Positions 1-64,000 of a stretch of 64,000 nt of DNA are shown in pieces. Position 1 is the stretch's first letter, and each line of letters opens with the position of its first letter. The stretch is taken from the NCBI GenBank assembly GCA_038884755.1, contig JAWABJ010000001.1, forward strand, positions 448,001-512,000, read 5' to 3'. Source of the DNA: Candidatus Norongarragalinales archaeon (GTDB lineage: Archaea > Micrarchaeota > Micrarchaeia > Norongarragalinales > Norongarragalinaceae). The notes under the pieces are model-generated. The model saw only the letters and a list, made by a program, of their open reading frames with translations, was not told the origin of the DNA and searched no databases. The position numbers were made by a program, and so were the translations under genes.

Positions 1-1
1 T

Positions 2-691
2 GTAGACCGCCATGCTTCCGGCGGCGACAGCCGAAGCTCCAGCGTCCACCGCTTCCTTGAAATGCTCGATTTTTCCCGCGCCCCCACAGGCGATGAGGGG
101 AATGCTGACCGCGCGGGAAACTTTCCTTATCAATTCAAGGTCGTATCCTTCCATGGTGCCTTCCTTGTCGATGGAAGTCAAAAGCACTTCTCCAGCCCCC
201 AGTTTTTCCATCTTCTTAGCCCACGCGACCGGGTCCAAACCCGTCGATTTACTCCCACTGTGGGTGAACACTTCGTACTTTCCTGAAGGCGTTTTTTTCG
301 CGTCTATCGAAGCTATGACCGCTTGACTGCCGAAAACTTCGGAAGCTTGAGTTACGAAAGAAGGATTTTCGAAAGCATAGGAGTTTATTGCGACTTTCTC
401 CACGCCCATGCCCATAAGCTTGCGAATGTCTTCTATGCTGTTTACTCCCCCGCCGTAAGTCAATGGCATGAAACATTCGCTCGTTATCTCGGCGATTTCG
501 GAGAAAGGCGGCTTGCGGTTTTCCAAAGTCGCGGTTATGTCCAGCACTATGAGCTCGTCCACTTCCTTTTCATTATAAATTTTTATTGCGTTTACCGGGT
601 CGCCGACGTAATTCGGGTTTTTGAAGTTGATGGTCTTGACTAGCCGCGAATTTTGCAGCAGTAGGCAGGGCATGACGCGAACGTTAAGCAT
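2..691 (-). CDS. HisF-like cyclase subunit (WbuZ/AglZ-type) of a sugar amidotransferase; 3' end runs off the window
   Basis: Manual translation from ATG 691: MLNVRVMPCLLLQNSRLVKTINF..GDPVNAIKIYNEKEVDELIVLDI..PLTYGGG..GAGEVLLTSIDKEGTMEGYD. Absent from the ORF track because no stop lies in the window. Confidence 0.9.
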   Translation of the reverse strand, partial: MLNVRVMPCLLLQNSRLVKTINFKNPNYVGDPVNAIKIYNEKEVDELIVLDITATLENRKPPFSEIAEITSECFMPLTYGGGVNSIEDIRKLMGMGVEKVAINSYAFENPSFVTQASEVFGSQAVIASIDAKKTPSGKYEVFTHSGSKSTGLDPVAWAKKMEKLGAGEVLLTSIDKEGTMEGYDLELIRKVSRAVSIPLIACGGAGKIEHFKEAVDAGASAVAAGSMAVY

Positions 692-696
692 TTCGA

Positions 697-1308
697 CTAG
701 CTCTTCACGAAATTTTCATACAATTTCATTCCGAACTTGTGGCTTTTCTCCGGGTGGAACTGCGCTCCGTAAATGTTGCCTTTCGAGATTACGGACGGAA
801 AGTCGTAGCCGTAGTGCGTGGTCGCGGCTACGTCTCCCGGGTTTTTGCATTCAACGTGGTACGAGTGGACGAAGTAAAACCGAGGGTCTTCAGGCATGTT
901 TTGCAATAGCGGGTATTCCTTGACTATTTTCACGGTGTTCCAACCCATGTGCGGGATTTTCAGCCCCGAGTTTTTCGGGAATTTGAATTTCACGGTCTTT
1001 CCTTCCACCCAGCCCAGCCCCGGCAGCTTGCCTTCCTCGCTGCTCGCGGTGAGCAATTGCATTCCCAGGCAGACGCCGAGCACGGGCGTATTGTCCTTCA
1101 AAACTTTTTCGTTCAACAACGGAATCAACCCGGTGGAATTCAACGCGCTCATTGCCGCGTCGAAAGCACCCACACCAGGGAGTATGAGCTTGTCGGCTTT
1201 TTCTATTACCCGCGCGTCGGACGAAATCTTCGCGTCAGCCTTTATCCGCTTGAGCATGTTGAGTATCGAGCCCAAGTTTCCAACGCCGTAATCGATTACC
1301 ACAAGCAT
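697..1308 (-). CDS. hisH: HisH-like glutamine amidotransferase subunit (WbuY-type)
   Basis: IDYGVGNLGS, LPGVG, GVCLGMQ catalytic Cys, PHMGWN, QFHPEKS. Confidence 0.92.
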   Translation of the reverse strand: MLVVIDYGVGNLGSILNMLKRIKADAKISSDARVIEKADKLILPGVGAFDAAMSALNSTGLIPLLNEKVLKDNTPVLGVCLGMQLLTASSEEGKLPGLGWVEGKTVKFKFPKNSGLKIPHMGWNTVKIVKEYPLLQNMPEDPRFYFVHSYHVECKNPGDVAATTHYGYDFPSVISKGNIYGAQFHPEKSHKFGMKLYENFVKS

Positions 1309-1324
1309 ACAAAATCCCCGTTCA

Positions 1325-2470
1325 TCAAGGTCGCGTGTATTTCAAGTAAAAACTCTTTGGCACCAAGCCCTGCTCGTACATTTTCTTGAACTCGGGCTCC
1401 ATTTTGATGAATGTCTGCCGGTAAGTTTCGTAGTCCTTGTAGGATTTTTTCGGCAGACGCAGTATGCGCTCCAAATCGCCGTCAGTCAATCCAAGCCGCT
1501 TTTTCACTTCCTCAGTAATTTCCTCGTCGTAGGGCAGCGGTTTTTTCAATTCCTCCAGCGCCTGTTCTCTAAGCATTTGGCCCGAGCGCACCAACGCTGC
1601 CAGCTCGACGTACCTCAAGTCTATCCCGAATTTTTTGAGTAAAATAAAGTTGTCGCAAAACATCGTGTAGCGGTTTTCCATGTGCTGCCCTCCGTACCAC
1701 TGCCAGTCGAACTCTTCCTCTAGGAACTTTTTCGCCTCTTCCTTGCGGTAGTCGACGTAATACAGCGGCCTGGCCCGCTTTATGCCCTTCCTAAGCCAAG
1801 CCAGCCATTTTTCCAGCTCGAGGTTCGGAAATTTTTCCATCTTCATTTTTCCGAATTTATTGTGGATGCTTTCGATGTACTTGCCGTCGAAGTAAAACCA
1901 GCCGAGTGGGACTATCCCCTGCGTCCTGAACGAATGCCCGTCGAGAATGTATTTCACGTCGTGCTTGTCCGCCGCGTCGTAAAGCGTGGTTATGAGCGCG
2001 ATGTCAGTCAAAGCATCTATCTCCGGAACGGAAGCTTCCAAAAAAGACCGTGCCAGGTCGCAAAACTCGTCGTTGTCCATGACGTACGTGTACAAATCCA
2101 CGTCGAGCTTTTTCAAAACGCGGTGGATGTTTTCAACCGCAATCCTTGAATTCCAAGTGTTGTCGAAGTGCACTGCCAGCGGGCGAAGCCCGAGCTTCAC
2201 TTTTGCTACGTACAGCAGGTAGGAAGAGTCGCAGCCGCCGCTCACGCCCACGATGCAGTCGTACTTCTTGCCTTTGCCGGCAGCCTTGATTTCTTCAGCC
2301 AAGGAGGCGAGCTTTTTCCATCCTTCTTCTCCCGTAGGGTATTCCAACTCAAGCTCGTCGTGCACTTTACAGTAGTTGCACACGCAGTCCTCTCCGAACG
2401 AAATGCCGGGCGTCTTGTCGTTGTACACGCACCTGGAACACCAGATTTCGCTTTCAGCCATGTTTTGCAT
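1325..2470 (-). CDS. N-acetyl sugar amidotransferase (WbuX/WbpG/PseA-like, PP-loop)
   Basis: N-terminal CxxC..CNYC, PP-loop YDCIVGVSGGCDSSY, VHFDNTWN; adjacent to the HisH/HisF paralogues. Confidence 0.88.
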   Translation of the reverse strand: MQNMAESEIWCSRCVYNDKTPGISFGEDCVCNYCKVHDELELEYPTGEEGWKKLASLAEEIKAAGKGKKYDCIVGVSGGCDSSYLLYVAKVKLGLRPLAVHFDNTWNSRIAVENIHRVLKKLDVDLYTYVMDNDEFCDLARSFLEASVPEIDALTDIALITTLYDAADKHDVKYILDGHSFRTQGIVPLGWFYFDGKYIESIHNKFGKMKMEKFPNLELEKWLAWLRKGIKRARPLYYVDYRKEEAKKFLEEEFDWQWYGGQHMENRYTMFCDNFILLKKFGIDLRYVELAALVRSGQMLREQALEELKKPLPYDEEITEEVKKRLGLTDGDLERILRLPKKSYKDYETYRQTFIKMEPEFKKMYEQGLVPKSFYLKYTRP

Positions 2471-2477
2471 TACCCTC

Positions 2478-3653
2478 TTATTTTGCCAGCACTAGCTTAT
2501 ATTCCTCGACCAATTTTTCGGTTGCCTTTTTCCAGTCGTGGTATTCGAGTATGAACTGCCTCGCTTTCTTTCCGAGCTTTTCCCGGTATTTTTTGTCGGC
2601 AAGCTTGAGGAGCCCGGCCAGGATTTCTTCTTCCGAGCGCGCGTTTTCGACGGGCGGCTTTTCTTTCGTAGAGTAGAATTTCGCGTGAAGTTTTTCGTCG
2701 ATAAACCTCAGCACCGGCTTTCCGCACGACATTGCTTCTTGGGAAATAGGTCCGAAAGAGCCGATGCCAAATTCGTCAACTACTATGTCCGCGTCCCGAT
2801 ACTCACGTATAATCTCTTTTTCTTTTAGAAGCGGAAGGGGCGTTACGCTCTTTTCAATTTTCAGTTCCTTAACGAGAAGCCGGCTTTTCTCCTTATGAAG
2901 GTCCCAATAAACGAGTTTCAATTTAGCGTCAGGACGCATCTTCAAAAATTTGGCGAAAGCGTTCAAAAACCGGTCGTTGCCTTTCGTTTTCCAAGAGTGA
3001 CGTGTGGGATAGAACAAAGCAAGGTATTTGCGTTTGTGTTTTTGCTTCAGGGGCGAAAATTTTTCCGTGTCGATTATTTGAAAAACGAAACCCACGTTTT
3101 TTATTCCCATTTTTTCTATCAGCGGAATTTGGTCGGGCTGGAAACAAAAGAACCGGTCGCAGTTTTTGTAGGATTTCCTAAGCAAGAATCCGATTAGTAT
3201 ATTCCTGAAATTTTCAAAGGCACTCCATTCGGTTTGAAGGTAGACATTCCCGCTCAAAAGGTCTTTAAGGGTGTTCTTTGCTGCGACGAGCCTCAAGTCG
3301 CTTCCCATGCTGTGCGCGATAAGCTTTTGGTTTCCACCAAAAATACGGCGTAGTTTTACAATCAAATAAGCGTAAACTGCTATCCCCCCGTTTGCGTGGA
3401 GTATGTCATAATCTCGGGTGAGTTTCCACAACACAAAAAACTTGTTTATGGGGTTGGTTTGGGTCCAGTATTTCACCCACTGGTGTCTTTCTTCCATGAA
3501 AGTCGCGGGGTCGGATGAAGAGCCTTTTTCCACCAGCAAATCGCACTCCATTCCCGCCTTGCGCAGGTACTTTGCGTAATGGAAGGCGGTGTTCGCTATG
3601 TTGTCAAGCTGTACCACCTTCCATGCGAATTTCTTTTTCTTCAATGCCAACAC
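2478..3653 (-). CDS. Glycosyltransferase, GT4/GT-B family
   Basis: KGNDRF, ADIVVDEF..GSFG..EAMSCGKPV motif. Confidence 0.85.
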   Translation of the reverse strand: MLALKKKKFAWKVVQLDNIANTAFHYAKYLRKAGMECDLLVEKGSSSDPATFMEERHQWVKYWTQTNPINKFFVLWKLTRDYDILHANGGIAVYAYLIVKLRRIFGGNQKLIAHSMGSDLRLVAAKNTLKDLLSGNVYLQTEWSAFENFRNILIGFLLRKSYKNCDRFFCFQPDQIPLIEKMGIKNVGFVFQIIDTEKFSPLKQKHKRKYLALFYPTRHSWKTKGNDRFLNAFAKFLKMRPDAKLKLVYWDLHKEKSRLLVKELKIEKSVTPLPLLKEKEIIREYRDADIVVDEFGIGSFGPISQEAMSCGKPVLRFIDEKLHAKFYSTKEKPPVENARSEEEILAGLLKLADKKYREKLGKKARQFILEYHDWKKATEKLVEEYKLVLAK

Positions 3654-3660
3654 CTTGAAA

Positions 3661-4260
3661 TCATTTTTTTGTTTTCAACGCGTAGAAACGGTCGTTGAGC
3701 GGGCTGGAAAACGTCGAGTAGCCTCTGCGTTCGAAAAAACTCCGGTCGTAGCAAACGTAATGCCCTTTCTTCAGCATGAGGAAAACGACGGTCCGCAGGT
3801 GGTATCCCGCAGTTCCTAAAGGGTGTTTTCTTATTTCTGGAATGTCTCCCACGAGCACCCGCCCTCCTTTCTTGCAAACGCGCTCTAATTCCGCCAGCGC
3901 CTTCAACGCGTAATCACGGTCGTAGTGCAGGAATGTTGAGTGGGTGAGGACCGCGTCGAAAGAGTTGCTTGCGAAAGGCAAGTCCGCCGCCTCGCCCAAA
4001 AAGAATTGTCCTTCGGGGACGTTCTTTCTCGCCTCGCGTATTTTCACGCGTGAGTAGTCCAGACCCACTTTTTCGCCGGCGGGCAGTTTTTTCAGCAGCG
4101 AACCGGCACCACAGCCCACGTCCAAAAGCTTTTTCTTTCGCGACAAGTCCAAAAGCCCGGCTATGAACGACGCGAGCTTCGGCTGCGAGTATTCCCCGCC
4201 GTACGCGTCGTTCTCCCATTTTTCCTTCCAAAAAGAAACCACTGTTTTTTTCATTTTCAA
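3661..4260 (-). CDS. Class I SAM-dependent methyltransferase
   Basis: LLDVGCGAG, LPFASNSFDAV, RVCKKGG motifs. Confidence 0.85.
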   Translation of the reverse strand: MKMKKTVVSFWKEKWENDAYGGEYSQPKLASFIAGLLDLSRKKKLLDVGCGAGSLLKKLPAGEKVGLDYSRVKIREARKNVPEGQFFLGEAADLPFASNSFDAVLTHSTFLHYDRDYALKALAELERVCKKGGRVLVGDIPEIRKHPLGTAGYHLRTVVFLMLKKGHYVCYDRSFFERRGYSTFSSPLNDRFYALKTKK

Positions 4261-4275
4261 TCACGATTAGTGAAT

Positions 4276-5682
4276 TCAAATGTCCTGCTTTCCGTCTAGA
4301 GCGTTGAGTTTTTTCACGTCCTGCCTCGCGCCCAGCAGGTTGTCGGCCGCAACCAACCCCGATTCCACCGCGTGCCCCATGTTGTTGTACCGATATATGG
4401 ACGAGCGGCTTATGCACTGCAGGTTTTCAAACTTCGAAAGGTAATCGGCTACAGCGGAAACGAACTTTTCGTAGCCCAAAAAGTAAATGGGGTAAACGTA
4501 ATCCACTTTCAAGACCGAAGCATCCACCACCCGTTTTTTTTCCACCAGCCCCGCCTTTTCCATTTCCCTCTTTGCAAAGTCTATTATTTCTTCGTCGCTC
4601 ATTTTCCAAATCGCGTCGTTTTCAAAGCAATTGTATTCTATTCCCACGGGGCAGAGGCTGCCGCTTCCCATGTGATTGGACAGGTTGGAGAAGTTGGTAA
4701 TCCTGTAAGCGGTTATATCGTCAGACATCACCTGCATCCACTGCGCGTCGAACGGGTTTCCTTCCACTACCAGATGTACCATGACGAGGTTGCGGAAGTA
4801 GAGCTTGTTTGCAGCTTCGAGAATTTCCTTGGGAGGGGCAGGTCGAAGGCTTTCCAGGAAAACATTCAATGGGATCGTGGAAATGAACTGCGAGCCTTCG
4901 TGCTTGCGAGTTTTTCCGTGCGTGTCCTCCGTTTCAATAGAGGTGATTTTCTTTCCGTCGTGGTTTACGCGCACCACGCGCGAGTTCATGTGAAACTCCG
5001 CGTTGCGTGTTTTCTGAGTCATTTCGGCAAGGTTTGCGTACATTTGGCCGGAGCCGAGCGCGTGGTGGAAAAACCGGTGGCCTTGAGGGGCTTCATGCGG
5101 TTTTTTTATTAACCCTTTTTCCTGCAGCCACTTGAGCGAAGTTTTTTTCGCAAGCGCGTCGAAAGAAATTTTTTTTATCATGTTGTTGTACATGTTGCGG
5201 TCGATTTGCGAAAGGTCAAGCCCCCAAAATTTTTGCGTGTAGGCCTTTTGGAATATCGAGTACATTTTTTCCCCGTAGTCGTTTATCATCTGCTGTTCGC
5301 AGGAAACGGCGTTGCTTATCGGGAACAGCCTGCGCTTGAGGAAATCTGCAACTACAGCAAGCCTTTCGGAAAGCGGGAGTTTCAGGAAAATGTCGCCGAA
5401 AGAGCCGTACACTTTTCCTTGGTAGTATTGCTTGGAGTTTTCTTGTATTTCGGAAAGCCTGCCCTTGCCTATGAGCTTCCAGAAATCCACTATGCGCTCG
5501 TTCCTTTTGATGAAAACGTGTGGCCCGAGGTCGAACCTGCAGCCTTTCACTTGCGAAGTTCTCGACAGCCCGCCTACTTCGCCGTTCTTGTCTATCAGTG
5601 CGACGCTCTCGCCGTTTTTCGAAAGTTCGAATCCTGCAGCAAGGCCTGCGGGTCCTGCTCCCAAAATCACAACGTCTTCCAT
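4276..5682 (-). CDS. FAD-dependent oxidoreductase (protoporphyrinogen oxidase/UDP-galactopyranose mutase-like family typical of glycan clusters)
   Basis: ILGAGPAGL dinucleotide motif, VGGLSRT, FDLGPH, YRYNNM. Confidence 0.8.
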   Translation of the reverse strand: MEDVVILGAGPAGLAAGFELSKNGESVALIDKNGEVGGLSRTSQVKGCRFDLGPHVFIKRNERIVDFWKLIGKGRLSEIQENSKQYYQGKVYGSFGDIFLKLPLSERLAVVADFLKRRLFPISNAVSCEQQMINDYGEKMYSIFQKAYTQKFWGLDLSQIDRNMYNNMIKKISFDALAKKTSLKWLQEKGLIKKPHEAPQGHRFFHHALGSGQMYANLAEMTQKTRNAEFHMNSRVVRVNHDGKKITSIETEDTHGKTRKHEGSQFISTIPLNVFLESLRPAPPKEILEAANKLYFRNLVMVHLVVEGNPFDAQWMQVMSDDITAYRITNFSNLSNHMGSGSLCPVGIEYNCFENDAIWKMSDEEIIDFAKREMEKAGLVEKKRVVDASVLKVDYVYPIYFLGYEKFVSAVADYLSKFENLQCISRSSIYRYNNMGHAVESGLVAADNLLGARQDVKKLNALDGKQDI

Positions 5683-5694
5683 ATGCGCATCGCC

Positions 5695-6222
5695 TTATTT
5701 CACGAGTTTCCAGTAGATTTTCGCCAGGATACTGCTTATTTTCCCGCCTATCAAGCTTCGTGGTTCTTTGAGGCTGTTTTCCGCCTCTTTAGGGTTCCAC
5801 TTTCTCTTCCACCCGCCTTCGCCCACCAAATCGAGGCCCTTGAACTTGCCGCTCACACTGAGCTCGAGGCACTTGTAAATCAAGTAGGAAAACGCGTAGT
5901 ACGGACAGTCGTTGCTTATGGAAACGCCTTGGATGTGCAGAAAACCATCAAGAGGGTATAATGCGAGGGAACAGCAGTACTTCCCTTCCTTCGAGTAAAG
6001 CCCGTAAAACGTTCTTTTCGCGGTTATGGAGAACGGTGGCATTAACAGGCCCTTCCTTTTCCGGTATTCGCGCAAACGCTTTTCGTGTTCTTCAGCCGCA
6101 ATTTCCTTGAAAAACATGCCCTCGCGCTTGGCGCGGTTGATTTCGTTGCGCACGTCTTTCGAAACATTGGTCAAGTCGAGGTGTTCCGAACCGAGTACTA
6201 GAGTTTTCATAAAAAACACCAA
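5695..6222 (-). CDS. Hypothetical protein, possibly a GNAT/FemAB-like acyltransferase domain
   Basis: VRNEINRAKREG..LDLVGEGGWKRKW resembles the C-terminus of FemAB/Acetyltransf_6 proteins; lies in the operon. Confidence 0.45.
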   Translation of the reverse strand: MVFFMKTLVLGSEHLDLTNVSKDVRNEINRAKREGMFFKEIAAEEHEKRLREYRKRKGLLMPPFSITAKRTFYGLYSKEGKYCCSLALYPLDGFLHIQGVSISNDCPYYAFSYLIYKCLELSVSGKFKGLDLVGEGGWKRKWNPKEAENSLKEPRSLIGGKISSILAKIYWKLVK

Positions 6223-6232
6223 CGTGCACGGC

Positions 6233-7159
6233 CTACCACGCCGGCTCCAGCCTAGTCTTCAAGCTCTTGAAGAAAACCGCGGCGTTTTCCTTCCTGCCGT
6301 CGATTTCCACTTCATCCAGTATTATTATCCCTTTTCCGGAGAGAATCCAGACTTCACCCTTGCCGTTTTTCAAAACCTTGTTTATTATTTGGCCTGGAGT
6401 TCCGCTGTAGTCGAGCCTGGGCCCGACGCGGCATTTTTTGATAACGATTTTCCTGCCTTCCGCGAAGCAGAACGCGCCAGGGTAGGGGTCGGAAACGCCT
6501 CGCACGAGGTTGTAAATCTCTTGCGCGGGTTTTCCCCAGCGTATCAAGCCGTCTTCGGGAGTACGCATGGCGTTGTAAGTCGCTTTTCGTTCGTCCTGCT
6601 TTTTGGGCTTTATTTTTCCGCTTAAGATGAGCGGCAGCTTTTGCTTGAACAGGCGCATTCCCGCCCGCTCGGCTTTTTCCTTCACGTCCGAAATGTAGTC
6701 GGACGGGAGTATGGCGAACGAAACTTGGCCGGGAAGCAATCCGGCGTCGATTTTCTCGGTTATGTAAAACAGGCTAGCGCCGGTTTTCTTCTCGCCTTTT
6801 ATCACCGCCCAGTTCAGGGGGGCGAAACCGCGGTTTCGCGGAAGCAGGGAAAAGTGCATTCCTATCGCACCTCCTTTCGGCGCCTGGAAAACGCGTTTGG
6901 GAATGTAATTGCGCCAGCCGAAAACGAAAATGAAGTCCGGCTTTGCCTTCAAAACCATGTCCACGTGCTCGTTCGAGAGGGTTTTGGTTTTTACTACGGT
7001 AATTCCCTTTTTTCGCGCGAAGTCTTCAACGCTAGCCTCCCACTTTTCGTGCTGGTCCGGGTCGAAAGTGAATACTAGCCTGACGTCCGATTTTTTGCAC
7101 AGCTCTTTCAACGCTTCTACCCCGAGCTTTTGCGAACCGAAGAAAACCACGCGCTTCAT
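6233..7159 (-). CDS. Nucleotide-sugar N-formyltransferase (Fmt/ArnA formyltransferase fold)
   Basis: HFSLLPRNRGFAPLNWA, IDAG, R.PEDG.I.W, PYPGAF; adjacent to an epimerase and a DegT gene. Confidence 0.85.
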   Translation of the reverse strand: MKRVVFFGSQKLGVEALKELCKKSDVRLVFTFDPDQHEKWEASVEDFARKKGITVVKTKTLSNEHVDMVLKAKPDFIFVFGWRNYIPKRVFQAPKGGAIGMHFSLLPRNRGFAPLNWAVIKGEKKTGASLFYITEKIDAGLLPGQVSFAILPSDYISDVKEKAERAGMRLFKQKLPLILSGKIKPKKQDERKATYNAMRTPEDGLIRWGKPAQEIYNLVRGVSDPYPGAFCFAEGRKIVIKKCRVGPRLDYSGTPGQIINKVLKNGKGEVWILSGKGIIILDEVEIDGRKENAAVFFKSLKTRLEPAW

Positions 7160-7166
7160 TTCAAAC

Positions 7167-8120
7167 TCACCAGTTCAAATTGTGCTTTTTCGAATACCAG
7201 GAAATGGTTTCGGCGATTCCTGTCTCGAAATCGTATTCCGGCTTGAAGCCAAGCAGCCTGCGGGCTTTCGAAATGTCGGCACAATGACGCATCACGTCGC
7301 CTGGCCGCACGCTTTCGTAAACGGGGGTTATCCTTTCTTTGCCAAGCGCAGTGCCAATGGCGCGCGCAATGTGGTTTACGCTCAACTCTTTGCCCGTCCC
7401 GATGTTTATCACGTCGTTCAGTGTTTTTTTCGACTCGCCTGCAAGCGCTATGCCGCGGGCGGTGTCTTTCACGAAACTAAAGTCTCGCGATTGCCTTCCG
7501 TTCCCGTAGATTACTGGAGGCATGTTTTTGGAATACCTTTCCAAAAACCGGAATATCACGGCGCAGTAGCTGTCGGTCCTGTGTCTCGGACCGTAAGAGT
7601 TGAACGGCCGTATTATCGTGTAGTTCAAGCCGTAGCAGTTGTGGAACGCTATCGTGTACTCTTCCCCGTTGAGCTTGGAAGCACTGTAAGTGGTATACGG
7701 ATGCGTGGGGTGCTTTTCGCTCATTCGCAGGGTCTGGGCGTTTCCGTACACTTCCGAGGAAGAAACGTAATTGAAGCGTTTTATATTGTGCTTGTGCGCT
7801 GAGTAGAGGACGTTGAGGGTCCCTCGGCTGTTGACGTCGTCCATCAGGAAAGGGTCTTCCAACCCTACGGTCAAAGCTTCTACCGCCAAGTGATATACGC
7901 AGTCCACGCCAGGCATCACCTTGTCGAGGACTGCCATGTCCCTTATATCCCCTTCGACGAGCTTCACTTTTCCGTAGGCAAAAGCGTCTTTCAAGTTCTC
8001 GCGCTTGCCGGAGCGAAGGTTGTCCAAAACTATTACGTCATTTCCTAGGGAAGCTAATTGTTCTACCACCCAGCTGCCTATGAAGCCCGCGCCGCCCGTG
8101 ACCAAAACTTTTCCGCTCAC
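7167..8120 (-). CDS. NAD-dependent epimerase/dehydratase (extended SDR)
   Basis: VTGGAGFIGS, SSSEVYG, YSASK, RPFNSYGP. Confidence 0.92.
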   Translation of the reverse strand: MSGKVLVTGGAGFIGSWVVEQLASLGNDVIVLDNLRSGKRENLKDAFAYGKVKLVEGDIRDMAVLDKVMPGVDCVYHLAVEALTVGLEDPFLMDDVNSRGTLNVLYSAHKHNIKRFNYVSSSEVYGNAQTLRMSEKHPTHPYTTYSASKLNGEEYTIAFHNCYGLNYTIIRPFNSYGPRHRTDSYCAVIFRFLERYSKNMPPVIYGNGRQSRDFSFVKDTARGIALAGESKKTLNDVINIGTGKELSVNHIARAIGTALGKERITPVYESVRPGDVMRHCADISKARRLLGFKPEYDFETGIAETISWYSKKHNLNW

Positions 8121-9247
8121 GAAACCACTTCCTTCAAACTTTTCACTACTTTGAAAACCTGTTCTTCATTCAAATCGTAAAACATCGGCAACGCGATTGA
8201 GTGCTCGAAAACGAAAAGCGAGTTGGGACAAGCGCCTTTAAGCGTCCGCACGCCGTAATCGGCGTAAACCGGCTGGATGTGACTCGCGTAAGTGCCAATC
8301 TGCGCTTGCACGCCCTTTGCGCGCAGTTTGGAAATGATTCTGTTGCGGTTGATATTTTCGTCGAGAAGGCAAACGTAGCTTTGGTAGACGTGGCGCACGC
8401 TTTTCGAAACCGCGGGCGGGGTTACGCCGTCCACGCCGGAAAGCTGTTCGCCGTAAAGCTTTGCAAGCGCGTTCTTGCGTTCTATCGCGCCTTCAATGCG
8501 CTTTAGCTGTTCTATCCCAATGGCAGAAGCTATGTCGCTCAGCTTGTAATTGAAGCCGAGCGCAGTGAAAACCGGAGGCTGGAATTCGCTTTCGAACTGC
8601 CTAGCGAAAGCCGAAGTCATGCCGAAGCACGACAGCGAGCGCACTTTACTCGCGAGCGTCTTGTCGTCGGTGGAAACCATTCCGCCTTCGCCGGTGGTTA
8701 CGTTCTTCCTGCCGTGAAAGGAATAGCAACCTAGTTCTGCAAAAGTCCCCGCGAACTTGCCGCGGTATTTCGCTCCTGCGGCGCACGCCGCGTCTTCAAC
8801 AACTTTCAACCCGTTTTTTTTCGCTATGTACATTATTTTATCCATTTCTGCGGGATAGCCGAACGCGTGGACCGGAAGGATTGCCTTGGTTTTTGGCGTA
8901 ATCAACCGTTCTATTTCAGCAGGGTCTATGTTGTAGGAATCCTTCTGCACGTCCGCAAAAACGGGCTTTGCGCCGCAGTAAAGGACGGCGTGGCCGGTTG
9001 CTGGAAAAGTATAGTCGGATACTATCACTTCGTCGCCTTTTCCTATTCCCAGCGCCAAGAGCGAAAGGTGCAGTGCGGCAGTGCAGTTGTTGACGGCAAC
9101 GCAGTTTTTAACCCCCAAGTAGGCGGAAAAGCTTTTTTCGAACTCTGCGCTGGCAGGACCTTGTCCCGCAACCCAGCCGGAATCCAGGGTTTTTTTCACG
9201 GCGTTGATTTCTTCCTTTCCGAAGAAAGGTTTCGTGAGAGGAATCAA
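8117..9247 (-). CDS. DegT/DnrJ/EryC1/StrS PLP-dependent sugar aminotransferase
   Basis: NCTAALHL, VEDAACA, SFHGRKNVTTGEGG, GFNYKLSD. Confidence 0.92.
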   Translation of the reverse strand: MIPLTKPFFGKEEINAVKKTLDSGWVAGQGPASAEFEKSFSAYLGVKNCVAVNNCTAALHLSLLALGIGKGDEVIVSDYTFPATGHAVLYCGAKPVFADVQKDSYNIDPAEIERLITPKTKAILPVHAFGYPAEMDKIMYIAKKNGLKVVEDAACAAGAKYRGKFAGTFAELGCYSFHGRKNVTTGEGGMVSTDDKTLASKVRSLSCFGMTSAFARQFESEFQPPVFTALGFNYKLSDIASAIGIEQLKRIEGAIERKNALAKLYGEQLSGVDGVTPPAVSKSVRHVYQSYVCLLDENINRNRIISKLRAKGVQAQIGTYASHIQPVYADYGVRTLKGACPNSLFVFEHSIALPMFYDLNEEQVFKVVKSLKEVVS

Positions 9248-9275
9248 AGAACCACCTTAATTCAACCAAAAATAT

Positions 9276-10421
9276 TCAACGCAAATACCCGCTATAAATG
9301 CGAGCTTCGCGGGCTTCCATTTTCGAACCTTCGATTTCCTTGAATTTCTTGAGCCCTTTGGCTTTCAAGCGCGAGTACAACTTTCCGTCTTCAAGCAGGC
9401 GCTGGATGGCCGAGGCAAACGCCTGCGGAGTGTTGTCCACTATCAACCCTACTTCGCCGGAAATCTCGCGTTCGGGGTCGTAAGGGGCTTTAGAAACCAC
9501 GACAGGCAAGCCGGCGGCCATCGCCTCGATTATGGGTATGGAAATCCCGCCGTATTCGAGCGACTGGGCGAAAATCTTGCACGACTTGTAATAACCGGGC
9601 AGCTTGCTGTTCGCAACCGAAGGAAGGAAAGTGACTTTATCGGAAACGCCGAGGCTTTCCGTAAGGGAAACCAAGCGCTTTTTCAGGGGACCGTCCCCCA
9701 CGAGCACCAGCCTCGCGTCCACCCTTTTTTGAGAAAGGATTTTCAAAGCTCTTATCAAAGGTTCTGGGTTTTTTTCGGCAATTAGTCTTCCTACGGAAAT
9801 TATTCCGGGCTCTTTGAGCTTTAGTGCCGGTTTTGCTTTTGAAAAGTTTTTTGCGTAAACTTTGTTGTAAATCACAGTAATGTTTTTCCCGCCGTGCTTG
9901 CGCGCGTAAGGGACGGAAAAATCGTAGACGCAGATTATTTCGTCGGCAGAGGAAACGGCGCGCCTTTCGGCAAGCAAGCCAAGGAAAGCCGACTTGAGCC
10001 AATTCTTGTAATCCCCCCGGTCCCACGCTAACCTGCGCAAATCCATTTCAGGGTTTATGTGCAGCGACAGGACGAAGGGGACGGAAAGCTTTCTCGCGCA
10101 GTACGAAGCGAGAAAGCCGTGCACCGACGGCGTGTAAGCGCGGATGACGTCCGGGGAAATGCTTTTCACTTTTTCCAAAACGAGTTTGCGCTTGGTCCAC
10201 AAAGACCACGGCTTGAGCTTGCCCAGCGGATGAATGAATATTCTCGCGTTTCCCACAATCGCCTTGACTTTTTCCGGCTCAACGTCCTTTTCGCAGAAGG
10301 TTATGAAATGCACTTCGCCGAAAACGTTCTTCGGGTTGTAATAACGCGCTTTCACCTCACCCTTTTCGTAAAGCGCCTTGAGCGAATCTCCCGGAAAAAC
10401 GCACAACTTGAATTTTTTCAA
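9276..10421 (-). CDS. Glycosyltransferase, GT4 family
   Basis: VGRLIAEKN, LVGDGP, IIEAMAAGLPVV. Confidence 0.88.
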   Translation of the reverse strand: MKKFKLCVFPGDSLKALYEKGEVKARYYNPKNVFGEVHFITFCEKDVEPEKVKAIVGNARIFIHPLGKLKPWSLWTKRKLVLEKVKSISPDVIRAYTPSVHGFLASYCARKLSVPFVLSLHINPEMDLRRLAWDRGDYKNWLKSAFLGLLAERRAVSSADEIICVYDFSVPYARKHGGKNITVIYNKVYAKNFSKAKPALKLKEPGIISVGRLIAEKNPEPLIRALKILSQKRVDARLVLVGDGPLKKRLVSLTESLGVSDKVTFLPSVANSKLPGYYKSCKIFAQSLEYGGISIPIIEAMAAGLPVVVSKAPYDPEREISGEVGLIVDNTPQAFASAIQRLLEDGKLYSRLKAKGLKKFKEIEGSKMEAREARIYSGYLR

Positions 10422-10446
10422 ACCTCATCACACCCAGAGTTTTTTT

Positions 10447-11430
10447 TCAAATGCGTTCGGTCTTGCCGCTGCGCATTGCCTCGAAAGCTTTCTCTATCAC
10501 GCGCACTGCGTCTGCGCCTACCGCGCCGCTTGCGAGCGGCTCGGCCCGCGTTTTTATGCATTGCAAAAAGTTTTTCAGCTCTTCTTTCAGCGGCTCTTTC
10601 TTTTCGAAGGAAACGGCAGAAACACTTCCCGTTTCAGCGTTTAAAACGCCGTTTTCCTCGTAAAACCGCGAGTTGAAAACCTGCACGGAAGAAAGCTCGA
10701 GGAAATCTATCCTCACGGTTTTTTCCGTTCCAACCGCGATAAACTCGCGGGTTTTTCCGTACGCAGGCTGCAGCCAGCTTTCTTGCGCAAAGCACTTTAT
10801 CCCGCTAGGGAATTCCAAAGCAAGAGTGCAATGGTCTTCAATGCCTTTCCTGAAGAATTCCGTTGCTTTTACTGTTATTTTCGAAGGCTTTTCGCCGGAA
10901 AGGAAGGAAAACAAGTCCACGTCGTGTATTGCCAACGCAAGCAGCACGCCCATGTCCTGCCTCGGTGCGCGGAAATCAAAGCGATTGGCTTGCATCATTA
11001 CTACCTTTCCCAATTCCTTGTTCTCGAGCATTTTTTTCAAGTGCAGTATGCCTGGGTGAAACCGAAATTCGTGTCCCACCATCAAAACGCGCTTTTGTTC
11101 CTTCGCTTGCTTCACTAACGCAGAGCTTTCTTCGAACGTCATTGCAAGGGGCTTTTCGACAAGCACGTCTTTCCCGGCGTCCATCAGCTCGCGCGCAAGG
11201 GCGTAATGCGTGGAGGAAGGCGTTGCTATGACCGCCCCATCGAAATCGCCGCTTTTGACTTCCTCCAAGCTTGCAGTGGCGCATCCGAATTCCGCCGCAA
11301 CTGCTTCCGCGCGTTCCCTGGAAGAGTCGCAGACCGCAACCGCGTCCACCAGCCCTTCTTTTTTCAGCACGCCCAGCGTTTTCGCGTGGTTTTTTCCCCA
11401 AGCGCCCACGCCAACTACCGCAATTTTCAT
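10447..11430 (-). CDS. Gfo/Idh/MocA oxidoreductase (nucleotide-sugar dehydrogenase)
   Basis: VGVGAWG, LVEKP, GHEFRF, LAIHDVD. Confidence 0.9.
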   Translation of the reverse strand: MKIAVVGVGAWGKNHAKTLGVLKKEGLVDAVAVCDSSRERAEAVAAEFGCATASLEEVKSGDFDGAVIATPSSTHYALARELMDAGKDVLVEKPLAMTFEESSALVKQAKEQKRVLMVGHEFRFHPGILHLKKMLENKELGKVVMMQANRFDFRAPRQDMGVLLALAIHDVDLFSFLSGEKPSKITVKATEFFRKGIEDHCTLALEFPSGIKCFAQESWLQPAYGKTREFIAVGTEKTVRIDFLELSSVQVFNSRFYEENGVLNAETGSVSAVSFEKKEPLKEELKNFLQCIKTRAEPLASGAVGADAVRVIEKAFEAMRSGKTERI

Positions 11431-11454
11431 TTCAAAACACCCTTTTTTTCTTTT

Positions 11455-12543
11455 TCAAGCGAGCGCGTTTATTTTTTCGCTCACGAAACGGACTTCGTCT
11501 TCAGTGAGAAGCGGGGACATGGGGATGGAAAGGATTTCCTTCGCAATTTTTTCAGTCACCGGCAGGCTTTCCGAGTAAAATTCCTTCATCGCGGGCTGCA
11601 GGTGGATGGGAATCGGATAATGCACGCCTGTGTCTATCCCTTGAGACTTCAAGTCTCTCGCAAGCTTCTCGCGGTTTTTAACTCGAATTACGAACATGTG
11701 GAAAACGTGCTTCGAGTCTTGCGATTCGAAGGGAAGTGTCGCCTTGCCCGGGTTGATGAGCTGCTTGTAGAGGGCGGCGTGCTTCCGCCTCTTTTGCGTC
11801 CATTCCGGCAAGTGTTTCAATTGCACGCGCCCCAAAGCAGCGTGCAATTCGCTGAGCCTGAAGTTCATTCCCACCATTTCGTGCGTGTACTTGTCTTTCC
11901 TGCCTTGGTCGCGGAACATCGCCATTTTTTCCGCAAGCTCTGCGTCGTTGGTCGTAATCATTCCCCCGTCTCCGCATACAGTCATGTTTTTGCTGGGAAA
12001 AAAGCTGAAGCAAGCTATTCGCCCCAAGCTTCCCACGCGCTTTCCTTTGTATTCCGAATCGTGCGCCTGGCACGCGTCTTCTATCACGGCAATCCCGCGC
12101 TTTTCAGCTATTTCCGTTATCTCGTCCATGTCTGCAGGCTGGCCGTACAAGTGCACGGGGACTATCGCCTTGGTTTTTTTCGTGATTTTCTTTTCAATCG
12201 CTTTCGCGTCGATGTTGAAAGTTTTTTCGTCGATTTCTACGAAAACGGGCTTTGCACCCAGCAAAACCGCGGGGTTTACAGTCGCGATGAAAGAGTGTGA
12301 AGGCGCGATTATTTCGTCTCCCTGCCCAACCCCCAGCGCCCAGAAAGCGGTGTAGAGGGCGGTCGTTCCCGAACTCACGCCAACGCCGTGCTTCGCGCCG
12401 CAAAACGCGGCAAAATCCTTTTCCAGCGCGTCCAAATTCCCGCCTTTGATGAACTTGTGGCTGTTCAACACGTCTATCGCAATCTTCCGCATTTCTTCGT
12501 CGACGAACATCCTACTCAACGGAATACCCATTTTCAAATCCAC
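11455..12543 (-). CDS. DegT-family sugar aminotransferase
   Basis: SSGTTAL, PVHLYGQ, IEDACQAH, SFFPSKN..GDGG, GMNFRL. Confidence 0.92.
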   Translation of the reverse strand: MDLKMGIPLSRMFVDEEMRKIAIDVLNSHKFIKGGNLDALEKDFAAFCGAKHGVGVSSGTTALYTAFWALGVGQGDEIIAPSHSFIATVNPAVLLGAKPVFVEIDEKTFNIDAKAIEKKITKKTKAIVPVHLYGQPADMDEITEIAEKRGIAVIEDACQAHDSEYKGKRVGSLGRIACFSFFPSKNMTVCGDGGMITTNDAELAEKMAMFRDQGRKDKYTHEMVGMNFRLSELHAALGRVQLKHLPEWTQKRRKHAALYKQLINPGKATLPFESQDSKHVFHMFVIRVKNREKLARDLKSQGIDTGVHYPIPIHLQPAMKEFYSESLPVTEKIAKEILSIPMSPLLTEDEVRFVSEKINALA

Positions 12544-12544
12544 C

Positions 12545-13120
12545 TCAAAGTTTTTTGATAAAGCCGTACAAAGGCTTGTTGTATCTTCTTCCTGAATAAC
12601 CCAATTCGCCCAAGTTCAGATATCCAGTTTTCAAGAGTATCCTCTGCGCGTCGCCTTCCTCGTCGGGCGCGCGCGCCGCCTCGAACTTGAAGGAATACCC
12701 GAGTTTTTTCGCGTCACGCTCGTGGGCCGCGTAAAGCTCTCGCCCTATGCCCTTTCCCCTGTATTCTTCCAAAACGAACGAATTGCCGCTGTCCGCAATC
12801 TCGCGCGCAAGCTCTTTGTCGCTCTTTCCCTTCAATTCTTCAACCCAGCGCCTGGCCGCGTCCATCCTTTTCTTGAACCGTTCGTCAATCTTTTCTTTAG
12901 GCATCTTGTCCACGCGCCTTGAAACGTAGAACGCGACGGGCTTTTCCTCTCCGGCATCTGTTTCCTTGCAGTAAGCGAGGGTGGCGAAAGCTTCGTGCGA
13001 AGCAATTTCGCCTTCAAACTCGCTTATCCTCTCGTCGTCGAACCCCGCGGCTTTAGCCAGCGTTTCGAAATCACTCTTGGCTTTTTCGTCGGAAGCTTCA
13101 AGCAAAACGGTCCTAATCAC
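12545..13120 (-). CDS. GNAT-family N-acetyltransferase
   Basis: FVLEEYRGKGIGRELY acetyl-CoA motif. Start placed at GTG 13120 after a GGTG Shine-Dalgarno; the longer ORF overlaps galU. Confidence 0.65.
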   Translation of the reverse strand: MIRTVLLEASDEKAKSDFETLAKAAGFDDERISEFEGEIASHEAFATLAYCKETDAGEEKPVAFYVSRRVDKMPKEKIDERFKKRMDAARRWVEELKGKSDKELAREIADSGNSFVLEEYRGKGIGRELYAAHERDAKKLGYSFKFEAARAPDEEGDAQRILLKTGYLNLGELGYSGRRYNKPLYGFIKKL

Positions 13121-13143
13121 ACAAAACACCACGCGCGCGGATT

Positions 13144-14019
13144 TTACCGTATTTTCTTCAAAAACTCTCTCAACTGCGGCGCGAGCTCTGGCCTCTCGAG
13201 CGCCAGGAGTATGTTGGACTCCAGCCAGCCGAGCTTGTCTCCGCCGTCGTAACGCACGCCTTCGAAAAGCGTGCCGTAAACGCTTTGCTTTTGCAAAAGC
13301 GCTTGAATGCCGTCCGCAAGCTGTATTTCCCCGTTTTTTCCGGGCGGGCATTCTTCGAGAATGCTCATGAGTTCGGGAGTGAAAACATACCGCCCGAAGG
13401 TCGCGAAGCGCGAAGGTGCTTGCGAAACCGAAGGCTTTTCCACTATCCTCCGGATTTTGTACACGTCTTCGAAAGGAACGGCGTCGATTATCCCGTAGCG
13501 CGAAACGCTTTCTTTTTCTATCTCTTGTACGGAAAGCATGCTCGCGCCGTGGCGCTCGAATTTTTCCATTATTTGCCGCATAACGGGTTTTTTGTGGGAA
13601 GAGAAAACGTCGTCGGCGAGCATTACCGCGAAAGGCTCTCCGTCAACGTGGTCGGCCGCGCACGCAATCGCGTGCCCCAAACCCAGCGGTTCTTTCTGCC
13701 GCACGTAGTAAATGTTGGCGTTCGACGTAAGCTCGTCAAGCTCGTCCAAAAGCTTTTTCTCGCCCTCGCGGATGGACTTGCTTTTCACGTAGTGCTCGAG
13801 CTCGAAAGACTTGTCGAAATGGTCTTCAATCGCCCTCTTCGCCCTTCCCGTCACTATAATGATGTCCTTCAGGCCGGATGCGACGGCTTCTTCGACGACG
13901 TACTGGATTACGGGCTTGTCCAAAAACGGGAGCATTTCCTTGGGCTGGGCTTTGGTGAGGGGCAAGAACCTAGTGCCGAGTCCTGCAGCAGGCAAAACTG
14001 CTTTCTTCACTTTATCCAT
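13144..14019 (-). CDS. galU: UTP--glucose-1-phosphate uridylyltransferase
   Basis: KAVLPAAGLGTRFLPLTKAQPKEMLP, RQKEPLGLGHA, VEKP, EIQLADG. Confidence 0.93.
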   Translation of the reverse strand: MDKVKKAVLPAAGLGTRFLPLTKAQPKEMLPFLDKPVIQYVVEEAVASGLKDIIIVTGRAKRAIEDHFDKSFELEHYVKSKSIREGEKKLLDELDELTSNANIYYVRQKEPLGLGHAIACAADHVDGEPFAVMLADDVFSSHKKPVMRQIMEKFERHGASMLSVQEIEKESVSRYGIIDAVPFEDVYKIRRIVEKPSVSQAPSRFATFGRYVFTPELMSILEECPPGKNGEIQLADGIQALLQKQSVYGTLFEGVRYDGGDKLGWLESNILLALERPELAPQLREFLKKIR

Positions 14020-14033
14020 CGCAAACACCTTTT

Positions 14034-15329
14034 TTACCAGCAAATTCCTTCGTAATTTTTCGAGGATTTTTCTTCGAAAATCCTGCGTCCGGCGTACACG
14101 CGCTTGTTGCCGTACAACGCTTTTTTCTTGAACTCGTCCCAGGCGGTAAGCACGAAAACGAAATCGCTTTTTTCCACGGCTTCCCTCGCGTTTTCGGCGT
14201 ACTCTATACTGCTCCCGAAAATTTTTTTCGCGTTTTCCATTGCCTTGGGGTCGAAAGCGATGACGCGGGCGCCTTCATTCAGCAACGCGTTGACGGCGGG
14301 AACCGCCCTGCTTTCGCGCATGTCGTCCGTATTCTGCTTGAAAGCCAAGCCCAGCACGCCGACTTTCTTTCCTTTCAGCCCACCTTCCTTTTCCTTCGCC
14401 ATTTCCACCAGCAGCAGCGGCTGCCTTTCGTTCACTTCGAGCGTTTTTTCCAAGAGCGCGGGGCTTACGTTTTCCTCCTTGAACTTCGCCACGAGCGCCT
14501 TCACGTCTTTCGGGAAGCAGCTTCCGCCGAAGCCCACGCCCGACTCGAGAAATTTCCCGCCGATTCTCGAGTCAAGCCCCATTCCCGCGGCAACTTCGTA
14601 AGAGTCTATGCCCAGTTTTTTGCACAAGTTGCCAAGCTCGTTCACGAACGAGATTTTCGTGGCGAGAAACGCGTTGGAAGCGTATTTTATCATTTCGGCA
14701 GTCTTCAAGTCGGTCTTGATCTTGGGGCATTCGGCAAAAGCGAAGGCGTTCGACAAGGTTGAATAATCCTCGTCGCTTTCCACGCCGAAAACCAGTCGGT
14801 CGGGGTGGAAAAAGTCTTCAACCCCAAGCCCTTCCCTCAAAAACTCGGGGCTCATGGCAATCCCGAAATCCTCACCTGCCTTAAGCCCGGTTTCCTTTTC
14901 CAGGAAATCCTTTACTTTTTCAGTGCTTCCGGGCACAACCGTGCTTTTCACTGTTATCAAAACGCGTTTTTCTTTTCTTTCCTTCAGCCCTTGGGCCAGC
15001 AGTTTCGAAGCGGAAAAAACTTGAGTCAAATCCACGGACCCGTCCAGAGCGCTGGGCGTGCCTACGCACACGAAAACAACGTCGAAATCGCGCAGCTTGG
15101 CAGGCGTTAGAGAAACGCTTTCGGCGAAAAAAGTTTTCCCGACTGTTTTCGAAAGCAAAGGCTCCAGACCCTTCTCGAAAATTGGAGTTTTGCCTTGGTT
15201 TATGAGCGAGATTTTCCTTTCGTCGTTGTCCCAACACGTTACTTTAAACCCTTTTGAAGCGAGACATACGCCAGTAATCAAACCAACGTACCCTGCGCCT
15301 ATCACTCCGATGTTTAGTCCAGTTTTCAT
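14034..15329 (-). CDS. ugd: UDP-glucose/GDP-mannose 6-dehydrogenase family
   Basis: GAGYVG, KSTVVPG, PEFLREG, KYASNAFLA, GFGGSCFPKD, AFKQNTDD.RES. Confidence 0.9.
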   Translation of the reverse strand: MKTGLNIGVIGAGYVGLITGVCLASKGFKVTCWDNDERKISLINQGKTPIFEKGLEPLLSKTVGKTFFAESVSLTPAKLRDFDVVFVCVGTPSALDGSVDLTQVFSASKLLAQGLKERKEKRVLITVKSTVVPGSTEKVKDFLEKETGLKAGEDFGIAMSPEFLREGLGVEDFFHPDRLVFGVESDEDYSTLSNAFAFAECPKIKTDLKTAEMIKYASNAFLATKISFVNELGNLCKKLGIDSYEVAAGMGLDSRIGGKFLESGVGFGGSCFPKDVKALVAKFKEENVSPALLEKTLEVNERQPLLLVEMAKEKEGGLKGKKVGVLGLAFKQNTDDMRESRAVPAVNALLNEGARVIAFDPKAMENAKKIFGSSIEYAENAREAVEKSDFVFVLTAWDEFKKKALYGNKRVYAGRRIFEEKSSKNYEGICW

Positions 15330-16213
15330 TTCAAACCGCCCGTAAATTCTGCAACCGCAGAGTTGGTCGCAATCCACGCGTCTTTCCCCTTGAGAAATTC
15401 CAAACTCCGCGCAAAATCCTTGTTTCCTACGACGTCTCTCGGGTCGAAGTAGTAGTTAGCGTGAATGCCTTTCCTGAAAGCAATGTTGAAGCTTTGTTCG
15501 AACAAGTTGAAAAACTCGCCTTTTTCCACGTGGGCTGGAGGAACGGTGCGGAAGCAGTGGAACGAATCGAAAACAGAGTAAAAGTGCTTTGGGCAAGTCA
15601 TCACAGGTAGTTCGATTATTTTGAAAGCGCTTTCGCCGTAAGCGGGCTTCAGGAAATTCTTTCTCGAAGGGCTGAAGGGCAGGCCTTTGTTCTTGGTTTT
15701 CGTGAGCACAGTCGAGGAAGAGTAGAGGTAGCCGCGCTTTTCCAGGATTTCGTAAGCCCCTCGCACGTTCAAATCGCCGAAGTGCGGAGCGCGGAAGCCC
15801 ACCGGCGCAACGCCCAAAAACTTTCTGCTGGTTTTTTCGAACTCCGCGATTTCAAACTCCTGCTTTTGCGCGGGAAGGGCGTTGAAAAACTCGCGGGGAT
15901 TCAAAACGTCATGGTTGGGGTGCGAGTAAGTGTGGTTGACTATCTCGTGCTCTTCGTCCGCCAGCAGCGCGTGCTCTCGCGGGAACTGCTCGACGAGCTT
16001 GCCTATGCAAGCGAAAGAGCCTTTGATTGAAAACGAGTCAAGCAGCTCTGCAGTTTCGCGCAACGCCTTCGCGTCTTTCGCATACTCGACGTCGAAGGTT
16101 ATGGAAACCGCGCATTTGCGGCCGGCCCAAGAAACGCCGCGGCTGCCCAAGAAAAATTTTTCGTACAACAGCGGGCTCGCCATTTCAACAGCCTTGCGAA
16201 AAAACCTTTTCAT
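15326..16213 (-). CDS. Polysaccharide deacetylase (NodB/CE4)
   Basis: ITFDVE, HEIVNHTYSH, GFRAP. Confidence 0.82.
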   Translation of the reverse strand: MKRFFRKAVEMASPLLYEKFFLGSRGVSWAGRKCAVSITFDVEYAKDAKALRETAELLDSFSIKGSFACIGKLVEQFPREHALLADEEHEIVNHTYSHPNHDVLNPREFFNALPAQKQEFEIAEFEKTSRKFLGVAPVGFRAPHFGDLNVRGAYEILEKRGYLYSSSTVLTKTKNKGLPFSPSRKNFLKPAYGESAFKIIELPVMTCPKHFYSVFDSFHCFRTVPPAHVEKGEFFNLFEQSFNIAFRKGIHANYYFDPRDVVGNKDFARSLEFLKGKDAWIATNSAVAEFTGGLK

Positions 16214-17322
16214 CTTGCGACACTCTCCAGGGTTTTTAGGAAACGTGTTGAAAGCTTGTTCCAATCGTAATTTTTTGCTTTCGCGAACCCGCAAGCGCCT
16301 AGCTTGGACGAAAGGCGTCCGTCGCACAACAGCTTTTCAACAGCATTAGCGTATTCACTTGCGCTGGAAGCGTAAAGCACGCAGTTGCCTGCAATCGTTT
16401 CCACTTCGGCAATGCGAGAAGACACTACGGGCTTGCGCAAAGCCCAATATTCGAATAGCTTTATCGGGCATACAGCGTCGGTAAGCTCGTTCTTGTAGAA
16501 GGGAATGATGCATGCGTTCATGGAAGCCATCCACTGGAAAGACTGCGGTTGGGGAACGAACTGGTGGGAAACGAAAACATTCTTCATTTTTTTAGAAGCA
16601 TCCTCCAGTTTTTTCCTCTGCAGTCCGTCTCCGATGAAATAGAAATGCACGCCCTTCATTTCTTTCGCCGCGCCCAACACCGAGTCGAAGTCCACCCATT
16701 TTCCGAACCCGCCCACGAAACCCACCGCGGGAGTTTTCACTTTCCCGCGCTTGAGGGGGACGGGTTTTTCACCCGAGATTTTTTTCACGTCAGCACCGTT
16801 CGGGATTAGCACAACGTTCTTGTTGTGCCTTCCCGCGTCTTCAAACAATTCGAATGCAGTAGAGACGATCAAATCGCTGGTTTTCATCGCGTCGAGCACC
16901 GACAGTCTCGAAGCAATCCGCTCGAGAGGGTTGGAGCGGAAGGCGTGAATCAAATCGATGTAGTCGAAAACCAGCGGCACTCCATGTTTTTTCAGTTCGC
17001 GACGCGCTAGCTTGCAGCCCCACGGAGAATAGAAAACCGCAACGTCTGCCCAGTCCGCGTAGCGCGACGCGTGCTTCAAAAAGTGCTTTTCCCTGTTCAC
17101 CAGTTCGGAGGCGGGGTTTTTCGCTGCTGCTATTCCGCCCACGACCGAAACGTTTTTCGGAATTCGCCTGTCGAGGTTTTCGGTCTTGTAAACCTTTTGC
17201 TCCGGTCCGTCTATCCAAACCACGTTTGCTTTACCGCGAGTCAGGCTTTTGAACCTGACAGCCGAACCGTCGAGGCTAGAGTATTTCCCTGCGGCGAAAA
17301 CCAAAACGTTCATTTTTCCCAC
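16210..17322 (-). CDS. Glycosyltransferase, GT-B
   Basis: IPNGAD, PIKLFEYWALRKPVVS. Confidence 0.85.
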   Translation of the reverse strand: MGKMNVLVFAAGKYSSLDGSAVRFKSLTRGKANVVWIDGPEQKVYKTENLDRRIPKNVSVVGGIAAAKNPASELVNREKHFLKHASRYADWADVAVFYSPWGCKLARRELKKHGVPLVFDYIDLIHAFRSNPLERIASRLSVLDAMKTSDLIVSTAFELFEDAGRHNKNVVLIPNGADVKKISGEKPVPLKRGKVKTPAVGFVGGFGKWVDFDSVLGAAKEMKGVHFYFIGDGLQRKKLEDASKKMKNVFVSHQFVPQPQSFQWMASMNACIIPFYKNELTDAVCPIKLFEYWALRKPVVSSRIAEVETIAGNCVLYASSASEYANAVEKLLCDGRLSSKLGACGFAKAKNYDWNKLSTRFLKTLESVAR

Positions 17323-17330
17323 TTTCCCGA

Positions 17331-18659
17331 TTACTCCAGGTTTTTGTCCATTCCAACTCGCTTGTACGCTTTTCCTTTGAAGTCGTTGCGGTCGAACAAG
17401 AACGCCGCGTCGACTATCGCGCTCGAGCTTATTTGCGAGGGCTTGATTTTTTTGAACTCTTCGTGCGCGACAAGGAAAAGGACGCAGTCAGCGTTCAACG
17501 CTTCCCGAATCGAAACCGCCGAGTCGTGAACTTTAGCTAGGTTAACCTCGTTCACGTACGGGTCGCATATGCTTACCCGAGCTCCGCGCTTCAAAAGCTC
17601 GGGTATTATTGCCCTCGAGGGAGCTTGCCTCACGTCGTCCACGTTTTCCTTGTAAGCGACGCCCATTACAGCAACCGAGCTTCCGCGCAAGGTTTTCCCT
17701 GCGTCGCCCAGCGCGGTTTCAACTAAATCGACGGTGTGCAAAGGCATGGAGTCGTTGAGCCTGCGCGCGGTCATTATGAGCGTGGGGTAGAATCCGTTTT
17801 CCTGCGAGGCTTTTAGGATGTAGTAAGGGTTGTTTGGAAGGCAGTGTCCGCCTACGCCTGCCGAAGGTTTTGCCTTGTAAAAATTCCATTTGGAAGAACA
17901 CGCTTCGAGGATTTCCTTGACGTCTATTCCGGTCTTCTCGCAAATCAACGCTATTTCGTTTATGTAAGCTATGTTCACGTCGCGCTGCGTGTTTTCAACT
18001 AGCTTTGAAAGCTCGGCGGTATCAGCGTTGGAAACCAAGACTATTCGAGCGTCGACAACGCTTTCGTACAACGCTTTTGCCACGCGTCCGCTTTGCGCGT
18101 CCACTCCGCCCACCACGCGCGGCGTCACCATTACGTTGTGCTCGTTGTCGCCGGGATTCAAGCGTTCGGGACAGTGCGCGAGGAAAAAGTCTTTACCGCA
18201 CGCGAGCCCGCTTTCCTTCTCGAGCAAAGGCTTGACTACGGTTCGGCACGCGCCAGGATAGACCGTACTTTCTATCACTACCAGCGAGTCCTTGCGCAGT
18301 CCTTTCGCCACGCTCGCGCACGCGTTTTTCACGAAAGTCAAGTCCGGCTCGCCCCCTTCCGCAGGAGTGGGAACCGAAATGATTATCACGTCGCTTTCCT
18401 TCGCCGCTTGCGCCGCGTCCAGAGTCGCCTTGAGCCTGCCGGTTGCGAAAACGCGCGGCACGCTCTCGTTCAAAATCGGGTCGTTAATGTGGCTTTTTCC
18501 AGCGTTCGTCAAATCGACGATGCGCGGGCTTACGTCTGCGGCTATGACGCCGAAACCTTTTTCAGCAAAGAGGACTGCGTTAGGCAAGCCCACGTACCCT
18601 ACTCCAACAATGCAGACGACCGCTTTTTTCGACTTTATTTTTTCTTCAAGCAAAACCAT
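17331..18659 (-). CDS. UDP-N-acetyl-hexosamine 6-dehydrogenase (WbpA/WecC-like)
   Basis: GVGYVGLP, ESTVYPG, PERLNPG, KLVENTQRDVNIA, GVGGHC, YKENVDD.R. Confidence 0.9.
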   Translation of the reverse strand: MVLLEEKIKSKKAVVCIVGVGYVGLPNAVLFAEKGFGVIAADVSPRIVDLTNAGKSHINDPILNESVPRVFATGRLKATLDAAQAAKESDVIIISVPTPAEGGEPDLTFVKNACASVAKGLRKDSLVVIESTVYPGACRTVVKPLLEKESGLACGKDFFLAHCPERLNPGDNEHNVMVTPRVVGGVDAQSGRVAKALYESVVDARIVLVSNADTAELSKLVENTQRDVNIAYINEIALICEKTGIDVKEILEACSSKWNFYKAKPSAGVGGHCLPNNPYYILKASQENGFYPTLIMTARRLNDSMPLHTVDLVETALGDAGKTLRGSSVAVMGVAYKENVDDVRQAPSRAIIPELLKRGARVSICDPYVNEVNLAKVHDSAVSIREALNADCVLFLVAHEEFKKIKPSQISSSAIVDAAFLFDRNDFKGKAYKRVGMDKNLE

Positions 18660-18682
18660 GTTTACACCTTTTTCCGCAATGT

Positions 18683-19609
18683 TCATTTCCTGAAAGAATT
18701 CACTGTTTCCTTCAACCCTTCTTCCAGCGAGCGGGATGCGGAAAAGCCGAGAATTTTTTTTGCCTTGGAAACGTCTATCGCGTTTCTCAGAGGGTCGCCG
18801 GGAATGGGTTCGGAATGCACTACAACCGCCGTTTTCCCCGTTATTTTTTCCAACGCACGCGCGATTTCAAGCACGCTCGATTCTTTAGCGTAAGCGATGT
18901 TGAAAATCTCGCCCGCAGCTTTTTTGCTCTTCCAGGCGGCAATCGTTCCCTCGACAGTGTCCTTCACGAAAGTGAACTGTCTTTTTTGCTTTCCGCTTCC
19001 GAAAACTTGCAAGGGCTTTCCTGAAAGCACTGCGCCCACGAATTTAGGAATTACTGCGGCGTAAGGAATGTCGGAACGCTGCCTAGGCCCGTAAACGCTC
19101 ACGTAGCGCAGTGAAACCGTTTCCACCCCGTAAAGCGAATTGTAAACTCGGCAATACTCTTCGCCCGCAAGTTTTCCAACGCCATAAGGGTGCAAAGGAT
19201 GCAGCGCCTGCTCTTCCCTGTTTTTCTCGCTTCCTCCTCCGTAAACGCTGGATGAAGAAGCGAATATCATGCGCTTCACGCCGTTCTTGCGGCACGCTTC
19301 AAGCACGTTCAGAGTGCCGGTGACGTTCACCTCATTCGCTTCAAGCGGGTCTTTGATGCTTCGCATTGCCCGGTTCATGGCAGCCAAATGAAACACCGCA
19401 TCTGCGCCCTCAAAAACTTTTTCAACGAGCGAAAGGTTTCGAACGTCGCCTTTCACGAATTCCGCTCCCGAGGCTCGCAGCACGTCGAGATTCTGCCCGC
19501 CCACGCTCAAGTCGTCCAAAACCCAAACGTCGTTGCCCTGCTTCGCCAAAGCTTCGCTCAAGTGGCTTCCTATGAACCCTGCGCCACCAGTCACTACAAC
19601 TTTCACCAA
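18683..19609 (-). CDS. NAD-dependent epimerase/dehydratase (SDR)
   Basis: VTGGAGFIGSH, ASSSSVYG, YGVGK, VYGPRQ. Confidence 0.9.
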   Translation of the reverse strand: MVKVVVTGGAGFIGSHLSEALAKQGNDVWVLDDLSVGGQNLDVLRASGAEFVKGDVRNLSLVEKVFEGADAVFHLAAMNRAMRSIKDPLEANEVNVTGTLNVLEACRKNGVKRMIFASSSSVYGGGSEKNREEQALHPLHPYGVGKLAGEEYCRVYNSLYGVETVSLRYVSVYGPRQRSDIPYAAVIPKFVGAVLSGKPLQVFGSGKQKRQFTFVKDTVEGTIAAWKSKKAAGEIFNIAYAKESSVLEIARALEKITGKTAVVVHSEPIPGDPLRNAIDVSKAKKILGFSASRSLEEGLKETVNSFRK

Positions 19610-19682
19610 ACCACCCTGCACAACAAAAACAACGCTACGAGGCAAAAAGTGCCAGTAAGCATAACTATACAAAATGTAAAGC

Positions 19683-19714
19683 TTTATATACTTAATGTAA
19701 ATACTACTTTACAT
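19683..19714 (+). promoter_or_regulatory. TATA box plus palindromic operator overlapping the XRE start codon
   Basis: TTTATATA at 19683-19690; ATGTAAA-N6-TTTACAT at 19695-19714; extra half-site ATGTAAA at 19674-19680. Confidence 0.65.
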
Positions 19715-19898
19715 GAAGAATCGCTTGAGAGAGTATCGGGCAAGGCAGAATCTCACGCAGGATGATTTGGCGAAAAAAGTTCACGTAACCCGCCAAACCA
19801 TCATTGCAATAGAGAACGAGAAATACAACCCTTCGCTCGAACTCGCCTTCAAGCTTTCTAAAATCTTCGGATGCAAGATAGAAGATTTGTTCAACTGA
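19713..19898 (+). CDS. XRE-family HTH transcriptional regulator
   Basis: MKNRLREYRA..LTQDDLAKKV.VTRQTIIAIE..KYNPSLELAFK. Confidence 0.92.
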   Translation: MKNRLREYRARQNLTQDDLAKKVHVTRQTIIAIENEKYNPSLELAFKLSKIFGCKIEDLFN

Positions 19899-19913
19899 CG
19901 GGGGGGTGGTGGA

Positions 19914-20285
19914 ATGAGAATGAAAAACGTGGTTTTGAGCTTGGCTTTCACGCTCTTGCTTTACTTTTCCTACGTCAACCGCTATTCCATAGGCAATTTG
20001 GAGTTTCTAGTGGTTTTCTTCGGGCTGTTGACTGCAGGCGGGTTTTTCGCCTACCGCGAGTGGATTTCCAGGGACGAAATAAAGAGCGACGAGCGGACGC
20101 AACTCATGGCAGGCAAGGCAGCGCGCTTCACACTCCTCGCGAGCCTCGTGCTGATAATAATAATACTAGCTTTCCTCGCTTACACCGGCCGGCCGACCAG
20201 CGCAAACGGAGTGCTTGCAGTACTGCTCGGAATCATGAGCTTGGTTTACAGCGTGGCTTATGCGTATCTAGAGTATAAAACGTAA
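19914..20285 (+). CDS. Four-TM membrane protein (DUF2178-like)
   Basis: Hydrophobic helices with DERT..KAA motif; this family is typically paired with the XRE gene. Confidence 0.7.
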   Translation: MRMKNVVLSLAFTLLLYFSYVNRYSIGNLEFLVVFFGLLTAGGFFAYREWISRDEIKSDERTQLMAGKAARFTLLASLVLIIIILAFLAYTGRPTSANGVLAVLLGIMSLVYSVAYAYLEYKT

Positions 20286-20388
20286 CCCCTCTGTGGTGGG
20301 AAGACAGGAGAGCGCCTTGTGAAAGTGAGACCCCCTCCTTTGCACGGCGCCTCCTCGAATCCCTCTCTTGCATTCCAGGTTTTTTCTC

Positions 20389-21483
20389 ATGGCCTTCAAA
20401 GTTTTGAATGTCGTCGGCGCAAGGCCGAACTTTATGAAAATCGCGCCAATAATGCGCGAAATGCAAAAACGCCAGTCTTTCTTCAACCCGGTGCTCGTGC
20501 ACACGGGACAGCATTACGATTTTGAAATGAACAAGGTTTTTTTCGAGCAGCTCGGAATTCCCGAGCCCGACCATTTTCTCGGCGTAGGCTCGGCTTCGCA
20601 CGCGGCGCAGACGGCCAACATAATGCTGGGTTTCGAAAAAGTTTTGCTGGAAGAAAAGCCGGATTTGGTGCTGGTGGTGGGCGACGTGAATTCCACCCTC
20701 GCATGCGCGCTCGTCGCCGTGAAAGAACGCCATGCAGTCGCTCACGTGGAAGCGGGGTTGCGCAGCAACGACTGGCGCATGCCTGAAGAAATAAACAGGA
20801 TTTTGACAGACAAAATGTCAAAGTTTTTGTTCACTACTTCGAAAGACGCTGACGAAAACTTGAAGAACGAAGGCATTACTGAAGGAATCCACTTCGTCGG
20901 CAATACCATGATAGATTCGCTGAGGATTTTCGAAAGACAAGCTGAAAAAAACGAGAGCGAAAAGAAGTTCGGATTGGAGAAAGGAGAATTCGCTCTCGTA
21001 ACCCTCCATAGGCCGGAAAACGTGGACGACGCGAAATCGCTCGGGAAGGTTGTCAAAATGGTTTCGACTGCATCTTCCTTCACTAAAATCGTTTTCCCGG
21101 TGCACCCGCGTACTAAAAGCAAGCTCGAACAAACGGGTTTGAACGAAAAGCTTTCGGAAAAAGGAGTCGTTCTTGCCGAACCGCTCGGCTATCTCGAGTT
21201 TTTGAACTTGGAGGCGAAAGCGAAGTTCGTCTTGACGGACTCCGGCGGAATACAGGAGGAGACGACCGTGCTAGGCGTTCCTTGCTTTACCGCAAGGCGT
21301 AGCACCGAAAGGCCGGTAACGGTTTCGGAAGGGACGAACACCATAGTGGGTTTGGACGCGAAGCTTCTGAAAAGCGAGTTGGAAAAGCTTTACGCCGGAA
21401 GAGGAAAGAAGGGGAGGATTCCCGAAAAGTGGGACGGCAAAGCCGCCGAAAGAATCTGCGGGGTTTTACAAAAGGGTTTATAG
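20389..21483 (+). CDS. wecB: UDP-N-acetylglucosamine 2-epimerase (non-hydrolysing)
   Basis: GARPNFMK, HTGQHYD, HVEAGLRS, PEEINR, TDSGGIQEE. Confidence 0.93.
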   Translation: MAFKVLNVVGARPNFMKIAPIMREMQKRQSFFNPVLVHTGQHYDFEMNKVFFEQLGIPEPDHFLGVGSASHAAQTANIMLGFEKVLLEEKPDLVLVVGDVNSTLACALVAVKERHAVAHVEAGLRSNDWRMPEEINRILTDKMSKFLFTTSKDADENLKNEGITEGIHFVGNTMIDSLRIFERQAEKNESEKKFGLEKGEFALVTLHRPENVDDAKSLGKVVKMVSTASSFTKIVFPVHPRTKSKLEQTGLNEKLSEKGVVLAEPLGYLEFLNLEAKAKFVLTDSGGIQEETTVLGVPCFTARRSTERPVTVSEGTNTIVGLDAKLLKSELEKLYAGRGKKGRIPEKWDGKAAERICGVLQKGL

Positions 21484-21509
21484 TTTTTGCAATTCAAATC
21501 GTGATTGGG

Positions 21510-22448
21510 TTGGTTTCCGGACAAAGGATTTTGGTGACTGGCGGGGCGGGATTCATAGGCTCCAACCTAGCGAAAGCGTTGTCAGAAAAAAACACGGTTT
21601 ACATAGTGGACGATTTGAGCGAGGGGTTCAAGGAAAACATTCGCTCGCTTCCCGTCGCATTTTTCAAGAACGACATTCGCAACGAAAAATTCATGCGCAC
21701 TTTGTTCGAAAAACACAAGTTCAATTACGTCTTTCACCTTGCGGCGAGCTTCGCCAACCAAAAAAGCGTGGACGACCCCGTTTTGGATTTGGAAGTCAAC
21801 GGCGTAGCCACCCTGAAACTCCTGCAGTTGGCGAAAGAATTCGGAACAAAGAAATTCGTTTACTCCTCTTCGTCGTGCGTTTACGGCTCCACCGACGAAG
21901 CAATGAAAGAGGACTTCAAACCCAAGCCGGAAACTCCTTACGCAATCACCAAGCTTTTGGGCGAAGAGTACGCAAAGTTTTTCGCAGACTACCACAAGCT
22001 CGATGCTGTCAGCGTGCGTTACTTCAACGTTTTCGGGCCTAACGAATACCCCGGGCCCTACCGCAACGTAATCCCGAAATTTTTCGCGCTGGCGAGGCAG
22101 AAAAAACCGCTGGTGATTACCGGCACCGGAGACGAAACGCGCGATTTCACGTTCGTTGAAGACGCGGTAGAAGCGACAATCCTGGTGGCTGAAAAGGGAG
22201 AGACTGGCGAGGTTTACAACGTTGGAAGCGGCAGGGAAACCAAAATCATCGAACTCGCCAGAGAAATAAACGAAATCGCCGGCAACGCGGGCAACGTTCA
22301 AAAAACAGAACGCAGGGCTTGGGACCGCATTTCACGCCGCCTTGCGGACAATTCGAAAATCAAGGCGCTGGGGTGGAAGCCGAAAACGAGTTTGCGCGAG
22401 GGACTGGAAAAAACGTTCGCTTGGTTCAACGAAAGCGTGAGAGAGTGA
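21510..22448 (+). CDS. NAD-dependent epimerase/dehydratase (SDR)
   Basis: VTGGAGFIGS, SSSCVYG, YAITK, RYFNVFGP; start uncertain. Confidence 0.88.
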   Translation: MVSGQRILVTGGAGFIGSNLAKALSEKNTVYIVDDLSEGFKENIRSLPVAFFKNDIRNEKFMRTLFEKHKFNYVFHLAASFANQKSVDDPVLDLEVNGVATLKLLQLAKEFGTKKFVYSSSSCVYGSTDEAMKEDFKPKPETPYAITKLLGEEYAKFFADYHKLDAVSVRYFNVFGPNEYPGPYRNVIPKFFALARQKKPLVITGTGDETRDFTFVEDAVEATILVAEKGETGEVYNVGSGRETKIIELAREINEIAGNAGNVQKTERRAWDRISRRLADNSKIKALGWKPKTSLREGLEKTFAWFNESVRE

Positions 22449-22454
22449 TTTGTA

Positions 22455-22967
22455 ATGGCTGAATTTTTCGTGCATTCTACAGCCGAAGTGTCTCCCAAGG
22501 CGAAAATCGGAAAGGGCGCGAAAATATGGAATTACGCGCAAGTGCGCGAAGACGCGGAAATAGGCGAAAACTGCATAGTGGGAAAGAACGCGTACATAGA
22601 CTTCGGAGTTAAAATCGGAAAAAATTGCAAGATTCAAAATAATTGCAGCGTTTATCACGGTGCGGAAATTGAAGACGGAGTTTTTCTCGGTCCACACTGC
22701 ATCATTACTAACGACAAGCATCCGCGCGCTGTGAATCCAGACTTGAGTTTGAAAAGCGCGAGCGACTGGAAAGTTGAAAAAGTTTTGATTAAAAAAGGCG
22801 CCGCGCTCGGCGCCGGAACCATAGTCCTTCCGGGCGTTACGGTCGGCGAGTGGGCGATGATAGGCTCGGGAAGCGTAGTGACGAAAGACATTCCTGACTT
22901 CACCCTGGCTTACGGAAACCCCGCGCGCGCGACAGGGAAAGTGAACAAGCAAGGGCTGAAAGTTTGA
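22455..22967 (+). CDS. Hexapeptide-repeat sugar N-acetyltransferase (WbpD-like)
   Basis: Left-handed beta-helix repeats, KIQNN, TND.HPR, GNPAR. Confidence 0.88.
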   Translation: MAEFFVHSTAEVSPKAKIGKGAKIWNYAQVREDAEIGENCIVGKNAYIDFGVKIGKNCKIQNNCSVYHGAEIEDGVFLGPHCIITNDKHPRAVNPDLSLKSASDWKVEKVLIKKGAALGAGTIVLPGVTVGEWAMIGSGSVVTKDIPDFTLAYGNPARATGKVNKQGLKV

Positions 22968-22971
22968 GGCA

Positions 22972-24066
22972 ATGAAAATGATTTCAATCGCAAAACCTCT
23001 CGTCTCAAGCGAAGAAATCGAAGCGGCGAAACGCGCGTTGGAAAGCGGAATGCTCACTGGGGGGCCGCTCGTCGAAGAATTCGAAAAGAAACTCGCCGAG
23101 TATTGCAATTACAAGCACGCGATTGCAGTCAACAGCGGAACCGCCGCGTTGCACGTGGCGGCAGCCGCTTTGGGAATAAAGCAAGGCGACTGCATCATCA
23201 CCCCCGACTTTACGTTCATTGCCACCGCCAACACGGCGCGTTATCTCAACGCAACGCCGTTGTTTGCGGACGTTGATTCCAAAACGTTCAACATCGACGC
23301 GCGAAGCTTGAACGAGGTTGCCAAGAAAAACAAGAACGTTAAAGCAATCATTCCCGTTTCACTGTACGGACAAGCGTATGCAGTAGACGAAGTAAAGGAG
23401 GTTGCAGAAAAATTCTCTTTGAAGATAATTAGCGACAACGCCCAGGCGATCGGAACCGAGTGGAATGGTAACAGGAATTTCGGGGACCATTGTGCGGTTC
23501 TTTCTTTTTATCCTACGAAAAACATTACGACTTGCGAAGGGGGGGCGGTGCTCACGGACGACCCGGCAATCGCGGAAGAATGCAGGCTTTGGCGAAACAT
23601 CGGACAGCGCAAGCCCTACGATTATGTGCATTTGGGCTACAACTTTCGCTTGAACGCGGTGAGCGCGGCGATCGGAATAGAACAGCTGAAAAAACTCGAC
23701 GCGATTACTGAAAAGCGCAGGGCAAACGCGAGAGTGATGAACGAGCTTTTGCAAGGAGTTGAAGGCGTGGAAACGCCTTTCGAGCACGCGAACGCAAAGC
23801 ACGTTTACAACCAGTACACCATACGCGTGAAAGGCGGAAAGCGCGACGCGCTGAAAGAGTTTCTCGCCAAAAGCCAAGTGGGCAGCGCGGTATACTACCC
23901 CACGCCTTTGAGCGGGCTGGAAACGTTCAAGCAATACTCGCAAGGCGTTGACAATAAAGTTGCGGCTGAATTAAGCGGGCAAGTGCTATCCCTGCCAATC
24001 CATCCGGGCGTTTCCGAAGAAAACTTGAAGTTTATCGCTGCTAAAATCAAGGAGTTTTTAAGATGA
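22972..24066 (+). CDS. DegT-family aminotransferase (WbpE-like)
   Basis: NSGTAALH, DNAQA, SFYPTKN.T.EGG, GYNFRL. Confidence 0.9.
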   Translation: MKMISIAKPLVSSEEIEAAKRALESGMLTGGPLVEEFEKKLAEYCNYKHAIAVNSGTAALHVAAAALGIKQGDCIITPDFTFIATANTARYLNATPLFADVDSKTFNIDARSLNEVAKKNKNVKAIIPVSLYGQAYAVDEVKEVAEKFSLKIISDNAQAIGTEWNGNRNFGDHCAVLSFYPTKNITTCEGGAVLTDDPAIAEECRLWRNIGQRKPYDYVHLGYNFRLNAVSAAIGIEQLKKLDAITEKRRANARVMNELLQGVEGVETPFEHANAKHVYNQYTIRVKGGKRDALKEFLAKSQVGSAVYYPTPLSGLETFKQYSQGVDNKVAAELSGQVLSLPIHPGVSEENLKFIAAKIKEFLR

Positions 24067-24082
24067 GAGGACGAAAGGGGAA

Positions 24083-25066
24083 ATGAAGGTTTTGGTGATT
24101 GGCAACGGCGCCATGGGGCGCAACCACGTTCGCGTGTACAGCGAAAACCACAGGGTAGACCAAGTTATAGTGTACGACACTTTGCCAGAGTCGTTGGAAA
24201 GCGTGAGGAAAGTCCAGAAAACAAGGGCGTTTTCCGACTTGGGGAAAGCGCTGGCGGAAAAACCCGACTGCGCGGTTGTGGCGGTTCCAACCAAATACCA
24301 TTACGAGATAGCCTTGAAGGTTTTGGACGCGAAAATTCCTTTGCTCGTCGAAAAACCCATTACTGAAAGCTTGGATGAAGGCAAGAAGCTGGTTGAAAAG
24401 GCAGAAAGGCAGAACGCGCTTTTGCTGGCGGGGCACATAGAACGCTTCAACCCCGCGGTTCAGGCGTTGAAACGCAACTTGCATTTGATAGGCGAATTGT
24501 TTTACGCGTCCGCCCACCGCTTCGGCGTGCCTACGCAGCGCGACGTCGGAGACTCGTTCCTCGACCAGGCGGTGCACGACATCGACGTTATTTCCTTCCT
24601 GTACGGCAAGCCGCCGAAGGAAGTTTCCGCAATCGAAAGGAAAATCGTCGACGCTAAAAGCAACGACTTGTGCAGCGCGTTGTTCGAGTTCGACGGGTTC
24701 ACTGCGACGGTCGAAGCGAATCGCGTCACGCCAATCAAAAACCGCGACTTGATTTTACTCGGAACGAAAGGCGCGGCGAAGCTCGACTACATCACGCAGG
24801 ACCTGACGATTTTCATGTCGGACAACCTCGACACTAAATTCAGTTCTTTCGACGAAATAGTCTTGCGCGTGGGAAGGGGGACGGAAGTAAAGCCGTATTT
24901 CGTGAAAGACGAGCCTCTGCGCGTCGAGGCGAACCACTTTTTGGACTGTGTGGAAGGCAAGGCAAAGCCTATGATTTCCGGGCGCGAAGCGCTTTATGCC
25001 GTCGCAGCTGCGCAAGCGGGGCAAAAGTCTGCGAAAGAAGGGAAGAAAGAAAAAATCAGCGTTTGA
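24083..25066 (+). CDS. Gfo/Idh/MocA dehydrogenase (WbpB-like)
   Basis: GNGAMG.NH, LVEKP, GHIERFNPA, HDID. Confidence 0.88.
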   Translation: MKVLVIGNGAMGRNHVRVYSENHRVDQVIVYDTLPESLESVRKVQKTRAFSDLGKALAEKPDCAVVAVPTKYHYEIALKVLDAKIPLLVEKPITESLDEGKKLVEKAERQNALLLAGHIERFNPAVQALKRNLHLIGELFYASAHRFGVPTQRDVGDSFLDQAVHDIDVISFLYGKPPKEVSAIERKIVDAKSNDLCSALFEFDGFTATVEANRVTPIKNRDLILLGTKGAAKLDYITQDLTIFMSDNLDTKFSSFDEIVLRVGRGTEVKPYFVKDEPLRVEANHFLDCVEGKAKPMISGREALYAVAAAQAGQKSAKEGKKEKISV

Positions 25067-25979
25067 CTTTCACGCTTTTCTTCGCCGCGTTTTTCCGAAC
25101 GAAAAACCACCCGCCTACTGCCGAGTCTGCAAGCAAATCAACAAAACGAATCAACAGCATTGCGCCCGCCGCTTGCGGAACGGTGAAAGCCAGAAATGCA
25201 GTGAAAAGCAGTATTCCACCTCCTTCCTGCAGCCCGAATCCGGAAATCGACAGTGGAACGAACGACAGTGCGGTTAGCAAAGCGCTTGTCACTACCAGTT
25301 CTGCTATCCCCGCGTTCAGGCCTACCGCGTTCAGCACGAAAAGCCACTCCAAGCCCCTCAAAACCGCGCCTATTGCACTCAAGCCTATGGAAGAAAGCAA
25401 TTGCGCCAAGGAAGTTTTCTGCTTGAAAACCGCGTCATAAGCGCCTTCAAGCTTTTTCCCGTAGAAAGGCAGTTTGGAAATGGCTTCGGCGAAAAAGTCG
25501 ATGCGGTAGAAAAGCAAAGCCATCGCGATTGCTGAAGCTCCCAACACTAGCAAGCCCACCTGCCCGAAGTCTTGCGAAAAGAGGAAAACAGCTGCCAGCG
25601 CGAGCAGCCCGCGCACTACGAAGTCGGAGGCGAGCGAAACGCCCAAAACTTTCGCGGCCCTCCCGCCTTTCAAGCCTTTCTTGCGCATGTCGAAAATGAA
25701 GAAAGAATATCCGATTCTGCCAGGAGTCGCGTCGCTAGCCAGCATTGCTTTCATGTGGGAAGAAAACACCGAAAGGAAGGCGAAGGAAGGCAAAAGCATC
25801 TTGTACCTCATGCCTTGCAAAACGTGCGCCGCAAGGTACGAGACTATTGCCGCAAGCAGGTAGTACGGGTTTGAAGAGGACAACTGCGAAAGCAGGGAGT
25901 TGAAGTCGAAAGAGTAAAGGAGCAAAGCCAGGAAAACCGCGGCAATCACGAAGTTTGCGATTACGAAAACGTTCTTCAT
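25056..25979 (-). CDS. Flippase-like membrane protein (lysylphosphatidylglycerol synthase TM/UPF0104 family)
   Basis: Multi-TM protein; TPGRIG and P.SISGFGLQEGG motifs. Confidence 0.75.
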   Translation of the reverse strand: MKNVFVIANFVIAAVFLALLLYSFDFNSLLSQLSSSNPYYLLAAIVSYLAAHVLQGMRYKMLLPSFAFLSVFSSHMKAMLASDATPGRIGYSFFIFDMRKKGLKGGRAAKVLGVSLASDFVVRGLLALAAVFLFSQDFGQVGLLVLGASAIAMALLFYRIDFFAEAISKLPFYGKKLEGAYDAVFKQKTSLAQLLSSIGLSAIGAVLRGLEWLFVLNAVGLNAGIAELVVTSALLTALSFVPLSISGFGLQEGGGILLFTAFLAFTVPQAAGAMLLIRFVDLLADSAVGGWFFVRKNAAKKSVKVKR

Positions 25980-26072
25980 CCCCCCACGACCAAACCCCGC
26001 TCTTTCATCCGCGTTTCGTTACTTGATTTTTCTTTTCTTTCTTTAACTTAATTTTTCTTTCTTTCGTTAACG

Positions 26073-26102
26073 TTTCTTTCTTTTTCGCAAAAAAGAAAGA
26101 AA
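26073..26102 (-). terminator. AT-rich palindrome/T-tract downstream of tRNA-Ala
   Basis: TTTCTTTCTTTT..AAAAGAAAGAAA inverted repeat; on the minus strand a T-tract directly follows the tRNA. Confidence 0.45.
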
Positions 26103-26108
26103 GGTTAG

Positions 26109-26180
26109 TGGACTCGGCGGGATTTGAACCCGCGGCCTCATCGTTGCGAACGATGCGATCTACCGCTGATCTACGAGCCC
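26109..26180 (-). tRNA. tRNA-Ala(CGC), CCA not encoded
   Basis: Reverse complement GGGCTCG..CATCG TT CGC AA CGATG..GGTTCAAATCC..CGAGTCC A; G3:U70 Ala determinant. Confidence 0.95.
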
Positions 26181-26265
26181 AACTTGAGAAAGCTCGTGCT
26201 GAACACTCGCAGCCAAGCTAAAGTTCCGAAAAAGAATTTGCAGGCTACACGTTCTTAAACAATGC

Positions 26266-26934
26266 TCAAACCTTGATTTTCTGGTAGTCGTCTATCTCCT
26301 TTTGCGATATGGAACAACCGGCGTAGCGTAACGCGTATATGGAAGAGTGGAAAACCTCGTTTTCGTCCGGCGCGTAGGACTCGAAAAACCCGTTTTGCGC
26401 TGCGAAAGCAACGAGTTCAGTCGAGCGCATGGCTGGAAACGCGAAGCGTTTTTGAAAATAGCTTAAGGTTTTTTCGTTCGTCTTCGTTTCCCCGTGCTCC
26501 GCTTGCATGAGGAAAAAAAGTTTTTTCGCGTCTTCTATGAGCAGGCGCGTAGTTTTTTCGTCGATGAGCAACGCCTTCGCCTGCAACGGCGAAAGCAGAG
26601 CAAGGCATTGCGCCTCGCCTTGCTGGATTATTTTCAACGGCTTTTCGGCGTAGAAAAGCGAATTCGCTGCATCCATTATTTTTTCGGCGTCGGAATAAAC
26701 CGAGGCGTTTGAGGCTACGCGCACCGTGCCTTGGTTGAGCAAGTGGTTTATTCGCGCTGCGGAATAGGAATACCTTCCGACTTTCCTGGGCCTTTCAACT
26801 ATTTCCGCCTGCACCGCCGGGGGGATTACGAAATCAACGCCGAACTTGTCTTGCAGAAATGAAAGAACTCCGAGAGTGCAGGTTTCCGCTAGGGAAATCA
26901 GGCTGCTGCTGTCGCAGACAAGGGTTTTGCGCAT
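26266..26934 (-). CDS. Hypothetical protein, PIN-like fold
   Basis: LVCDSSSLI, GEAQC, LLIDEK acidic pattern. Confidence 0.6.
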   Translation of the reverse strand: MRKTLVCDSSSLISLAETCTLGVLSFLQDKFGVDFVIPPAVQAEIVERPRKVGRYSYSAARINHLLNQGTVRVASNASVYSDAEKIMDAANSLFYAEKPLKIIQQGEAQCLALLSPLQAKALLIDEKTTRLLIEDAKKLFFLMQAEHGETKTNEKTLSYFQKRFAFPAMRSTELVAFAAQNGFFESYAPDENEVFHSSIYALRYAGCSISQKEIDDYQKIKV

Positions 26935-26940
26935 TGGAAA

Positions 26941-27483
26941 TCACGAGAATATTTTTTTCGCGTCTTGCATTCTTTGCGCGACGCTCTTGGTAACGTACTT
27001 TTCGGGCATTTTGGTCGCCGAAATGTACGAGGAAAGCTCTTTCTTGTCAGCGCCGCTGAGTTCCGCCGCGGTTCCGAGCGAAGCACCGCGCGCGTAAATC
27101 TCCGCGCCCGCCTTGAGCTTCGCCTTTTCGATTATCCCGAAAACGAAACGGCCCAAGTCAGCTCCCAGTCCTTCGATGAGAGAAAGGCTTTTTCCCAGGC
27201 GGTCGAAAGCCTGTTCCTGTTTTCCCGAGCTCCAGTCTTGCAGGGATTTGTCCAAAACCGCGATCAAGCTTTTCCTGAACGAAGCCCAAGAGGGGTCGGC
27301 TAGAATGTAAGGCTTTTCCAAAAACTTGGCGCAGCAATATGCCACTATGCTCAACCGAACGTTTTCCTTCTCATAGTGGATGAAAGCGTCGCCTGCAAAC
27401 TCTTCGCTCAACCTTTTAAGCTCGGGAATGTTGCCCTTTTCGAAAGCGTTGCGCAACGAAAGCAAATGCTGCTTGAAATCCAT
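26941..27483 (-). CDS. Hypothetical helical protein, co-transcribed with the PIN-like gene
   Basis: 180-aa ORF 6 bp upstream of the previous gene; GASLG.AAEL.G HTH-like C-terminus. Confidence 0.6.
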   Translation of the reverse strand: MDFKQHLLSLRNAFEKGNIPELKRLSEEFAGDAFIHYEKENVRLSIVAYCCAKFLEKPYILADPSWASFRKSLIAVLDKSLQDWSSGKQEQAFDRLGKSLSLIEGLGADLGRFVFGIIEKAKLKAGAEIYARGASLGTAAELSGADKKELSSYISATKMPEKYVTKSVAQRMQDAKKIFS

Positions 27484-27554
27484 GGGTTCTTAAGTGGTTG
27501 CGGGAATAAAAAAGAATCGAGAACAGGACTAAAAAAAACGATTATCGGAATATG

Positions 27555-27605
27555 CTTTGAACATAAATTGACTTTTGCACTTAAAATGGGCTTACTGCAC
27601 ACAAA
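27555..27605 (+). repeat. Left-end subterminal repeats (3 copies of TG(C/A)AC core)
   Basis: TTTGAACATAAA, TTTGCACTTAAA, CTGCACACAAA with cores at 27558, 27576, 27596. Confidence 0.7.
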
Positions 27606-27658
27606 TACGACAAACGACGAAAGAATCCAGTGGAAGGCCTGAAAATCTCTCAAAAGTC

Positions 27659-27907
27659 TTATTTTTGGCCTCTTCCGAATAGGTAGCCAATAAGTGAGGC
27701 AATAACCCATCCGTTTGTTTCCATTGTCAACTTTTCTTGCCAGTTGAGTATAAGCACGGTTGCCAACACTGCAAACACGATTATAGTGGTCATTTTGGCA
27801 TTCTGCTTAGATAGGTCGTACCAGCGGTCAGCCACCATTCGAGCAAACTTATTCTTGTCAAGCTCACGTAAAACGTCAGTAAGACGTTCATCATCAGTTT
27901 TTGCCAT
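27659..27907 (-). CDS. Small two-TM membrane protein (cargo)
   Basis: 82 aa; two hydrophobic helices ending IASLIGYLFG. Confidence 0.6.
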   Translation of the reverse strand: MAKTDDERLTDVLRELDKNKFARMVADRWYDLSKQNAKMTTIIVFAVLATVLILNWQEKLTMETNGWVIASLIGYLFGRGQK

Positions 27908-27915
27908 AAACTTAC

Positions 27916-28215
27916 CTACCCTATTTCTTTTCTCAGCTTTTCAACCTGATTTTCAAAGAGATATGTGGTTTTATCAGTTCTATCGTAGCTACTTGCAGTT
28001 GTAACGGTTCCTTCATCATCTAAGTCAAAAAAGAGCGTGTAATGTTTATCCCCCTTGTTCTCATGGAGAAAATCCAAAAGATTTTCCCTTTTTATTAGGA
28101 AGAACACGTCTTTCCAGACGCTTTTCCGTTTTGGATGCAAGATTTCTTTTGGAATCGGGATGGTTGCATGAATCATAACCCAATCGGTATTTAGGTCTTC
28201 AACTTCCTTTCTCAA
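27916..28215 (-). CDS. Hypothetical protein (cargo); start uncertain, possibly a frameshifted continuation of the upstream gene
   Basis: Open frame to stop at 27916; TTG 28215 overlaps the end of the upstream ORF. Confidence 0.45.
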   Translation of the reverse strand: MRKEVEDLNTDWVMIHATIPIPKEILHPKRKSVWKDVFFLIKRENLLDFLHENKGDKHYTLFFDLDDEGTVTTASSYDRTDKTTYLFENQVEKLRKEIG

Positions 28216-28669
28216 AATCAGAATCAAGCGTAGTTTGTTCTTTTCCTTTCTTGATTTTTTCCAATACGTTTTCAGAGCGTTTTTCCCTAACAAAATCGAT
28301 TAACTTGGGTTTTACTATCCCAATAGAAACATCTGTGTCTTTTACTTTCTTAGCTAATTCTGAATAGGTCGTCATATGCGGTTGTAAGAGTTGTTTGATT
28401 TTAGTCCAACTTTCTTCTTGAAGGCACGCGATAGTGTCTTCTTTTATTTTCATGCTTTCAATTCGCTTGTCTTCAGGCTTTTTTCCTATTATTTCATATT
28501 CAATCCAGCTTTTTTTCTTAAAGCCGTTATTCCAAAAATGTTCCCAGCTTACCGGGTAAATGCGCCGTAACTCTCCAGCGTCAGTAATTCCCGCTATGCA
28601 AACGAGATGTTTGTATTTGCTGCTGGTTACGGGATAGGCTTTAGCGAGAACCAATAGCTTTTCGTTCAT
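28199..28669 (-). CDS. DUF488-associated protein (OB-fold-like), apparently C-terminally short
   Basis: LAKAYP..S.KY..LVCIAGI...RIYP..W.E..DKRIES..S.GIVKP pattern recalled from DUF488 neighbours; ATGA overlap with the DUF488 gene. Confidence 0.6.
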   Translation of the reverse strand: MNEKLLVLAKAYPVTSSKYKHLVCIAGITDAGELRRIYPVSWEHFWNNGFKKKSWIEYEIIGKKPEDKRIESMKIKEDTIACLQEESWTKIKQLLQPHMTTYSELAKKVKDTDVSIGIVKPKLIDFVREKRSENVLEKIKKGKEQTTLDSDFEKGS

Positions 28670-29433
28670 AAATCGACAACCTTGAAACCGTTTTCAACAA
28701 GCTTTTCTTTGATAATGCTTCGGTGGCATTTTTCCACGTCTTTTTCGAAGCACATTATCGCAGTTTTTCTTATGTTGGATACCGCACCTAAATCTTGGAT
28801 TTCCGCTATGACGTCTTCATCATTAATGTGTTTCCGATATTCTCCAAAAAAATGTGTGTAATCCCAATCCTCGTGCAGTTTATCCCGAAGGGCTTTTGGA
28901 GAACCGAGAGAGGGAAAGTGTTTATAGCGTATTCCCGCTTGTTTCAAGCGAGCTTCTAAAATTCCTTTTGAAAAACCGTTTTTCCTGCTGAAAGCAAGTT
29001 GCCTAACGTCCGTTAATTGCTTTATGCCGTTTTCTTTTAGTTTTTCGATAAACTGGTCGATGTTTAGCCCTTCATAGCCTATCGTGAAAATCGTCTTGTT
29101 TTCTAAAGTCCAGATTATCGAGTTGTCCACTTTAAACCGCTTCAAACCAATTTCGTGTTCTAACTGCCTTACCCACTTGTTGTTAGGCAGTTTTTCAGGA
29201 AAGTTTAACTTTTCCTTGATTTCAGACCAAGTTAGGCCGTCAGGATGTCTTTCTAATAGTTGCTGGATTGACGTTTTGAACTCAGAAAACAAGGGCTTAA
29301 CGCCCCTTGTTCTTGGCTTATCCCAGTAAGGCGAATGACACTTTGGGCATACTCTTGGTGTTGCTTCTTTTCGGTTTATCCATTCATGACCGCAACGCTC
29401 GCACTTATAGCCTTCGAGCGTAATTTTACCCAT
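28666..29433 (-). CDS. Zn-ribbon + wHTH-like + DUF488 fusion protein
   Basis: CERCGHEW..CPKCHSPYW; LLERHPDGLTWSEIKEKL; IFTIGYEG, DVR..SRK.GFS, LG.P, MCFE....CHR. Confidence 0.82.
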   Translation of the reverse strand: MGKITLEGYKCERCGHEWINRKEATPRVCPKCHSPYWDKPRTRGVKPLFSEFKTSIQQLLERHPDGLTWSEIKEKLNFPEKLPNNKWVRQLEHEIGLKRFKVDNSIIWTLENKTIFTIGYEGLNIDQFIEKLKENGIKQLTDVRQLAFSRKNGFSKGILEARLKQAGIRYKHFPSLGSPKALRDKLHEDWDYTHFFGEYRKHINDEDVIAEIQDLGAVSNIRKTAIMCFEKDVEKCHRSIIKEKLVENGFKVVDL

Positions 29434-29441
29434 AATAATTG

Positions 29442-29505
29442 ATTAATAGTAACACTTAAATACCTTTACGGGCATATGTTACTAATAATAACATATTAGT
29501 AGTAA
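29442..29505. promoter_or_regulatory. Divergent promoter region with three TTACTA(N)TAAT boxes
   Basis: ATTAATAGTAACA (29442-29454, reverse), TGTTACTAATAAT (29477-29489), TATTAGTAGTAA (29494-29505, reverse). Confidence 0.6.
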
Positions 29506-29509
29506 AGAG

Positions 29510-30580
29510 TTGAGACAGACGAAAGATGATGAAATTCTCAGGATATTACAAGGTGGGCCAGGTTCAACTGATGCCCTGGTTAGTCTCGCAACTCGCCAGC
29601 TTCAAGCCAAGAAATGGCAGGCGTATAACGAATCCCAAACAGAGGAAAAGCTCTGGTTTCTGGACTTACTGGCTGATTTGACGCAGCAAATCGAGTGGCA
29701 ACCGCGAGGTGGAAAAGGCCGTCCGCAGGCGAATTTACCGGAAATGGTTTTTTCCTGTGTTTCTAAAGTCTACGAAGGCCTATCTTCTCGCAGAGCTACC
29801 TCCGACTTAGAATTAGCTCACCGCCGAGGGTATTTGTCGAAAGTCCCGCATTTTAACACGGTTCTGAAGTTCTTGAACGAGCCGGAACTTACTCCAGTTT
29901 TCACTAAGCTCATTGAGATTTCAGCTTTACCGCTAAAGCCTTTTGAAAGCACGTTTGCTATTGATGCTTCAGGGCTTTCGAGCGCCTTTTACTCTCGCTG
30001 GCTCGATTACCGCTTTAACGATGATAGGCGTTTTCATGATTGGATTAAAGTGCACTTGATGTGTGGAGTCAAAACCCACATCGTCACGGCAGTTACAGTT
30101 ACTGACGGCCATACTCACGACTCACCACAATTTCCAACGTTGTTGGGGATTACGAAAAAGCGGTTTAATGTGGATGCGGTTTGCGCAGACTTGGGTTATT
30201 CGTCTCGAAAGAATGTTCAAGCTGCTTGGGACAGCGGAATCGCCCCGTTAATTCCTTTCAAATCGAGTGCTACGGGAAAGAGTTTGGGTTCGAAAGCGTG
30301 GACTAAAATGTACCACTGGTTCAAAATGAATCAAGAAGACTTTTACAAACGCTACCACGCCAGGAGCAACGTTGAAAGCACGTTTAGTGCATTGAAGCGA
30401 AAGTTTGGAACTAAGCTAATGACTAAGAAAGAAGTAGCCCAGACTAATGAGGCCTTGTGCAAAGTCTTGTGTCATAACCTAACGGTTTTGACTTTTGAAT
30501 CCCATTGGAATAACTTCAAAATCGACTTTGAAAAGGCACAGGACGAATCGTTGCACACAAAATCGGATGATTGCACATAA
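29510..30580 (+). CDS. DDE transposase (IS4/IS5-like, DDE_Tnp_1)
   Basis: GRP N-terminal motif; catalytic AIDASG, ADLGY, Y..RSNVESTFS.LKRKFG; intact 356-aa frame. Confidence 0.9.
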   Translation: MRQTKDDEILRILQGGPGSTDALVSLATRQLQAKKWQAYNESQTEEKLWFLDLLADLTQQIEWQPRGGKGRPQANLPEMVFSCVSKVYEGLSSRRATSDLELAHRRGYLSKVPHFNTVLKFLNEPELTPVFTKLIEISALPLKPFESTFAIDASGLSSAFYSRWLDYRFNDDRRFHDWIKVHLMCGVKTHIVTAVTVTDGHTHDSPQFPTLLGITKKRFNVDAVCADLGYSSRKNVQAAWDSGIAPLIPFKSSATGKSLGSKAWTKMYHWFKMNQEDFYKRYHARSNVESTFSALKRKFGTKLMTKKEVAQTNEALCKVLCHNLTVLTFESHWNNFKIDFEKAQDESLHTKSDDCT

Positions 30581-30625
30581 TTTCAATTAAATCTATTCTT
30601 AGAGGGGAATTTGTGTGCAAAGTTA
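30551..30625 (+). repeat. Right-end subterminal repeats and terminal inverted repeat
   Basis: TTGCACACAA (30551) and TTGCACATAA (30571, contains the transposase stop) 20 bp apart; inverted copy TTTGTGTGCAAAG at 30610-30622. Confidence 0.72.
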
Positions 30626-30640
30626 ATCGGAATAGAAAGC

Positions 30641-30669
30641 TTTTTATATAGTCATGATGTCATCATGAC
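30641..30669 (+). promoter_or_regulatory. TATA box immediately followed by a perfect palindrome (putative operator)
   Basis: TTTTTATATA 30641-30650, then GTCATGATG-T-CATCATGAC 30651-30669. Confidence 0.6.
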
Positions 30670-30761
30670 ATAATCGCGTTGGAATCGTGATGCGCTCACG
30701 TCCCACGAGTAAATAGACAACGCGAAGGTTGCTTAAAAAGGTTTTGAAAAAGGGCTGGAAA

Positions 30762-31199
30762 ATGTCGTCTGAGGAAGACTTTCGAGTGGTTTCGGAAGAA
30801 TTCAACGAAATGAAGAGAAAGTATTCAGATCCGATTTTCCTGGGAAGCATGCTTTCGAAAGTAGCGGAAGAAAAGACTTCGTTCAACCTCGTGCTCAAGG
30901 AGATTAACGCCAAGCTCGACAAAATCATCGAACTGGAAGAAAGGATATCCATAATAGAACAGAAAATGCAGTCAGCGCAACCCTCTATGCAGGAAGGAAA
31001 GAGCTTCATCTCGGAAGTGGACGGGGAAATATTGAAGTTCGTAGGAAAGAAGGGCGTTTGCACTGCCGAGGAAGTGCAGAGGAAGTTCAACTACAAGGGC
31101 GCGAACGGGGCAAGCGCCAGGTTGAACAACTTGTTCAAAGCAGGGCTTTTGGACAAGAAACAGGCAGGAAAGAAAGTGGTTTTCTTTCCCAAGGCATAG
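30762..31199 (+). CDS. Coiled-coil + C-terminal winged-HTH protein
   Basis: LKEINAKLDKIIELEERIS coil; VCTAEEVQRKFNYKG.NGASARLN.L...G.L.K.QAG wHTH. Confidence 0.7.
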   Translation: MSSEEDFRVVSEEFNEMKRKYSDPIFLGSMLSKVAEEKTSFNLVLKEINAKLDKIIELEERISIIEQKMQSAQPSMQEGKSFISEVDGEILKFVGKKGVCTAEEVQRKFNYKGANGASARLNNLFKAGLLDKKQAGKKVVFFPKA

Positions 31200-31288
31200 G
31201 AAATCGCGATGATTGAACCGCCGAGGCGCAGATGAACAAAAAATCTTTTTGATGCGCTGGGGCGCAGTTCAACCCACCTTCACAGTTC

Positions 31289-31337
31289 GGGATGGGGGGA
31301 TTCCCACCACCCCCATCCCACCCACACCTTTTTTTTC
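31289..31337 (+). terminator. GC-rich hairpin plus T-tract between convergent genes
   Basis: GGGATGGGGG / CCCCCATCCC 10-bp stem followed by a T9 run. Confidence 0.5.
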
Positions 31338-31387
31338 GGACGTTAAAGCTGGCGCTGTCTAGATTCAAAAAAAAATCGGGAAATCTT

Positions 31388-32485
31388 TTAGATGAATTCT
31401 ATGTCTTCGCTTTCTATGCTCTTCCTCGAGCCGGCCATTCCCCTGCCCGAGCCGTGAACGCTTTTGCCCAGCACGTACGGAGACTGGATTCCGGTGAATA
31501 TTGCAATAGCTTCAATCTTTCCTTCCATGCTCGGGTCTATCCTCGCACCCCATATGACCGTGGCGTTGGGGTCGACTTTTTCGGTAAGCATTTCCCCGAT
31601 TTGGTTGCACTCGCCGAGAGTCATGTCGGGCCCTCCGGTAACGTGCAAAAGCACTCCGGTCGCGCCAGTATAATCGACGTCAAGCAAAGCGTGGTGCAGA
31701 GTGTTTTCCACCACGTCTTCCACGCGGTTGGGTCCTTTAGCCTCGCCTACGGCAATCATGCTCACGCCGCCGTTCGTCATTACGGCGCGCACGTCCGCGA
31801 AATCCAGGTTGATGAGAGACGGGGTGGTGATCGTTTCAGTAATTCCGCGCACCGCCCTTGCTATAACCTCGTCAGCGACGTTGAACGCCTGGTCGATGGG
31901 CAGATTGGGCACTATCTCAACGAGCCGGTTGTTGTCTATTACGATGAGCGTATCCACTTGCTCTTTGAGCGTCTCGATTCCCTTGTCCGCCTTTTCCAAA
32001 CGCGCGCGTTCCAAAGCAAACGGGTAGGTTACTATCGAAATGACGATCGCGCCTTGCTTGCGCGCCAATTCCGCGATTACAGGCGCGGCGCCGGTCCCGG
32101 TTCCTCCGCCCATTCCGCAAGTCAAGAAAACCAAGTCGGCGCGGTCCATCACTTTCTCCAGCGCGTCGCGGGAAACGTCGGCGGCTTTCGCGCCGATTTC
32201 CGGATACCCGCCTGCGCCCAAGCCGCGAGTGATTGAAGCGCCTATCAAAAGCTTGCGCGCGTTTTCGGTAATCATGGTCAGGTGGTTCTTGTCAGTGTTG
32301 ATTGCAACTAACTCTGCGCCCTTGACTCCAGAGCGCCCCAACCGGTTGATTGAATTGCATCCCGCGCCTCCGGCGCCTATAACCATTATTTTCGGCGTTT
32401 CGAAGTAATCGCCGACTTCCTTGTCCGCTTTCGCAGAGCGAGCGCTAGAACCGGTTCTCAAAGCGTCCTTGACCAAGTCTTCCAT
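31388..32485 (-). CDS. ftsZ: Cell division GTPase FtsZ
   Basis: GAGGAGCN, NTD, GMGGGTGTGAAP, IDNN, INLDFADV. Confidence 0.96.
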   Translation of the reverse strand: MEDLVKDALRTGSSARSAKADKEVGDYFETPKIMVIGAGGAGCNSINRLGRSGVKGAELVAINTDKNHLTMITENARKLLIGASITRGLGAGGYPEIGAKAADVSRDALEKVMDRADLVFLTCGMGGGTGTGAAPVIAELARKQGAIVISIVTYPFALERARLEKADKGIETLKEQVDTLIVIDNNRLVEIVPNLPIDQAFNVADEVIARAVRGITETITTPSLINLDFADVRAVMTNGGVSMIAVGEAKGPNRVEDVVENTLHHALLDVDYTGATGVLLHVTGGPDMTLGECNQIGEMLTEKVDPNATVIWGARIDPSMEGKIEAIAIFTGIQSPYVLGKSVHGSGRGMAGSRKSIESEDIEFI

Positions 32486-32593
32486 CCATCCCACCTCGAC
32501 TGAAAACGCAAAAAACGAGCGCGCCAAGCGCGTGTTTGTATTACTAGGGCGCGGATATTAAAACGTTATCTTGAGAGGTAGTTGAGAGGCGAA

Positions 32594-32752
32594 ATGGTCA
32601 GGAAAGAGTCGCTCAAAGGCAAAACGTTGTTTTACTGCGAAGAATGCGGTTTGGCTTACGAGGAAGAGGCAATTGCGGAAAAATGCCAAGCGTGGTGTTC
32701 CGAGCACAAGAGCTGCAATCTCGAGATAATCAAGCACGCGGTAACACGGTAG
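32594..32752 (+). CDS. 52-aa CxxCG zinc-finger micro-protein (below the ORF-track cutoff)
   Basis: MVRKESLKGKTLFYCEECGLAYEEEAIAEKCQAWCSEHKSCNLEIIKHAVTR; GAGG upstream. Confidence 0.75.
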   Translation: MVRKESLKGKTLFYCEECGLAYEEEAIAEKCQAWCSEHKSCNLEIIKHAVTR

Positions 32753-32784
32753 GTTTAAAGCCCAAAAAGCCACAATTTCTATTT

Positions 32785-33063
32785 GCAGTGGGATAGCCAG
32801 GGGGTTAAGCATCCCTTCCTTGCGCAAGCAAGTGCGCCAATTGCTTTGAGGCGGGCGAACGCTCGAGGCGGGTTGAAGGCGGGAGTGCAAAGGCTTTGCA
32901 CAGCGTCGATGCTTTGCCTCGCGTTACTTTATGCCTTGCAAATCGAGCCAGGTCGGAAGAAGCAACTCTAAGCAAAGCAGAGAGTGCTCGCGAGATCCAA
33001 GGCGGAGCCAAGGCTCAGATTCTGGCGCTTTCGCTTTCCTCTCAAACCGGGCACTCCCACTGC
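32785..33063 (+). ncRNA. ffs: Archaeal signal recognition particle (SRP/7S) RNA
   Basis: Terminal helix GCAGTGGGA/TCCCACTGC; helix-8 motif GAGCCAGGTCGGAAGAAGCAACTC; Alu-like GGGGGTTAAGCATCCC; TTTAAAG about 25-30 bp upstream; 279 nt. Confidence 0.88.
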
Positions 33064-33095
33064 GCCTGACTACGGAAAGGAGGTTGGAAACGCAT

Positions 33096-33359
33096 ATGGT
33101 CGTGCCGAAAATAATCTTGCAGCAAAAGGAGTTCCAGAGGGAGTTTTCAAAACAACTCGTGGTTTTGATTACAGGCGCGTTCGCATTCACGGCCGCGCTT
33201 TTTTGGAACACGGCGATAAAAAACACGATAACCCGATTTATTCCAACTGCTGAAAGTTGGTACTGGGAAATTTTCATCGCAGCGGTAGTTACGGCCATTG
33301 CTGTGATTGCAACTTACTTTATCTCGAAATTCGCTTCAAGGATGGAGGAAAAGAAGTGA
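33096..33359 (+). CDS. Small two-TM membrane protein (DUF5654-like)
   Basis: LITGAFAFTAALFWNTAIK..IFIAAVVTAIAV. Confidence 0.7.
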   Translation: MVVPKIILQQKEFQREFSKQLVVLITGAFAFTAALFWNTAIKNTITRFIPTAESWYWEIFIAAVVTAIAVIATYFISKFASRMEEKK

Positions 33360-33985
33360 CAGTAAAAATAGCTGTTCTCGCGTCTGGTAGAGGAAGCAAC
33401 CTGCAGGCGGTAATCGACAGCATAGAAGGCGGAAAGCTCGACGCGGAAATAGCGTGCGTGGTAAGCGACAGTGAAAACGCCAAAGCTTTAGAGCGGGCGA
33501 AAGCGCACGCAATCGAAGCGTTGTTCTTGAACCCGAAAGGAAAAGAAAAAGACGAGTATTTCGAAGGGATTTCGCGAGAGTTGGAAAAACGCGGCGTTGC
33601 ACTGGTCGTCTTGGCGGGATTCATGCGAGTTCTGCCGCCGTCATTCACTCGCAAGTTCGAAAACAAGATTATCAACATCCACCCGTCTTTGCTTCCGAGT
33701 TTTCCTGGCTTGCACGCGCAAAAACAAGCTTTGGACGCTGGAGTTAAAGTGAGCGGTTGCACCGTGCATTTCGTTACTCCCGAAGTGGACGCCGGACCGA
33801 TAATAGTTCAAAAGGCGGTTGAAGTGCGCGAGGGCGACAGCGAGGAAACTCTGAGCGCGCGCATTCTAGAGCAAGAACACAAGCTCTTGCCCAAGGCAAT
33901 CCAGTTGATTGCCGAAGGGAGGGTGAAGATTTCGGACAACAAAACGAGCGTCGATTGGAAGGGCTTTCAAGACAAGTGGAAGTGA
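33356..33985 (+). CDS. purN: Phosphoribosylglycinamide formyltransferase
   Basis: SGRGSNLQA, LAGFMR, NIHPSLLP, GCTVHFV..VDAGPII. Confidence 0.95.
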   Translation: MTVKIAVLASGRGSNLQAVIDSIEGGKLDAEIACVVSDSENAKALERAKAHAIEALFLNPKGKEKDEYFEGISRELEKRGVALVVLAGFMRVLPPSFTRKFENKIINIHPSLLPSFPGLHAQKQALDAGVKVSGCTVHFVTPEVDAGPIIVQKAVEVREGDSEETLSARILEQEHKLLPKAIQLIAEGRVKISDNKTSVDWKGFQDKWK

Positions 33986-34626
33986 TGACAATCAAAAAAC
34001 TGAAAACAGGCGCTTATTCCTGCGTAATTTTGGCGATAATAATCTTGAGTGCGATAGTTTTCTTCGCCGTGAATTTTATGCAGCCAGGCTTGAAGCTGCA
34101 TGATAATGACAGGCAAAAATGGGGTTTGGGGGCGTCGAATCTTTATCCGGGGCTTATAACACACGCTTTCATTCACGAGAATGCCGAACACCTCGGCACC
34201 AATGCGGTATTTGGCGCATTTCTGATAATTTTGTTTTTATCCTACGAAAAAAAAATATCCTCAACTAGCTACGAAAAGAACTCTCGTACTTCTCATAGGT
34301 TTAACTTTAATCATAGAAACAATCGGAAGCCTACTAATGCCTTGGCCCAGGTGGGTTGGAAGTTCGATAATACTCTCCGCCTTTTCCGCCTTTCCTTTAT
34401 TCTCGCTTATTCTTCTCGGAGACTACAAGAAAGACCGGGAAGCCATGCTGCTTCTAGTCTTGTTTGCACTCACCATATTATTGTTTTTGCTCTTACCATG
34501 ATTTTAATTTATTTCGGTATCGATATAAGTGAACAGATGCGGATAAGTAATTTTGCACACGCACTCGGAATTTTTGCGGGGATTGTTACGGCAGTGATAG
34601 GTAAAGCGGGAGTAAAGAGAAAATAA
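33985..34626 (+). pseudogene. Rhomboid-family protease with two compensating frameshifts
   Basis: HAFIH..EHLGTN and AHALG are in the ORF frame; the TM helices and VGSS motif are in the +1 frame (34256-34501) after an A9 run. Confidence 0.7.
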
Positions 34627-34628
34627 CC

Positions 34629-35483
34629 ATGACAGCAAAAATTCTCGACGGAAAGAAAATCGCCGATGAAATAAAGCGGAAAATCGCTAGTGAAATTTCG
34701 GGCTGGAAGAAAAAACCCGGGCTTGCGACAGTATTAGTAGGCGACAACCCCGCTTCGAAAGTTTACGTTTCGCGAAAGAACGTGGCGTGCAAGCAATACG
34801 GCTTTTACTCGCGTGAAGAGCATTTGCCCGAAAACGCTTTGCAAGCAGAGCTGCTCAAGCTGGTCGGGGAACTAAACCGAGATGATAAAATCCACGGGAT
34901 TCTCGTGCAATTGCCTTTACCCCGCCGCATGGACGAAAACGCAGTGTTGAGCGCGATTTCGCCTGAAAAAGACGTTGACGGCTTTCACCCATTGAATCTC
35001 GGGCGGTTGTTGCAAGGCAACCCGAATTTCGTTCCTTGCACTCCACGGGGAATAATGCATTTGATTAAATCGACTGGAGAAAAGCTGGAGGGAAAGCACG
35101 CGGTCGTCATAGGACGAAGCAACATCGTAGGCAAGCCTACCGCCATGCTATTGCTGCAGGAAAACTGCACGGTCGCCATATGCCACTCGCGCACGAAAAA
35201 CTTGGCCGAAGAGGTAAAGCGCGCGGACATCGTCGTCGCCGCGGCGGGCAAGCCCAAGCTCGTTACGAGAGAAATGGTCAAGCAAGGCGCAATAGTCATA
35301 GACGTGGGCATCAACCGCATGCCTGAGGGAAAGATAATTGGCGACGTGGATTTCGAGGGAGTGAAGGAAAAAGCGGGTTGGATTACTCCCGTGCCTGGAG
35401 GCGTGGGTCCCATGACCATCGCAATGCTTTTGCAAAACACTTTCGAAGCCGCGAAGAAAATCGAGGGGGGTCCTGTAGAGTGA
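34629..35483 (+). CDS. folD: Methylenetetrahydrofolate dehydrogenase/cyclohydrolase
   Basis: GILVQLPLP, KDVDGFHP, PCTP, GRSNIVGKP, TPVPGGVGPMT. Confidence 0.96.
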   Translation: MTAKILDGKKIADEIKRKIASEISGWKKKPGLATVLVGDNPASKVYVSRKNVACKQYGFYSREEHLPENALQAELLKLVGELNRDDKIHGILVQLPLPRRMDENAVLSAISPEKDVDGFHPLNLGRLLQGNPNFVPCTPRGIMHLIKSTGEKLEGKHAVVIGRSNIVGKPTAMLLLQENCTVAICHSRTKNLAEEVKRADIVVAAAGKPKLVTREMVKQGAIVIDVGINRMPEGKIIGDVDFEGVKEKAGWITPVPGGVGPMTIAMLLQNTFEAAKKIEGGPVE

Positions 35484-36331
35484 AAAAAACACTCGTCGCT
35501 TTTACTATCGACGTGGACAGGGACGCGGCTGATTTCATTAAGGGAATAGAACAAGGTGGCACGCGGACTGCGAAAGGCGTGTCGGAGAAAGCTTCTTTTG
35601 ACGCAAGCGCGGCCGGGTTCGCTGAAATCCTGCTTGTTTTGGACGGACTTGGGATTCCGGCAACTTTCTTCCTTGAAGGGAACGCCGCTTTGGAGCTTGA
35701 AAATAAGATTGGAAGGAAGCTGCTGCACGCCATGGCTAAAAAGCACGAGGTCGGCTCGCACGGCAACGCCCACGAAGACTATACGGGCGAGGGCACTGGC
35801 GTGAAAATGAGCCGCGAGGATATAGAAAAGTCGATTGAACAGAGCTCGAAATCCATCCGAAGGGTTTTCTCGATACGCCCTCAGGGGTTCCGGGCACCGT
35901 ACTTGCACTACGACGAAGCGCTCGACACGATAATACGCAGGAGTTTCGATTACGACTCTTCGCTTTACGGAAAAAAAGTTTCTTGCGAAAGGGGCTTCTG
36001 CAGGGTGCCGGTTTTCGAGGACGTAGACGCGAAGGGAAAGCGGATTACCGGGTATTTGTGGCCGTTGATGGAAGGAAAGCGCACTGTGCAAGACTACCTT
36101 GCGCTAGTGGACAAGGCTTTGAAGCAGGAGGTTGAATTGATAGTCTTGGCGACCCATTCGTGGCACCACCGTTATTCTTTCGGCAAAGGAAGGGCAAAAA
36201 CAAAATCGCGGGCAGAGGCGGATTTGAGGAAAATCGCGCTTGTCCTGAAAAAAATAAAGTCCAACCCCAAAGTTGAATTCTCCACGTTGAGTGCCGCTTT
36301 AAAGCAATTGAACGAAAAGAAAGGGCTTTAA
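35480..36331 (+). CDS. Polysaccharide deacetylase family protein
   Basis: FTIDVD, ATFF, HEVGSHG..H, GFRAPY. Confidence 0.78.
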   Translation: MKKTLVAFTIDVDRDAADFIKGIEQGGTRTAKGVSEKASFDASAAGFAEILLVLDGLGIPATFFLEGNAALELENKIGRKLLHAMAKKHEVGSHGNAHEDYTGEGTGVKMSREDIEKSIEQSSKSIRRVFSIRPQGFRAPYLHYDEALDTIIRRSFDYDSSLYGKKVSCERGFCRVPVFEDVDAKGKRITGYLWPLMEGKRTVQDYLALVDKALKQEVELIVLATHSWHHRYSFGKGRAKTKSRAEADLRKIALVLKKIKSNPKVEFSTLSAALKQLNEKKGL

Positions 36332-36376
36332 ATTCCGCCGTCCATTTTGTATTTCAACTGCTTTTGGTGGGGTTGG

Positions 36377-37792
36377 GTGGAGCAGGGCCGCAATTTCGAG
36401 TCTCCTTTTTCTTGGCGGTACGGCTCCATACAAATGCGGACTGTTTTTTCGGAAAAACAAGCTCGATTGAACTGGCGTAAAATCTGGGTTGCCCTAGCGT
36501 ACGCCCAGAACAAGCTCGGGCTGGTTTCCTCGCAGGAACTCAAAGACATTATTGCCCACTCACAAAACGTCGACATAGCCAAAAGCTTGGAAATAGAAAA
36601 GCAAACCAAGCACGACGTGGTTGCCGAAATCAAGCTCTATTCTTCGCAATGCAAGACAGGCGGGGGGAAAATCCATTTGGGAGCTACGAGCATGGACATA
36701 GTAGACAACGCCGAAGCGCTTGCCATGAAGCAGGGACTGCAATTGCTTTGCGAAAAAACCGCGTTGCTGCTGAAGGAACTAAAGCAGAAAATCGAGGAGA
36801 ACAGTAACACGGCGTGCATGGCTTACACGCACTTGCAGCTTGCAGAGCCCACCACGCTCGGATACCGCTTTGCCTCCTACGCCCAGGATTTTCTGGAAGA
36901 CTTGGGTTCGCTTGAATGGGTCCGCGACAGCGTTCGCGGGAAGGGGTTCAAGGGGGCGGTTGGAAACAGCGCTTCTTACGTCCAACTTCTTGGGAAAGAA
37001 AAGGCAATGCAAATGGAAGGCATTGCAATGAAACGCTTGGGGTTGGAAGCTTACGAAATAACAACTCAAACTTACCCCAGAAAGCAGGATTATTTCGTGT
37101 TAAGCAAACTTGCTTCGCTCGCGCAGTCGCTGCACAAGATGGCTTTTGACTTGCGCTTGATGCAAAACAAGGAGGTAAACGAGCCTTTCGGCGAAAAGCA
37201 GGTCGGGTCGAGCGCAATGCCGTTCAAGCGCAATCCGATGAAGACTGAAAGGATTTGCTCGCTCGCGCGGCTCGTGCCGGCGTACGCGCAAGTCGCTTGG
37301 GAGAACGCTTCGCTTTCCGCTTTGGAAAGGACTCTCGACGATTCTGCCAACCGCAGGGCCTTCGTTCCCGAAGCTTTCCTGGCGCTGGACGAATGCCTGA
37401 TTCAAAGCATCAAGGTAATCGAAGGGTTGCGAATTAATCGCGCTTACATCAACAAGACGATAGAACAATTCGGGCCTTTCGCTGCGACAGAAAAGGTTAT
37501 GGCTGAAATGGCCAAACGGGGTTTCGACAGGCAAGAAGCGCATGAAATCCTGCGCGAACACTCTTTGAAAGCCTGGGATGCAGTGCAGGAAGGCAAGCCC
37601 AACCCCTTGTTCAGCCTGGTCGCAAGCGATTCTCGCATAACGAAGCTTATCGCAAGAAAGGAATTGGAAAAGCAATTCGACATTACAGCGCATGTAGGCC
37701 TAGCGGCTGAAAAAAGCGCGAAAATTGCAAAGGAAATTTCCGAAGCGACTTCCGGATACAAATCTTCAGGCGTAAGCGAACAAGGCTTTTGA
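36377..37792 (+). CDS. purB: Adenylosuccinate lyase
   Basis: HDV, IHLGATS, THLQ.A.PTT, GSSAMPFKRNP. Confidence 0.94.
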   Translation: MEQGRNFESPFSWRYGSIQMRTVFSEKQARLNWRKIWVALAYAQNKLGLVSSQELKDIIAHSQNVDIAKSLEIEKQTKHDVVAEIKLYSSQCKTGGGKIHLGATSMDIVDNAEALAMKQGLQLLCEKTALLLKELKQKIEENSNTACMAYTHLQLAEPTTLGYRFASYAQDFLEDLGSLEWVRDSVRGKGFKGAVGNSASYVQLLGKEKAMQMEGIAMKRLGLEAYEITTQTYPRKQDYFVLSKLASLAQSLHKMAFDLRLMQNKEVNEPFGEKQVGSSAMPFKRNPMKTERICSLARLVPAYAQVAWENASLSALERTLDDSANRRAFVPEAFLALDECLIQSIKVIEGLRINRAYINKTIEQFGPFAATEKVMAEMAKRGFDRQEAHEILREHSLKAWDAVQEGKPNPLFSLVASDSRITKLIARKELEKQFDITAHVGLAAEKSAKIAKEISEATSGYKSSGVSEQGF

Positions 37793-37805
37793 TCGGGGTA
37801 TCGAG

Positions 37806-39107
37806 ATGATAAGAGTAATTCTCGGCGGGCAGTGGGGGGATGAGGGGAAAGGAAAAGTTATTGATTATCTCGCATCCCAAGCGCACCTCGTCGCGCGCTT
37901 TCAAGGCGGAAGCAACGCCGGGCATACGGTAGTGCACGACGGGAAGACTTACAAGTTCCACTTGCTTCCTTCGGGAGTGGTGCAGAAAAAACGGAGTTTG
38001 ATAGGCGCGGGCGTGGTTCTCGACCCGCGCGTGCTAATACAAGAAATAAACGAGTTTGGCGGACTGAGCGAAAAGGAATTGGGCATCGACTTCCGAACTC
38101 CAATAATAATGCCGTGGCACGGGCTTTTGGATATTGCCCGCGAAGGCTTGAAGAAAGAAAAAATCGGGACTACCGGCAGGGGTATTGGACCTGCTTACGA
38201 AGAACGCGCTAAGCGCGACGGAATACGCTTTTGCGACTTGGTCGACGAAAGAAAGTTAAAGGAAAAGCTTTCCGAAATCTATCCGTTGCGAAAGAAAAAC
38301 TTGCAAAAGGTTTACGAAGTCGAAGTTCCGGAAGAGCAAAGCATTTTCCTGCAGTACGCGAACATTGGAAAGGAATTGAAGAAATACGCGACAGACGTTT
38401 CGCTTGAGGTTAACAAAGCGTGCGACGAAGGGAAAAGCGTTTTGCTCGAAGGAGCTCAAGGCGTTTTGCTTGACTTGAGCTTTGGGACTTACCCGTTCGT
38501 AACATCTTCACAGCCGATTGCCGGAGGGGCGTGCACTGGCATAGGATTGAGTCCAAAGAAAATCGGCGAAATCGAGGGAGTTATCAAGGCATATACTACG
38601 CGCGTGGGCGGAGGACCGTTTCCCACCGAACTTCTCGGCGAAGAAGAGGAACTCGGAAGCAAAATTCGCGACAAGGGAAACGAGTACGGAACCACGACCG
38701 GGCGCAAGCGAAGGATAGGGTGGCTGGACTTGCCTTTGCTTCGCTATGCGCATAGGTTGAACGGCTTTACCGGCTTTCACTATACGAAGCTCGACGTTTT
38801 GGGGGGGGTGGAAAAGCTCAAGGTTGCGATAGCACACGAGTTTCGAGGCGAGAAGTTCGAAACGCCTTCGACAGAATCCGAGTTTTTGGAAGAGTGGAAG
38901 CCCGCTTACAAGACGCTGGACGGTTTTGAAGAGCTTTCGCGCGAAGAATGGCGGGAGGTCGTTAAGGAAAGCAAGGAAAAAGGGTTGAAAGCGTTGCCGA
39001 AAAACGCGTTCGAATACATCAAGTTCATCGAGGGGGAACTCAAGATTCCTACGAAAACCGTTTCCCTCGGGCCATCAAGGGAAGAAACGATTTTCATCAC
39101 TCACTAG
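37806..39107 (+). CDS. purA: Adenylosuccinate synthetase
   Basis: QWGDEGKGK, GGSNAGHT, IGTTGRGIGP, EGAQG, EYGTTTGR.RR. Confidence 0.96.
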   Translation: MIRVILGGQWGDEGKGKVIDYLASQAHLVARFQGGSNAGHTVVHDGKTYKFHLLPSGVVQKKRSLIGAGVVLDPRVLIQEINEFGGLSEKELGIDFRTPIIMPWHGLLDIAREGLKKEKIGTTGRGIGPAYEERAKRDGIRFCDLVDERKLKEKLSEIYPLRKKNLQKVYEVEVPEEQSIFLQYANIGKELKKYATDVSLEVNKACDEGKSVLLEGAQGVLLDLSFGTYPFVTSSQPIAGGACTGIGLSPKKIGEIEGVIKAYTTRVGGGPFPTELLGEEEELGSKIRDKGNEYGTTTGRKRRIGWLDLPLLRYAHRLNGFTGFHYTKLDVLGGVEKLKVAIAHEFRGEKFETPSTESEFLEEWKPAYKTLDGFEELSREEWREVVKESKEKGLKALPKNAFEYIKFIEGELKIPTKTVSLGPSREETIFITH

Positions 39108-39120
39108 AGGTGCAAAAAAA

Positions 39121-40026
39121 ATGGATTTCATTCACGCAGGAAAAGTCAAAAACGTTTTCGCAGTAAGCGACAGCGAATTGGAATTCGAGTTTTCCAACCG
39201 CGTTTCGGTTTTCGACAAAATCATTCCTTCCGACATTCCGTTCAAGGGCGAAACGCTGTGCCGCACTAGCGCTTATTGGTTTAAAATATGCAACGCGAAG
39301 GGAATCAAGACGCATTTCCTTTCCATGCCTTCTCCCGACAAAATGCGCGTAAAGCGAGTGCAAGTCATTCACGATTACTCTAAGATAAGCCAAAACACGA
39401 GAAATTACCTGATTCCTTTGGAGGTTATCGTGCGTTATTTTGCTTACGGCTCTCTTTACGACAGGATTTTGGACGGGAAAGTAAAGTCAGAACAGCTTGG
39501 ATTTCCTTCGGGCCACCAGGTCAAGAAGGGAGAAGCGTTGCCTTCGCCGTTTTTCGAGGTTACGACGAAGCTTGAAAAGACCGACAGGCCTTTGGACAAG
39601 GAAGAAGCAGTGCGCATAGCAGGGCTTTCTCCGCAAGAGTTCAAGGAGCTCGAGGAAACGACCTTGAAAATTGACGAGGAAATCAACTCGCGCGTGAAAC
39701 AGCGGGGGTTGATTCACGTTGACGGGAAGAAGGAGTTCGCTTTCGACCAGGACAGGGCGTTGATGGTTGTCGACACGTTCGGAACTGCTGATGAAGACAG
39801 GTTTTGGGACTTGGCGGAATTCGAGAAAGGCAATTACGTGGAGAAAAGCAAGGAGTTCGTCCGAAAGCATTACCGCGACACTGGCTACCACGAAGCGTTG
39901 TATTCGGCAAGAAAGGAGGGCAAGCCAGAGCCGGACATTCCGCCCCTGCCTCAAGACATTATAGACAAGACGAGCAAGACGTACGTGGAATTGTTCGAGC
40001 AATTGACTGGAGAAAAGTTCAGGTGA
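39121..40026 (+). CDS. purC: SAICAR synthetase
   Basis: GKVKNV, RVSVFD, IPLEVIVR, VDGKKEF, GTADEDRFW. Confidence 0.92.
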   Translation: MDFIHAGKVKNVFAVSDSELEFEFSNRVSVFDKIIPSDIPFKGETLCRTSAYWFKICNAKGIKTHFLSMPSPDKMRVKRVQVIHDYSKISQNTRNYLIPLEVIVRYFAYGSLYDRILDGKVKSEQLGFPSGHQVKKGEALPSPFFEVTTKLEKTDRPLDKEEAVRIAGLSPQEFKELEETTLKIDEEINSRVKQRGLIHVDGKKEFAFDQDRALMVVDTFGTADEDRFWDLAEFEKGNYVEKSKEFVRKHYRDTGYHEALYSARKEGKPEPDIPPLPQDIIDKTSKTYVELFEQLTGEKFR

Positions 40027-40038
40027 GGTGCGAAAAAA

Positions 40039-40497
40039 ATGAAAAACCGCGTTTACATTTTGATGGGCTCTAAGAGCGATTTGCCGAACGCTGAAAAGGT
40101 AGGCGAAACTCTCAAGGAATTCGGGGTTGAATACGACATTCGAGTGGCTTCTGCCCACCGCACTCCAGCTAAAGTTATGGGCATAGTGGAAGAAGTGGAT
40201 AACGAGGCGGTAGTGCTCGTGGGAGTGGTGGGGTTGAGCAACGCGTTAAGCGGAATGCTAGCTGGCATATCGACGCTTCCGGTTATCACTTTGCCCACAA
40301 CGCCGGAAGACGTTATGGCTTCGCTGCGAATGCCGCCGGGAGTGGCGCACGCGACAGTCCTCGACCCCAAGAATGCTGCGTTAATGGCTGTAAAGATTCT
40401 CGCGCTTCAAGACGCTTCGCTGAAAAAGAAAGTGCGAGAGTTTTTGAGCGCGCAACAAGAACGAATAGAAAAATCCGACGCCGAAGTGAGGAGATAA
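40039..40497 (+). CDS. purE: AIR carboxylase PurE (class II-like)
   Basis: MGSKSD, ASAHRTP, GLSNALSG, SLRMPPG. Confidence 0.9.
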   Translation: MKNRVYILMGSKSDLPNAEKVGETLKEFGVEYDIRVASAHRTPAKVMGIVEEVDNEAVVLVGVVGLSNALSGMLAGISTLPVITLPTTPEDVMASLRMPPGVAHATVLDPKNAALMAVKILALQDASLKKKVREFLSAQQERIEKSDAEVRR

Positions 40498-40501
40498 ACA
40501 A

Positions 40502-40907
40502 ATGTATCCAATTCGCGAACCAAGAATTCGCTCTATCTCAGAATTATTGGGGTATGACGACAATAAAGATTCAAAGCGCACGCTAACAATCAATGAGAAA
40601 AAAATAGTGTACAGCCGCGATAAGGGCAGGTGCAGAGTATGTGATCAAAAAATACCCCTTTGAACAAGCGCAATTCGGGCACGACAAAGCCCACTCTAGA
40701 GGTGGAAGAACTACAGTAAAAAATGCACTAACGCTTCATCCTCATTGCAATACTCTGATGCGAACAAAAAGTTTAGCAAGAATAAGATCTGAACTTGGAA
40801 AAACGGTTAAAAAAGAACGTAAAAAGAAAAGAAAATCTAGAAGTCCATCTCTGTATTCATATCAAGATTTTGGCATCCCAAGAATAAAAATTCCTAAACT
40901 TTACTGA
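40502..40907 (+). pseudogene. HNH endonuclease split by a +1 frameshift
   Basis: Frame 1 (40502-40663) ends ..RDKGRCRVCDQKIPL*; the +1 frame continues FEQAQFGHDKAHSRGGRTTVKNALTLHPHCN. Confidence 0.75.
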
Positions 40908-40918
40908 GTGAATCGAAT

Positions 40919-42463
40919 ATGCCGGCCGCAGTCATTTCCGTTTTCGACAAGATTGGAATAGTGCATTTCGCCAAAGGGATGCATGAACTGGGATTCGAAA
41001 TAATCTCGAGTGGCGGCACCGCGAAAACGCTCAAGGAAAACAAAATCCCGGTTGTCGAAGTTTCGGAATACACTGGTTTTCCGGAAATGCTCGACGGGCG
41101 CGTTAAGACGCTGCACCCGAAAATCCACGGGGGAATCCTCTACAAGCGGGGAGTGAAAGAACACGAAGACAAGGTTCGCGAGCACGGCATAAAAACAATC
41201 GACTTGGTGGTCGCCAACCTCTATCCTTTCGAACAGACGGTTGCAAAGAAAGGCGTTTCTTTCGAAGAGATTATTGAAAACATCGACATCGGCGGTCCTG
41301 CGCTTATACGCGCGGCTGCGAAAAACTTCGAGAGCGTGGGCGTGATAGTCGACCCGAACGATTACGAGGGAATTTTGAAAGAATTGAAGGAAAAGCAAAA
41401 GCTTTCGCACCACACGCGCTCGCAATTGATGAAAAAAGCGTTCGAGCACACGGCATCATACGACGCTTCAATCGCCTCTTTCTTCGCAAGGCACGAGGGA
41501 GGCGCAGGCGCGTTTCCGCAAAAGCTTGTCTTGAGTTTCGAGAAAGCGGCGGAATTGCGTTACGGCGAAAACCCCCACCAGAAAGGGGCTTTGTACCGCA
41601 AGCCGGGAGAACAAACTTATTCCGACTTGCTTGTCCACGGCGAAAAAGAATTGAGCTTCAACAACATTCTCGATGCAGATTCTGCTTTCGCTTTAGTCCA
41701 AGAGTTTGCGAGCGAAAAAATGCACGCTTGCGTCATCGTAAAGCACAACAACCCTTGCGGCGTAGCGTTGGCGAATACGCAAAGGGAAGCGTGGGAAAAA
41801 GCTTTCGCTTCGGACACTATATCGGCGTTCGGCGGCATAGTGGCGTTCAACAAGCCTTTGGAGCATGAAACGGCAAAGAAAATGAACGAAGTTTTTCTAG
41901 AAGTCGTTATAGCTCCGGGTTTCAAGGAAAAGTCTCTAGAAACGTTGAGAGAAAAGAAAAACCTGCGTGTCATCAACTGCGAAGCGCTGGCTGGAAAGCA
42001 GAAGGATTTCGACGGAAAAACGGTTTTGAACGGGTTGTTGTGGCAAAACAACGACAATGTTCTACTCGAAGGGTTTGAAGCGGTTACGAAAAGAAGGCCC
42101 GACGAGAAGGAAAAGCGCGACTTGAACTTCGCGTGGATCGTCTGCAAGCACGTCAAAAGCAATTCCATCGTTCTTGCAAAAGGACTTCAAACGATCGGGT
42201 TGTGCGGGGGGCAGACGAACCGCGTTGATTGCGTGAAAATATCGGGCGAACGGGCTAAAAAATTCGGTTTTGAAACCAAGGGAAGCGTAATGGCGAGCGA
42301 CGCGTTCTTTCCGTTCAAGGACTCGGTCGAGAAAGCGGTTGAGTTGGGCGTCGTCGCGATAATCCAGCCTGGCGGGAGCTTGCGTGACGCTGAAAGCATA
42401 GGCGCTTGCGACGACACGGGCATAGCCATGGTTTTCACAAAGACGAGGCACTTCAGGCATTGA
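40919..42463 (+). CDS. purH: Bifunctional AICAR transformylase/IMP cyclohydrolase
   Basis: GRVKTLHP, ENIDIGG, LRYGENPHQ, VKHNNPCG, ASDAFFPF, IQPGGS. Confidence 0.96.
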   Translation: MPAAVISVFDKIGIVHFAKGMHELGFEIISSGGTAKTLKENKIPVVEVSEYTGFPEMLDGRVKTLHPKIHGGILYKRGVKEHEDKVREHGIKTIDLVVANLYPFEQTVAKKGVSFEEIIENIDIGGPALIRAAAKNFESVGVIVDPNDYEGILKELKEKQKLSHHTRSQLMKKAFEHTASYDASIASFFARHEGGAGAFPQKLVLSFEKAAELRYGENPHQKGALYRKPGEQTYSDLLVHGEKELSFNNILDADSAFALVQEFASEKMHACVIVKHNNPCGVALANTQREAWEKAFASDTISAFGGIVAFNKPLEHETAKKMNEVFLEVVIAPGFKEKSLETLREKKNLRVINCEALAGKQKDFDGKTVLNGLLWQNNDNVLLEGFEAVTKRRPDEKEKRDLNFAWIVCKHVKSNSIVLAKGLQTIGLCGGQTNRVDCVKISGERAKKFGFETKGSVMASDAFFPFKDSVEKAVELGVVAIIQPGGSLRDAESIGACDDTGIAMVFTKTRHFRH

Positions 42464-42534
42464 AAATAAGCGGGTTAAAAAGCGAGGGTTGAGAAAAATA
42501 CTTATTTCTCTCTTTTTTGCGGGGTTGCGTTGAA

Positions 42535-43944
42535 GTGTGCGGCATCATCGGGATTTTGAATTCGGAAGGGAACGACGTAGCAGGCAAAGTGTATACTGGA
42601 TTGCTTGCTTTGCAGCACAGGGGGCAGGATTCGGCGGGCATCGCGTCGTTCGACGGCTCGCGCATTAATTTAAAGAAAGGGCTTGGTCTCGTTTCGCAAG
42701 TGTTTACCGAAGACAACTTGGAAGTGCTGAAGGGAAGCGCGGCGATAGGGCACGTGCGGTATTCAACTTCCGGTTCGACCACTAAAGAAAACGCCCACCC
42801 GTTCATCCTCTCCGTTCCCATCACTCTCGCAACGGCGTTCAACGGGAACGTGGTGAATTACGAGGAACTGCGGAAGGATTACGACGGGAAAGTGGAAACG
42901 AATTGCGACATCGAGGTTTTGATGAAAGTTTTCGTGCAAGAGTACGAGAAAACCAACGACGGCAACGTCGAAAGCGTTTTCAACGCGGTTGAAAAGGTTT
43001 TCAAAGAAGTTAACGGCGCGTACAGCGTGGTGAACGTTTTGGAAGGCGGGCTGCTGGCGTTTCGCGACACGCGGGCCATACGCCCGCTCGTAATGGGAAA
43101 AAGCAAGGACGGGAAAACCGTTGCTTTCGCTTCCGAAACAACGGCTTTCGACGCGCTCGGAATGGAGTTCGTAAAAAACGTGGGTCCAGGCGAAGCGGTT
43201 TTCGTCGATTTGAAAGGAAAAATCCACGAGAAAAAAATAAACGCCAAGCAACCCGCGCATTGCATGTTCGAATACGTTTACTTTTCTCGCCCTGATTCAG
43301 AATTGGACGGCAAGAGCGTTTACGAAACCAGGATTTCCCTTGGAAAAATACTTGGGGAAAGGCTCAAGGGAAAAGGCGACGTGGTGGTCCCGGTTCCGGA
43401 CACTTCGAGGCCGGCTGCTGGAGCGTTGGGTGAAGTCGCAGGCATTCCCACTCAAGAAGGCTTGATCAAAAACCGTTACGTCTGGCGGACGTTCATAATG
43501 CCCACGCAAAAACAGCGCGACAAGGCAATGCAAGTGAAATTGAACGTGAACAAGCCCGTGGTGGAAGGGAAGAACGTGATTCTCGTGGACGACAGCATAG
43601 TTCGCGGAACCACTTCGAGAAAAATCGTAAAGCTCGTGAAGGAAAAGGCGAAAACGGTGCATTTGGTTTCCACTTGCCCTCCGATAAAAAACCCGTGTTA
43701 TTACGGCGTCGACTTTCCCGACGAAGCAGAGCTTATTGCAAATTCCAAAGACATTCCGGAAATACGAAAGGAAGTTGGCGCTGACGAGTTGACTTACGCG
43801 ACCGTGGAAGACTTGAAAAAAGCCACGGGGCTGCCTTTGTGCACCGCATGCATAACGGGAGAGTATCCGACTCACGTTACTGAAAAGTACAAGCAGCAGT
43901 TGCGCGAAGCCAGAAGGCAGGAAAGGGAAAACGCGCGCGGCTGA
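42535..43944 (+). CDS. purF: Amidophosphoribosyltransferase
   Basis: (M)CGIIG N-terminal Cys, LQHRGQD, GHVRYST, CMFEYVYFSRPDS, VDDSIVRGTT. Confidence 0.96.
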   Translation: MCGIIGILNSEGNDVAGKVYTGLLALQHRGQDSAGIASFDGSRINLKKGLGLVSQVFTEDNLEVLKGSAAIGHVRYSTSGSTTKENAHPFILSVPITLATAFNGNVVNYEELRKDYDGKVETNCDIEVLMKVFVQEYEKTNDGNVESVFNAVEKVFKEVNGAYSVVNVLEGGLLAFRDTRAIRPLVMGKSKDGKTVAFASETTAFDALGMEFVKNVGPGEAVFVDLKGKIHEKKINAKQPAHCMFEYVYFSRPDSELDGKSVYETRISLGKILGERLKGKGDVVVPVPDTSRPAAGALGEVAGIPTQEGLIKNRYVWRTFIMPTQKQRDKAMQVKLNVNKPVVEGKNVILVDDSIVRGTTSRKIVKLVKEKAKTVHLVSTCPPIKNPCYYGVDFPDEAELIANSKDIPEIRKEVGADELTYATVEDLKKATGLPLCTACITGEYPTHVTEKYKQQLREARRQERENARG

Positions 43945-43967
43945 ACACGGCGATTGCCGGAGGGTTT

Positions 43968-45275
43968 TTGAAGTTGAAGGCTTTACTCGTAGGCGGCGGG
44001 GCGAGAGAACACGCGATAGCAAAACGCTTGAGCGAGTCGAGCGAATTGAGCGTTGCAATGAAACACAAAAACCCGGGCATCGCGAGAATCGCTAAATCCA
44101 TTTTATTGGAAAGCGAAACGAACGTCGACAGCGTCGTTGCGTTTGCGTTGAAGGAAAAAGCAGATTTCGCGGTCGTCGGGCTGGAAGCGCCTTTGGAAAA
44201 AGGGCTTGCCAACGTTTTGGAAGCGAAAGGCATTCCTTGCGTGGGAGCTTCGCAAAAAGCCGCTTTGCTTGAAACGAACAAATTGTTCTGCCGCCAGTTC
44301 ATGCGAGACAACGGCATAGACTGCATTCCCGACTTTTTCGTTTTCGATGAAGCGGGCGAAGCTCAAGAGTTTTTGAGGGGAATGGAAAAGGCGGTTGTAA
44401 AGCCAGTAGGGCTTACGGGAGGAAAGGGAGTTAAAGTAATGGGCGAACAGGTTTCCAAACAAGAGGCGCTGGATTACGCAAAAGCGCTTGTGGAGAAAGA
44501 CGGAACAGTGCTGATAGAAGATTTTCTCGAGGGTGAAGAGTTTTCGCTGCAAGCTTTCGTCTCAGGCGATGCGGTGGTGGAAATGCCTTTGGCGCAAGAC
44601 CACAAGCGCGCTTTTGAAGGAGACCAAGGCCCTAACACCGGCGGAATGGGTTCTTACAGCGACGCAAACCATTTGCTTCCGTTCGTCACTCTAGAAGAAA
44701 AAAACCAGGCTTTGAACGCAATGAGGCAGACGGTCAAAGCGCTGAAGAAAAGCGGGGTTGAGTACAAGGGCGTGCTTTACGGGCAATTCATGCTCACTAA
44801 GCACGGCCCCAAGCTGGTGGAATACAACGCGCGCTTCGGAGACCCCGAGGCGATGAACGTCTTGCCTTTGCTCGAAGGGGATTTCACGAGATTGTGCTGG
44901 AAAATGATTGACGGAAAGCTGTCTCCAGGCGACGCCGTTTTCGAAAACAAGGCGACGGTAGTGAAATACGCTGTTCCCGAAGGCTATCCCGACCATCCCG
45001 CGAAAGGCGCAGAAATAACCGTTGACGAAAGTAAAATCAATTCTTTAGGCGGTCAAGTGTTTTATGCAATCGTCAGCGAGGAAAACGGGCGGCTTTTGAT
45101 GGGAGGCTCGCGCGCAGTTGCAATTCTGGGAAAAGGCGATTCTATTGCAGAGGCGGAAGGAGTAGCTCAAAAGGCAATCGAAACGGTTAAAGGAAAAATA
45201 TTCTACAGGAAAGACATAGGCACTAACGCGCTCGTGCAAAAGCGAATCGAGCACATGCGCGGGATAAGAGGTTGA
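43968..45275 (+). CDS. purD: Phosphoribosylamine--glycine ligase
   Basis: GGGAREHA, GGKGV, QDHKR..GD.GPNTGGMG, EYNARFGDPE. Confidence 0.96.
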   Translation: MKLKALLVGGGAREHAIAKRLSESSELSVAMKHKNPGIARIAKSILLESETNVDSVVAFALKEKADFAVVGLEAPLEKGLANVLEAKGIPCVGASQKAALLETNKLFCRQFMRDNGIDCIPDFFVFDEAGEAQEFLRGMEKAVVKPVGLTGGKGVKVMGEQVSKQEALDYAKALVEKDGTVLIEDFLEGEEFSLQAFVSGDAVVEMPLAQDHKRAFEGDQGPNTGGMGSYSDANHLLPFVTLEEKNQALNAMRQTVKALKKSGVEYKGVLYGQFMLTKHGPKLVEYNARFGDPEAMNVLPLLEGDFTRLCWKMIDGKLSPGDAVFENKATVVKYAVPEGYPDHPAKGAEITVDESKINSLGGQVFYAIVSEENGRLLMGGSRAVAILGKGDSIAEAEGVAQKAIETVKGKIFYRKDIGTNALVQKRIEHMRGIRG

Positions 45276-45282
45276 ACTGGAA

Positions 45283-46056
45283 ATGAGGGTTGAAGCGGCG
45301 GTTGCGGCAATAGCAATAATCGCCGTAGCGTTTTTCGCGGGTTTCCAAGCCAATTCACTTTCGCAGCCGGCAGGACGGACGGTGTTTTTAGAAGCGTCCG
45401 CAGTTCCGCAGGCTTCCGAAACGGTTGAAATCACCGAGGGCGAAACGCGCGTAATGTCCATAGACGTTCCGGCCGTAGACCGAAACGACAACGGCGTTCT
45501 CGCCAGGTTGAACGTGGAAGCGCGGAGGGGGGCTGGAAGGGTTTACATAGACTACAGCCAGAAAGCGCCTTTGCTCGGCAGTGAAACGCAAAACTCGATT
45601 TTGACTGCGGTTGAAGTGGCGAAAAAAACCACTGGAAAACAGTTGAAGGCAACCAACCTTTACTTTTCCCTTTCCACAGACGCGCAGGAAGTCGGAGGCT
45701 CTAGCGCGGGCGGGTCGGTGGCAGTTGCGACGGCAGCCTTGCTTTCAGGCAGGAAAATCAAGAAAGGGTTCATAATGACGGGAACGGTGGACGAAAACGG
45801 GCGTATAGGCAAAGTCGGGAGGATTTTGGAGAAAGCGCAGGCGGCCAAGAAAGCAGGCTACACCACGTTCCTCGTGCCGCCAGGAGAGTCCAAAATAGAC
45901 GTTGCTGTCGAAAAATGCATCGAAAAAAGAGTGGGCAACGCGCTAATCAAAAACTGCAGCACCGAATTCTACGAGAAAAACGTCGAGGATGAGGCTGGCA
46001 TCAGAATCATAGAAGTGGGGGAGTTCAAGCAGGCGTTCGCCCTGATGACAGAGTGA
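45283..46056 (+). CDS. Membrane-anchored Lon-type (S16) protease domain protein
   Basis: N-terminal TM; GGSSAG catalytic Ser, MTGTV..G.IG.VG.I.EK catalytic Lys. Confidence 0.82.
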   Translation: MRVEAAVAAIAIIAVAFFAGFQANSLSQPAGRTVFLEASAVPQASETVEITEGETRVMSIDVPAVDRNDNGVLARLNVEARRGAGRVYIDYSQKAPLLGSETQNSILTAVEVAKKTTGKQLKATNLYFSLSTDAQEVGGSSAGGSVAVATAALLSGRKIKKGFIMTGTVDENGRIGKVGRILEKAQAAKKAGYTTFLVPPGESKIDVAVEKCIEKRVGNALIKNCSTEFYEKNVEDEAGIRIIEVGEFKQAFALMTE

Positions 46057-46091
46057 ATTTAAACACTCCCGCGCCTAAATTCTTTTCCAGT

Positions 46092-46211
46092 GCGGAGGTC
46101 GCATAGTGGCTATTGCGGCAGCCTGCTATCTTTGCTTTTTTGCTGAAGAAGTAAGGCGGCCAGCTGTTACTCCGATTTTGGGGTGCGCGGGTTCGAATCC
46201 CGCCCTCCGCG
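46092..46211 (+). tRNA. tRNA-Ser(GCT) with a 33-nt intron at 37/38 (46129-46161)
   Basis: Acceptor GCGGAGG/CCTCCGC + G73; anticodon arm GCAGC CT GCT A^A GCTGT; long variable arm; T arm GCGGG TTCGAAT CCCGC; BHB central helix CTGC/GCGG. Confidence 0.9.
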
Positions 46212-46336
46212 CTCTAGAAGGAGAAACCAAGGTTTCTCCGCTCTATTCCTCTTCCTTTACTGCATTCTTAGCCTACAACCTTTTTCCTTTTCCAAACCCT
46301 TTCCCCTACTGCAGTCTCAACCTGGCGCTCTTTCTT

Positions 46337-47473
46337 TTATTTAGAAAGAAGGAAGCTCAACGCAACCGTGGCGTAGCAACCGCTTTCGAGCGAAAAACGC
46401 AGTTTGACGTCCCCACCGTTCGATTCGATAATTTTGAAGTCTGTCATTTCCGCAAAGAAATTCCTTTCGCCGCCCTTGGAACTCAAGAAAGGCATTTGTT
46501 TTATTTTGAAAGAGTCCTGCGAAAGCCCCTCGCGCTCGAGCAAAGCCTTTTCCCTTTCGCCCAAAACCGAATCTCCGCCGACAAGCAAGCCTTTTTCCTG
46601 CAAATTCCAACCGCCTTCCCTCACGCGCTCTTCCAGCATTTCGTTGAAGAGTCTCGATTGAAATGCGTGAATAAACATCAAAACGAAATGCCTAGGCATG
46701 CGTCCAAGCGCGCCCACGAAATCATTAGGGCTTTTTGCTAAATGTTCTAGCATCATGTGTTCGTACTTCAAGTGCTTCGGGAAATGCGCCAGCGCGTCGG
46801 CAAAGTTTTTTTCTTCAGCAAGCGTCTTGCGCGCCGCAACGCTCTCCGCGTCCTTCTCGCCCTCGCTGAAAGACAGGTAATTCAAAACCGCGCCTTGAAA
46901 ATCGCCTTTCAGCAAAAACCCGCCGACTTCCGCCGTGTTCTTGCGCAGCGAACCGAAGCGCTGCAGCCCGAAAAAGTTGGGGAAAACAAAGCCGTGCGAT
47001 TGCGCTTTAGCCAGGATTATTGCAGCATCGGGCTTCACCCCGCAATTCTCTTCGTTGAGAGTTATGGTAAAACGGTTGCCCTGCAAATCTCCCAAACGCA
47101 CTTTCTTGCTTGAAACCCAAGCGCCGTTTATGCGTAAATCCTTTATCCTGCCGTTGGCTTGCATTATGCGGTCTGGGGGGATTGCGAAAGCGCTGCACAA
47201 TTGCGTTGTTATGGCATTCCGGTCTTTGGTGCCCGCGTAGTTGAAGCGTGACGGTTTGGCGTGCAGGAACGACGCTAGTGAATGCAGTGCCTGTTCGGTA
47301 TTCCACGCCTTCTTTTGCAAAACAAAGCGCGTGAAAAAGTTTTTTTGCAAAAGCTCGCTTTGCTTTTGAACTGGCTTGTCTACTTCAAAGATACTGCCGT
47401 CTGCCGCTATCTCCTCTACGACAAATTCTTCAGGCTTGAAGCTGAACTCGATGAATCTGAAAGAACCGTTCAT
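46337..47473 (-). CDS. truD: tRNA pseudouridine(13) synthase
   Basis: F.VEE, YAGTKDRNAIT.Q, GNRF.I, PNFFG.QRFG, F.L..G.YAT. Confidence 0.92.
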   Translation of the reverse strand: MNGSFRFIEFSFKPEEFVVEEIAADGSIFEVDKPVQKQSELLQKNFFTRFVLQKKAWNTEQALHSLASFLHAKPSRFNYAGTKDRNAITTQLCSAFAIPPDRIMQANGRIKDLRINGAWVSSKKVRLGDLQGNRFTITLNEENCGVKPDAAIILAKAQSHGFVFPNFFGLQRFGSLRKNTAEVGGFLLKGDFQGAVLNYLSFSEGEKDAESVAARKTLAEEKNFADALAHFPKHLKYEHMMLEHLAKSPNDFVGALGRMPRHFVLMFIHAFQSRLFNEMLEERVREGGWNLQEKGLLVGGDSVLGEREKALLEREGLSQDSFKIKQMPFLSSKGGERNFFAEMTDFKIIESNGGDVKLRFSLESGCYATVALSFLLSK

Positions 47474-47504
47474 ACGCTCTGAAATAATTGTCCCCGGCGG
47501 ATAT

Positions 47505-50500
47505 TTAAGACTGGGATGCTGTGAACGTGGTGGTGGAGGTTTTCGCGCCTGCCGGCTCGTCTGAGGGAATGCGCCAGTTTATCGCTATTTTGGCGGAATC
47601 CGCCGAATCGGAATAGCCTAGCTTGCACAAGGCGTAGGGAACGCCGCTCTGGCCTGTTTCGTTTACGTTATACCATGAATTGTAGTTGTTGAAGGGCGCC
47701 GGGCAGGCTGACGCGAGGCTTCCCGGTTCGTAGTCAGACGCGTTAAACCGATACCAAGTGTCGGGCATGGGAGTGGTGTTGCGGGAAAACGGTGCGGAGC
47801 CCGTAATGGTGATGTTCATTTGCACGTTCCCGTCGTTCTGCAGGATGAAATACCGGTACCCCAAGCCGCTGGCGTTGTCAGAGTAGTAATCGTTACCCAC
47901 ACTCACGTCGGAAAAGTTGACGGTGTGGTTCAAAAGAGAAAGGTCCAACACTGCGACTACGTTTAGGCACAAGGCTTGCGTGGTGTTGGTGCTCAAATAA
48001 ACGGTTTGCGTGTCGTTCACGTACCCGCTGGCGTTGGCGTAAAACTTGTGGGGAGTGTAGTTTACAGTCACTTCCAAATCGCCTCCAGCATCATAGTATT
48101 CTGCGAACGAAGAGACGTTCCTGAAGCCCGTAAGCCCATCTGAACCGCTGAGCGTGCTGTCGAGGTAGTTCGCCTGCGTGCTGTAGAAGGAAACGTTGGC
48201 TCCGTTGAATGCCGTGCTGTTCTCGCAATAGGTCACGTTGCCTCGGGCGTAATAGGCGACAGTGTAGTTTGCCGTAACGAGTGAGGTGCGCGAGGGACTC
48301 ACGTTCGCGCTAAGGAAATAATTGTCGAGCGAGTTTGTCAACAACAAGTGGGGATTCGTTCCAGTCAAAGCCAACAGCAATTCTACGAAAGTGAGGTTGT
48401 TCGAGTCGGTTGCTTTGATTGCGGTCGAGGCGTTGGTTATGGTGGTGTTGAAGAACGTGTTGTTGTGCGCATTCGAAGAAAACGTTATGGCGTTGGATAC
48501 CGAACTTAAGGTATTGACTATAAACCGGCTGGTGTTCAAGCCACTCAAGGTGATGCCGTAGCTCATGTTTTCCAAAGTGGTGGTCGTGCCGTTGAAAGAA
48601 CCTTGTGCAGGCTGGTTGTAAGTGAAGTTCAACCCGCTTATTCCGCCCCTGGCGAAAGTTGAGGACATGGTTCCCGTGGAATTCACTAGGTAAGCTGCAG
48701 TGGTGAAGTTCATCATGCTGCACTCGACGATGGAAAGCGAATTTCTGCCTATTGCTCGCAGTCCTATTCCGCTGTTGCCCGAACCGTCTATCACGTAGTA
48801 AAAGTTGCTTTTGGAGGGCGCGCAGTCGAGAGTGGCACTCCCGCCTATGAAGTCGTAGCATGCAGTTCTTCCCGACGAAGAATCGAAAGTCACGTTCTGG
48901 CTCATGGTAAAGCTTTCACCCGCGTGAATGTCTCTGCACGAGCGGGAAACGTTGTTTATGCCCGTGAAGTTGAAGGCGAAGTCGAAGTTAGTGGCGTTTG
49001 GGTAAACGCTGTTAGTGTTTTCAAACAACGTTACCGGGCTCCACGTGTCTCTGGAAGAGTTGTAGTGCTGGCCGCAAATCGGCTCGTTCGAGTGGTTTGT
49101 GTTGTAGATGAGCATCGTGTCGTTGGAAAACGCGTCGGGAACAAGTCGCACGAGCATAGAATCGGTTTGCTCGCTGCCGCTGTTTCCAGTTCCGCAAATG
49201 TCGGAAGTAGTGTTTCTTGCGGAAGTCCAAGTGCCGGCAAAGCAGTTGCTTGCGGTCGTACAACGCCGTTCCAACGGCGAGTTTTGATACCTTCCCGCGT
49301 AAACAACCATTGCCCCGCCGCTTCCTCCCAAGTAAGCGACGTCGGCAGTCTTCCGGTCTTGAAAAGTCACGGCAGGAGCGCCGTTGGAAACCAACGTCGT
49401 TTGCGTGCCCCACGCCGAACCGTTCCATTCTATAGCGTCTAACTGATGCGAAGAAGTTCTGTAGCTTATCGCAGCCATCACCCTGTTCGAAGCAGGTCTG
49501 CTCGTGCAATCCAGCCAGTTGATTCCCACAAGCGAACCCGATCCCACGCTAGTTGCCGAAGACCAAGTGTCGTTGTTGACGTAGTGAATCCGAAAAGTGA
49601 GCACCCCGGCGAGAGTTTCGAACAAAACCAGCGCATTGCCTGTTTGCTGTTCGTAAGCGGTGCACATGGTCTTGCGCGTCACGGCGTTTGTTATAGCAGT
49701 ATGCGTCACGGGAGTTCCGAATTGCGAGCCGTTCCAAAAGTAAGTGCAAACGTCGTTGGCGCTGTCTTGGTATGTCACTACAATCTCGTCTGACAGCGGC
49801 TTTGCCCGCGCTTCAACCCAAAGGGGAATGCCGGCGCAAGAGTCGTTCACCTGGAATTTTTCAGTCCCGCTCCAAGTGTTGTTTTCGGGATACCAAATTC
49901 GGTAGTAAGGCGTGTCGGTGTTGTTTGCCGTTATTACGAGCCCCCAGCCGCGTATTTTTTCAAACGCAATGTCGAAACCGCGGTAGTTGTCGTTCGTGGT
50001 TCCGATATTCGCTACCACCCTCTGGTCCGAACCCCACGTGTAATTGCGCCAAAGTTGAGCGTGAACCACGCCCGTATCGTCTAAAAATCCGCCAATGCAA
50101 GCATTTTCCAAAGGATTGCACTCCACGCGCGTCCATTCTATATCCTCGCCTAATCCAAAGAAAGAAGTTCCCGAACCTTCAGCAGACCAACCCGCAGTCC
50201 AATTACGGTATTTCGGACCATTGTTAAAAAATTGATAGTATGCTACAATCCCGATGGAACTGTTGGAATAAAGAAGCATTTCAAAATCGCTACTGCTGTT
50301 CGCGGTATTGCCGTCGTGCGCGGTGTAATTCAAGCGGAAAGTGCCGGCGAGGAGGTTCGAGGAAATGTTGTAGTTCCAAACTCCGTTTTTGTTCGAGCCG
50401 TTGTACAAGCTCATGGTGTAGTTCGTAATGCTCCCATTCACGTGATCAAAAGTAAGGTTGACTTCGCTTGTGCCATTGTCGTCGGAAAAATTCGCAAAGA

Positions 50501-52967
50501 AAACTATGGTATCCTGGCTGTACGCACTTGCGTTCGTGATGTTGAAAGACTGCCATTTGAATGCAGGCTCTTGGCTTGAGACCGTGAAAGAGTAAAGCCC
50601 GGTGTTGTTGACGTTCCCGGAATCGTCTATCGCCCAGGCTTTAGCGGTATAAGTTCCTGCGCTCAAGCCCGTAAAGTTGTTGTAGTACTGGTACGACTCG
50701 GCGTTGTAGGAAGCGTTTATTTCCTGCGCCGTAAGCGTACGGTTGTAGATTTGAATGCTGTCGAGAGTGCCGTTGAAGTAGCCCGTGCTTCCCGCAAGCT
50801 TGCCTATTTCGAAAGCGTCCGAACCTGACGGGAGTGAGCCGAAATTCAAGGTAGTGGTATAACTTCTGTTGACGCCGTTTATGTAAAGGTTGTAAGTGCC
50901 GTTGTCGAAGAACAAGAGGGCGAAGTGGAACCAAGTGTCGCCTTTCACGGGAATGTTTGAGGCGGAAAAGTTGAATTCCGTCCCGTCTTTCATCATGTAC
51001 ATTTGCAGGAATCCTGGCGCGGTGTTGCTCAGCAAAAGCATGTACTTGTTCGTGGAGTTTTGAAAACGAGACAGGACTCTGTTTCCGCCTCCTTTAATCC
51101 AACCAACCCAAGTCATGTTGCTGGTAAGGTTGAACCTTCCAGGGTTGTTCACGGAAAGATAGTCGTTCACTCCGTCGAACGCTAGTCCCAACCCGCGGGT
51201 GCTTGCAGTGAGGTTGGAAGTTCCAAAGTCGGCGCCAGTAAACGTGGCGTTGTTGCCGTAAGACGAGTTGTCGAAAACTACGGTGGAATTGTAAAAGTCC
51301 ATTTCCCACCACCCGACGAGGGCGTTGTTCCAGTCAAGGAAAGCAGAGTGGTTGTTGGAATCTCGGCTTGAAACGTTGGTGTAAATGTAAGTGTCCGTGG
51401 AAGAAGAGCCGTTGGAAGGCGTGGGGGAGACGAACGACACGAGCGGGGGTTTCGAGTCGTTGTAGAAAGTCGCTTCGAAAGGTCTCGCGTTGGAAAGAAA
51501 ACGGTTGGAGTCTTCAAGCGTCGTAACGGCATGCCAATACCCCATAGTTGCGTTGTACAGTTGGTAGCATATCGGCTCGTTAGCATGCTGCGTGCTGTAA
51601 ATAAGCATCGTGTCGTTATTCGCGGTGTTGGAAATAAGCCGTACTAGGTCAACGTTTCCGGCTGTCCCGCAAGCCGTTGCAGTCGTGGCTGAAGCGCTTC
51701 CCCAAGTTCCTGCCTGGCAGTTGGAAAGCGAAGTGCACGTGCGGTAGTTGGGAAAGTTCGTTCCATCCGGAGAATAGACTACCATCGCGTGCCCGCTTCC
51801 GCCTAAGTACGCGACGTCTGCCAATTGCCTGTCTGCAAAATCGCCTTCGACGGCGCCGGTGAAAGTTGCCGGAGTTCCAAACCCTTGGTTCCACTCGCGA
51901 ACAGCCAAGTCTGCCGCAACATATCGCAAGCGCGGGGTTTTTATTTTAGAGGTTATTTTGCTCACGAAATCCGACCATCGTCTTACGGCTTCGGAAATGG
52001 AAGCGAAAGACAAAACCTCATTGCCGGCCGTATCACCGCCGCCCATTCCCGAAGTTTGCACGGGTGAAGCCCACATTATGCGGTTGGTTCCAGGCATTGA
52101 AGCGCAGGAAAACCAAACGTAATTGGAGCCTGCCACACATGAGGGGTTGCAAAGCAAGGAACCCACTTCCCAAGCGCTTCCCGTCCAATTTGCGTGGTTC
52201 AGCTGGGCGCTCTTGGCTTCCTCCCAAAACACTACGCCCCTTCCGCTGGATTGTTCGTAAGCAACACAAAAAGTCTTTTGGGTGCTGTTGAATGTCGTGT
52301 TGTAAATGCTTTTGCTGTTTCCCCACGCGCTTCCATTCCAAACGTAGGCGCAAAACCTCCCGCCGCTGTCCATGTACGCCATGAGAATTTCTTTCGAATT
52401 TGGCTTGCTTGCGGCTTCAACCCAAGCGGGAGTGTTGCTCGTCCCGCAAGCGCTGTTTGGAAACTGTTCCACCCCGCTCCAGGTGTTGTTTTCGGGATAC
52501 CAAATTCGGTAGTACGGGCGAGCGGTGTTATTTCCAGCAATGACCAAGCCCCAACCTCGAGAGTATTCGAACGCAACGTCAAAGCCGCGCGATTCGTCGT
52601 TCGTAGTCCCGATGTTTGGGGCAACGTCTACAACCGAACCCCAAACTCCGTCAACCCTCGCTTGCGCTTGCACTTCCCCCTCGTCGTCAAGCGTAGCCAT
52701 GATGCAGTTAGTCTGGTTGCGGTCGCACTTCAACGCCATCCATTCTATGTCGCTTCCGGTGTCGAGCGTCGTCGCGCTTAATTCAGATTGGGCAGTGTAA
52801 TTGAAGTACGACGGGGCGATTCTGTAGCGGGGTATCACCTGCGCGTTTTCGTAGTAACCGAACATCGTGTGCGGGAGCACGGGAGAGGCGGAAAAGGCGA
52901 ACGGAGCGAGCGAAACAAAAGCCAGCATAGCGAATAAAACTACAAACCGGCTTTTCCACCTCTGCAA
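47505..52967 (-). CDS. 1820-aa secreted surface glycoprotein: two about 450-aa repeats flanking a LamG domain, a beta-helix and a C-terminal domain
   Basis: Signal peptide; duplicated NIGTTND..RGFD.AFE..RGWGLVI..NNT..PYYRIWYPENNTWSG; LamG LVGWW..FDGVNDY..FNGTLD...YNRTL; many N-x-S/T sequons. Confidence 0.85.
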   Translation of the reverse strand: MQRWKSRFVVLFAMLAFVSLAPFAFSASPVLPHTMFGYYENAQVIPRYRIAPSYFNYTAQSELSATTLDTGSDIEWMALKCDRNQTNCIMATLDDEGEVQAQARVDGVWGSVVDVAPNIGTTNDESRGFDVAFEYSRGWGLVIAGNNTARPYYRIWYPENNTWSGVEQFPNSACGTSNTPAWVEAASKPNSKEILMAYMDSGGRFCAYVWNGSAWGNSKSIYNTTFNSTQKTFCVAYEQSSGRGVVFWEEAKSAQLNHANWTGSAWEVGSLLCNPSCVAGSNYVWFSCASMPGTNRIMWASPVQTSGMGGGDTAGNEVLSFASISEAVRRWSDFVSKITSKIKTPRLRYVAADLAVREWNQGFGTPATFTGAVEGDFADRQLADVAYLGGSGHAMVVYSPDGTNFPNYRTCTSLSNCQAGTWGSASATTATACGTAGNVDLVRLISNTANNDTMLIYSTQHANEPICYQLYNATMGYWHAVTTLEDSNRFLSNARPFEATFYNDSKPPLVSFVSPTPSNGSSSTDTYIYTNVSSRDSNNHSAFLDWNNALVGWWEMDFYNSTVVFDNSSYGNNATFTGADFGTSNLTASTRGLGLAFDGVNDYLSVNNPGRFNLTSNMTWVGWIKGGGNRVLSRFQNSTNKYMLLLSNTAPGFLQMYMMKDGTEFNFSASNIPVKGDTWFHFALLFFDNGTYNLYINGVNRSYTTTLNFGSLPSGSDAFEIGKLAGSTGYFNGTLDSIQIYNRTLTAQEINASYNAESYQYYNNFTGLSAGTYTAKAWAIDDSGNVNNTGLYSFTVSSQEPAFKWQSFNITNASAYSQDTIVFFANFSDDNGTSEVNLTFDHVNGSITNYTMSLYNGSNKNGVWNYNISSNLLAGTFRLNYTAHDGNTANSSSDFEMLLYSNSSIGIVAYYQFFNNGPKYRNWTAGWSAEGSGTSFFGLGEDIEWTRVECNPLENACIGGFLDDTGVVHAQLWRNYTWGSDQRVVANIGTTNDNYRGFDIAFEKIRGWGLVITANNTDTPYYRIWYPENNTWSGTEKFQVNDSCAGIPLWVEARAKPLSDEIVVTYQDSANDVCTYFWNGSQFGTPVTHTAITNAVTRKTMCTAYEQQTGNALVLFETLAGVLTFRIHYVNNDTWSSATSVGSGSLVGINWLDCTSRPASNRVMAAISYRTSSHQLDAIEWNGSAWGTQTTLVSNGAPAVTFQDRKTADVAYLGGSGGAMVVYAGRYQNSPLERRCTTASNCFAGTWTSARNTTSDICGTGNSGSEQTDSMLVRLVPDAFSNDTMLIYNTNHSNEPICGQHYNSSRDTWSPVTLFENTNSVYPNATNFDFAFNFTGINNVSRSCRDIHAGESFTMSQNVTFDSSSGRTACYDFIGGSATLDCAPSKSNFYYVIDGSGNSGIGLRAIGRNSLSIVECSMMNFTTAAYLVNSTGTMSSTFARGGISGLNFTYNQPAQGSFNGTTTTLENMSYGITLSGLNTSRFIVNTLSSVSNAITFSSNAHNNTFFNTTITNASTAIKATDSNNLTFVELLLALTGTNPHLLLTNSLDNYFLSANVSPSRTSLVTANYTVAYYARGNVTYCENSTAFNGANVSFYSTQANYLDSTLSGSDGLTGFRNVSSFAEYYDAGGDLEVTVNYTPHKFYANASGYVNDTQTVYLSTNTTQALCLNVVAVLDLSLLNHTVNFSDVSVGNDYYSDNASGLGYRYFILQNDGNVQMNITITGSAPFSRNTTPMPDTWYRFNASDYEPGSLASACPAPFNNYNSWYNVNETGQSGVPYALCKLGYSDSADSAKIAINWRIPSDEPAGAKTSTTTFTASQS

Positions 52968-53017
52968 GCAACTGCACCCTTGTCAAGAATAAAAGATTCA
53001 AGGGTTTTATTGCTTTT

Positions 53018-53719
53018 CTAGGCGGCGGTGAATTCCTTCAGCGCTTTTTTTATCTCTTCTTGCGACAGTTTCGTGACGAGCATGGGAATTCCCTCGCTCT
53101 CCGCGATTTTGATTGCAAGCTTGTCCACCCTGTCCGCCGGAAGCTCGTGCAAAACCACCAGCGCGGGTTTTATGGGTGCGACTCGAACAGCAACCATGGG
53201 GCTCCTGCCTGTGGTCGTTCCCGTGAACAGCAACGCCCTCTGCGAGGTGGTTGAGTAAATTTTTACGAAACTCTCGTAAGGCAATTCCAGGATTACTTTA
53301 ATCGAGTCGATTATTGTGCAGCCGAACAACTGCGTCTTGTCAAGGCTTTCCTCGCACGCGACGCAAGCCGCTTTTATCGCTTTGGCGAAGTCCTCGCCGG
53401 TAATCGCGGTCTTGAAGTCTATGGAGTCGAAAAACTTCTGTTCGGGCTCTGCTTCCTTCAAGCGTTTTACGAACTCGCCTCCCTTTTGCACGTCGATTTC
53501 GAACAACGCGTCCACGAAACGCTTTATCACGCTTATGCCCGGGCTTTTGCGCCTGTTGCTTTCGTAATCGCTTATGGTTGAAGGGGAAATTTTCAGGAAC
53601 GCGCTGAGCTCGCTTTGGCTCACGCCGAAAACCTCGCGCCATTTTTTCATGGCTCCGCCTGGGTCTTGAGACAAGGCGATTTCCCCGGCTATTTTCACTT
53701 TCAACTGTTCAGTAGCCAT
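53018..53719 (-). CDS. Conserved archaeal HTH regulator with DRTGG-like domain
   Basis: IAGEI.LS..PG..MKKWRE.F..SQ..ISDYES.RRKSPG; GRSPMVAVRV. Confidence 0.85.
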   Translation of the reverse strand: MATEQLKVKIAGEIALSQDPGGAMKKWREVFGVSQSELSAFLKISPSTISDYESNRRKSPGISVIKRFVDALFEIDVQKGGEFVKRLKEAEPEQKFFDSIDFKTAITGEDFAKAIKAACVACEESLDKTQLFGCTIIDSIKVILELPYESFVKIYSTTSQRALLFTGTTTGRSPMVAVRVAPIKPALVVLHELPADRVDKLAIKIAESEGIPMLVTKLSQEEIKKALKEFTAA

Positions 53720-53862
53720 TCAAACACAATCCACCAAAATAATCGACGATAACCAAACTAGCCTACGCCAATTAAAAACCCTTTCGATAACGCCGAAACG
53801 AGTTTCGGCGATTGGCTAAGCCAATCGCAGGGATTTTAGTTTTCGCGGGCAAAGAAACAGTT

Positions 53863-54420
53863 ATGCAGCCTGCGGTTTACGAGCCTAGGGAAGACTCTTG
53901 GCTTTTGGAAAAAGCTATTGCAGCGTATGCGTTCGGCAGGGTTTTGGACTTGGGCACGGGAAGCGGCATTCAGGCAATAGCGGCTGCGAGGAAGAAAGAA
54001 GTCGGAAGTGTTGTTGCAACCGACATCAACCCAAATGCACTCAAGCAAGCGAAAGCCAACGCTGCTACCTCGGGCGTGGCGGAAAAAATAGTTTTCATCA
54101 AAAGCGACTTGTTTGAAAACATTCAAGGAAAGTTCGACACGATTGCGTTCAACCCGCCGTACTTGCCTGAAGATGAAGAGAAGGTGGGTGACGTTGCGCT
54201 GGAGTCGGGCGAAAGCGGCAGGAAGCTTACGGAAAAATTTCTCAACGAGTTCGAAAGGCACTTGAATCCTAAAGGCGTAGTGCTTTTGCTTCAAAGCAGC
54301 GCAAGCGGATGGAAAGAAACCAAGCAAGCGTTGGAAGAGAAAAGTTTTGCCGTTGAAACCGTTGGAAGGGATAAATTCTTCTTCGAGGAAATCGTCGTTT
54401 TGAAAGCACAACGCAAGTGA
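53863..54420 (+). CDS. HemK2/Mtq2-family glutamine methyltransferase
   Basis: VYEPREDS, LDLGTGSG, FNPPYLP. Confidence 0.88.
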   Translation: MQPAVYEPREDSWLLEKAIAAYAFGRVLDLGTGSGIQAIAAARKKEVGSVVATDINPNALKQAKANAATSGVAEKIVFIKSDLFENIQGKFDTIAFNPPYLPEDEEKVGDVALESGESGRKLTEKFLNEFERHLNPKGVVLLLQSSASGWKETKQALEEKSFAVETVGRDKFFFEEIVVLKAQRK

Positions 54421-54427
54421 AAAAAAA

Positions 54428-55255
54428 ATGGTTGAAATAATTCTGGTTGCAGCGATGCTTTCCGCCGCTTTGCTCTACTCAGCGAAAGACGTGCTGTCGA
54501 AAAAGCCCATCGACTCTTTCGGCGCGACGGTCGCGTCGTTCTACACAATGGTTTTCTGCTGCCTTCCGCTTGCGGCCTACCTCCTGGCAACAGGCTTCCC
54601 GTCTTTTTCAGCAAACGACTTTTACCTCGCAGCCATAGTCGGAGCTGGGCTTTCGATAGGCAATTTGCTTTTCTACAAGGGAATTGATGCGGGGTTAGTT
54701 TCGCTCACGGGGTTCATAGGCTCGCTGTGGGTCGTTTTCACGGTGATAGCCGCATTTTTTTTCTTCGGGGAAACGCTTTCGGCAATGCAAATGGCAGGCG
54801 TGGCGCTGGGATTCGCCGGCATTTTCGTAATGTCGTGGAAAGGCAAGGTGGGAAAGGAAGGCGTGCTCTACGCGTTTCTCGCCGCCGCAGTCTGGGGCTT
54901 GACCTGGTTCAACGTAAAACCGCTGGTTCAATCGGTGGGATTCGTAAGCGCGTTGTTCTTGTACACTCTCTTCGCGGCAATAGTGGGGTTGGCTACGGTG
55001 GCAGTGAAAAAACAAAAGGTTTTGCCTGAAAAAAGCCTCGTGCTCCCAGGCGTTTTATTGTGCGCGGCTTACCTCGCCGACTTGTGGGTCGTTTCCGTAT
55101 CCACGCTGTCTTTCGCCTCCGCGCTGTTCGCGCCCAGCTACTTTCTCATGCTCTTCGTTTTCACTTACACGGTCTTGGGCGAAAGGCTAGAGAAAATCCA
55201 TTTCTTCGGCACGGCGCTCGTGCTGGTGTCGATAACGCTGATTTCAATAGGCTGA
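54428..55255 (+). CDS. EamA/DMT-family transporter
   Basis: About 10 TM helices in two repeats ending FFGE / LGERL. Confidence 0.82.
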   Translation: MVEIILVAAMLSAALLYSAKDVLSKKPIDSFGATVASFYTMVFCCLPLAAYLLATGFPSFSANDFYLAAIVGAGLSIGNLLFYKGIDAGLVSLTGFIGSLWVVFTVIAAFFFFGETLSAMQMAGVALGFAGIFVMSWKGKVGKEGVLYAFLAAAVWGLTWFNVKPLVQSVGFVSALFLYTLFAAIVGLATVAVKKQKVLPEKSLVLPGVLLCAAYLADLWVVSVSTLSFASALFAPSYFLMLFVFTYTVLGERLEKIHFFGTALVLVSITLISIG

Positions 55256-55292
55256 GCCTGGCAATCCCCAGGGTCTCCGAATATTGAGGATC

Positions 55293-56378
55293 TTATTTTT
55301 TGTGTATCAACACCACGTCCCCATCCTGCAGCTTGTGCGTAAGCCCGACTTTCTGGCCCGGGTGTTTTGCCGATTTCCCCCAAACTTCCGCGAATTTGAA
55401 CAGCGAGCGCAAGTCCCTGTGCACCAAATCGCACAAATCGGAGACTGTCGAACCTGAACGCATCATGAGGGGCGCTTCCAAATCCGCTTTCTCGAACTTG
55501 CTGCGAGTGTAGATTCGGATTAGATTGAGTTTTCGGTAAATCTTTTCCTTCAATTCTTCAATCCCGAGCTTTTTTTCCGCCGAAACTTTCACGAAAGAAT
55601 CATCGATTTTTTTTGCCTCTCCCTTTCCAAGCAAATCCACCTTGTTTACTACCGCAAGCGAGGGAACGAACTTCCTGTTTCCGAGAATCGCGTCGATCAG
55701 GCGGTCGACTGTCGCGTCTTCCTTGATTATTACTGTTGCACTGAAAATGCCGTATTCGCCGAGCACTGCTGCAACAGTCTTGTCGTTCAAGTGGGTGGGC
55801 TTTACCAAATAGTGCACCTCAATTCCGCCTTTCTCCGTTTTTTCTATTGAAATGTTTGGTGGCTCTTGGTCCAAGCGGATGCCGATATCATGCAACTCTT
55901 GCTTGAGCTTCGAGGCGTAGTTAACGTCCTTCACGTCCAGGATTAAAAGGACCAAATCTGCATTGCGCGCGACTGCAAGCACTTCTTTCCCCCGCCCCTT
56001 GCCTTTGCTTGCGCCAGAAATGATTCCCGGCAAGTCTAAAAGCTGTATCCTGGCGCCTTTGTAGTGCATTATTCCCGGAATGACTGTAAGAGTAGTGAAA
56101 GCATACGCGGCGGTCTTGGACTCCGCGCCCGTAAGCGCGTTGAGCAGAGTTGATTTTCCCACGGACGGCAGTCCGATGAAAACTACGGTGGCGTTTCCCG
56201 ATTTCTTTACGTCGAAGCCCTTTCCCGCGCCAGTTCCTCCCCTGCTTCCGGACTCCGCTTGCTCACGCAATTTCGCAAGCTTCGCCTTGAGCATTCCCAA
56301 GTGGTGTTCCGTCCCCTTGTGCTTCTGGGTTTTTTCCATCTGCTGCTCGATTTCAGCGATTTTCTCGGTAATGCCCAT
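55293..56378 (-). CDS. DRG/Obg-family GTPase with TGS domain
   Basis: G.PSVGKS, YAFTT, DLPG, NKVD, VWGKSAKH.GQKVG..H.L.DGD. Confidence 0.93.
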   Translation of the reverse strand: MGITEKIAEIEQQMEKTQKHKGTEHHLGMLKAKLAKLREQAESGSRGGTGAGKGFDVKKSGNATVVFIGLPSVGKSTLLNALTGAESKTAAYAFTTLTVIPGIMHYKGARIQLLDLPGIISGASKGKGRGKEVLAVARNADLVLLILDVKDVNYASKLKQELHDIGIRLDQEPPNISIEKTEKGGIEVHYLVKPTHLNDKTVAAVLGEYGIFSATVIIKEDATVDRLIDAILGNRKFVPSLAVVNKVDLLGKGEAKKIDDSFVKVSAEKKLGIEELKEKIYRKLNLIRIYTRSKFEKADLEAPLMMRSGSTVSDLCDLVHRDLRSLFKFAEVWGKSAKHPGQKVGLTHKLQDGDVVLIHKK

Positions 56379-56509
56379 TTCGCGTTTAAACCCCGTTTTG
56401 AAACAGCGCGGCTAACAGCGCAATTCGCAATAATATTGCAGAAGGAGATTTTTCAAGGCTTGGTTGCCTGAAAAGAAAAAAATAAAAAAAAAGAGAAGAA
56501 GGGAGAGAA

Positions 56510-56662
56510 TTACTTCTTCATCAAGCCCTTGCGCTTTACGTACGCCCAGAGCTTCTTGGTCATTTCGCTGGGAGCGATGCTTCCAGAGCCGAAAACGTCT
56601 TCGAGAGAGTCGTCGCAGCCCCTGAATGACACGGTCATTCCACCAAATGCCTTTCTTGCCAT
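56510..56662 (-). CDS. 50-aa basic micro-protein, SWIB-domain-like (below the ORF-track cutoff)
   Basis: MARKAFGGMTVSFRGCDDSLEDVFGSGSIAPSEMTKKLWAYVKRKGLMKK; strong SD GAGGTGA; T-tract after the stop. Confidence 0.72.
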   Translation of the reverse strand: MARKAFGGMTVSFRGCDDSLEDVFGSGSIAPSEMTKKLWAYVKRKGLMKK

Positions 56663-56791
56663 AGTCACTTCACCTCGTTTTCAAAAAAATACCCTCTCCC
56701 ACCCTTGTTTTCTAGAGGTAGAATCGAGTTAAACTATTAAGACATTCGATTTAAAAACCTATTTTTACGAGGGAGAAAATCGTTTTTTCCT

Positions 56792-58033
56792 CTAGGAATA
56801 GGTTTCCTCCTGGCTTTGCTTGTAACGCCAGAAGAGGTACCCGCCGGCTATCACCACGAAGAAAACTATCCAAGGCAGGTAGTTCGACTGGCCGCCGGCA
56901 GGTTCGGAAAGGATTTCCTGCTGCGGGCGCGTGCAAGATTCGTATTTGCGCTTGAGCTCGTCGTACTGTATTTTGAGGGCGTCGAGCATTGCGGGCAGCT
57001 TTTCGAACGCCTTGGCGCTGCCCCCCGCCATGAGCGTCTGCACGTCGCTCCACCTGCTTTTTATCGAATCCGCCTCTTCCGACAGGCCGCACAAATCCAA
57101 GTTCGATTCGGAAAGGAAAACGGTTTCGATTTCCGGCTCGAGCAAATCGTACTTCGCCCGGACGTCGACCGTGATTTTCTTGTAGTTGAACGACGCTATG
57201 GAATCGTTCACCCACTTGTCGCGCGAGGCTTCCAGTTTTTCAATGCTCTCGTTCGGCTTCAGGAAGCGCAGTTGCTCGAACAAGTCCACCTTCAACCGCA
57301 TGTTCTCCAAATTCTTAACTATGTTCTCGTTGTCCGGCGCGGGAATGTTCGACTTGAATATTTCCGCCTGTTTCTTGGAAATCTCTTCGTTGTAAGCGTC
57401 GTACGCCGCGATGAATTCCGCGGATTTCGAAAACGCGCTTTTGTAGTAGTCCAGCAGTCCGGAAAGCGCGAAGTCGCTCAAGTCGCTGTCCACCTGCTGT
57501 TCCAGGCTCGTGCCGTCGCTCACCATGCCGTCCAGCTCCAGGGCAAAACGCTGGAGTTCGGAAGACTTAGCGTCTATTGCGTCGAAGTTAGTGTTCGGAT
57601 AGGACTGCTGGGTTTTGGAAGCCAAAGCCGCAAGGGAATTCGCGTTGCGGTCTATCGCCAAAAGCGTCTGCCTCACGGTGGTTTCCATGTCGGAAAAGGA
57701 AATCTTGTTGCGGCCCACGTACTCGTCGATTATGCCGTAGTTGTAAACGCTCTTTCCGACCGCGTCAAGCCTCGACAAGTCAGTTTCCACTTCCCCCGCC
57801 TCTTCGGAAACCGCAATGAAGATTTTTTTTGCGGAGTAGATTGAAGGCGCGAAAACGTAGTAGTATTCGGAAAGGACGAAGAACGGGCGGGGCAAGAGTC
57901 CCACTCCAGAGTCCAAGTACGGCTTCGCCTTCACCGCCGCCTCTTCCGAAGAAATGCCGGAAACAGGCGTGAAAAGGGAAAGCAAAACGAGAAGCAAAGC
58001 GATTGCTTTTCCGAACTCGCGCATGCTTTGCAT
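56792..58033 (-). CDS. Hypothetical secreted helical protein with C-terminal membrane anchor
   Basis: Signal peptide, coiled-coil body, WIVFFVVIAGGYLFW+RYK anchor. Confidence 0.7.
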   Translation of the reverse strand: MQSMREFGKAIALLLVLLSLFTPVSGISSEEAAVKAKPYLDSGVGLLPRPFFVLSEYYYVFAPSIYSAKKIFIAVSEEAGEVETDLSRLDAVGKSVYNYGIIDEYVGRNKISFSDMETTVRQTLLAIDRNANSLAALASKTQQSYPNTNFDAIDAKSSELQRFALELDGMVSDGTSLEQQVDSDLSDFALSGLLDYYKSAFSKSAEFIAAYDAYNEEISKKQAEIFKSNIPAPDNENIVKNLENMRLKVDLFEQLRFLKPNESIEKLEASRDKWVNDSIASFNYKKITVDVRAKYDLLEPEIETVFLSESNLDLCGLSEEADSIKSRWSDVQTLMAGGSAKAFEKLPAMLDALKIQYDELKRKYESCTRPQQEILSEPAGGQSNYLPWIVFFVVIAGGYLFWRYKQSQEETYS

Positions 58034-58074
58034 TAACCCTTCACATGATTTAAAACCATCGCGCGGCTATAATC

Positions 58075-58752
58075 ATGGTTATGCAATTGCGGGTGGTTTT
58101 GGTCGAACCCAAGTGGGACGTGAACGTGGGAAGCATATGCCGGGCGATGAAAAACTTCGGCGCCAGCGAGCTTTACCTTGTCAAGCCAAAGGCAGAGCTC
58201 GGAGTGGAGGCAATAAAATTCGCGAAACACGCGAGGGAAATACTGGAAAAAGCCACGAAAGTCAAAACGATGCGCCAAGCGTTTGAAGGTTGCACGCTTG
58301 TAGTCGGAACGACTGGAATACTCAGGCGTTTCAGAAAGAAAATGCTGAAAAAATGCGTTTCGGCTCGAGAGGTGAAAAAGTTTTTCGGAAAAAACGATAA
58401 GGTAGCACTGGTTTTCGGGAACGAAGAGCACGGACTTAGCGACAAGTTTTTGGGCGAATGCGACGTCGTAGCGTTCATCCCTTCCAACCCGCGCTATCCC
58501 GTGCTCAACCTTTCGCACGCGGTCGCAGTAATGCTTTACGAGCTTTACGCTGCGAAGGGGGAAAAGCAGTTGAAGGAAATTCCGGCTGCGCCGCGCCACA
58601 AGCTCGAAAGGCTCGAAAAGCTTTTTTTCGAATTCGCTTTGCGCAACAAAACCATTCGCGACCCGAAGAAAGTGGCGACGGCGTTCAAGCGAGTTCTCCG
58701 CAGGGCGAGGCCTTCCGAAAAAGAAATCCAAGCGCTTTTCCCGGCGTTTTGA
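58075..58752 (+). CDS. trmJ: TrmJ/TrmH SPOUT tRNA 2'-O-methyltransferase
   Basis: LVEP...NVG..CRAMKNFG, LVFGNE..GLS, YPVLNLSHAV. Confidence 0.88.
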   Translation: MVMQLRVVLVEPKWDVNVGSICRAMKNFGASELYLVKPKAELGVEAIKFAKHAREILEKATKVKTMRQAFEGCTLVVGTTGILRRFRKKMLKKCVSAREVKKFFGKNDKVALVFGNEEHGLSDKFLGECDVVAFIPSNPRYPVLNLSHAVAVMLYELYAAKGEKQLKEIPAAPRHKLERLEKLFFEFALRNKTIRDPKKVATAFKRVLRRARPSEKEIQALFPAF

Positions 58753-58753
58753 C

Positions 58754-59836
58754 TCACTTGCAGTTTTCAATCCTGCAATAGTCGAACAAGTATCTCTTGC
58801 TTCGCGACCCTTCCCAGATTATTTCGAAAGTCTTTTGCGTCTGGCTGCTGCCGGTGGGCGCAAGCAAGCCCACGAAAGAACTGTTTTGCGCTACAGTCGA
58901 GCCAGCCGCGTCGTTGATTTTCACCAAAGCGATTATCGAAGGAATGTCTTCCTTGCCTGGGTTGGAGAAAAAGCACTGGCCTTCCACGCGCAGTTTTCCC
59001 TTCTCGTTTACCGAAGGGCGGATAGTCTTCGCGCCGAAAAGCCCGAACCACTCGGGCGGGTTGTAATAACGGTCGAAGAGCGAGCACGAAACGCTCCCTT
59101 GCGTCGAAGTACGGAAGAAAACGAAGTACGCCAGCGCCAGCACGACGAGCGCCAAAAGCAGGTAGCGCACCCAAGGAGTTTGCAGGGCTTGCGGGCCTGA
59201 ACCGCCTTTTCCAGCCGCGGCTCCAGAAACCGCGCCCACTGTTTTTCCTAAAAGTTCCGCCCAGCCAGAAGGCGTCTTCATCTTTTGCACCGTCTCGCCC
59301 GCAGCTTCGCCCAATCCCTTGGCCCGCTGCGGAATGGCTTCGGCTCCCTGCGGATTGCCCAGCACGGCGTCGATGTCTATCTTGAAGGAATCGTTGGCAA
59401 CGTCGACCCAAACTTGGTATGAAGGAATGTAGTATTTCGTAGCAGCGGATATTGAAACCATTTCCCGCTTCAGTCCCGCGTGGGCGGCGACTTTGGTCGC
59501 GGCGACTTCGTTCAACTCGCTTTTAGAAATTGCGGTTGGCAGGACTTCAACCTCGGCGCCCGGCTCGGTCTGAGTCGCTTTTTTTGTCGGGCGTTCGAGC
59601 AAATAAGGAATGTAGTCGTTCAATTCCCCCGTGTAGGCGTTCAACGCAGTTTTGCCTGTCGGCGACGCTTCGCCGGCTAGCACGTCGAAGCTGAAAACCC
59701 AGTAAGGGGTGTAGACGAGTTTTACGTCGGAAATGTCGAATTGCTTCCAGCCGCGCTGGGCGACCGCTTTCTGCACCATTCCCAACGCCGCTTCGGGCGT
59801 GAGCACGGTTTTGAAAGACTGCGCGTCGAGAATCAT
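58754..59836 (-). CDS. Hypothetical single-pass membrane protein
   Basis: Internal Y.P.W/Y duplication, one TM helix, extracellular Ig-like C-terminus. Confidence 0.6.
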   Translation of the reverse strand: MILDAQSFKTVLTPEAALGMVQKAVAQRGWKQFDISDVKLVYTPYWVFSFDVLAGEASPTGKTALNAYTGELNDYIPYLLERPTKKATQTEPGAEVEVLPTAISKSELNEVAATKVAAHAGLKREMVSISAATKYYIPSYQVWVDVANDSFKIDIDAVLGNPQGAEAIPQRAKGLGEAAGETVQKMKTPSGWAELLGKTVGAVSGAAAGKGGSGPQALQTPWVRYLLLALVVLALAYFVFFRTSTQGSVSCSLFDRYYNPPEWFGLFGAKTIRPSVNEKGKLRVEGQCFFSNPGKEDIPSIIALVKINDAAGSTVAQNSSFVGLLAPTGSSQTQKTFEIIWEGSRSKRYLFDYCRIENCK

Positions 59837-59929
59837 TTTTGCAATCGAGATTATTTCCGCAAGGCGGTTTTTAACGGTTTTCAGAATAGTGGGAAAACGA
59901 GAAAAAGTAAAAAGGGCAACAAAAAAGTT

Positions 59930-60292
59930 TTAGTGCCTTCTCTTGACGATTTTCACGTTGTGCGGCGTGAGCAGAATCTTGTCTTCGTCAATGCGCGCGA
60001 TGTCGCCGTTTATCTCGACGGCAAAGCCCTTGAGCCTCGAAACGACGTCCTTAAGCTTCTGCGGGTTACGCGCTATGGGCGTAATGTTGAGCAAAACGAG
60101 ATTCCTGCTTTTCAATTCTTCCTCGACGATAGACACGTCTGTCTCGCGTTGCAACGCAATGGGCTTCACGTAAAAGTCGGCTTCCTTGTGGAGAATGTCC
60201 ACTTCTTCCGCCTCGGCGGCGGTCATGAACTCGTCCAAGTTCATTTCCCTCTTTATTCCCAACGCTTTAGTAAGTCCGTCGAAAACGCCCAT
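59930..60292 (-). CDS. sepF: Cell division protein SepF
   Basis: Amphipathic N-terminus; NLVLLNI..LK..INGDIARI..ILLTP..VKI. Confidence 0.88.
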   Translation of the reverse strand: MGVFDGLTKALGIKREMNLDEFMTAAEAEEVDILHKEADFYVKPIALQRETDVSIVEEELKSRNLVLLNITPIARNPQKLKDVVSRLKGFAVEINGDIARIDEDKILLTPHNVKIVKRRH

Positions 60293-60473
60293 GTTGTTTC
60301 ACCTTCGATAAGCAAATGCATTATTCGGCTTTTATAGCTTTAAGAGAATACTCGCACACTTTTTAAAAGCCTTTGCTTCCCGCGAGCGAGAGTAAAAACG
60401 TTTTGGACAGCAAAACAAATAAATGCCGTTCAAGGCAATATTCTACCTGGTTGAAGCGGATAGCGGTGGGCTT

Positions 60474-61667
60474 GTGGTGGATTTCGCCGAAATACTGGAA
60501 GAAGGCAACTCTGTTTTCAAAGACAAGGGCGCGTTGAGTCCCCACTACGTTCCAGAAACGCTGTTGTACCGGGATGAGGAAATAAAAAAGATAATGATCT
60601 GCCTTGCGCCCGCGCTGAAAGGCCAGAAGGCGAAAAACCTGTTCATTTACGGCAAGACTGGAACGGGAAAAACCGTTTCCACGAAACACGTGTTGGACAA
60701 GCTCTTGCAGCAGGGCAACCCGCACGTTTTCGGGCTTTACATGAACTGCCGCGTTTACGACTCCCGCTACAAGATTTTGCAGAAGACCATCACCGAATTT
60801 CACCCCGACATCGCCAAAACGGGCTATTCATTCGCAGTCCTGTACGAAAAGTTTCTCGACTGGCTGGAAGAAAACGGAAAGCACGTGGTTTTACTTTTGG
60901 ACGAAATCGATTTGGTAAAGGATTTGGACCAGATGATTTATACGCTGACGAGAGTCAACGATGACTTGCGCGCGGGCAGCTTGACGCTAGTCGGGGTAAG
61001 CAACAAAGTAGGCTTCACGAAAAAGCTCGATGCGCGCTCGCGCTCTTCCCTCTGCGAAGAGGAACTGGTTTTCCAGTCTTACAACGCAAACCAGCTTTCT
61101 GGAATATTGAAGCAAAGGTGCGAGAAAGCGTTCCAAGACGGGCTGGTGGAAGATTCTGCCATAAACGTCGCAGCGGCAATCGCGGCCGCAGACAACGGGG
61201 ACGCGCGTTATGCCCTGATGCTTTTGCTCCGCGCCGGCGAGCTCGCGGAAAAAAGCAATTTGCAGAAAATCACCGACAAGCAAGTCGAAGAAAGCCGCAA
61301 GGCGGCCGAGGAAGACAAGGCTTTCGAACTCATTTCCTCGCTGCCGGAACACCAGCAGCTCGTGCTTTACGGCCTCGCAAAACTGGGGAGCGACACGAAA
61401 TACAAGAGGCTTGTGGAAGAATCGGGGGACAAGCTTTACTTCAGCGGGGAAGTGTATGAAGCGTACGTTGAGAGTGCGAAGAAGTTCAACCGCGAACCGC
61501 GCACCTCGCGCTGGTACAGGGAGTATTTGCACGAGCTGGACATGCTCGGGTTGATTTCGACGGTCCAAAGCGGGAAAGGCATAAGGGGGCAGACTACGCT
61601 CATCCGCTCGTCTTACGAAGCGCCGAAAATGAAGAAAACCATTGAAAAAACCCTCTCGGGCGAATAG
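60474..61667 (+). CDS. cdc6: Cdc6/Orc1 replication initiator
   Basis: Y.PE.L..R, Walker A GKTGTGKT, LLDEID, GDARYA, C-terminal wHTH. Confidence 0.93.
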   Translation: MVDFAEILEEGNSVFKDKGALSPHYVPETLLYRDEEIKKIMICLAPALKGQKAKNLFIYGKTGTGKTVSTKHVLDKLLQQGNPHVFGLYMNCRVYDSRYKILQKTITEFHPDIAKTGYSFAVLYEKFLDWLEENGKHVVLLLDEIDLVKDLDQMIYTLTRVNDDLRAGSLTLVGVSNKVGFTKKLDARSRSSLCEEELVFQSYNANQLSGILKQRCEKAFQDGLVEDSAINVAAAIAAADNGDARYALMLLLRAGELAEKSNLQKITDKQVEESRKAAEEDKAFELISSLPEHQQLVLYGLAKLGSDTKYKRLVEESGDKLYFSGEVYEAYVESAKKFNREPRTSRWYREYLHELDMLGLISTVQSGKGIRGQTTLIRSSYEAPKMKKTIEKTLSGE

Positions 61668-61769
61668 CAATCAGGGCGTCGGGTGCACGCGCTCTACTTT
61701 TTGGAAAGTAATTAAACCCGCGAGAGCGTTGTGTATTATTGCATCACAAGAAACAAAAAGTGGAAAAAA

Positions 61770-62867
61770 ATGACTTCAGACAGCAAAGCGTTGTACGAAT
61801 TCAGAAAGCAGCTGGAAGCGCTGAAGAAATTCCAGGGCCGCGGCACGGAATTGATAAGCGTTTACATCACCCCAGGGTACAACATTTCCGAAATCGTCAA
61901 CAAGCTCAAAGAGGAATACGGGCAGGCGTCCAATATCAAAAGCGCGACCACGAAAAAAAACGTGCAAGCCGCTTTGGAGAAGATAATGCATTTCTTGAAG
62001 GGGGCCAATAAGCCGCCGGAAAACGGCATGGCCGTTTTTTGCGGAAACGTTTCCGAGAGCGAAGGCAAGGTGGACATAGAAATTTACTCCATAGTCCCGC
62101 CCATGCCCGTTCCCGTGCAATTCTACCGCTGCGAATCGAAATTCGTCCTCGAACCTCTGGAAGAATTGCTGGACGTGGCGGGAACTTATGGGCTGGTGGT
62201 TATGGACGGCAAGGAATGCACGGTCGCAGTGCTGCGCGGCAAGACTATCAAGGTATTGAAGAAACTCGAATCCACTGCACACCAAAAGGTGCACAAGGGA
62301 GGGCAGAGCGCCCAGCGGTTCCAGCGCTTGGCAGAAGAAGGCATCGAATTTTACTACAAGCGCATCGGCGAGGCGATGGACGCGTTCTTGTCGCAGAAAA
62401 ACTTCAAGGGCGCGATTGTCGGAGGGCCGGGGCCTGCGAAAGAAAACTTCATGAAAATGAAGCCGTTCAACTACCAAATCAAAGTCCTAGGCGTCGTCGA
62501 TACGGGGTATACGGACGAATACGGGCTGCGCGAGTTGCTGGAAAAAGCGAGCGACTTGATTGCGGAGCAGGAAGCCATCGTTGAAAAAAAGCTGTTGAAC
62601 GAATTCCTTATTGAAGCGGCGAAAGGCGGGCTTGTGGCGTGGGGGTTGGAGGGCGTCAGGAAGGCGCTGGACAAGAGACAGGCGAACAAGTTTATAGTAA
62701 CCGAAGGCCTGGAAATAATCGAGGACGGAGTTAACGTTGTTTCTCACTTGATAAGCCAAGCTGAAGAGCAGGGCATTGAAGTGATTTTCGTTTCGGAGGA
62801 AACGCCCGAAGGCCAGCAGTTCAAAGGAACGTTCGGCGGCTTGGGCGCTTTCTTGCGGTACCGCTGA
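61770..62867 (+). CDS. prf1: Peptide chain release factor aRF1
   Basis: GTELIS.Y, NIKS, YRC, GGQSAQRF, F.G.GA.LRY. Confidence 0.95.
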   Translation: MTSDSKALYEFRKQLEALKKFQGRGTELISVYITPGYNISEIVNKLKEEYGQASNIKSATTKKNVQAALEKIMHFLKGANKPPENGMAVFCGNVSESEGKVDIEIYSIVPPMPVPVQFYRCESKFVLEPLEELLDVAGTYGLVVMDGKECTVAVLRGKTIKVLKKLESTAHQKVHKGGQSAQRFQRLAEEGIEFYYKRIGEAMDAFLSQKNFKGAIVGGPGPAKENFMKMKPFNYQIKVLGVVDTGYTDEYGLRELLEKASDLIAEQEAIVEKKLLNEFLIEAAKGGLVAWGLEGVRKALDKRQANKFIVTEGLEIIEDGVNVVSHLISQAEEQGIEVIFVSEETPEGQQFKGTFGGLGAFLRYR

Positions 62868-62893
62868 GCAAGGAGGGCGGGAGAAGGGGAAAG

Positions 62894-64000
62894 TCAAAAC
62901 TCTATTTTCTTGACTTTCATCTTGTCCATCAGCTCGTCAGACTTTTTCTTGATCGTATGGAATTCTTTCTCCAGCTCGAAAGCCTTGCTCAACCCCCTGC
63001 GAAGCCCAGATTGGATTTCGTACATCGCGCTTTGGGCAGGGTAAACGGTTATGGTTTTGAACAAAAACGCCTTGCTTTCGAAACTCTTGCTTTCCGAATC
63101 TTCAATCCGCTTCGCGAGCAGGAAGACGGCGGTGAAGCGCAGCAAAGCTGACGCTACGAACAACGAGGGCAACACGCCCAGACCGAAAAACAGCAGCGAA
63201 GGGTTGTTTTGCAACAGCCCTGCAAGCAAGGCGCCCGCCATTCCGCCCGCGAAAATAGCCGCGCCTTGGAAAACGTTGTAATACGCGACGAATTTCGACT
63301 TGTTTTTTTCCGGCGTGGTCTTGAGGATTAGGTTGAACGAGGCGATGCGCTGTCCCGCCCACCCCAGTCCCGAAAACAATTCGCTGAAAAACAACAGCCA
63401 AGAGTCGCGGAACAAAACCCACTGGAGCGGAATCAGTGCCACGAGCAGCCCGCTGGCGTAAAGCACGCTCTTGTTACCCAGCGAAGCCGAAGTCTCGCCC
63501 CAGTACACCATGGTCAGGAAAATCGAGATTTGCGACACGCTGAAAATCAACGCGTAAGTGTAGTAGTCGAACTCCAGCACGTTGAGGGCGTAGACGGAAA
63601 AGTAAGGCGCTGCAATGAAAACCGCAAACATCAAAAGCGTGTTGTATAACACCAGAGCGCCGAAAGGCGTTTGCCTCAGCGTTTTCACGAAAGACCGGAA
63701 AGTGGCTTCGTCGGTCTGCTCTTCCAACCGCGGCTCGAACTTTCTGCTGAGATAGTAGAGCGATATTATCCTTCCGGCGAACGCAATCGCGAAAATCACG
63801 GTGAAGCCCAAAGCGGCCTTGTCCCAAGACTGGAACAGCCCCAGCACCCAGCCCGCAGCAAGGCTTGAAACGAACGCGGCAAAACCCGTAATTTCGTTGC
63901 GCTTTCCGAAATACTGCGCCCGGTCCTTTTCTTTCACTATGTCGCCCATCCAGCTGGTCCAAGCCGGATTTGCAAAGGACTCGGCGAGAATTGAAACGCT
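62894..64000 (-). CDS. MFS transporter (5' end outside the window)
   Basis: Multi-TM; W.SWMGDIV..R..YFG.RN motif; frame is open to the window edge. Confidence 0.8.
   Translation of the reverse strand, partial: SVSILAESFANPAWTSWMGDIVKEKDRAQYFGKRNEITGFAAFVSSLAAGWVLGLFQSWDKAALGFTVIFAIAFAGRIISLYYLSRKFEPRLEEQTDEATFRSFVKTLRQTPFGALVLYNTLLMFAVFIAAPYFSVYALNVLEFDYYTYALIFSVSQISIFLTMVYWGETSASLGNKSVLYASGLLVALIPLQWVLFRDSWLLFFSELFSGLGWAGQRIASFNLILKTTPEKNKSKFVAYYNVFQGAAIFAGGMAGALLAGLLQNNPSLLFFGLGVLPSLFVASALLRFTAVFLLAKRIEDSESKSFESKAFLFKTITVYPAQSAMYEIQSGLRRGLSKAFELEKEFHTIKKKSDELMDKMKVKKIEF

Follow-up and report, generated by a model that had tools for sequence, protein, structure and literature searches.

Structure and ends of the transposon

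The window, a 64,000-bp stretch of an archaeal contig (genome G000), carried a transposon of 3,072 bp at positions 27553–30624. The features of the transposon and of the adjoining host DNA were as follows.

27544..27552, + strand: 9-bp target-site duplication, left copy (present once at the G001 and G004 empty sites)
27553..27605, + strand: left end, terminus and three same-sense 10-bp units
27659..27907, − strand: cargo ORF 4, 82 aa, C-terminal half hydrophobic, no family
27916..28293, − strand: cargo ORF 3, 125 aa (99 aa in the public gene call), orphan
28199..28669, − strand: cargo ORF 2, truncated PDC-M19B-like, N-terminal part (profile positions 3–158 of 269)
28666..29433, − strand: cargo ORF 1, DUF488 protein (PDC-M19A-like) with a zinc ribbon and a weak winged helix
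29425..29506, no strand: promoter region between the divergent genes, containing a 30-nt inverted repeat
29510..30580, + strand: IS903-like DDE transposase, 356 aa, D152/D227/E289 invariant, no N-terminal zinc finger
30552..30624, + strand: right end, with two same-sense units that overlap the last part of the transposase gene, stop codon included, and an inverted terminal unit
30626..30634, + strand: right copy of the 9-bp duplication, with an extra A at 30625
30635..30648, + strand: host BRE-like hexamer (30635–30640) and TATA box (30641–30648), the landing mark
30651..30669, no strand: palindrome in host DNA, a likely operator, conserved upstream of the host gene throughout the order
30762..31199, + strand: helix-turn-helix-like host gene with a repeatedly targeted promoter

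A first-pass annotation of the sequence had described a cargo-carrying DDE transposon with a target duplication and iterated ends, and the boundaries, the duplication and empty sites showed that this element is real. The 8-bp repeat that it reported, ATCGGAAT, was present at 27544–27551 and 30626–30633, but the identical repeat was longer, an exact 9-bp duplication (ATCGGAATA) at 27544–27552 and 30626–30634. Both termini extended two bases past the quoted motifs, and because of the extra A the duplication can be read as 9 exact bases plus one, or as 10 with one mismatch. The relative L211 had the same one-base offset. The left terminus began with TGCTTTG at 27553 and the right terminus, reading AACTTTG inward, stopped at 30624; this variant was also found in G002.

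The left units started at 27558, 27576 and 27596. The two internal right units (30552 and 30572) had the same sense as the left ones, and the second contained the TAA stop codon of the transposase (30578–30580), both as first annotated. The reported spacing of 18–20 bp applied to the same-sense units, whereas the terminal inverted unit lay 43 bp beyond the preceding one. The 10-bp units are likely transposase-binding sites. The GC content was 41% in the element vs 51% in the flanks, and the sole Rfam match was a tRNA at 26109–26180. The three-unit left-end pattern gave 41 matches, spread over 31 of the 401 genomes in the class, and none in the reversed control; together with the empty site in two congeners, this showed that the element was not a chance pattern.

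Transposase and cargo genes

The transposase gene took up 1,071 of the 3,072 bp, the one third noted before. The protein matched PF01609 (DDE_Tnp_1) with an E value of 2.5e-22, and the catalytic triad was invariant in 50 of 50 aligned transposases. The element had been compared with IS4/IS5 elements; its nearest named group was the IS903 group of the IS5 family, and the best NCBIfam IS5 model (NF033579) scored 127 bits against a cut-off of 140. The transposases of many relatives carried an added SWIM or zinc-ribbon N-terminus. No relative was found in the PDB by sequence, and Foldseek gave weak DDE matches only (ISCth4, E 3e-5; Tn5, TM 0.46–0.48).

The passenger genes had been described as a divergent four-gene operon. 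Four divergent ORFs were present, but the second was truncated, and no family assignment was found for ORFs 3 and 4. The PADLOC profiles of PDC-M19 matched ORF 1 (M19A, DUF488) at E 8e-41 and the adjoining M19B-like ORF 2 at E 3e-24. ORF 2 ended at 156 aa, compared with 254–262 aa in two relatives, and full PDC-M19-like pairs were found in L146 and L162. In the window, the DUF488 gene of this PDC-M19-like pair has a truncated partner, and a full-length A and B pair was absent. ORF 3 was rejected as the frameshifted other half of ORF 2, since it had no match to the missing half of the profile. Literature searches on the function of DUF488 yielded nothing useful. The inverted repeat between the divergent genes is, from its sequence, a likely operator.

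Target site in the window and in related genomes

The predicted empty site, with one 9-bp copy, was found in the congeners G001 and G004. G002 carried a 96-bp derivative with its own duplication at the same base as the G000 element. The two 9-mers agreed within each genome but differed at 4 of 9 positions between G000 and G002; as G001 was also empty, a single ancestral insertion was considered unlikely. The same base at this promoter was occupied in G000, G002, G037, G039, G092 and two metagenome contigs, each element having its own 9-mer, and congeners of G037 had an empty site with the same 9-mer. These insertions are independent.

The view that the element was intact and possibly recent was only partly supported, because the DUF488 pair has a truncated partner. 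Recency gained no support from the single full copy in the G000 assembly, from the congeners' flanks (only 76–82% identical to those of the window) or from sequencing run X1 (contigs, depth 2–6). This run, which may be the source sample of the window genome, bridged the left junction, and no empty-site or circle joint was seen in it. Runs X2 and X3 yielded no sequence that mapped here. A remnant right end at C1:298665 of G000, for which no partner end was detected, faced no TATA box. The G000 assembly (93% complete) yielded no TBP; all four congeners have one.

Variation within the family

Relatives had matching ends, target duplications and cargo that varied, as the first-pass annotation had proposed checking; the duplications were exact 9-mers. 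The elements were about 0.9–13 kb long, with three units per end and the terminal consensus GGCTTTG. Passenger genes between the two ends of one element define a transporter IS or unit transposon, which the window element fits. The proposed archaeal transporter-type family with multi-site ends stood in this respect, but the family was also present in Blastocatellia. One family locus was found in viral contigs.

The cargo was mostly restriction-modification genes. PADLOC searches with the 145 longest of the 220 cargo ORFs gave matches at E<=1e-10 for 30 of 40 loci. The transposase was the only common gene; the commonest other gene occurred in no more than 13 of 41 elements, and a dedicated target-selector gene was rejected, as no accessory gene was common to the 41. 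Five 96-bp minis were found, which are probably deletion scars joining left end and right end.

Bacterial sister clades used other fixed sites (dif-like, NrdR-box-like and a repeat motif), which tracked the transposase tree, a quick tree with 9 rows left out for stops or short length. These sites had no sequence in common with TATA, and all resembled protein-binding sites. The label GATAC for L085, an initial guess, was not supported by the tree.

Insertion upstream of TATA boxes

Fixed landing upstream of TATA boxes is the main result, and it had been missed by the first-pass annotation. Among the 47 complete elements of the archaeal clade, which are partly non-independent (sister genomes, shared hot spots), 34 had a strict TATA box starting 15–17 bp outside one end (23 left, 12 right, 1 both), an offset picked on the first six loci. 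A looser test, set after the data had been seen, gave 44 of 47; L172a, L173 and L306 had no TATA on either side even then. The same sites shifted by 8–45 bp gave 4.8% (strict) and 15.8% (relaxed), and the genome-wide null gave 0.35% and 3.2%.

After collapse at 70%, 64 distinct TATA-facing flanks remained. Of 48 unique flanks from archaeal genomes, 24 had the strict hexamer at 15–17 bp, as did 13 of the 28 close flanks from metagenomes; the means for other 3-bp windows were 0.2 and 0.07 strict hexamers. About half is as expected with one TATA side per element. None of the 8 bacterial or distant flanks had it. The TATA box was rejected as a part of the element, because it falls beyond the duplication, can be on either side, and is there at empty sites too.

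The landing position was six bases upstream of the TATA box, which itself followed a BRE-like purine run. Of 26 targets, 19 had AA at the BRE position, compared with 8.6% of genomic TATA hexamers, and AT richness at offsets 34–40 was 0.80 vs 0.58. This BRE/TATA/AT-rich anatomy agrees with the Pyrococcus promoter layout in the available part of PMC6640164. The base composition of the duplicated 9-mers was near even. Genes downstream of targets included thermosome (three), TFB, L3 (two), S19e, S12, Hsp20, SepF and GyrB. In tandem arrays, elements were separated by exactly one 9-mer.

Proposed mechanism and alternatives

The preferred reading, to which we give a probability of about 0.63, is that this is an IS903-like cargo transposon of a family that targets, in both orientations, the position six bases before archaeal TATA boxes, probably through capture beside promoter-bound TBP–TFB. 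The transposase would bind the 10-bp units as a multimer, and its complex would be captured at the edge of the promoter-bound TBP–TFB complex of the host, on which it likely docks, judging from sequence evidence. Relative to the start site, the 9-bp target would span roughly −45 to −37, adjoining the TFB-bound BRE. The promoter would survive insertion, making the site a safe harbour, and tandem arrays would arise when a second element lands at the same base. If same-sense units of the left and right ends recombined, or if slippage occurred between them, the interior would be lost and a 96-bp scar resembling a solo LTR would be left. The fixed landing sites of the bacterial clades, apparent protein-binding sites, are counted in favour of docking, as is the steering of IS903 and ISAba13 by H-NS. 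Counted against the preferred reading are the three elements with no TATA box, the remnant right end of G000, the partial dependence among the 47 elements, the choice of the offset and the looser test from the data, and the missing TBP of the G000 assembly.

It is unlikely, though a serious alternative, that the transposase itself reads the BRE–TATA sequence or an intrinsic bend through a spare DNA-binding surface, with no host protein. Only one gene is common to the elements, the spacing is precise to the base, and target class follows the transposase tree, the segment after D152 being conserved within target classes and different between them. However, the two archaeal clades differ in this segment and in their end units while both target TATA, so a docking motif common to both was not identified. 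The melted region, a further 20 bp along, was biased towards AT, and this, with the well-expressed gene types, suggests working promoters rather than a mere motif. The bacterial targets, unlike TATA in sequence, also argue against direct reading. Complex prediction of the transposase with the host TFB core (score 0.01) was uninformative either way.

Another promoter-proximal host factor (an operator-bound repressor, a chromatin protein or RNA polymerase) is an improbable determinant of the site. A palindrome lay just past the TATA box at many targets, both hot spots included, and a long-lived complex might form at repressed promoters; however, its distance varied by genome while the TATA distance was constant, and many other targets had no palindrome. 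Loose insertion into AT-rich or open intergenic DNA, with selection retaining copies that spare genes and promoters, would suit compact genomes with little safe space except upstream of promoters and the liking of the IS903 group for AT-rich, host-protein-bound DNA (available parts of PMC6382973 and PMC11335895), but it is very improbable and already contradicted by the offset profile, as it predicts a spread of distances where a spike at 15–17 bp and almost no strict TATA at 18–59 bp were seen, and it cannot give the same base in separate families or arrays spaced by one 9-mer.

Base-precise core-promoter targeting by one small transposase was not among the published prokaryotic targeting strategies found. 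Literature searches found no published description of TATA- or promoter-targeted archaeal elements, and the terms TATA, promoter, target, IS903 and passenger had no occurrences in the main text of a 2026 archaeal IS survey (PMC13343696). If TBP/TFB is the landing mark, it would provide a parallel to yeast retrotransposons in an unrelated element, explain the build-up of defence genes in gene-dense archaeal genomes without gene breakage, make promoter positions readable in uncultured archaea, and offer a compact safe-harbour integrase with clade-dependent specificity.

A broader proposal is tentative, at somewhat less than even odds. A widespread IS903-like branch may consist of one-protein "site hunters" that dock on host protein–DNA complexes, the partner having changed from clade to clade. 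Archaeal members would use promoter-bound TBP/TFB; in Blastocatellia the partners would be XerCD (at dif), NrdR (at the reductase promoter) and some protein that binds repeats. The archaeal elements would be a prokaryotic counterpart of Ty3 targeting, carrying restriction-type defence genes to safe harbours, pinpointing active promoters of uncultured lineages with single-base precision and leaving solo-LTR-like scars.

Comparison with known systems

Three plasmid matches annotated as ISEcl3, ISRhba5 and ISPko1, which we take to represent the IS903 group, shared DDE_Tnp_1 and 26–27% identity over 80–88% of the transposase. The reference termini of this group are GGCTTTG, as in the present family, and non-autonomous minis exist in both (the group includes ISAba12/ISAba13 and MITEAba12). 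IS903-group elements are about 1.04 kb long, have a single repeat at each end and carry no passengers, whereas those described here are 1–13 kb long with three units per end and cargo. The low, regional target preference of the group also differs from the base-precise position beside TATA boxes (fixed offset in 34/47). In the available parts of the sources, IS903-group/ISAba12-type elements make a 9-bp duplication (PMC6382973, Table 2), and the host DNA-binding protein H-NS steers IS903 and ISAba13 (PMC11335895).

The PDC-M19 candidate defence system of PADLOC has adjacent DUF488 and M19B-like genes, as here, but the M19B-like protein of the window ends after 156 aa. Tn7/Mu-type elements and casposons have multiple asymmetric end binding units, safe-harbour sites, tandem arrays and defence cargo, all of which the present family resembles. 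It lacks TnsA/C/D, TniQ and Cas1 and uses many promoters rather than one att site. Tn7-like elements are defined by TnsB/TnsC/TniQ and a 5-bp duplication; here, no accessory gene was common to 41 elements and the duplication was 9 bp.

According to the available part of 10.1101/2022.12.17.520857, the ISAba32 subgroup of the IS1202 family comprises single-gene ISs at a fixed distance from XerCD xrs/dif sites. Some bacterial relatives of the present family also lie at dif-like sites, but the ISAba32 subgroup, as described there, is a different family with a 5-bp duplication, one fixed orientation and no promoter targeting.

Yeast Ty3 is a retrotransposon targeted by TFIIIB (TBP and Brf1) to positions close to Pol III start sites. 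It is a eukaryotic element of Pol III genes, whereas the present family consists of DNA transposons upstream of the BRE of protein-coding genes, with a putative dependence on the factors. The likeness is in the way of working only: both insert at a fixed distance from a TBP-binding site, the place of a TBP/TFIIB-family promoter complex.

Boundaries and ends of the element

The window's element was confirmed as a bounded transposon with a target-site duplication and iterated ends, organized as follows (window coordinates):

27544-27552: target-site duplication, left copy (identical 9-mer)
27553-30624: element body, followed by one additional A at 30625
27558, 27576, 27596: starts of the left-end 10-bp units, all in the same sense
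30552, 30572: starts of the right-end 10-bp units in the same sense; the unit at 30572 contains the transposase stop
43 bp beyond unit 30572: right-end terminal unit, inverted
30626-30634: target-site duplication, right copy (identical 9-mer)

The duplication and end motifs lay where the first-pass annotation had placed them, apart from small corrections. The flanking duplication, given as 8 bp, was identical over 9 bp; the two internal right-end units had the sense of the left ones, one with the stop, as described, but the terminal unit was 43 bp away and not at the proposed 18-20 bp spacing. The wider interpretation, an archaeal IS family with multi-site ends, was supported in part.

The GC content was 41% in the element vs 51% in the flanks. 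The host was an archaeal genome of 0.93 Mb with TFB and FtsZ, probably of the DPANN/Micrarchaeota type, and besides the single full copy its assembly (G000) contained a distant 3' remnant. The remnant (L042, C1:298350-298665) came from a distant family member and had a right end with different units; no left end and no TATA box facing the right end were found there. A tRNA gene (26109-26180, minus strand) lay 1.4 kb left of the element and was not the insertion site.

Empty and re-used sites

Three congeners (G001, G002, and G004) retained the left flanking gene. In G001 and G004 the flanks were joined with a single target copy, which is the empty site that had been predicted. In G002 the same base was occupied by an element of 96 bp that has the same ends and is flanked on each side by a 9-mer; the two copies of this 9-mer were identical, and they differed from the window 9-mer at 4 of 9 positions. 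The window site directly precedes a BRE-like hexamer, with the TATA box and a palindrome after it, and the downstream gene is a conserved helix-turn-helix (HTH)-like gene. Among the best 30 loci of this gene, from 63 of the 68 genomes of the order, 28 were readable, with 2 occupied (G000 and G002) and 26 empty. The same promoter was also occupied in genomes G037, G039, and G092 and in two metagenome contigs, with a separate 9-mer each, and two congeners of G037 had the empty site carrying G037's 9-mer. Insertion at this one promoter was repeated and independent.

The palindrome, of the TCATGA-N5-TCATGA type (window 30651-30669; loci L351-L380), was found 3' of the TATA box in 29 of these 30 loci and is likely an autoregulatory operator. 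Just left of the 96-bp element, G002 had about 0.85 kb of additional AT-rich DNA with an ORF (L015:2060-2900), which was absent from G000, G001, and G004 and had a short repeat at both edges.

Target at archaeal promoters

The first six loci suggested the target rule, and the loci used to test it were then collected by their transposase or end pattern, blind to the flanks. Of the unique non-tandem archaeal flanks, 24 of 48 had a strict TATA hexamer starting 15-17 bp outward of the element end, as did 13 of 28 flanks from close metagenome loci and 0 of 8 that were bacterial or distant; the mean count in other 3-bp windows was 0.2 (archaeal) and 0.07 (metagenome). Of 47 complete archaeal-clade elements, including the window's element, five 96-bp derivatives (minis), and six metagenome elements, 34 passed the strict test, with the TATA box on the left in 23, on the right in 12, and on both sides in 1. 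With a relaxed test, set after the data were seen, 44 of 47 passed and three failed both. When displaced by 8-45 bp, the same empty sites passed at 4.8% (strict) and 15.8% (relaxed), and random genome positions at 0.35% and 3.2%. The 47 elements are partly non-independent, and collapsing at 70% identity left 64 distinct TATA-facing flanks. Bounded elements showed a base-precise offset in both orientations.

Along the TATA-facing flanks, a purine/A run (offsets 9-12) was followed by the TATA box (15-22) and an AT-rich stretch (34-41), which is an archaeal promoter profile. The BRE position held AA in 19 of 26, vs 8.6% of genomic TATA hexamers, and the duplicated 9-mers had no overall base bias. 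Set against the Pyrococcus layout (BRE at -36 to -32, TATA at -30 to -23, and the melted region at -11 to -2; PMC6640164), the 9-bp target would lie at about -45 to -37.

The 33 downstream ORFs scanned included thermosome (3), TFB, L3 (2), S19e, S12, Hsp20, SepF, GyrB, and large surface-type proteins. Promoters of the last were a second hot spot (L108, L113, L284/L311, L287/L307, L289, and L036), often with a TGTTAC..GTAACA-like palindrome. In L035 and L146 the promoter beside the element was one that leads to the host's own TFB gene.

Family extent and cargo

Within the class, transposase matches were found in 66 of 401 genomes, and elsewhere in 50 Acidobacteriota loci, 78 metagenome loci, and 1 viral contig. 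The same end motif recurred in relatives, as expected, with duplication-paired elements: the three-unit left-end pattern gave 41 matches in 31 of 401 genomes (control pattern 0), and the unit-based screen yielded 108 distinct ends, with 22 elements paired by duplication. Among 142 more distant loci, screening by terminus and exact 9-mer paired 65. The elements ranged from 96 bp to 13 kb, and tandem elements spaced by exactly one 9-mer were common.

The transposase was the sole gene common to family elements; no other gene family occurred in more than 13 of 41 archaeal-clade elements. When the longest 145 of 220 cargo ORFs were scanned, 30 of 40 loci had a PADLOC match (E<=1e-10), of restriction-modification type in 28 of those 30. 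The window cargo consisted of a DUF488 gene, a truncated PDC-M19B-like gene (156 aa vs 254-262 aa in L162 and L146), and two orphans. Loci L177 (G375) and L178 (G115) had identical transposases at different promoters in genomes of two different families, which suggests recent transfer or a binning error.

In all five minis, the first 23 bp were closer to left ends (best identity 0.83-0.91) than to right ends (0.39-0.48), and the last 43 bp were closer to right ends (0.67-0.84) than to left ends (0.33-0.42). Two of the five still encoded the transposase tail, and computed removal of left unit 2 to right unit 1 from the window's element left 96 bp. The minis therefore read as deletion scars between same-sense units.

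Transposase

The window transposase was a 356-aa DDE_Tnp_1 protein whose nearest NCBIfam model was the IS5 model NF033579 (127 bits, below the cut-off of 140). D152, D227, and E289 were invariant across 50 archaeal-clade relatives. The predicted structure was confident (pLDDT 88.6), with only weak matches to solved DDE enzymes. The closest annotated plasmid elements were IS5-like (transposase identity 26-27%) and start with GGCTTTG, as the family does.

Bacterial sister clades

Blastocatellia elements had the same end plan as archaeal ones and different fixed neighbours. One was a GATAC-type repeat immediately adjoining the duplication, with a type III PKS-like gene downstream in 10 loci and a subtilase in 2. 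A motif upstream of ribonucleotide reductase, presumably an NrdR box, was the target in 3 loci; and a motif that we take to be dif-like, with one exact copy in each of five genomes, was the target in 5 loci, plus 3 variant, these classes leaving out about a dozen loci, mostly inside arrays. When 92 transposases were placed in a quick tree, 18 of 19 GATAC rows (support 99) and all three NrdR-type rows (support 100) each fell in one clade, the dif-like rows fell in two, and all TATA rows were outside the bacterial group. Host relatedness contributes to this clustering. In bacterial arrays (L048, L052, L062, L236, L257, and L260), the 9-mer was often expanded to short tandem repeats of 7-8 bp period adjoining the element end.

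Choice of the insertion site

The transposase complex would dock at the upstream edge of TBP-TFB bound on the promoter. We give this capture a probability of about 0.63, because different end units and post-catalytic segments share one target, target sites show promoter features beyond the TATA motif, bacterial targets resemble protein-binding sites, and a host protein, H-NS, steers target choice of IS903 and ISAba13 (PMC11335895).

Direct readout of sequence or bend by the transposase is a less probable alternative. The segment after D152 was conserved inside target classes and differed between them, and also differed between the two archaeal clades. That another promoter factor sets the site seems improbable. 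Insertion spared both promoter and gene, and selection alone is very improbable as the source of the positions.

As for the TBP of TBP-TFB capture, its canonical form has two repeats. In each of the five relatives (G037, G002, G003, G001, and G004), TBP was an ORF of about 100-120 aa with one repeat and a single PF00352 match in the genome, located after rpl21e/rpoF-like genes (L344:1465-1770, L347:1450-1764, L345, L346, and L348); it may therefore be a homodimeric half-TBP. No TBP was found in the G000 assembly.

Comparison with known systems

Literature searches, with subscription journals mostly outside their coverage, found no published description of TATA- or promoter-targeted archaeal elements, nor did a term check of the main text of a 2026 archaeal IS survey (PMC13343696). 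The IS903 group has the terminus GGCTTTG and 9-bp duplications (PMC6382973, Table 2). The window family shares the termini, duplication length, and enzyme type of this group, but fails its size, single repeat per end, and low target specificity, and is therefore a variant rather than a member. Its end anatomy is Tn7-like, without membership. Ty3 targeting runs via TFIIIB, and the window family would work alike, again without membership. It also resembles in its working the dif-targeting IS1202 subgroup (10.1101/2022.12.17.520857), of which it is not a member.
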